The position numbers and the translations under genes were made by a program. Below, in pieces: positions 1-32,000 of a stretch of DNA of 32,000 nucleotides. Every line of letters begins with the position of its first letter. Position 1 is the stretch's first letter. The stretch lies in the NCBI GenBank assembly GCA_005191425.1, contig SUPR01000002.1, positions 30,001 through 62,000 of the forward strand. Direction: 5' to 3'. Source of the stretch: Candidatus Helarchaeota ASGARD archaeon Hel_GB_B. Its GTDB lineage: Archaea; Asgardarchaeota; Lokiarchaeia; Helarchaeales; HEL-GB-B. The notes under the pieces were generated by a model. The model was not told the DNA's origin and ran no database searches. It saw nothing but the letters and a program-made list of their open reading frames with translations.

Positions 1-390
1 ATTCAAGAATTTACAAGGTAAAAAATTTATAATTTCTATACTTTGCTTTATTACTGCTTGTTTTGGGTGTTTATTATTAATACCAGTTTTTTTTTAAAAA
101 TTAAATTAAATTTCTTATCAAAATTAATTTTTCTAGATATAATTCTCAATAAATGTATTTTTTAAATAAAATACAATAAATATTGGTCTAATAAAAAATA
201 TCCAAGTAATAAATCCAAAACATAATAAAACTAAATCCTAAAACATACTTTTTATGTTGAAAATCTTTATATCTTGGTCTCAAAAATTTATATATTTTTA
301 TAACAAATAATAATCTCAATAATAAATAATAATCTTAATAACTCTATAATTTTATAGGAAATTTGATTTCCGCATTTAGAAGATGGTTTT

Positions 391-1050
391 ATGGTAGATG
401 ATAAAGAGCAGAGAACAAAAACCGAAAATAAAAATCCATATGACATCTGTACATGGCGTGATAGTTCAAATTGCAAAGGTTGTAATTTAAATGAGAATTT
501 GAATTGTAGATTTAATGGATTAAATAAGTCTAGTTTGATTTTTGGTCTGTCATTTTTTTTGTATTTAGTACCTGTTTTAATAGGGATGATATGGTCCAAT
601 TTGGTTATATATATTATTTTCTGGGTAATATATACAATATTCTTTTTTCAATTCTGGGAAATCCGCGTTTTATGTAGACATTGCCCTTTTTGGTCTGAAG
701 GTGGAAAAATACTTCATTGTTTTGCTAATTATGGTTTTTACAAAGTTTGGAAATATAATCCAGGTCCAATGACTAAATGGGAGAAGGCCCAATTTTTAGT
801 TGGAATAGCTATATTAATGGGTTATTTTATTCCATTTCTGGTTGTATATAATCAACTTTTAATGTTAATAATAACGATAATTGGAATTATCTTTTTCTTT
901 GTGAATGTTTTTATTAACCATTGTCCTAAATGTGTAAATTTTTCATGTCCATTCAACAGAGTTCCAAAGAAAATAGTAGATGGATATTTGAAATTAAATC
1001 CAGTTATAAAAGACGCTTGGGAAAAAAAAGGATATAAAATAGGGAATTAA
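391..1050 (+). CDS. Hypothetical Cys-rich integral membrane protein
   Basis: 219-aa ORF with about 4 hydrophobic segments and three Cys clusters (CTW..SNCKGC..NC; CRHCP..LHC; HCPKCVNFSCP). No family confidently recognised. Confidence 0.75.
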   Translation: MVDDKEQRTKTENKNPYDICTWRDSSNCKGCNLNENLNCRFNGLNKSSLIFGLSFFLYLVPVLIGMIWSNLVIYIIFWVIYTIFFFQFWEIRVLCRHCPFWSEGGKILHCFANYGFYKVWKYNPGPMTKWEKAQFLVGIAILMGYFIPFLVVYNQLLMLIITIIGIIFFFVNVFINHCPKCVNFSCPFNRVPKKIVDGYLKLNPVIKDAWEKKGYKIGN

Positions 1051-1151
1051 TAGGTTCTCTTAAGAACTTTTTAAAAATAATTCCAATATAATCCACCAAT
1101 TATTATTGAACGATATAGATAATCTAAATTACTAATTCAATGAATTGAAAA

Positions 1152-2063
1152 ATGGGCTCAATTAGTTCTAAATCCGAAATAAAGCAACGTGCAACCTCTT
1201 ATTTCGAAAAAAATTTAGATTTTAATCAAATTGATAAATTTCAAGTGAAGTCAATAAATGAACTATTAAAAGAAGAATATGAATTAATTCCTGACAAGGA
1301 ACGGATCGGAAAAGGAAGGGTATATCTAATTAAAATTATAGCTAAAACATTATACCAATTAATTAAAAGCAAATTTCCGAAAATGAATTCAGATGAAACT
1401 CAGGGGCATGAATTTTTAATAAATATTTTAAAACTTATTAAAAACTGTAATAATATTAATGATAAGAATATTTCGATATTTGCAATTCATTTAACTTCAA
1501 ATTTAGTTTTAGATTATTTTGACGATGCTATTTCTTTGGTCGAAAATTGGATAGATAACGAAGATTGGGAAATTAGAGAAAATAGTGTTTATCCAATATT
1601 ATCTGGATTGAAAACTAACCGAGAAAAGACAATAGAATTTTTAAGAAAATGGATAAAAAGTGAGAACCCAAATTTTCGAAGATTTGTTGCAGAATCATTA
1701 CGACCTAGAGCAGAAATAAAATGGTTGAGAGACCCGACCCAAAATGATGAAATTTTAAAAATATTAACCGAATTAAACCATGATAATTCAATCTATGTGA
1801 GAAAATCTGTAGGTAATAATTTAAAAGACCTTTCCAAATATATGCCCGAAAAAATTCTAACTCTGATAGAAGAATGGTTAAACGAAAAAGAAAAATTGAA
1901 CGAAAAAGAACAAAAAAATTTAATATGGACTATTTATCAAGCTTTAAGATGGCTTAAAGATAAAAATCCAAAATATCACAAATGGATCGAAAAATTAGTG
2001 GGAAAAAATTATCTGCTATATTTTGATGAAAAAAGAAATAGAAATGCTATTCCAAGAAAATAA
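1152..2063 (+). CDS. HEAT-repeat DNA alkylation repair family protein (AlkD-like)
   Basis: HEAT-like motifs WIKSENPNFRRFVAESLRPR and DNSIYVRKSVGNNLKDLSK are typical of AlkD-related repeats. Confidence 0.72.
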   Translation: MGSISSKSEIKQRATSYFEKNLDFNQIDKFQVKSINELLKEEYELIPDKERIGKGRVYLIKIIAKTLYQLIKSKFPKMNSDETQGHEFLINILKLIKNCNNINDKNISIFAIHLTSNLVLDYFDDAISLVENWIDNEDWEIRENSVYPILSGLKTNREKTIEFLRKWIKSENPNFRRFVAESLRPRAEIKWLRDPTQNDEILKILTELNHDNSIYVRKSVGNNLKDLSKYMPEKILTLIEEWLNEKEKLNEKEQKNLIWTIYQALRWLKDKNPKYHKWIEKLVGKNYLLYFDEKRNRNAIPRK

Positions 2064-2537
2064 ATTTAGCCTTCTATTATTTTAGTCATTAAAATTTCAG
2101 CCATTTTTTTCTCTAAAATTTTAATTTGGATAATATTTTTATTTTAATTTTTTAATTCACATCTTTATTATTCTAAATAATTGGAAAATATTGTAAACTT
2201 AAGCCAATTAATTAATAAATCGGATATTATTAACCCAAATGATGATTGGAAATCCAATAAATCAACTTAAAATGAAATTCTAAATTCTTGTTTCAACGAC
2301 TGGATTTGCGCATTTTTTAATTTATAAATAAAAATTTCTATTAATAAATAATTTTTATAAATGATGTAATAAAATGGAAGTTTGACATAAAACATACTTT
2401 ATTATTAATTAATTTTTCACATATTATCATTTAATATTACTGTATTTTCATCTTAAATCTTATCTTATAATTTGCGACTAACCAAGTAGGGTAGTTTAAA
2501 AGGAATTTTGAAATAATAGTAGTATAAATTTTTTAGG

Positions 2538-2849
2538 ATGAAAAAAATGAATGTCAAGAACGTTCTAGGAATTTATAAAATAGATAATAGAGGATTATGT
2601 GAAGAATATAGAAAATTTAAAAAAGCAAAAAAACAATTTGACCCTCAATTGATTGCAGGATTTTTTTATGCGATAAATAATTTCACGAATGATTATTTTG
2701 GAGAAAAATTGATGACGTTAAATACTAGAAACTATAAAATAATTTTTAAAAAAGACGGACATTCTTTGATTGTTTATATTGTAGATAATAAACTCGACAA
2801 TTATGAGTTGTTAGAATCCGAACTTTCTTGTGAATGCCAAATTTTTTAA
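2538..2849 (+). CDS. Small longin-like protein
   Basis: Pattern IYKIDNRGLC..DPQLIAGFFYAINNF..GEKLMTL..YKIIFKK..LIVYIVD resembles the Asgard longin (beta-beta-alpha-beta-beta-beta) pattern. Recognised by eye only. Confidence 0.55.
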   Translation: MKKMNVKNVLGIYKIDNRGLCEEYRKFKKAKKQFDPQLIAGFFYAINNFTNDYFGEKLMTLNTRNYKIIFKKDGHSLIVYIVDNKLDNYELLESELSCECQIF

Positions 2850-3072
2850 TATTTATTTAAATATAAATCAAAAAATTACTTTTTAGCCGTTTTTTTTAGT
2901 ATTTTAATACTTTAAGATGATTTCTTTTAAATTTGAATTTTTATTAATCACATTTATTAAAAGAAAATACAAATTAAAAATTGCTAAATAATAATCTCTT
3001 TAACAAATTTAAGCGGAACATTGTGAAATCAGTCAAAAAATCTAGAAAATAAATATTATAAAGTGAATAACT

Positions 3073-3315
3073 TTGAATATTGATAATAAATTATTAATTA
3101 TTCATGAAAATAACTGTACAAATTGTAGGACATGCCAATTAAGATGTTCTTTTTTACATTTTCAAGAATTCAATCCTTCTAAAGCATATATATTAATCGA
3201 TAGTACTGGATTATTTCCTAAAATTTCGTTTCACAAGGATTGTAAAAAATGTGGAATTTGTATTGACTATTGTTTATATGATGTATTTGAATTAGTTGAG
3301 GTGGACAATCAATGA
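3073..3315 (+). CDS. 4Fe-4S dicluster ferredoxin associated with AOR
   Basis: TTG start; CTNCRTCQLRC and CKKCGICIDYC motifs; overlaps the AOR start by 4 nt (ATGA). Confidence 0.82.
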   Translation: MNIDNKLLIIHENNCTNCRTCQLRCSFLHFQEFNPSKAYILIDSTGLFPKISFHKDCKKCGICIDYCLYDVFELVEVDNQ

Positions 3316-5213
3316 AATTCTTTGGATATACTGGCAAAATACTTAAAATAGACTTGACAGATAATGAGTTTCAAATAATATCTTTAGACGAAAATGATGT
3401 TAACGAATATATTGGTGGTATTGGGATAAATACGAAACTATTAGCAGATAATTTAAATCCAAACATAGACCCACTTTCTCTTGATAATGTTATAATAATT
3501 GGTACAGGCCCATTAGTAGGTACCATAGTACCGGGCGCATCAAGGACAGTAGGTACTACAAAATTTCCTGCATCAAATGCTATTACATCTGTTTGTGGAA
3601 GTTCTGCTTTTGGGATGAATTTAAAATTAGCTGGCTATGACCATATAATAATTACAGGGGGTTCCGAGAACCTTATATATATTGAAATTTCTGATAAAAA
3701 AATCAAATTACATGATGCATCTAAATTACAAGGTAAGGACATTGTTGAAACAACAGACTATTTAAAATCAAAAAATGGAGATTGTAGCGTAATTACTAAT
3801 GGAACTGCCGGTGAAAACTTAGTAAAATTTGCAATGGCTTCAATTGATAAAGTTTCTACATTTGGGCGGGCCGGATTAGGTGCTATTATGGGCTCAAAAA
3901 AATTAAAAGCAATTGTTGCAAAAGGGAAATCTGGGGTTAAAATTGCCAAGCCAAAACAATTTTGGGAATTATATAATAAGTTAATAAACCGGATCAAAAA
4001 TTATTCGCATTTAAAGGAGTGGCAAAAATTAGGACAACTTAAAACTGCACCATTAGGAATGCTTTTTGCTGCTGTAGGCTGGAAACAGAAAATAAAGCAA
4101 AGTTCAAATAGAACTTATTTAAAAAAATTAAAAAAACGGAGAATAGCTTGTCCATCTTGTCCAATTGGTGACAAAGATGTTTTGGAAATAAAAGAAGGTA
4201 AATTTAAAGGATTAATAAATTATACATCATCAGCCTTAAACGATTTTTTATTGTTTTTCCTAGAAGACATATCTTCTTATGAAGAAGCTGTAAAGGCATT
4301 TGATGTTATTGATAGGACTGGCCTCGATGCATTAACAATGACTCAATATCTGGAATTTTGTACTGATTTATATAGAAAAGGCGTTATTTCAGAAAAAGAA
4401 ACAGGAATTCAATGGAAAAAAGATTTCGAAACTCTTATGAAAGTTTGTAAAATGGTTATAAAAAGAGAAGGGTTTGGTAAAATCTTGGCAGATGGTTGGA
4501 AAAAATTATCTGAGGTTTATAATGATTATGAGAAAGACATGTTAATAGTAAAAGGAGTCGAACAAGTTTTTGATCCTAGGATAATGCGCCTTGGGACAAT
4601 GGAATTTGAGCAAGTAGTGAACCCAAAAGGAGCTCATGTCGCAAGTGGTGGTTCTCCTACTTACTTTTCTCCAGGAAGACCTTTAGAATCTTTTAAAACG
4701 CATTTTTATCGTATGGGCATACCTGAAAATGCAATGTCGAGACTTTTTTCTCCTCCACTCCCAAATATGGGAATTAATATTGGTAGACTGACCCGGTATT
4801 CCGAAGATTGGTATACAGTCTTGACTTCTCTTGGTATATGCGCTAGGGCTCAAATTAACCGCTTTTACAGTTTAAAATTAGCGACTGAATTTTATCAAAC
4901 AGTAACTGGCTTAGAAAAAAATGAAGAGGACCTAAGAAAATCCGCTGAAAGAACTTGGAATCTTATGAAATTATTAAATGTCAAAGTAGGTTTTGATCGG
5001 TCTCAAGATAAATTTCCTCCCGCGTGGTTTAAACCACTTTTAATGGGTAACGCAGAATTAAAATTAATGGATTTCTATGCAGGAATTGAGATTACTCCAG
5101 AAATTGCAGAAAAACTAATTGATGATTATTATGATGAAAGAGGATGGGATATTAAAAGAGGAATTCCTAGGAAAGAAAAAATCGAAGAATTAAACTTATC
5201 AAAATATATTTAA
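3312..5213 (+). CDS. aor: Tungsten-type aldehyde:ferredoxin oxidoreductase family protein
   Basis: N-terminal GYTGKILKIDLT, GRAGLGAIMGSKKLKAIV, CPSCPIG, DRTGLD and C-terminal YYDERGWD..GIP..EKIEELNL; 633 aa. Confidence 0.93.
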   Translation: MKFFGYTGKILKIDLTDNEFQIISLDENDVNEYIGGIGINTKLLADNLNPNIDPLSLDNVIIIGTGPLVGTIVPGASRTVGTTKFPASNAITSVCGSSAFGMNLKLAGYDHIIITGGSENLIYIEISDKKIKLHDASKLQGKDIVETTDYLKSKNGDCSVITNGTAGENLVKFAMASIDKVSTFGRAGLGAIMGSKKLKAIVAKGKSGVKIAKPKQFWELYNKLINRIKNYSHLKEWQKLGQLKTAPLGMLFAAVGWKQKIKQSSNRTYLKKLKKRRIACPSCPIGDKDVLEIKEGKFKGLINYTSSALNDFLLFFLEDISSYEEAVKAFDVIDRTGLDALTMTQYLEFCTDLYRKGVISEKETGIQWKKDFETLMKVCKMVIKREGFGKILADGWKKLSEVYNDYEKDMLIVKGVEQVFDPRIMRLGTMEFEQVVNPKGAHVASGGSPTYFSPGRPLESFKTHFYRMGIPENAMSRLFSPPLPNMGINIGRLTRYSEDWYTVLTSLGICARAQINRFYSLKLATEFYQTVTGLEKNEEDLRKSAERTWNLMKLLNVKVGFDRSQDKFPPAWFKPLLMGNAELKLMDFYAGIEITPEIAEKLIDDYYDERGWDIKRGIPRKEKIEELNLSKYI

Positions 5214-5438
5214 TTACTTTTTTAATTAAATTTGAAAGAATTAATGCTTATTGAACTTTTTTAATATAATTTATCAAACAATAAAATAAAATTTATTTGA
5301 AAATAATAGATAGGAATTCCAACTTTATAAATAAGCGTCCACTTTACCAATTTATTCTGATACTATACCTATTCGACATTCTATTGGTTTAAAATTCGAG
5401 TTAAATTTTTAATTTTTAATCTTTAACCTTTTTTGTGT

Positions 5439-6275
5439 TTAATAGATTAGAATTTGTTGCACAATTAATACAAGTGTAAAAACAATCAGAATAATCCCTA
5501 CTAATAAATTCAATATTCGTTCAGACACTTTATGAACAATAAAAGAGCTAATTAATGTTCCACAAATAGCCGCAATCCCAAATATAAAAATGCCAAAATA
5601 AACTACATCTACAGGTGAATAGGAAATATATGGGATATTTGCCATTAAAGAAACGATAAACATATAAAAAACCCCAGTCCCAGTAGCTCTTCTTGTCTTC
5701 ATTTGATATATAATTATTAATCCAGTTGTAATGACCATTCCACCACCTACACCAAGCAACCCTGCGAGAAATCCATATATTATAGACAGGCCAAAAATAA
5801 TCGCAATCTTTAATTTTCCAGAAGAAAAGAACTCTGATAATGATTTAAATTGATTAATGTAGATGTCTTCCTTTAAATCTTTCTTCGTTTTAAATCCTTT
5901 ATTAATAAAAAAGATTGCAATTCCTATTAAAATTAATATATATATAATTTTCATTGTCCCCCCAAGTGTGACTAAATAATTAAATGTGATAAATGACCCC
6001 AAGTATGAAGCTAATCCTCCTGTTATACCCAAAACAATTGACAATTTATATTCTATAATTTTTCGTTTTCCATAAATAATTGACAAAATCATTGTATCGA
6101 TAAAATCAATTAATAAAGAGGAACCAATTGCAATTAAAAGATTTACTCCAAACATGATAAATAATAAAGGTACAATTATCGCATTTGCTGTCTGACCGAC
6201 TACTCCAGTGGATATTCCTATTAATATTCCAATTGGAATAGCTATTCCTATCAATATTAAACTATTTATTTCCAT
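5439..6275 (-). CDS. TauE/SafE family (sulfite exporter-like) membrane protein
   Basis: Two-fold repeated hydrophobic protein with GLLGVGGGMVIT..R.ATGT motif; 278 aa. Confidence 0.85.
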   Translation of the reverse strand: MEINSLILIGIAIPIGILIGISTGVVGQTANAIIVPLLFIMFGVNLLIAIGSSLLIDFIDTMILSIIYGKRKIIEYKLSIVLGITGGLASYLGSFITFNYLVTLGGTMKIIYILILIGIAIFFINKGFKTKKDLKEDIYINQFKSLSEFFSSGKLKIAIIFGLSIIYGFLAGLLGVGGGMVITTGLIIIYQMKTRRATGTGVFYMFIVSLMANIPYISYSPVDVVYFGIFIFGIAAICGTLISSFIVHKVSERILNLLVGIILIVFTLVLIVQQILIY

Positions 6276-6651
6276 AATAATCTATCGAAAAAATAATTAT
6301 ATTCAAAACCGATCTTATTATTAATTAATTTTCTGGTTTTGAAACCATTTTTTAAAAAAGGGTATTTTACTCTAAAATTTAATTTTTATTTTAATATTAG
6401 AGATTTAATGTTAATCTCATAATTTGATAAATTTTTTCAAGTAAAAAACATATTGCTAGAATATATCATTTATCTTGTATATCTAATAGTAAAGTATTTT
6501 TATAATAATAAATAAATTAAAGAATTATTATGGAAATTAATCACATTTTAAACTAATACTTATTTATAAACTGGATTTTAAAGATATTGTTAAGAAAATA
6601 TTTTAATTATTATAATAATAAAGGAAATAAATGGAAAAAAATAAGATAATA

Positions 6652-6782
6652 TGGACCGGCCGGGAATTTCGTCTAAGTCCACAAAGAAATCCAAACGAAT
6701 TTCATTTTTTTAGAGGACTAAATTTCGAACCCGGGGCCTCCAGATTGCAAGTCTGACGATCTACCAACTGATCTACCGGCCC
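6652..6782 (-). tRNA. tRNA-Ala(UGC) with a 58-nt intron in the T-loop (59/60)
   Basis: Minus strand reads GGGCCGG-TA-GATC-AGTTGGTA-GATC-G-TCAGA-CTTGCAA-TCTGG-AGGCC-CCGGG-TTCGAA[intron]T-CCCGG-CCGGTCC-A. The G3:U70 Ala identity pair is present and the mature length is 73 nt. Confidence 0.97.
6666..6723 (-). other. Archaeal BHB intron in tRNA-Ala, position 59/60
   Basis: T-stem CCGGG/CCCGG; central helix UUCG/CGAA; bulges AA^A and AU^U; intron stem UUUAGUCC/GGACUUAGA; inner hairpin GAAAUUC/GGAUUUC. Confidence 0.93.
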
Positions 6783-7022
6783 TTTTTCTATTTTTCAATT
6801 AAAATGTTAAAACATTAATCTAATTCATTTATATTACTAAAAGTTTTTAAGTTTTTACATTATAAAAATTTTTTGTTATTATTTTAGATGATAATTACTA
6901 TAATTTACAAAAAATGAAATTAAATAAATAAAAAAAGATTTTGATATATTGAAAACCAAATCTGAAATAATTTCCACAAAAATTTTTAGATATAGCTCAT
7001 TATTAAAATTGGTGCCTATCAA

Positions 7023-9365
7023 ATGAAAATCGGTGTTTTTATTTGTCATTGCGGTACTAATATCGCTGGAGTAGTTGATATAGATAGAGTTAAAGAAGAA
7101 TTAATGGGTTATCCCGATATAGTTATTTTTGATAATCCATATATTTGTTCCAAAACAGGTCTTTTAGATTTAAAAGAGAAAATTAAACAACATCAATTAG
7201 ACCGTATTGTAATAGCTGCATGTTCTCCTAAAATGCATGGTAATTTATTTCAAGACTTATTAAATGAAATTGGAATTAATCGGTTTCTTCTAGAAATAGC
7301 AAATATCCGCGAACAAGATTCGTGGGTTCATCATAGTCATCCTGAAGCTGCTACAATTAAAGCAATTGATATTATTAAAATGGCTGTTGAAAAAGTTAAA
7401 AAATTAGAGCCATTAAAAAGAATCAAAATACAAACAGAGAACCAAGCTCTTGTAATTGGTGGAGGAATAGCTGGGATAACTGCATCCTTAAAATTAGCAA
7501 ATTTGGGAATTAAAGTATATTTAGTTGAGAAGAGTCCAAGTATCGGCGGACATATGGCAGAATATGATAAAACTTTCCCAACAATGGACTGCGCCATTTG
7601 TATATTAGCTCCCCTTATGAGTGAAGTCTCTACAAACCCAAGAATTGAAGTCCTCGATTATTCTGAAGTTGTCGAGGTAAAAGGTCAAGTGGGTAATTTT
7701 GAAGTTACTGTTGAAAAAAAGCCTAGATTTATCGACCCGACCAAATGTATATCTGGTTGTATAGAAGACTGTAGTTCTAATTGTCCTATAGAAATTCCTA
7801 ATGTCTTTAATAGATTTGGTACAAACAAGGCTATTTATATTTCATTTCCGCAAGCAGTACCATTAATGGCAGCTATTGATAACAATTATTGTATTGGTTG
7901 TAGGAGCTGTCAGACATTTTGTAAAAGAGAAGCTATTAATTTTTATCAAGAACCCGAGCAAATTAAAATAAAAGTGGGAGTAATTATTGCTGCCATTGGG
8001 TTTGAGCCATACGACCCAACTCCACTCGAAGAATATGGATATTCAAGGTACAAAAATGTTATCACTTCTATTGAATTAGAGCGAATCCTATCACCTTTTG
8101 GCCCAACTAAAGGTAAATTATTGAGGCCTTCGGATGGGAAACCTATTAAGAGAGTTGCATTTATACAGTGTGTAGGAAGCAGAAATGAACAAATTGGACG
8201 ATTACATTGTTCTGGCGTGTGTTGTATGTCTACTATTAAAGAATCTATTCAAATAAAAACAAGAATTCCTGATGCAAATATATCTGTTTTTTATATTGAT
8301 ATCCGGACATATGGAAAAGGTTTTGAAGAATTTTACGAAAATTCACAAGTCAAATATAATATAAATTATATAAGAGGTAGAGTTGCTGAAATTTACGAAG
8401 ACCCAACCACTCAAAATTTAATCCTTAGAGCAGAAGACACAAATTTATGCTCTTTAGTTGAGCTTGAATTTGACTTGGTCGTCCTAGCTATTGGAATAGA
8501 CCCTCCAAAAGATATTGATAAATTGACTAACATACTAAATATTTCAAAATCATCAGATGGTTTTTTTCAAGCAAGACACCCAAAACTAAGGCCGGAAGAG
8601 TCGACTCTTCAAGGTGTATATTTAGCAGGATGTGCACATGGACCTAAAAATATTCATGAAACTGTTATTCATGCAAAAGCAGCGGCGGTTGAATCTGCGT
8701 CCATTATTCAAAAAGGAGAAATAATGATCGATCCAATTGCCTCTAAAATTGACTATGAAAAATGTATTAATTGTAAATTATGCATGAAAGTCTGTGATTC
8801 TAAAGCTATTCGGGAAATAGATAAGAAAATTGTTATTAATGAAGCCAATTGCCTTGGTTGTGGTGCATGTGCAGCTGCATGTCCAACTGGTGCATTAAAC
8901 ATCCCCAATTTTACTAATGAACAAATAATATCCCAAATTTCTGCATTAAAAAAGAGTGATTATCCCTATATTGTAGGTTTTTTCTGCAACTGGTGTGCCT
9001 ATAATGCAGCCGATTTAGCAGGGGTTATGAGAGTAGAATATCCACCAAACCTTAGAATTGTTCGCGTGATGTGCGCCAGTATGGTAAGTCCTAAATATAT
9101 AATTGAAGCATTTCAGAATGGTGCAGACGGTGTTTTGGTCGTTGGTTGTTATGAAAATGATTGTCATTATCGTACTGGATTTACAAAAGCATTACATCGA
9201 ATAAAAATTATGAAAGAAATGTTGAACCAATTTGGTATTAATAATAAAAGACTAAAGATCGACAGTGCCAGCGCAAGTGAAGGAATAAAAATTAAGGAGA
9301 TAGTAGAGAATTTTATTAATGAAATAAAAGATTTAGGGCCGATAGGCACTGAAATTATAAAATGA
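7023..9365 (+). CDS. hdrA: Heterodisulfide reductase subunit A fused to a C-terminal MvhD domain
   Basis: MKIGVFICHCGTNI start, ALVIGGGIAG FAD motif, DKTFPTMDCAICI, FIQCVGSR, ferredoxin motifs, then an MvhD-type GFFCNWCAY..RVMC..ADGVLVVGC..DCHY domain. Confidence 0.95.
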   Translation: MKIGVFICHCGTNIAGVVDIDRVKEELMGYPDIVIFDNPYICSKTGLLDLKEKIKQHQLDRIVIAACSPKMHGNLFQDLLNEIGINRFLLEIANIREQDSWVHHSHPEAATIKAIDIIKMAVEKVKKLEPLKRIKIQTENQALVIGGGIAGITASLKLANLGIKVYLVEKSPSIGGHMAEYDKTFPTMDCAICILAPLMSEVSTNPRIEVLDYSEVVEVKGQVGNFEVTVEKKPRFIDPTKCISGCIEDCSSNCPIEIPNVFNRFGTNKAIYISFPQAVPLMAAIDNNYCIGCRSCQTFCKREAINFYQEPEQIKIKVGVIIAAIGFEPYDPTPLEEYGYSRYKNVITSIELERILSPFGPTKGKLLRPSDGKPIKRVAFIQCVGSRNEQIGRLHCSGVCCMSTIKESIQIKTRIPDANISVFYIDIRTYGKGFEEFYENSQVKYNINYIRGRVAEIYEDPTTQNLILRAEDTNLCSLVELEFDLVVLAIGIDPPKDIDKLTNILNISKSSDGFFQARHPKLRPEESTLQGVYLAGCAHGPKNIHETVIHAKAAAVESASIIQKGEIMIDPIASKIDYEKCINCKLCMKVCDSKAIREIDKKIVINEANCLGCGACAAACPTGALNIPNFTNEQIISQISALKKSDYPYIVGFFCNWCAYNAADLAGVMRVEYPPNLRIVRVMCASMVSPKYIIEAFQNGADGVLVVGCYENDCHYRTGFTKALHRIKIMKEMLNQFGINNKRLKIDSASASEGIKIKEIVENFINEIKDLGPIGTEIIK

Positions 9366-9375
9366 GGTATTAAAA

Positions 9376-10716
9376 ATGGCTGAACCAGAAATAACTGAAG
9401 AAACAATTTCCAAAAGTATGGAAGTTACAGATAAAATGGAATTCATCTATAAATATAAAACTGAAGGACTTGAAAAAACATTAAAATATATACCAAATTT
9501 ATGTACTGGATGCGGAATTTGTGTGGATATATGTCCTGTTGAAGCAATTGAATTAGGGCCTATAACTGAAATAGCGACTGGTGAAATTGATGCTCCTTAT
9601 ATTCTAATTGACCAAAATAAATGTGAATATTGTGGAATTTGTACTCTCTGCCCATTAAATGCAATAGAATTTTCTTTTGACGAATTAAATATTAAAGACA
9701 GTGACGATTACCCAAAATTTGCGAGGTCTCACTTTCTTGATGAAGATAAATGTGTTAAATGTTTTTTATGCGAAGAAACTTGTCCACGAGAGGCAATCGA
9801 AGCGCAAATTACTGTAAAGAAAAAAGATGAACTTGTAATATATCCAGAAGGTGTATCTTTTAAAGATTTGAAAATAGAAGGGGATATTAAAATTGACTAT
9901 GAAAAATGTACATATTGCAAATTGTGTGATAAATTATGTGATGCTTTAGAAATTGTTCCTGGAAACCAATCACCATTAAATATCTACGCTGGAAAACGAA
10001 TTGAAATTTATTTAAGTGAATGCGACTATTGCGGATTATGTGAAAAAATTTGTCCGGTAGATGCAATAAAAGTAAATTGCAATACACAAGTTGAACGAGA
10101 AATAAAAGATATTTCAGTTGAAGGTAAAATTATAGTCGATGAAGAAAAATGTATTTATTGTAATTGGTGTGGAAATGTCTGTTTTGTAGATGCAATAAAA
10201 GTCGAAAAAGAATTTGAGGGAGAAATTACTTTACAGCGACTAGAATTTTGTGACCCATTAGGGTGTCAGGCATGTATCAAAATTTGCCCAACAAAATCTT
10301 GGTATATACCTCAAGAAAAATCCGAAAAGATAGCGGTAGATGAAAAATTCTGTATTTATTGTGGTTCATGTGAATTGGCATGCCCTGAAAATTGTATAAT
10401 CGTGGACAGAAATGTTGTAAAATACAAAGAATTTAATCAGAATACACCTTGGGCTAATTCTTGGCTTAAAGCATTAAAAATAATCGAAGAATCAAAAAAA
10501 GTTGAGATGGAATTAAAGTCAATCCCTATTGAACAAAAAGAAGAGGTTAAAAAGACCACAAAAAAGATTGAAAAAATACCTCAAGTAGCACCAGAAATCT
10601 GGGAAAAATTCCAGGCGAAATTAAATAATTTAAATGAAATTTTAGGTAAAGCCCCTGTGAGATATTATATGGAAGGTAAAAAAGAAAAAAAGCCCAAAAT
10701 TTTGACCCAGAATTAA
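9376..10716 (+). CDS. Polyferredoxin, FwdF/FmdF-like (8 x 4Fe-4S motifs)
   Basis: I counted eight CxxCxxCxxxC-type motifs (two are variants). The gene lies 10 nt downstream of hdrA with GAGGT upstream of its start. Confidence 0.85.
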   Translation: MAEPEITEETISKSMEVTDKMEFIYKYKTEGLEKTLKYIPNLCTGCGICVDICPVEAIELGPITEIATGEIDAPYILIDQNKCEYCGICTLCPLNAIEFSFDELNIKDSDDYPKFARSHFLDEDKCVKCFLCEETCPREAIEAQITVKKKDELVIYPEGVSFKDLKIEGDIKIDYEKCTYCKLCDKLCDALEIVPGNQSPLNIYAGKRIEIYLSECDYCGLCEKICPVDAIKVNCNTQVEREIKDISVEGKIIVDEEKCIYCNWCGNVCFVDAIKVEKEFEGEITLQRLEFCDPLGCQACIKICPTKSWYIPQEKSEKIAVDEKFCIYCGSCELACPENCIIVDRNVVKYKEFNQNTPWANSWLKALKIIEESKKVEMELKSIPIEQKEEVKKTTKKIEKIPQVAPEIWEKFQAKLNNLNEILGKAPVRYYMEGKKEKKPKILTQN

Positions 10717-10730
10717 TTTGTTGATCTCTT

Positions 10731-11249
10731 ATGGCAAATGATGGTGAATATTGTTTTAACCACTGCAATGGATATTGTTGTACAAAATACACCGTATTAA
10801 TCACTACTGAAGATATTAAAAGAATATTGGAAAATACACCCTTAAAACCCACACAATTTTTAACATTATATTATGTAAACGAAGAAATTTTAAAGTTATT
10901 CCCTAAAATTACCTTGGCATCTGAAGATATTGTATTGGGCTTACGGCAAAGACCAGATGGGTCTTGTATTTTTTATTTAAAAGAGCTGGGTTTATGTGGA
11001 ATTCACCTCTATAAACCAATGGTCTGTCGAACATATCCATTTACATTGAATGATAAGGGTCAATTAATAAGACTTGAAAATATTTGCCCTGGAGAATGGT
11101 ACCCAAAAAATATTGAGGACTTAAAAGACCAAATTCGGCAAGCATGGTATGAAATGGAAATAAATAAAAAGAAAATAGAAATGTGGAATAAAAAAAATTC
11201 TGACCTAGGTTTTAATGATCTAATTAAATTTATTTTAAAAGATATCTGA
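10731..11249 (+). CDS. YkgJ/UPF0153 family cysteine-cluster protein
   Basis: CFNHCNGYCC, C.FY....CGIH..KP.VCRTYPF and a final CP motif. Confidence 0.85.
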   Translation: MANDGEYCFNHCNGYCCTKYTVLITTEDIKRILENTPLKPTQFLTLYYVNEEILKLFPKITLASEDIVLGLRQRPDGSCIFYLKELGLCGIHLYKPMVCRTYPFTLNDKGQLIRLENICPGEWYPKNIEDLKDQIRQAWYEMEINKKKIEMWNKKNSDLGFNDLIKFILKDI

Positions 11250-11298
11250 AAAAAATTAGTATACACAATTGTATAAATATTTTAATCTTTAAGATTTG

Positions 11299-11553
11299 TT
11301 ATACTAATAATTCTCGTTTATATTTTTCAGTTAATTCAATTCTGTTTTTATTTTTTACAATTCTACTTACATAAATTATTCCTAGAATTTCTAATTTAAA
11401 AAGAATTTGTTGTAGATCTTTCATTGTCATAAATTTATATTCATTTTTTAGTAAATTCAATAATTCTTGGTCTGTTATAACTCCTTTATTTTTTAATAAA
11501 GCAAAAATTATCGAATCTTTGATTGGTGTTGGGTTCCATAATCCATTATTCAT
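11299..11553 (-). CDS. Small winged-helix-like protein downstream of cdc48
   Basis: 84 aa; helix-helix-helix then ILFKLEILGIIYVSR..NRIEL wing pattern; 36 nt downstream of cdc48 on the same strand. Confidence 0.7.
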   Translation of the reverse strand: MNNGLWNPTPIKDSIIFALLKNKGVITDQELLNLLKNEYKFMTMKDLQQILFKLEILGIIYVSRIVKNKNRIELTEKYKRELLV

Positions 11554-11589
11554 AATTGGGCCTCCTTTTAATGTTTATATTTGAATAAA

Positions 11590-13776
11590 TTATGTATATG
11601 GCATGTGTTTTTGAGGTCCGACTATCTGTCTAAACTGACTTTCCATATTGTCATAAAACCTCTTCATTTCTGGAGTAATAGTCGGGTGTATTTTTTTCAT
11701 TGCCTTTTTAAAATGTTTTAATGAAACTTTTTTAGCTTTTATGTCCTCTCTTAATGCAATTAGCCCAGCCTCATCACAGCAACCTTCGATATCACTTCCT
11801 GCAAACCCTTCCATTTCATGGGCTAAATCTTCAAGATTTACATCGTCATCAAGTGGCATTTCTTTTGTATATATTTTTAGTATTTCTAATCTTGCTTTTT
11901 CATCAGGTGCATCGACTTTAATTAATCTATCAATTCTTCCAGGTCTAATTAATGCTGGATCTATAATGTCCAATCTATTAGTTGCTGCAACAATAACTAC
12001 ATCTCTTGATAAAGTTTCTAATCCATCTAATTCAGTTAAAAGTTGAGAAATTACTCTGGTCGTGACATTTGAATCTCCAAACATCATTCCGCGTTTAGGC
12101 GTAATTGCATCAATTTCATCAAAAAATATTATTGCAGGTGATGCCATTCTAGCTTTTCTAAAAATTTCTCGAATAGCTTTTTCTGACTCTCCTACCCATT
12201 TACTTAATACTTCTGGGCCTTTAACACTAATAAAATTAGCTTCACTTTCGCTTGCTATTGCGCGGGCAAGTAACGTTTTTCCACACCCTGGTGGGCCAAA
12301 TAGAAGTATTCCGCGAGGCGGTTTAATACCCATTCTCCCAAATACTTCAGGTTGTTGTAAGGGCCATTGGACTGCTTCGATTAATTCTTGTTTAACCTCT
12401 TCAAGTCCTCCTATATCTCTCCAATGAACATTTGGGACTTCAATTAAAACTTCTCGAATTGCGGATGGTGCAATTTCTTTTAGAGCACTTCTAAAATCTT
12501 CCATATTTACAAAAATTTTTTCTAAAATATCTGGAGGTATTTCCTCCTCATCAAGGTCTATTTCAGGTAAAAACCGTCGGAGCGCTTTCATAGCTGCTTC
12601 TCTACATAATGACATTAAATCTGCGCCAACAAAACCATGAGTCAGGTCAGCCATTTCGTTTAAATCGACATCTTCTCTTAAAGGCATACCTCTAGTATGA
12701 ATTTGTAATATTTCTAATCTACCATTTCTGTCTGGAACTCCAATTTCTATTTCTCTATCAAACCGTCCGGGCCGTCTTAAAGCTGGGTCAAGAGCATTTG
12801 GTCTATTTGTAGCTCCAATAACGACAACTTTACCTCTGGTACGTAGCCCGTCCATTAGCGCCAACAACTGAGCGACGACTCGTCTCTCGACTTCTCCTGT
12901 CACTTCTTCACGCTTAGGGGCTATAGCATCAAGTTCGTCAACAAAAATTATACTAGGCGCATTTTTTTCAGCCTCATCAAATATACTTCTCAATCGTTTT
13001 TCAGACTCACCATAAAATTTACTCATTATTTCGGGCCCATTAATGGGAATAAAATGAGCTTCTGATTCATTTGCAACAGCTCTTACGAGTAAGGTTTTAC
13101 CACAGCCTGGCGGGCCACGGAGTAAAACTCCTTTTGGTGGATCTATACCTAATCTCTTAAATAATTCTGGATGTTTGAGCGGCAATTCGACCATTTCACG
13201 AATTCTCTGAATTTTATCGTCTAACCCGCCAATATCCTCATATGTAATAATTGGTATTCCTGTAGTCATTTCATCCATAGGTCGATCACTTACATGTAAG
13301 ATAGTTGTGTTTTTTACAACTACAATTCCTCTAGGCCTAGTTGATACAATCTGAAATGGTACTTCACGGCTAATACCAATTGAAATTAAAATAGTATCTC
13401 CTTTTGTAAGTGGATAATTAAGTAATTTACGTTTAACAAAGCTTTCGACATAAGGATCAGCTCTAATTCTCACAGAAGTTGGGGCAAGGATCACGGATCT
13501 AGCAGTTTTTTCATTGGCTTTTTCTATTATTATTTTTTCCCCCAAACTGACACCTGCATTTTTTCTCAATCGCCCGTCCATCCTTATTATTCCTCTTCCT
13601 TTATCTTCAGGAAATGCTGGCCATGATATCGCAGCTGTTGTTCTTTTACCTGTTATTGCTACAATATCACCTGTCCTTATATTTAATTGCTTCATTGTAT
13701 CTCCATCAATCCTAACAATTGATCTTCCAACATCTCTCTGTTTAGCTTCTGCTACTCGAAGTTCAAATTTCTCCAT
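11590..13776 (-). CDS. cdc48: CDC48/VCP/p97 family AAA+ ATPase
   Basis: N-domain [19 protein letters not shown], two GPPGCGKT Walker A motifs, DELD/DEID Walker B and RPGRFD SRH. ATG 13776 is preferred over TTG 13788. Confidence 0.97.
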
Positions 13777-13861
13777 TTTTATTCCCAATATTGTTATTAA
13801 TATTTAAATTTTTAATTAATTTAAAAAATTGGCTCTTTTTTATTGAAATTAAGGAGTTCAT

Positions 13862-14182
13862 TTAAATTTTATTAGTCCTAAACCTAATATTATTATCTTT
13901 TTCAATTTCATGTATAATTGGTTCTAACTCATCAGATGGAAAATTTTTATCACATCTCACTAAATCTTCTTTAATTAATTCAATTAAATTTCTTATATTT
14001 ACCACATCAAATTTTACATCTGTAATAATAAGACTAACTATATGCCCATTTTTATCAAGGTGGACTTCCACGTTATGTTCGTTTCTGTCCTCAATTTTTG
14101 AAAATAACATTTTAGTTATAGGATTATCATTTAAAATTATATGCAAAATTTCTCCGCGGATGATAATATTCATTTTTTTCAT
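13862..14182 (-). CDS. Hypothetical protein (weak DUF2283-like segment)
   Basis: 106-aa ORF with GGAG upstream; VHLDKNGHIVSLII resembles the DUF2283 motif. Confidence 0.55.
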   Translation of the reverse strand: MKKMNIIIRGEILHIILNDNPITKMLFSKIEDRNEHNVEVHLDKNGHIVSLIITDVKFDVVNIRNLIELIKEDLVRCDKNFPSDELEPIIHEIEKDNNIRFRTNKI

Positions 14183-14338
14183 TGGACTCCTTAACCATCA
14201 TTTGTCTTAAATAAATTCAAGTATAATTATGTTTTATATTATAAAAATCTAAACATTTTATAAATATTATATTTGTTTAGATTATTGGTAATAATTCGTA
14301 TATAAAAAGTTTATAGAAAAAGTGAGAAAGACATAAAA

Positions 14339-15565
14339 TTGAATAAAAATTCATGTGATATTATTATAATTGGAGCTGGACCTTCAGGTTGTATAGCTGC
14401 TAGAGAAATTAAAAAGTATAACAAAAAAATAAGTGTCCTAATATTAGAGGAACATTCTAATATAGGAGAGCCAATGCAGTGTGCCGGTCTAATAAGTATT
14501 GATGGCTTCAAAAAATTAGGTATTAACCCCCCAAAAGAATGTATTTTAAATATTATTTATGGTGCACGGTTCTATTCTCCAAGTAATAAGTCTTTTAGTA
14601 TTAAAGTAGATAAACCAATGGCTTATGTTATCGATAGAAGAATTTTTGACAAATATTTAGCAGAACAGGCTATTAAAAGTGGTGTTAAGCTAAAATTGGG
14701 CCATAAGGTGTCAAAAATAATTGTCCCGCATGAAAATGAATATGTAAAAATTCATGGAACAAAAAACAACGAAAAATTTGAAATATCGTCAAAAATTGTC
14801 CTCGATGCCGAAGGAATAAAAGGTAATATTCTTCGTCAATGTGGGTTTCAACCACCTTCTAAAATAATTCCAGCCATTCAAATTGAGATGGAAAATATCA
14901 AAATTAATGATAAGGAAATAGTAGAATTGTATTTTGGCCGAAACATTTCTCCAGGGTTCTTTGCTTATCTTATACCTACATCTAAAAATTCTGCTCGTAT
15001 TGAAGCGGCATCAAATAATGGAAATCCATATAATTATCTTGTAAAATTTTTAAAAACACACCGCGGGATAAATGAGCGCATTAAAAACGCAAATATAGTC
15101 GAAGTAATTGGCGGTGGAATAATAACTAGTGGACCAGTTAAAAAAACACATTCTAATAACATGATGTTAATTGGTGATTCTGCTGGTCATGTAAAAGCAA
15201 CTACCGGTGGCGGAGTTATAATGGGTGGATTATGCTCAAAAATAGCAGCTAAAATTGCAGCCCAGTCCATATTGCAAGACAATTTTTCTTCTAAAATGAT
15301 GCATCAATATGAAAAATTATGGCGGAAAAAATATGGAAACGAATTTTTTACTATGAACATGGTCAGAACGTTAATTGATTCAATACCTGACCCAATTATT
15401 GATGAACTTTTTGATACTATTGATAAATATAAAATAACCAAAATCATCGAATCCTATGGTGATATGGATTTCCAATCAGAGGTAATTAAAAGAGTAATAT
15501 TTTCAAAAAAAATGCCTCTTCTTCTTGTTTCATTAATTTTTGGTCTGTTTAAACACATTTTTTAG
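14339..15565 (+). CDS. Geranylgeranyl reductase family protein (archaeal lipid saturation)
   Basis: DIIIIGAGPSG FAD motif, PMQCAG, DRRIFDKYL, LIGDSAGHVKATTGGG; TTG start. Confidence 0.92.
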   Translation: MNKNSCDIIIIGAGPSGCIAAREIKKYNKKISVLILEEHSNIGEPMQCAGLISIDGFKKLGINPPKECILNIIYGARFYSPSNKSFSIKVDKPMAYVIDRRIFDKYLAEQAIKSGVKLKLGHKVSKIIVPHENEYVKIHGTKNNEKFEISSKIVLDAEGIKGNILRQCGFQPPSKIIPAIQIEMENIKINDKEIVELYFGRNISPGFFAYLIPTSKNSARIEAASNNGNPYNYLVKFLKTHRGINERIKNANIVEVIGGGIITSGPVKKTHSNNMMLIGDSAGHVKATTGGGVIMGGLCSKIAAKIAAQSILQDNFSSKMMHQYEKLWRKKYGNEFFTMNMVRTLIDSIPDPIIDELFDTIDKYKITKIIESYGDMDFQSEVIKRVIFSKKMPLLLVSLIFGLFKHIF

Positions 15566-15636
15566 CATCTATAAAAACATTAAAATTTATAAATTATAAT
15601 GTGATTTATCAAAACAAAAATTGAGGTATTAATGTA

Positions 15637-15822
15637 ATGGCTGAATCAGAACTAATCAAAACACCTATTTGCACTTGTTGTAATAGAATAATAAGCCCTA
15701 ATGAAGATGCTATTAAATTTGTGTGCCCAGAATGTGGCGATATAATAATCTGGCGTTGTGAAATGTGTAGAAAATTTTCCAGACCATATAGATGCGCAAA
15801 ATGTGATTTTATAGGGCCTTAA
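15637..15822 (+). CDS. DUF1610/HVO_2753-family zinc-ribbon protein
   Basis: CTCC..FVCPECG..IWRCEMCRK..YRCAKCDFIGP; sits upstream of EF-1beta, a conserved archaeal arrangement. Confidence 0.92.
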   Translation: MAESELIKTPICTCCNRIISPNEDAIKFVCPECGDIIIWRCEMCRKFSRPYRCAKCDFIGP

Positions 15823-15866
15823 ATCTTGTTTTAAAATTAAATACAAATTTGTAGGTGGATCTTTAG

Positions 15867-16139
15867 ATGAGTAAAAAAGTAATGGTACAATTAAAAGTCC
15901 TTCCCGAAGATATAGACACTGATTTAGAGGAATTATTGAAAAAGATTGGGACAATCCTTCCCGAAGATATTGGTATCTACAAATATGATATTCAACCAGT
16001 TGCATTTGGGCTAAAAGTCCTAAAACTTACTGTATTTATGCCAGAGAATAAAGAGGGTGGACCTGACTCTGCAGTAGAATTAATTGAAAAATTAGAGGAC
16101 GTCCAGAGAGTAGAAATAGGACTTGTAAGCTTAATTTAA
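15867..16139 (+). CDS. ef1b: Translation elongation factor 1-beta
   Basis: LKVLPED..DLE..QPVAFGLK.L..VQRVEI motifs. Confidence 0.95.
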   Translation: MSKKVMVQLKVLPEDIDTDLEELLKKIGTILPEDIGIYKYDIQPVAFGLKVLKLTVFMPENKEGGPDSAVELIEKLEDVQRVEIGLVSLI

Positions 16140-16168
16140 CCTATGTATTTATTTTAATAATTTGAAAA

Positions 16169-17425
16169 TTAAATTATATTTTTAATAAAAGTTATCTCTC
16201 TTCTATCTAATTCATAAAATTTTTTTAAATATTCGCTTTGGGGAGATCTCTTCTTAAGAATTAAGGCAATAAATGGAAGATGTTTTGTGATAATTTCCTC
16301 AGGACTACTCTTTAACTTCTTTCTAATTTTATTTACAATGTTCATTAATTCCCCTGATCTTGATGCATACATTTTATTTAAGAAATTACTGGGCGAATAC
16401 CTAAAATATTGAACAAAATGGGACTTATTCTCGTTTTTAATTGGTAGTGAAACGCCTGAAGAAATTATATCTATAAAATATGGTAGCATTGACCATGATA
16501 TTTTCTCTGGATTGCTTGCAATTGCGTTATAAATTAAATCAGCTTTTGATAATGCTTTATATGACTTAAATAGCGTTCGCGAGGAAACTTTATGATATGG
16601 GAGAATTTCATTTACCCAATGTAAAAGTAGTCCCCAATCAATGTCTAGCATTGAAACTGCTCTATTACATGTTTGAATATCTTTATTTTTAAATATTATA
16701 TTTAAAACTTCAAATATATTTTTCTCAGTATCTCTTACTTGCTGAATCTTTCTTACATCTGACAATGTTAATTTTTTCTTACCTTCACAAACTGCTTGGA
16801 GGTCATTTATTGCAGACCGCAAATCATTATTTACATTAATTGCAATTTCAGTAAGCGCTTTTGGATCGGCTTGTATTTTTTCGGCAATGCAAATTTTCTG
16901 AAGTACCTTTACTATAGTTGGATTTTTTATTTTTTGAAATTTTACGATTTTTATCCCGCTTCTTTTATCTCTTAATGACCTGAACTTTTTGTCATGTACA
17001 TTGTTAGCTGTAAAAATAATTGGAAATTTCGATAATTTAACCATCTTTAACATGGCTGATAATCCCCCCCTATCTTGATTCCCACTTAATCCATCAACCT
17101 CATCTATTAAATATAATTTATTTACTCCCTTTTTAATAGTCCGTGTAGCCAGACTTGGAATAAGTTTTTCTTCAATGCTTTTTTTATTTCTAACATCACT
17201 AGCATTTATTTCAATAACATCAAACCTATTAAGCTTAGCTAATACATTAGTAGATGAGGTCTTTCCACATCCCGGAGGTCCTAATAATAATAGTGCTTTA
17301 ATTTCGTTTTTACTTGACCATTTTGTTAAAAATTCTTTTATAACCTTAACAGCATTAGGATTTCCTACTATATCTGATTCTTTTTTGGGTGCATATTTTA
17401 TTGTCCATAATTCCTTTTCAAGCAT
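16169..17425 (-). CDS. rfcL: Replication factor C large subunit
   Basis: [44 protein letters not shown]; directly downstream of the RFC small subunit. Confidence 0.95.
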   Translation of the reverse strand: MLEKELWTIKYAPKKESDIVGNPNAVKVIKEFLTKWSSKNEIKALLLLGPPGCGKTSSTNVLAKLNRFDVIEINASDVRNKKSIEEKLIPSLATRTIKKGVNKLYLIDEVDGLSGNQDRGGLSAMLKMVKLSKFPIIFTANNVHDKKFRSLRDKRSGIKIVKFQKIKNPTIVKVLQKICIAEKIQADPKALTEIAINVNNDLRSAINDLQAVCEGKKKLTLSDVRKIQQVRDTEKNIFEVLNIIFKNKDIQTCNRAVSMLDIDWGLLLHWVNEILPYHKVSSRTLFKSYKALSKADLIYNAIASNPEKISWSMLPYFIDIISSGVSLPIKNENKSHFVQYFRYSPSNFLNKMYASRSGELMNIVNKIRKKLKSSPEEIITKHLPFIALILKKRSPQSEYLKKFYELDRREITFIKNII

Positions 17426-17440
17426 TATAATTATCGCCTT

Positions 17441-18502
17441 TTAATCTTTAATTCCAAGAGTAGCAAGATATGTTAAGAAAAATGAAAGTTGTAATTCATT
17501 ATTAGATGGAACGCTAATATATGAATCGAATTTTGATATTTCTATAGAAATTTTCTTCTTTAATTCTTCTGTAATAGTTGATTCCATTAAAAATTTATTA
17601 AAAGCTTTTAATATCATTTTTCCTGATAAACTTTTTTTAATAAATAGATTTCTTAAAAAATTCCGCGCATCAACTATATTACCACTTATAGCTAATTTTA
17701 GACATTCCCCAATTTCTTTAATTTCTAGTTTCTTTATCATTTCATATATAAAATTTTCTGTAATTTTTTTCTTATAACAACTTGCTGCTTCTAATATATT
17801 AATTGCAATATTCATATCATTATTAGAATAATAATAAATCAATTTTAAAGCATTTTCAGTGATATTAATTTCCTCTGATTCGCATATATATTTAATTTTA
17901 CTTAAAAATTGTTTTTGACTTAATGGAAATAATTTTAAATTTACACATCTCGACCTAATTGGGTCTATTATATTTGAAACTGAATTTGCCACCAATATAA
18001 ATCTACATATCCTACTATATTTTTCCATAGTCCTCCTTAATGCCTGCTGTATTATTCTTTCTAATTTATCCGCTTCATAGATGATCAAGATTTTGTGGTC
18101 AGCAGAATCTAACGTTTTAGTTTTTGGATAGTTTCTGATAATTGTAAATAATATATCTATTCTACTTGGACTTTTAGACTTGCCGTGTCTTTTTAGACTT
18201 ATTTTGCTAGCCTCTACCCAATATGGCATGTATTCATAGTAGAAATTCTTACTATCTGAAGCAAAAATCTCTTCAATATTCGCTTTATATGTTGTTCCAT
18301 ATAAGTCATGCACCAAACTTGATACTATTGAGGTCTTTCCTTTAGGATGAAAATAACCTACATTTCAAATTCCCGGAGGACCATATAACAACAAGTTCGG
18401 TAAATTTCCGCTTTTTACATATTTTTTAATCTGATTTATTATATGTTCTTGTCCTATAATATTTTCTAATGTATCTGGACGGTATTTTTCTATCCATGAC
18501 AT
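17441..18502 (-). CDS. rfcS: Replication factor C small subunit (RFCS2-like). Two exons, 18502-18369 and 18341-17441; 344 aa after splicing
   Basis: Manual translation from ATG 18502 gives MSWIEKYRPDTLENIIGQEHII..NLPNLLLYGPPGI*NVGYFHPKGKTS. The ORF track shows only the downstream part. Removing 27 nt restores GPPGIGKT. The rest contains ASD, QQALRRTMEKY and IRSRC motifs. Confidence 0.93.
18342..18368 (-). other. Candidate BHB (tRNA-type) intron in RFC small-subunit mRNA, 27 nt: UUGAAAUGUAGGUUAUUUUCAUCCUAA
   Basis: Exon stem GGUC-C-UCC/GGA-AA-GACC; central 4-bp helix GGGA/UCCU; 3-nt bulges AU^U and AA^A; intron stem UGAAA/UUUCA with a 10-nt loop; contains an in-frame UGA. Confidence 0.88.
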
Positions 18503-18909
18503 TTTTTTTACCAAATATATTTATACCTATTTCATTATAAAAAATTATTAAATTATAAAATTTAAATTATCTCCAGTTAAAATAATTTATTTTAAGATTC
18601 CTTTACTTACTAAATTTGATTTGATTATTTATTCGTATAAAAATATTTTTTCTTGGTTAAATATGTCCTTTAAATAAATTTTTTCTTGAATTATCAATCT
18701 TAAATTTTAGCGATCATTATAATTTATGTGTTTAAAAGTTCTTTTTCTTTTACTCCATTAAATTTGTAGTTATAATTAAATTTAAAAATGATAAAAAGAG
18801 AAATTTATAAATATTTTATTGTCAATTATGATACGAAATAATAAGGACATTTTTCACATCATTTTAATTTATAATGATTTAATTAGTAATCTGAGAGGCG
18901 AAAAAAAAT

Positions 18910-19956
18910 ATGAGCGAAGCCTTGAAAAATTTTAGAGAATTTCGCGGAGTATGGATTGCGAGAATAGCTTCAATTCCGACTTTATGCTTTTCATTTTTAG
19001 TTTTAATTTTAGGTCCCGCAGGAATAGCAAATGGCTATGTTGGTGGGATCGAATGGGCTACCCAGTACTCTCACAACTTTGTTCTTGGTGATAATATTGT
19101 CCATAATTTATCTTTTGCATATTTAATTTCAGTTGGTATTATAATCTGTGGTCTGATTGCATTTATTGTTCCATGGTTCAGAGGAAAAACTGGTCTAAGA
19201 ATTAGCGGATTTATTACTGGATTTATTTCTATCATATTAATTATTTTATACATTTTATATTTATCTTTTATAAATCAAGTAAATTTTGCGGTTCGAAATG
19301 ACCCTGACGCAGGGGCTACAATTATTAATGCATATAGCATTAGTGGTTTGATATGGAATATTGTTTATGGATTATGGATTACTGGCTTAACTTTTTCGTT
19401 TTTATTTTTTATTAGCGCAGGATATTTAATAAATGCCAGTCCTATTCCATTTGCAAAATTTAGAGCCAAAAGAATGAAAATATTGACAAGAGCAGATGCA
19501 GCGGAACGAGCTGGAAAACCAAAAGAAGCTATTACTCTTTATAAAATTGCAGGGGATTTATCTATGAAACTCAGGGAAGAAGATAAAGCGACAGAATATT
19601 ATCAGAAATCTAGGGAGATCGAAGAAACTGAAATTATCGCAGTTTTAGAACGTGAAGAAGAGATAAAAAGAAAAGAACTTGCAGAACGAAGAGCAAAATT
19701 AGAAGAAGAAAGAAAAGAAATTCTGGTTAGAGCAGATCAAGCAGAAGAAAAAAAGCAGTATTTGCGAGCGTCCACACTTTATCGTGATGCTGCCGAAAAA
19801 AGTGTTGATTTAGGTGAAAAAAAGTTAGCAGCTCAATTTACAGCTAAAGCAAAAGAACTAAAAAGAAAAGCAATGAAAATTAAGAAAGAAAAAGAAAAAG
19901 CAGAAAAGGAAGAAAAAGCAGAAAAAGAAGAAAAAGCAGAAAAAGAATCAGAATAA
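18910..19956 (+). CDS. Hypothetical 4-TM membrane protein with a cytoplasmic helical-repeat/coiled-coil tail
   Basis: Four hydrophobic segments in the N-terminal half; two similar helical-hairpin repeats (ILTRADAAE..LYK.AG..; ILVRADQAE..LYRDAA..) and a charged tail. Confidence 0.85.
   Translation: MSEALKNFREFRGVWIARIASIPTLCFSFLVLILGPAGIANGYVGGIEWATQYSHNFVLGDNIVHNLSFAYLISVGIIICGLIAFIVPWFRGKTGLRISGFITGFISIILIILYILYLSFINQVNFAVRNDPDAGATIINAYSISGLIWNIVYGLWITGLTFSFLFFISAGYLINASPIPFAKFRAKRMKILTRADAAERAGKPKEAITLYKIAGDLSMKLREEDKATEYYQKSREIEETEIIAVLEREEEIKRKELAERRAKLEEERKEILVRADQAEEKKQYLRASTLYRDAAEKSVDLGEKKLAAQFTAKAKELKRKAMKIKKEKEKAEKEEKAEKEEKAEKESE
19894..19947 (+). repeat. Intragenic 18-bp tandem repeat x3 (EKAEKE)
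   Basis: GAAAAAGCAGAAAA(G/A)GAA occurs three times just before the stop. Confidence 0.9.
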
Positions 19957-20034
19957 AAAGTAAATTGGTAATTCAATTTTCTTTAATTCACATCTTTTAT
20001 TTTATTTGGATTTTATGTAAAATTTCTATTTTTG

Positions 20035-21396
20035 TTAATAATTTAGTGGATCTGTTTTCATAAATTCTCGTAATAAAATAGTTGCATATGTTCCTTTTTG
20101 AATTGAAAAACTTGTTAAGATATTAATCAGATCATTTTTGTTATCTGAATTATTTAACAATTTAAATTTCAATGCTTTTGGAAATACCAAAAATGGCCTA
20201 TATACCCCCTTAATTATTATTTCATAGTTACTCCATGATAAAAGCTCATCAATCTTAACTTTCTCTCTTAGTATAATTTTTTTAACATATTTATTATTCA
20301 TTATTATATTGAGAAATGGTAAGTTCTTTCCCAGTAATGGAATTCCTAATACGGCTTTTTTCTTTTTAATTAAATTATTCAATATGTCAAGATTTCTATT
20401 ATCAACTATTACGATTTTATTGCTTGGAAGTTTTAAGTTATCCAATATGATAACACTATCTCCAATTTCTATTTTTTTACCAATATCCTTAACCCTAGAA
20501 CTTAACATTTTATTAAATAAATATCCTTGATAAGCATGGACAAACAATTCAATTAAATTTCTGCCAAATACGGACAACATTATATTTTCATAATCAAGGT
20601 TTGTCTCTATTATTTTTTTAATAATTTCTTTTTCATAATCAAATTTTTGAGGCAAATAATTTAATATTTTTATATCTATATTCGGCCAGTCTTTATTAAT
20701 CGATTTTCTAATTTTCTCTGTCTGAATATCTTCATATTTTGATCTTATTGTCAAATATTTTTTTAAGGCTGTTTCATAATTGTTCATGATTATTTCTTTA
20801 CCAATTAAATGTGAAATTTGTCTTATTGTGCCAAAACGTTGATATCCAAAATAATTTAATAGACCATCTTTATTGACCTGCCCTTGAATTGAGAAAATCA
20901 CTTTTTTGCATTTATTCCATGGTAAATGAACATTTCTTATAATTATTTCAAAATGATTCCCCCAGTGTTCATTCTCCCAAAAATCTTTTTCTTTTTTAAA
21001 ATTAAATAAAATTAAATTATCGTCTTGAAAATCTGTCAATAAATGTAAAGAATTGCATTTAACACAAATTTTTTGGACTGAAATTCCCCGTTTATCTTTC
21101 AACCCATTATAATAAAAATTATTTATATCTATACCCGTTTTTAACGAAATTCTTTTAATGGCTTCAAATGTTGACAACCCACATTTTTGTAAATTAAAGC
21201 TAATAAATTCTAATTTCTTATCGAATAAATATGAATAATCCTTATGACCTCTAAAAAATTCTAACCTTTTATTATTAATTTCGATTTCAGAAACCTTGAA
21301 ATCAGAATTTTTTATTCTTAAATTTCCACCAATTCCTTTTCCCTTTGTAGAATATACTTCTAATCCAATCTGTTTGTCAATTTTGAAAATTTTCAT
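20035..21396 (-). CDS. truD: tRNA pseudouridine(13) synthase TruD
   Basis: GIGG..DFKVSEI, GLKDKRGISVQ (catalytic Asp), GNHFEIIIR, NYFGYQRFG, GTYATILLREFMK. Confidence 0.95.
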   Translation of the reverse strand: MKIFKIDKQIGLEVYSTKGKGIGGNLRIKNSDFKVSEIEINNKRLEFFRGHKDYSYLFDKKLEFISFNLQKCGLSTFEAIKRISLKTGIDINNFYYNGLKDKRGISVQKICVKCNSLHLLTDFQDDNLILFNFKKEKDFWENEHWGNHFEIIIRNVHLPWNKCKKVIFSIQGQVNKDGLLNYFGYQRFGTIRQISHLIGKEIIMNNYETALKKYLTIRSKYEDIQTEKIRKSINKDWPNIDIKILNYLPQKFDYEKEIIKKIIETNLDYENIMLSVFGRNLIELFVHAYQGYLFNKMLSSRVKDIGKKIEIGDSVIILDNLKLPSNKIVIVDNRNLDILNNLIKKKKAVLGIPLLGKNLPFLNIIMNNKYVKKIILREKVKIDELLSWSNYEIIIKGVYRPFLVFPKALKFKLLNNSDNKNDLINILTSFSIQKGTYATILLREFMKTDPLNY

Positions 21397-21505
21397 TGAT
21401 ATCCGTTATACCTTTCTTATTTTTTAGTGTTCAAAAAAATTAATAACATACAATTTGAATTTTATATTCCTTATTAATGATTATACTCATATAAAAAAAG
21501 TCATA

Positions 21506-21883
21506 ATGAACAAAATGGTTAATGAAATTTTTAAATTTAAACAAGTAATAATCGTTAGGACTGACTTGCCAATGAAAAAGGGAAAAATTGCAGCTCAAGT
21601 CGCACATGCTGCAGTTTCTGCTATGCTACAAACTAAAAAAATCAAAAATAAATGGGTAAAGCGATGGCTAGATGAGGGGCAAAAAAAAGTAATTTTAAAA
21701 GTCAAATCTGAAGAGGAAATTCTTGAAATAAAAAATTTGATTAATGACAAAAATTTACCTTTTGCATTAATTCGCGATAAAGGTCTTACACAAATCCCTC
21801 CAGGAAGTATTACGGCTTTAGGAATTGGTCCTTGTCCAAATGAATTAATTGACCCAATAACTAGAAAATTGCCATTATTATAG
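21506..21883 (+). CDS. pth2: Peptidyl-tRNA hydrolase Pth2
   Basis: KQVIIVRTDL.M.KGKIAAQVAHA, W..EGQKKVILKV, IRD.GLTQI..G..TALGIGP. ATG 21506 (or 21515) is preferred over TTG 21455. Confidence 0.95.
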   Translation: MNKMVNEIFKFKQVIIVRTDLPMKKGKIAAQVAHAAVSAMLQTKKIKNKWVKRWLDEGQKKVILKVKSEEEILEIKNLINDKNLPFALIRDKGLTQIPPGSITALGIGPCPNELIDPITRKLPLL

Positions 21884-21898
21884 TGAAGTGAAACAAAA

Positions 21899-22381
21899 TT
21901 GAGCAATAAAAAGATATTAATAATGGGAGTTGGAAATCACATCCTTACTGATGATGGATTTGGAGTTCATGTAGCTAATCAACTACTAAAACTACAAGAT
22001 AACGGCAAAATTGATAGTTCAATTGAAATTATTGATGGTGGTGCAGCGGGTATTGACATCTTATATTACCTGGAAAATCAAGATATTGCTATCTTCATTG
22101 ATTCAATAATTGGTGGAAAAGAACCAGGATATGTTTATAACATAACATTAGATGATTTGAAAATTTTCAAGGAAGTAAAAGTAACCAGTTTGCATGATTT
22201 AGAATTAACTTCTGTTCTAAAAATAGCAAAAGAAGTTAATAAATTACCAAAAAAAATCTATTTAATTGGCATTGAACCATTAGACTATACAAAAATTTCA
22301 ATGGAATTAACTCCAAAAATTAAAGAGAAAATACCTAAAGTAATTGAAATTATATTGGATATTATTCAGAAACAATCCTAA
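21899..22381 (+). CDS. Hydrogenase maturation protease (HyaD/HybD family)
   Basis: ILIMGVGN.ILTDDGFG, IIDGG, IFIDS, SLHD, IGIEP motifs; TTG start. Confidence 0.92.
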   Translation: MSNKKILIMGVGNHILTDDGFGVHVANQLLKLQDNGKIDSSIEIIDGGAAGIDILYYLENQDIAIFIDSIIGGKEPGYVYNITLDDLKIFKEVKVTSLHDLELTSVLKIAKEVNKLPKKIYLIGIEPLDYTKISMELTPKIKEKIPKVIEIILDIIQKQS

Positions 22382-22871
22382 TATGTGTTCCAGTTAATGA
22401 ATATATAATGTCCTCTAAGATATTAATATCAATAGGGATTCTATTAATATCTTTTTCCGATACTCTTGCTTTATTTTCAATTTCTCCGGTAGGTAAATAT
22501 ATTTGATTAATTCCTAAAACAGGGATCGGGGCTATTAAATCTTCAAGAATCTTTTTAGGACTTTTTGATTTTTCTATTACTCTAAAATTTTTATTAAATT
22601 TCTCTTGTAAAATTTTTTTTGTCTTTCCATAATTACCTATAATGTGATTTATTTCTCCTTTTCCTACTATCAAGATTACGAGGTCTTCCTTTTCAATAGC
22701 TTTATAAAAGCTGACCCTCTTCAAAGCAGGAAATTGCTTTTCAAGGTCTAGTAATGTCCGGGATAAATCAATTTCTAATTGTGTTACTTCTCCATTTCTT
22801 AATTTAGTTTCACACGATGAACATAGTACGCCTGTCTTAGCACATACCTTACAAATCGGTATTTTTCGCAT
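22362..22871 (-). CDS. Archaeal NusA-like KH-domain protein with an N-terminal zinc ribbon
   Basis: PICKVCAKTGVLCSSC, IIGNYGK..K.LQEKFNKNFRVIE KH-like segment. Confidence 0.85.
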   Translation of the reverse strand: MRKIPICKVCAKTGVLCSSCETKLRNGEVTQLEIDLSRTLLDLEKQFPALKRVSFYKAIEKEDLVILIVGKGEINHIIGNYGKTKKILQEKFNKNFRVIEKSKSPKKILEDLIAPIPVLGINQIYLPTGEIENKARVSEKDINRIPIDINILEDIIYSLTGTHIRIVSE

Positions 22872-23409
22872 TATTTATTTTCTCCATATTACTTGAAGCT
22901 ATTTTTAATTTCATTATTAATTAAATTAAATTTGAATTATAATAACTATTTATTAAAATTAAATTCTTATTATTATTTCAAAATAAAGTATTTCAATTTT
23001 TTTCATTATAATATCTTTTAATAATTTTAATGTCAATTAAATTTTCAGATTAATTAAAATAAAAGGTACCAAATTATAACTAAATTGAAATAATTAAAGG
23101 GAAATTACCAAACATTCTAAAGAAATTTAAGATTATTTTTATTATTAAATAGATATATTTTTTAAATTATAAAGTATTCCATTTAATAAATATTTTAAAT
23201 AATTATTTCATTATGAAATTTCGAGATTAATTATAAAAAATAAAAAATTTCATTTAATTTCTTTATGTTTTTCCTTAATTTCAACTTAAATTAAAATATC
23301 TATTGATATCTTTACAAATTTTCATTTTTTCGATAAACTTTATTAATTTATTTAATCTTATTCCGAATTGAATGAAAAAAATTTCATTAAATAAAAATGG
23401 TATTTTATA

Positions 23410-23934
23410 ATGCGCTCAAGAAAAAGTATTAAATTGGAAAGAGATATTTCAAATTGGCTTAAGGATATTCAAGAGATAAAAGAAATTTTTCAAAAAAAAT
23501 CAAAAACGATCATTGAATATATTGAGCGAATAGTTGATTTAAATAAAAATAAAGATGAAAAGATTTTTCTAATGACTGGTCTAGAAGATGCGATCTACGT
23601 TCTCGAAAATAAAACATTTGAAAAGTTAAATAACATTTTAGAAGATATACTTGGAAATGAACTTGATGAAAATAAAGAAATTATAAAAATGTTCAATTAT
23701 TTAAAAAATTTCAAGAATGAATTAGCATCTATTCAGATATCGACAAAAAACTTCCTAAAAATCTATAATTTAAACAATGATAATACTGAAATCTTATCCA
23801 ATTTCATTTCAAGTATTAAAAAATCAAAGGATAGTTATGAAACAATTTTATCACAAATGAATGAATCATTTTCTAATGTAATAAATTATCTAAACAAACA
23901 ATATCAATTTTCTCGTCAAGTTGACATAATTTAA
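23410..23934 (+). CDS. Hypothetical helical/coiled-coil protein
   Basis: 174-aa open frame in very AT-rich DNA with amphipathic helical composition; no family recognised. Confidence 0.65.
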   Translation: MRSRKSIKLERDISNWLKDIQEIKEIFQKKSKTIIEYIERIVDLNKNKDEKIFLMTGLEDAIYVLENKTFEKLNNILEDILGNELDENKEIIKMFNYLKNFKNELASIQISTKNFLKIYNLNNDNTEILSNFISSIKKSKDSYETILSQMNESFSNVINYLNKQYQFSRQVDII

Positions 23935-24022
23935 TCTTTTAATTTTTTATTTCATTTAGTAATTAAATTCAATTTTTAATTATAAAATTATTTTAAATAT
24001 TTACTATTATAAATAATAGATA

Positions 24023-26323
24023 ATGGAAAATAGAACAAAAAAATATTTTAATCATAAATTACTTAAGAAGGACAAAATAGAATATAGAGCATATCAAGAA
24101 GCTATAATGGGGGCATGTGCAAACAAAAATAGTCTTGTAGTCCTACCTACTGGACTGGGAAAAACTATTATTGCAATTTTAATATGTATTGTTAGGTTAC
24201 ATAAATATCCTGGTTCTCAAATAATTTTTCTTGCCCCTACTAAACCATTGATTCAACAACATTATCAAACTTTTAAAGAGTTATCAAATTTTAATGAAGA
24301 CCAAATGGTATTGATAACTGGAGCAATTTCACCTGAAAAAAGAGTTAATTTATATAAAACAGGTCAGTTTTTTTTTATTACACCTCAAACTTTACAAAAT
24401 GATATTATTAATTCGAGAATTGACCTTTCCAATGTTTCTCTTATTGTTTTCGATGAAGCGCACCGAGCTATTGGTAATTATGCTTATGTTTTAATAGCCG
24501 AAAAATACATAACAAATGCTAAATTTCCCCAAATTTTAGCAATAACCGCATCTCCTGGCTCAATTAAAGAAAAAATACTTGAAATAATTGAAAATTTACA
24601 TATTAAAAAAATTGAAGTTAGAACTGAAGATAGTCCTGATGTTAAACCTTTTATTCAACCAATTGAATTAAAATGGCTAAGAATTGATCTGCCTAAGGAA
24701 TTTAACGAAATTAAGAACATTCTAGAAACTAAATTAAAAGAATGTTTATTAATTCTAAAGAAAAATGCATTGATAAATAGTATAAATATTTCCTCTATAA
24801 ATAGAACTGATTTAATTAAATTACAAAAATCATTACCTCGTAAAATTCAAGAGGCTAATGAAAATAAACAAGAACTTTTTGAAAGTTTAAGAACAGTAGC
24901 AATAGCTATTAGATTTTCATATATGCTTGAATTACTTGAAACCCAAGGAATTTCATCTCTCTCCAGATATTTAGATAAACTTTATGAAGACTCTTCAAAA
25001 AAAGATTCATCAAGAACAATTAGGGATTTAATGTCACAACCATTTATGAATAAAATTAATCAAATTTCTAAAAATCTAATAAAAAAAGGAGTTGAACATC
25101 CTAAAATCCCTATACTTCAAGATTTACTTGAAAAACAATTTAGAAAAAAGCCTGAATCCCGCGTGATTATCTTTTGCCATTTCAGAGTTACCACTAAAAC
25201 ATTAGAAAAAATATTTCAAGATAATCCTATAATTAAAGCTGCGAGATTTGTAGGCCAACAAACTAAAACTGGTGATAAAGGGCTCTCTCAAAAAGACCAA
25301 ATTATAATCTTGGACAACTTTAAATCTGGAATATATAATACCTTAATAGCTACATCTGTAGCTGAGGAAGGATTAGATATTGCTGAATGTGATATGATCA
25401 TATTTTATGACACCGTTCCTAGCGCTATTAGAGATATTCAGCGCCGCGGTAGAACAGGAAGAAAAAAACCAGGTAAAGTAATCATTTTAACTGCAAAAAA
25501 TACTCGTGATGAAAGTTATTATTGGGTCTCTTATAGTAAAAAGAAAAAAATGAAATCATTACTTGATGATTTGATCGAAATTTCTCAAAAATTAGATGCA
25601 CAAGCAAAAAGTCATACTCAAACCTCAATCTCTGATTTTATTATAAAAAATAAGAAAAAAAATAATGAAAAACAAGATATTAAAATTCAGATAATTGTTG
25701 ATTCACGCGAATCTTCTTCCTCTATCTTGAAGCATCTTTCAAAAATGGGCGCTGATATAAAAATTGAAAAATTAGATATTGGCGATTATATTCTATCTGA
25801 CAAAGTTGCTATTGAAAGAAAAACGGTAAATGACCTCATCAATTCAATCATAGATTCACGATTATTCAAAGAATTAAAATCTTTAAAAAGCGTATATTTA
25901 AAGACATTCCTAGTTATTGAAGGCGAAATTATTTATGAATTTTCTAGAATCCGAAAAGAAGCGTTACAAGGCGCTATTGTTTCTGTTATGCTTGATTTCT
26001 ATGTACCAGTTATTTTTACAAAATCTCCCGAAGAAACAGCTGAATGGTTATATAAATTAGCTAAAAAAGAACAGATTAAAGGTAAAAAACCGCTCATTAG
26101 ACCTGATAAAACCCCTCTCTCATATAATATAAAAAGAATACAAGAATTTATTCTCGCAGGATTCCCCGATATTGACAGTAAACGCGCCCAAGATTTATTA
26201 AATTATTTTGGTAGTCTAGAAGAAATTTTTAATGCTCCTATTGAAGCATTAATGAATGTAAAAGGAATTGGTAAAAAAATTGCCAAACAAATAAAGGAAA
26301 TCTTAAAAGCCAAATATTTTTAA
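24023..26323 (+). CDS. hef: Hef (FANCM-like) DEAH helicase-ERCC4 nuclease
   Basis: YRAYQ, LPTGLGKT, DEAH, TSVAEEGLD, QRRGRTGR, then VDSRE, GDY, ERKT ERCC4 nuclease and HhH (GIGKK) domains. Confidence 0.95.
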   Translation: MENRTKKYFNHKLLKKDKIEYRAYQEAIMGACANKNSLVVLPTGLGKTIIAILICIVRLHKYPGSQIIFLAPTKPLIQQHYQTFKELSNFNEDQMVLITGAISPEKRVNLYKTGQFFFITPQTLQNDIINSRIDLSNVSLIVFDEAHRAIGNYAYVLIAEKYITNAKFPQILAITASPGSIKEKILEIIENLHIKKIEVRTEDSPDVKPFIQPIELKWLRIDLPKEFNEIKNILETKLKECLLILKKNALINSINISSINRTDLIKLQKSLPRKIQEANENKQELFESLRTVAIAIRFSYMLELLETQGISSLSRYLDKLYEDSSKKDSSRTIRDLMSQPFMNKINQISKNLIKKGVEHPKIPILQDLLEKQFRKKPESRVIIFCHFRVTTKTLEKIFQDNPIIKAARFVGQQTKTGDKGLSQKDQIIILDNFKSGIYNTLIATSVAEEGLDIAECDMIIFYDTVPSAIRDIQRRGRTGRKKPGKVIILTAKNTRDESYYWVSYSKKKKMKSLLDDLIEISQKLDAQAKSHTQTSISDFIIKNKKKNNEKQDIKIQIIVDSRESSSSILKHLSKMGADIKIEKLDIGDYILSDKVAIERKTVNDLINSIIDSRLFKELKSLKSVYLKTFLVIEGEIIYEFSRIRKEALQGAIVSVMLDFYVPVIFTKSPEETAEWLYKLAKKEQIKGKKPLIRPDKTPLSYNIKRIQEFILAGFPDIDSKRAQDLLNYFGSLEEIFNAPIEALMNVKGIGKKIAKQIKEILKAKYF

Positions 26324-26477
26324 TCTATAATTAAAATGTTTAGAATTGATACATTTTCAAATTATATTAAAAATTATTAATTGGTTTAAAGTAATAAAAT
26401 TTAAATAACTTTATTTAATAGATTCAACCTCAATAATTAATTTTAATTTAATAAAAACTTAAATCGTGTGGACAATT

Positions 26478-26639
26478 ATGCCAATTTCAGATCCTATTAA
26501 AAAGCAAATAGCAGTTAAAAGCCTTCTATTTGTAAAAATTTGTCGAAAATGCTATGCAAGAAATCCAGTTAGTGCTAAAAAATGTAGAAGATGTAAATCT
26601 AAACAACTAAGATACAAAAAGAGGGAAAAATCGAAATAA
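26478..26639 (+). CDS. rpl40e: 50S ribosomal protein L40e (missed by ORF track)
   Basis: Manual translation: MPISDPIKKQIAVKSLLFVKICRKCYARNPVSAKKCRRCKSKQLRYKKREKSK (53 aa). Confidence 0.96.
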   Translation: MPISDPIKKQIAVKSLLFVKICRKCYARNPVSAKKCRRCKSKQLRYKKREKSK

Positions 26640-26708
26640 TTTTTTAGTCAAGGACTTTTTATTATTAATTTTAAAAGAGTTATTATCTGCTTCTTAAATC
26701 TTAAAAAA

Positions 26709-28454
26709 TTATAAAATTGAGCCACATTCCGGACAAATTCGTGCAAATAAGGTTATAGGCGCCTTACAATGTGGACAAACTTTTAAAGGCTTTTTACATT
26801 CAGGACAAATTTTCTCCATCATAAAAACCACACTTTTACAATGTGGACAAATAGCCTTAGCACCAATTATAGTTGGTTTAGTTGGCTTTTCTTCCAATTC
26901 AGTTTTTTCAATTTCTTTAATTTTTAAATAATCATCTAGGCTAGATTCTTCAATTGTTTTTTGCTCGTCAATAGATTTTAACTCTTCTTGCTCTTTTTGC
27001 GAATCTGTTGACACAGCTTGTTGTTTTTCTTCAGTTTTAGCTAGAACATCTGTTAATTTTGATAGTGTTTCATCTAATGGCTTTATTGTTTCATTTACTT
27101 GTTCTTGTACTTCTGCTTTTGGAATTTCTTTTTCTTCAGTAATTGGCATGGCTATTGGCATTTCTGGCGATTTTGTAACAATTGGCTCGGCTTTTTCTTG
27201 TGTTTCAATACCCATTAAATCACTTGCTTTTGCAGCTTCAAATTTCTCCGGCTGCTCTACTACTTCTGATTGTTCAATCGGTTCAGTCTCATTCATAATA
27301 TTCATTAAATCATTAAATAATTCTTCATTTACTTCTTCAGCTACCATCACTTCAACATCTGATCCACTCGCTGGTTTCATCGGTATATCCAAGACTTCTT
27401 GCTTAGAAATTTCTTCGGGGATAGGGGCTGCTTTTGGTGCGCTTGGAATTTCTTCGGGGATAGGGGCTGCTTTTGGTGCGCTTGGAATTTCTTCAAGAAT
27501 TGATGTAATATTTGATTTATGTGATTGTTCTGTTTCTGGTGTAATTGATGTGGTAGGTTGCACTAAAGGTGGGGGATTAGACAAAGGAACTTGATTTGTA
27601 GCAGATGGCGGAATAAAAGGCGAAATTGGATCTGTATTTTTTAATAAATTGTTTATATCATCATATATTTCATCCATTGTAGGCTGTTTTATAGTTATTG
27701 GTGGTACAACAGGGCTTGGGGCTTCAGGTGTCTTTGGTATCTCTTTTTCTGAAACTTTTAATTCAGCATGAGTAATTTTAGGAGCTTCTTTTTTAACAAC
27801 CTCCTCTTTTTTTGGTTCTTTTTTAGCTTGTTCTCCCTCCATTACAATAATTCTTTTTAATTTTATCCAACCTTTTTTCTGATATTTTTTAATTATTTCA
27901 TCGACTTTTAATCTTGGAAGATTTGTTTTTTCACAAATATCTTCTATTGTATTTTTACCATCAATTAAATGAATTACTTTTGCTTCAATCATAGAAAATT
28001 TCTTTCTTTCAATTCCATCCAATTTAATAGGTACTCTATATGCTGTCTTCTCAACTTGTTTAGATTTTCCTTTTTCTAATTTCATATCAATAAATTTGTC
28101 AATATAATCTGAATATTTGTGCATGCGGCCTTTAAATGCCAGTAATTGACCTACTGGGCCACTTTCTGAATAAAGGACTATCATAGCTTTTTCTGAAAGT
28201 TTAAAAAATCCGATATTTACACCTGAAAGAGGTAAGCTATGTTCTCCAACATCTAGGACGCTAAAATTTCCTGCGGCAAATGATTTTATAAAATCAGCAT
28301 ATTTTTCTTCAAGAACTGGATCAATATACTTCAAATTATTATTATTATCAATAATCCCGATTTGTATTGGGTTTGATAATAATTTTCTCATATCATTTGC
28401 GATTTTTTTTACAATATCTTCGAGTGAATTAATATTTTCGATTTCCTCGCTCAT
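26709..28454 (-). CDS. Multidomain hypothetical protein: N-terminal alpha/beta domain, winged helix, long acidic Pro-rich linker, C-terminal double zinc ribbon
   Basis: HLIDGKNTIEDICEKTNL..VDEIIKKYQKKGWI wHTH; CPHC..CPEC..CPHC..CPECG at the C-terminus; low-complexity middle. Confidence 0.85.
   Translation of the reverse strand: MSEEIENINSLEDIVKKIANDMRKLLSNPIQIGIIDNNNNLKYIDPVLEEKYADFIKSFAAGNFSVLDVGEHSLPLSGVNIGFFKLSEKAMIVLYSESGPVGQLLAFKGRMHKYSDYIDKFIDMKLEKGKSKQVEKTAYRVPIKLDGIERKKFSMIEAKVIHLIDGKNTIEDICEKTNLPRLKVDEIIKKYQKKGWIKLKRIIVMEGEQAKKEPKKEEVVKKEAPKITHAELKVSEKEIPKTPEAPSPVVPPITIKQPTMDEIYDDINNLLKNTDPISPFIPPSATNQVPLSNPPPLVQPTTSITPETEQSHKSNITSILEEIPSAPKAAPIPEEIPSAPKAAPIPEEISKQEVLDIPMKPASGSDVEVMVAEEVNEELFNDLMNIMNETEPIEQSEVVEQPEKFEAAKASDLMGIETQEKAEPIVTKSPEMPIAMPITEEKEIPKAEVQEQVNETIKPLDETLSKLTDVLAKTEEKQQAVSTDSQKEQEELKSIDEQKTIEESSLDDYLKIKEIEKTELEEKPTKPTIIGAKAICPHCKSVVFMMEKICPECKKPLKVCPHCKAPITLFARICPECGSIL
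27409..27494. repeat. Intragenic perfect 39-bp tandem duplication (EEIPSAPKAAPIP x2, plus a partial third copy)
   Basis: atttcttcggggataggggctgcttttggtgcgcttgga at 27409-27447 and 27448-27486, then atttcttc. Confidence 0.95.
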
Positions 28455-29235
28455 GTGATCACTGCCACCCTTTATTTTAATTTTTTTTGATCTATAATAT
28501 GTTTAAAATTTTAATAATTTTAATATTTACTTTTTTATACATTTAAAACTTTTTTAAAGACATAATGTTGTCTAAATAATTTAAATTAAATTTATTTCAC
28601 GATTTTTCAAATTTTTATAAATAAAAATTCATTAAGTCCATTCAAAATAAAACCAAAAAAACTCCTTTTTAATATTATTTTAGAATAGATTACTATTTGT
28701 TATATTTTAATATTGGAATTGATTTTTTAAATTCATTTTGAGATTTTCAATCAATAATAGCTATACTCATTCTCATTTTTAAAGTTTTTTTCCATTTATG
28801 TTTTTCATTGTTATTTCAAAACCAATTAATTTTAATAAATACAATTAGAAATATAATCAATTTGGTCAATAATAACATATAAAATAATCTATTACAAATC
28901 AAAAAAGTTCTTTTTTAGATAATCTTGGAATTAAAATGATATATTGTAAAAAAGTTTGTTCTAAAATATGATATTTTTTGAAAAATAAATTTTAAAATAT
29001 AAAAATCTATTAAATATATTAAAACTATTATGTATCTGCTACATTTTTAAGGATCTATGATCAAATGTTTTTAATTTTAATTGAATAAATTATAAAATCT
29101 ATAAAAATAGGTAATTTTTAGTAATGATTTTCTAGAATTTAATAGTTTGAAATAAAAAAATTTAAGAATTTGTTTTTTAAAATAAAATATACTATTAAAA
29201 TTGATTGATACGTCAAAATTATAAAAAGTTTTATA

Positions 29236-32000: not shown

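What the first reader, a model, noticed from the sequence alone, without database searches (positions are those of the whole stretch)
18317..18502. Candidate tRNA-type (bulge-helix-bulge) intron splitting the Walker A motif of the RFC small-subunit gene
Seen in sequence: the gene starts at 18502 (MSWIEKYRP..) and reads GGT CCT CCG GGA ATT TGA AAT GTA GGT TAT TTT CAT CCT AAA GGA AAG ACC, i.e. GPPGI*NVGYFHPKGKT. The RNA folds into all BHB parts in the right order: exon stem GGUC/GACC plus UCC/GGA, a 4-bp central helix GGGA/UCCU, two 3-nt bulges on opposite strands (AUU, AAA) and an intron stem UGAAA/UUUCA. Cleaving after the second base of each bulge, the known EndA rule, removes exactly 27 nt (18342-18368) and joins AU+A = Ile, giving GPPGIGKT. 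Established knowledge: archaeal EndA cuts BHB motifs and RtcB ligates; the well-documented protein-coding case is cbf5 in some Crenarchaeota. Inference: this is mRNA splicing of a DNA-replication gene in a probable Asgard archaeon. I know of no description of it but cannot search. Standard gene callers report a truncated gene lacking its P-loop, so such introns would be systematically hidden.
Basis: partly seen in the sequence, partly recalled or inferred. Interest (0 to 1): 0.96.

Follow-up and report, generated by a model that had tools for sequence, protein, structure and literature searches.

The report
tRNA-type intron splitting RFC P-loop
A 27-base insert with the exact RNA shape that the archaeal tRNA-splicing enzyme cuts interrupts the ATP-binding motif of a DNA-replication clamp-loader gene in an Asgard archaeon, so the mRNA almost certainly has to be spliced, and standard annotation hides the gene as two fragments.

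Summary
Observation confirmed; interpretation supported by comparison, but no RNA data exist. On the minus strand, 18368-18342 is a 27-nt insert with an in-frame TGA between GPPG and GKT of an RFC small-subunit gene. Its minimum-energy fold is a canonical h-B-H-B-h' motif. Cutting after the second bulge base gives GPPGIGKT. Five more orthologue variants carry 24, 25, 28, 33 and 33-nt inserts at the same codon. Two of these shift the frame, and the same rule repairs every one. A different Asgard family has 28-31-nt inserts at the same codon of the canonical RFC-S paralogue. Across all 11 sequences the stems covary (score 0.43 against 0.15 when shuffled, 0/500). Exon 1 is under purifying selection. 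Independent assemblies carry the insert. The genome encodes two EndA subunits and RtcB. Its only other RFC-S copy is also interrupted (30 nt), as are dnaG (37 nt) and an acyl-CoA dehydrogenase (31 nt). A genome-wide census shows such introns are few, not hundreds. Published precedent is essentially cbf5 in Crenarchaeota; I found no report for Asgard or replication genes. Earlier notes of this scan flagged the same stretch and the three other genes.

The parts
18369..18502 (-). Exon 1 of the RFC small-subunit gene: ATG 18502-18500 through GPPG plus the first two bases (AU) of the Ile codon.
   Evidence: Pfam Rad17 P-loop hit. dN/dS 0.05-0.25 with dS>1 across six intron-bearing orthologues.
18342..18368 (-). 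27-nt BHB intron (U UGAAA UGUAGGUUAU UUUCA UCCU AA). It holds the in-frame TGA at 18367-18365.
   Evidence: The same-site inserts in relatives are 24-33 nt.
17441..18341 (-). Exon 2: third base of the Ile codon, then GKT...; Walker B (IIYEAD), SRC motif, Rep_fac_C domain; stop at 17443-17441.
   Evidence: Pfam AAA, Rep_fac_C and AAA_lid_RFC1.
18371..18374 (-). 5' strand of the 4-bp central helix H (GGGA, exon). It pairs with UCCU at 18347-18344 (intron).
   Evidence: MFE fold. 93% of cells paired across 11 sequences, 2 of 4 pairs with compensatory changes.
18344..18347 (-). 3' strand of the central helix H' (UCCU, intron).
18368..18370 (-). 5' bulge AUU. Predicted cut between U18369 and U18368.
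   Evidence: The cut rule is validated empirically by frame and motif repair in 11 RFC sequences and 3 other genes.
18341..18343 (-). 3' bulge AAA. Predicted cut between A18342 and A18341.
   Evidence: Same as for the 5' bulge.
18348..18367 (-). Intron hairpin h': UGAAA (18367-18363), 10-nt loop, UUUCA (18352-18348).
   Evidence: 98% paired, 4 of 4 pairs with compensatory double changes across 11 sequences.
18375..18382 (-). 5' strands of the exon helices: GGUC (18382-18379) and UCC (18377-18375). They pair with GACC (18335-18332) and GGA (18340-18338).
   Evidence: CC/GG pairs are invariant in 11 of 11 sequences. These bases are the Gly-Pro-Pro and Gly-Lys-Thr codons themselves.
18332..18340 (-). 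3' strands of the exon helices (GGA, then GACC) within the GKT codons.
16169..17425 (-). RFC large-subunit gene, 15 nt downstream of the small-subunit stop; probably co-transcribed (context).
   Evidence: Pfam AAA, Rad17 and RFC lid domains. Same gene order in all relatives.

Best explanation
This is a genuine bulge-helix-bulge (tRNA-type) intron in a protein-coding mRNA. The rfcS pre-mRNA folds locally so that the Pro-Gly codons (GGGA) pair with intron bases (UCCU) to form the 4-bp central helix. Two 3-nt bulges flank it, an intron hairpin lies on one side, and an exon-exon helix made from the Pro and Gly codons lies on the other. The two-subunit splicing endonuclease EndA cuts after the second base of each bulge, and RtcB joins the exons. 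The result is an mRNA encoding a 344-residue RFC small subunit with an intact Walker A motif, GPPGIGKT. Unspliced RNA can only yield a 45-residue peptide ending at the intron's TGA. Shown here: the structure, its conservation through covariation, exact frame and motif repair, presence in DNA of independent samples, presence of the enzymes, and absence of an uninterrupted copy. Inferred: that cleavage and ligation occur in vivo at those bonds. The intron need not have a function. It most likely persists because this lineage's EndA handles many non-canonical introns, and because the P-loop codons (CCN CCN GGN ... GGN AAR ACC) are self-complementary and supply the exon half of the motif.
For: Fold: the MFE structure equals the canonical hBHBh' motif. 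Six distinct intron variants sit at the same codon of the orthologous gene: 27, 24, 28, 33, 33 and 25 nt. The 25- and 28-nt variants shift the frame, and all are repaired to GPPG[IT]G[KR]T by one cut rule. RNAalifold recovers the motif, with 5 of 15 pairs showing compensatory changes. Five more variants (30, 30, 30, 28, 31 nt) lie at the same codon of the canonical RFC-S in another Asgard family, all giving GPPGTGKT. Joint test on 11 sequences: 86% of cells paired against 71% shuffled; covariation 0.428 against 0.146 (0 of 500 shuffles); slid registers at most 0.13; intron stem 98% paired with 4 of 4 compensatory pairs. Exon 1 has dN/dS 0.05-0.25 with saturated dS. The insert is identical in three assemblies, including a strain with 4 SNPs elsewhere in the gene, and in a contig of another run. 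Two EndA-family genes and RtcB are present, and Asgard EndA is reported as the broad-specificity (alpha-beta)2 type (PMC5829648). Only three RFC hits exist in the genome, and the other small subunit is also BHB-interrupted. The same rule repairs dnaG and an acyl-CoA dehydrogenase whose 8 orthologues are uninterrupted and colinear with the spliced product. A tRNA-Ala in this window has a 58-nt BHB intron at 59/60. Of 78 diverse archaeal RFC-S genes, 74 have a contiguous Walker A.
Against: There is no RNA evidence: no spliced junction, excised intron or peptide has been seen. The folding energy of the single sequence is not better than shuffles (z = -0.40). The exon helix next to the central helix is only 2-3 bp. 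One orthologue (G001) has an A.G mismatch in the central helix, and L124 has a U.C mismatch at the first intron-stem pair, so some substrates are relaxed BHBs. In family f28 a register slipped by 1 nt is equally foldable but breaks the frame, so structure alone does not always fix the cut sites. This RFC paralogue tolerates degenerate P-loops in some lineages (GPNGSGRL in G003, GPPGTGRT in L121), so an intact Walker A may not be strictly required. The genome is 93.7% complete, so an unassembled intact copy cannot be fully excluded.
Confidence: 0.9

Rival explanations
1. Pseudogene: a 27-nt insertion inactivated the gene, and the hairpin-like fold is incidental.
For: There is an in-frame stop. 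Folding energy is not exceptional. Some orthologues have degenerate P-loops.
Against: Both exons are under purifying selection (58-62% identity across exon 2). Eleven different inserts all keep the BHB through compensatory changes and are all repaired by one rule. No uninterrupted RFC-S was found in the assembly. The Walker B, SRC and C-terminal domains are intact.
Confidence: 0.03
2. Translational recoding: TGA read-through or selenocysteine, or ribosomal bypass from GGA (18373-18371) to GGA (18340-18338), yields the protein without RNA splicing.
For: In G000 the insert is in frame, has a single TGA, and lies between two GGA codons.
Against: Read-through would place 9 residues inside the P-loop. 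Inserts of 25, 28 and 31 nt shift the frame, and others contain TAA. Bypass would give GPPGKT, which is not a Walker A. The take-off and landing codons do not match in G004, G006 or f28 (GGU/GGG, GGG/GGC).
Confidence: 0.02
3. Split gene: the 45-aa and roughly 295-aa products are made separately and assemble without a covalent join.
For: Gene callers predict two ORFs.
Against: The break lies inside the GxxxxGKT loop. Exon 2 has no start codon at GKT: the first usable start, TTG at 18316, removes GKT. There is no room for a promoter or ribosome-binding site in 27 nt. This model does not explain the conserved BHB geometry.
Confidence: 0.02
4. Assembly or sequencing artefact.
For: The source is a metagenome-assembled genome (182 contigs).
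Against: The insert is identical in at least three assemblies from different samples, including a strain variant, and in a contig of a separate run with no gap. Homologous inserts occur in at least 10 other genomes.
Confidence: 0.01

Closest known systems
cbf5 pre-mRNA intron of Crenarchaeota (Aeropyrum, Sulfolobales, Desulfurococcales; Watanabe 2002; Yokobori 2009, PMC2738675)
   Same: It is a short BHB intron inside a protein-coding gene, removed by the tRNA-splicing endonuclease of the two-subunit type. It has a patchy distribution of gain and loss, and was mis-annotated as two ORFs or a frameshift.
   Different: The gene (RFC clamp loader, not a pseudouridine synthase) and the lineage (Asgard, not Crenarchaeota) differ. 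cbf5 itself is uninterrupted in this genome. Here at least four genes per genome are affected, and the same codon is occupied in two paralogues of two distant families. cbf5 splicing was shown experimentally; this one was not. PMC2738675 states that no archaeal pre-mRNA splicing was confirmed for genes other than cbf5.
Non-canonical BHB introns of archaeal tRNA genes, including the heavily interrupted tRNAs of Asgard archaea (bioRxiv 10.64898/2026.10.13.758758)
   Same: The motif, the enzymes and the size range (14-58 nt) are the same. Part of the motif must be supplied by exon sequence. Repeated gains occur at sites able to form the motif. This window's own tRNA-Ala has a 59/60 intron.
   Different: The host RNA is an mRNA, so splicing competes with translation and must restore a reading frame. 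The preprint does not mention mRNA introns.
IRE1-dependent unconventional splicing of HAC1/XBP1 mRNA in eukaryotes (ligation by Trl1 or RtcB)
   Same: It is spliceosome-independent, protein-catalysed excision of a short intron from an mRNA at stem-loop sites, followed by tRNA-ligase joining. In XBP1 the excision changes the reading frame.
   Different: The endonuclease (IRE1, not EndA) and the recognition motif differ, and that system is a regulated stress switch. No evidence of regulation exists here.
Inteins in the P-loop and other conserved motifs of archaeal RFC, MCM and PolB
   Same: An intervening element sits inside the most conserved motif of a replication protein. A Nanohalobium RFC-S has an intein-like insert at GK|T, and this genome's MCM and PolB carry in-frame intein-like inserts.
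   Different: Inteins are large, in-frame, and removed from the protein. This element is 24-33 nt, sometimes shifts the frame, and must be removed from the RNA.

Membership tests
Archaeal BHB intron (EndA-cut, RtcB-joined) | [quoted passage not shown] | tested here: met
   MFE and centroid fold. RNAalifold consensus. Central helix 93% paired across 11 sequences.
Archaeal BHB intron (EndA-cut, RtcB-joined) | Flanking helices h (exon-exon) and h' (intron) | tested here: met
   h is UCC/GGA plus GGUC/GACC; h' is UGAAA/UUUCA. h' is 98% paired with 4 of 4 compensatory pairs, and the CC/GG pairs of h are invariant. h is short (2-3 bp).
Archaeal BHB intron (EndA-cut, RtcB-joined) | Cutting after the second base of each bulge yields a functional mature RNA | tested here: met
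   It restores GPPG[IT]G[KR]T in 11 of 11 RFC sequences, including four whose inserts shift the frame. The same rule repairs rfcS-2, dnaG and ACAD.
Archaeal BHB intron (EndA-cut, RtcB-joined) | Structure maintained by compensatory substitutions | tested here: met
   Covariation 0.428 against 0.146 shuffled (0 of 500); slid registers at most 0.13.
Archaeal BHB intron (EndA-cut, RtcB-joined) | Host encodes the splicing endonuclease and the RtcB ligase | tested here: met
   PF01974 hits twice (192- and 198-aa ORFs) and PF01139 once.
Archaeal BHB intron (EndA-cut, RtcB-joined) | Spliced RNA junction or excised (circular) intron observed | not testable with these tools
   No RNA run was listed for this locus.
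RFC small subunit (AAA+ clamp loader) | N-terminal RFC box, Walker A, Walker B, SRC arginine finger and Rep_fac_C domain | tested here: met
   WIEKYRP, GPPG|IGKT (after splicing), IIYEAD and SRC are read. Pfam AAA, Rep_fac_C and AAA_lid_RFC1 match. It is a divergent paralogue: the Pfam scores are modest, and it is 35% identical to the canonical copy.
cbf5-type archaeal pre-mRNA intron | The intron lies in the cbf5 gene | tested here: not met
   The TruB_N match is continuous within a 333-aa open frame. The resemblance is in mechanism only.
Intein | A large in-frame insert with protein-splicing junctions | tested here: not met
   The insert is 24-33 nt, contains stop codons, and in four variants is not a multiple of 3.
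Group I / group II self-splicing intron | A ribozyme core of hundreds of nucleotides | tested here: not met
   The insert is 27 nt. Rfam finds only a tRNA in the window.
Programmed translational bypass or read-through | Matching take-off and landing codons, or a recodable stop, giving a functional product | tested here: not met
   The codons do not match in G004, G006 or f28, some variants shift the frame, and the bypass product GPPGKT lacks a Walker A.

The most novel reading that the evidence does not exclude
Splicing by EndA/RtcB is an obligatory and possibly regulatory gate on the replisome of these Asgard archaea. Both RFC small subunits and DnaG can only be made from spliced mRNA, so replication capacity would be coupled to the activity of the tRNA-maturation machinery, in the way HAC1/XBP1 depends on IRE1. 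In addition, the P-loop codons act as a recurrent 'proto-splice site', at which BHB introns were gained independently in two RFC paralogues of two distant Asgard families. That would be a prokaryotic example of site-specific mRNA intron gain in the closest relatives of eukaryotes.
Probability: 0.15. Interest if true: 0.92.

Novelty: new member of a known kind. Interest (0 to 1): 0.8.

Why it matters
Archaeal mRNA splicing by the tRNA endonuclease has essentially one confirmed example, cbf5 in Crenarchaeota. Here the same mechanism is needed to make core replication proteins (both RFC small subunits and DnaG) and a metabolic enzyme in Asgard archaea, the closest prokaryotic relatives of eukaryotes. 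This matters for four reasons. (1) Cells without a nucleus tolerate introns inside essential mRNAs, which raises the question of how translation of unspliced RNA is avoided. (2) It gives comparative material on intron gain: an insert specific to one species (ACAD), gain and loss at family level, and the same codon occupied in two paralogues. (3) It exposes a systematic annotation error. These genes appear in public databases as truncated 'hypothetical proteins' or short RFC fragments, which distorts gene-content and phylogenomic analyses of Asgard genomes. (4) It predicts specific substrates for biochemical work on Asgard EndA and RtcB.

Tried and rejected
RNA evidence: the look-up of sequencing runs with kind any and kind rna listed no RNA holder, so nothing can be said about expression. 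Read laying on four DNA runs laid only one contig (X2), which covers the region without a gap; the other three gave nothing.

Genome-wide census: 286,565 loose BHB patterns were found. I tested ORF fusion under the correct cut against cuts shifted by 1-2 nt, adding thermodynamic and codon-usage filters. There was no bulk enrichment of the correct cut (for example 19 against 12-16 at ddG <= 4), because hairpins at ordinary gene boundaries dominate. The method recovered rfcS, rfcS-2 and ACAD as the three lowest-ddG hits, but ranked dnaG low because of a register slip in an A-run. The other listed candidates looked like adjacent genes (for example a PurE C-terminus followed by a new N-terminus; MGKILRV... 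after the junction). Two runs timed out.

The search for related loci with the orthologue alignment reached only generic archaeal RFC-S. I used it as a negative control instead. ARAGORN is of no use on this genome (0 tRNAs in the window, 6 in 3.5 Mb). Two orthologue DNAs (P0003, P0006) could not be fetched.

Mobility: blastn-short of the four introns found no related copies.

Considered and rejected: TGA=Sec or read-through, ribosomal bypass, split protein, intein, group I/II intron, pseudogene and assembly error (see the rival explanations).

Full report
**1. What is in the sequence.**
On the minus strand an ORF starts at ATG 18502 and reads MSWIEKYRP...LLLYGPPGI, then TGA (18367-18365). Nine codons further on, the same frame continues GKTSIVS... 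for 299 residues, to a stop at 17443-17441. Pfam sees a Rad17/RFC-type P-loop N-terminus in the first piece. In the second piece it sees AAA, AAA_lid_RFC1 and Rep_fac_C. The RFC large subunit follows 15 nt downstream.

The 63-nt RNA around the break folds, as both MFE and centroid, into:
- an outer helix GGUC/GACC;
- an exon helix UCC/GGA;
- a 4-bp helix GGGA/UCCU;
- two 3-nt bulges (AUU, AAA) on opposite strands;
- a 5-bp intron stem UGAAA/UUUCA.

The strand order is h-H-B-h' on the 5' side and h'-H'-B-h on the 3' side, as in pre-tRNA. Cutting after the second bulge base removes 18368-18342 (27 nt) and creates ATA, giving GPPGIGKT. The energy alone is not significant (z = -0.40), so I looked for the decisive evidence elsewhere.

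**2. Provenance.**
The window is contig C107 of a 3.54-Mb, 182-contig assembly, 93.7% complete, with about 28% G+C. The closest homologues of the gene (58-62% identity) are labelled Ca. Helarchaeota and Ca. Lokiarchaeota, so this is an Asgard archaeon. DNA runs holding the locus come from hydrothermal-vent and marine-sediment metagenomes.

**3. Not an artefact.**
The locus was assembled independently in NCBI, JGI and ENA records. The 27-nt insert is identical in three of them. Two of those three differ from the window at 4 positions elsewhere in the gene, so they are another strain. A contig from a separate run covers the region without any gap. Every public gene call splits the gene into a 45-50-aa ORF plus a 281-314-aa ORF, named 'hypothetical protein' where a name exists.

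**4. Comparative test in orthologues.**
The divergent RFC-S orthogroup is confined to the window's order: 6 of 7 species genomes, out of 400 genomes searched in the phylum. Two families carry an insert at exactly the same codon, and metagenomic relatives add more.

| Source | Insert length | Spliced P-loop | Note |
|---|---|---|---|
| G000 | 27 nt | GPPGIGKT | this window |
| G001 / L122 | 24 nt | GPPGIGKT | same genus; A.G mismatch in H |
| L121 | 28 nt | GPPGTGRT | shifts the frame |
| L124 | 33 nt | GPPGTGKT | U.C mismatch at first h' pair |
| G006 | 33 nt | GPPGTGKT | contains TAA |
| G004 | 25 nt | GPPGTGKT | shifts the frame |

These are read. In the two frame-shifting cases the reading frames upstream and downstream differ by exactly the amount that excision corrects. 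The third family (G003, G005) has no insert.

RNAalifold on the six sequences returns the full hBHBh' consensus, with 5 of 15 pairs showing compensatory double changes. The 42 exon-1 codons from W to GPPG have dN/dS of 0.05-0.25 with dS above 1. Exon 1 is therefore translated in frame in all lineages, which makes no sense for a free 45-residue peptide or a dead gene.

**5. The same codon in another paralogue and another family.**
In family f28 (5 of 5 genomes) the canonical RFC-S has inserts of 30, 30, 30, 28 and 31 nt at the same P-loop codon. Their central helix is (U/G)GGG/CC(C/U)A, with bulges ACA and AAA/AAU. All splice to GPPGTGKT, and again two of them shift the frame.

Its nearest metagenomic relatives (83-95% identity, ten clusters) are all called as truncated 228-292-aa proteins. 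Homologues at 62-65% identity (Freyr-, Jord-, Sigyn- and Baldrarchaeia labels) are full length.

One caveat applies: a register slipped by 1 nt folds equally well in f28 but breaks the frame.

MAFFT aligns all 11 sequences in one register. Counting an explicit structure on that alignment gives:
- 86% of cells paired, against 71% in shuffles (0 of 500 shuffles reach it);
- a covariation score of 0.428, against 0.146 +/- 0.028 (0 of 500);
- slid controls of at most 0.13;
- the central helix 93% paired;
- the intron stem 98% paired, with compensatory changes at all four pairs.

The exon half of the motif is made by the P-loop codons themselves (CCN CCN GGN ... GGN AAR ACC). This offers a simple reason why the site is occupied twice (inference).

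**6. Other interrupted genes in the same genome.**
The only other RFC-S copy (C131) reads WVEKYRPRK***...SLSEIINQ. The fold is AGGC CACG [AAA] 8-bp stem CGUG [AUC] GCUU (z = -2.9). Excising 30 nt gives EKYRPRTLSEIINQ. G001 has a 29-nt, frame-shifting insert at the same site. G004 and G006 have no insert there and are colinear with the predicted spliced product.

An acyl-CoA dehydrogenase (C38:4933-4963, 31 nt) is repaired to RDAKMA|EIYEGTSEIQR. Exon 1 covers only positions 1-130 of the 150-position Acyl-CoA_dh_1 domain. Eight orthologues, including G001 at 88% identity, are uninterrupted and colinear. Ten independent contigs encode the same truncated product. On this sample the intron looks like a recent gain.

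dnaG (C29:783-819, 37 nt; GUAG [AAA] 9-bp stem CUAU [AUA]) is repaired to DGIVE|RPDVVGA.

The census shows no bulk excess of correct-cut fusions over shifted-cut controls. Such introns therefore number a handful per genome, not hundreds.

cbf5 and PCNA are uninterrupted. MCM and one PolB carry in-frame intein-like inserts. The four introns share no sequence with each other or with other loci.

**7. Machinery and context.**
Two EndA-family ORFs (192 and 198 aa) and one RtcB are present. Asgard archaea are reported to have the (alpha-beta)2 EndA with the L1 loop that confers broad specificity (PMC5829648). ARAGORN finds only 6 tRNAs in the genome. The window's tRNA-Ala(UGC) has a 58-nt BHB intron at position 59/60. 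A 2026 preprint describes heavily interrupted Asgard tRNA genes, but not mRNA introns.

**8. Rivals.**
- Pseudogene: contradicted by selection on both exons, by covariation, and by the lack of an intact copy.
- Read-through or selenocysteine: contradicted by the frame-shifting variants and by TAA in some inserts.
- Ribosomal bypass: it would give GPPGKT, and the take-off and landing codons do not match in relatives.
- Split protein: exon 2 has no start at GKT, and this model does not explain the structure.
- Assembly error: excluded by the independent assemblies.

**9. Comparison and novelty.**
Mechanistically this is the same kind of element as the cbf5 intron of Crenarchaeota. PMC2738675 states that splicing was not confirmed for any other archaeal protein gene. 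Five full-text searches found no report of BHB introns in Asgard protein genes or in RFC or DnaG; the library is incomplete.

I classify it as a new member of a known kind. Its unusual features are: essential replisome genes, several genes per genome, recurrent occupation of one codon, and the Asgard lineage.

**10. Verdict.**
The missing piece is direct RNA or biochemical evidence.

Noticed in passing
G000 contig C131, L002:1268-1297 (+): The second (canonical) RFC small-subunit gene of the same genome has a 30-nt BHB insert after EKYRPR. G001 has a 29-nt, frame-shifting insert at the same site, while G004 and G006 have none there. As a result, no RFC-S gene in this assembly is uninterrupted.
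   Followed up: yes
G000 contig C38:4933-4963 (-), L130:1934-1964: A 31-nt BHB insert lies near the 3' end of an acyl-CoA dehydrogenase gene and is specific to this species among 9 orthologues. The flanks form an imperfect direct repeat (AUGGCCGAAAU / AUGGCUAAAAU) around a palindromic GGCC central helix, which hints at an origin by local duplication.
   Followed up: partly
G000 contig C29:783-819 (-): A 37-nt BHB insert in dnaG breaks DGIVE|RPDVVGA. The MFE fold prefers a register slipped by 1 nt within an A-run. I did not examine orthologues.
   Followed up: partly
L153, L154, L157, L159, L164 (genomes G304-G308, family f28): The canonical RFC-S of a different Asgard family carries 28-31-nt BHB inserts at the same P-loop codon. 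Two foldable registers exist, and only one restores the frame.
   Followed up: yes
window 6782-6653 (-): tRNA-Ala(UGC), with G3:U70, is interrupted by a 58-nt BHB intron (6723-6666) in the T-loop at position 59/60. ARAGORN misses it, and Rfam aligns only part of it.
   Followed up: partly
whole genome G000: ARAGORN finds only 6 tRNA genes in 3.5 Mb. This fits tRNA genes so heavily interrupted that standard finders fail.
   Followed up: no
G000 C108:21291-24944 (-) and C4:171-2462 (-): MCM (1681-aa open frame, domain in three in-frame pieces) and one family-B DNA polymerase (1269-aa frame, domain in two pieces) look intein-bearing. Replication genes in this genome therefore carry both protein-level and RNA-level intervening elements.
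   Followed up: no
L007 (G003), L006 (G005), L121: This divergent RFC-S paralogue has degenerate Walker A motifs in some lineages: GPNGSGRL, GPPGSGKM, and GPPGTGRT after splicing. It may be a partly non-catalytic clamp-loader subunit.
   Followed up: no
L066, L077, L102 (other archaea): Three of 78 diverse archaeal RFC-S genes have intein-like inserts (...HN|T/S junctions). One of them, in a Nanohalobium MAG, lies at the P-loop GK|T, the same motif that hosts the BHB intron here.
   Followed up: no
window 18520-18530 (-): A TATA-like box (TATAAATA) lies about 20-25 nt upstream of the exon-1 ATG. This suggests a leaderless or short-leader transcript that starts before exon 1.
   Followed up: no
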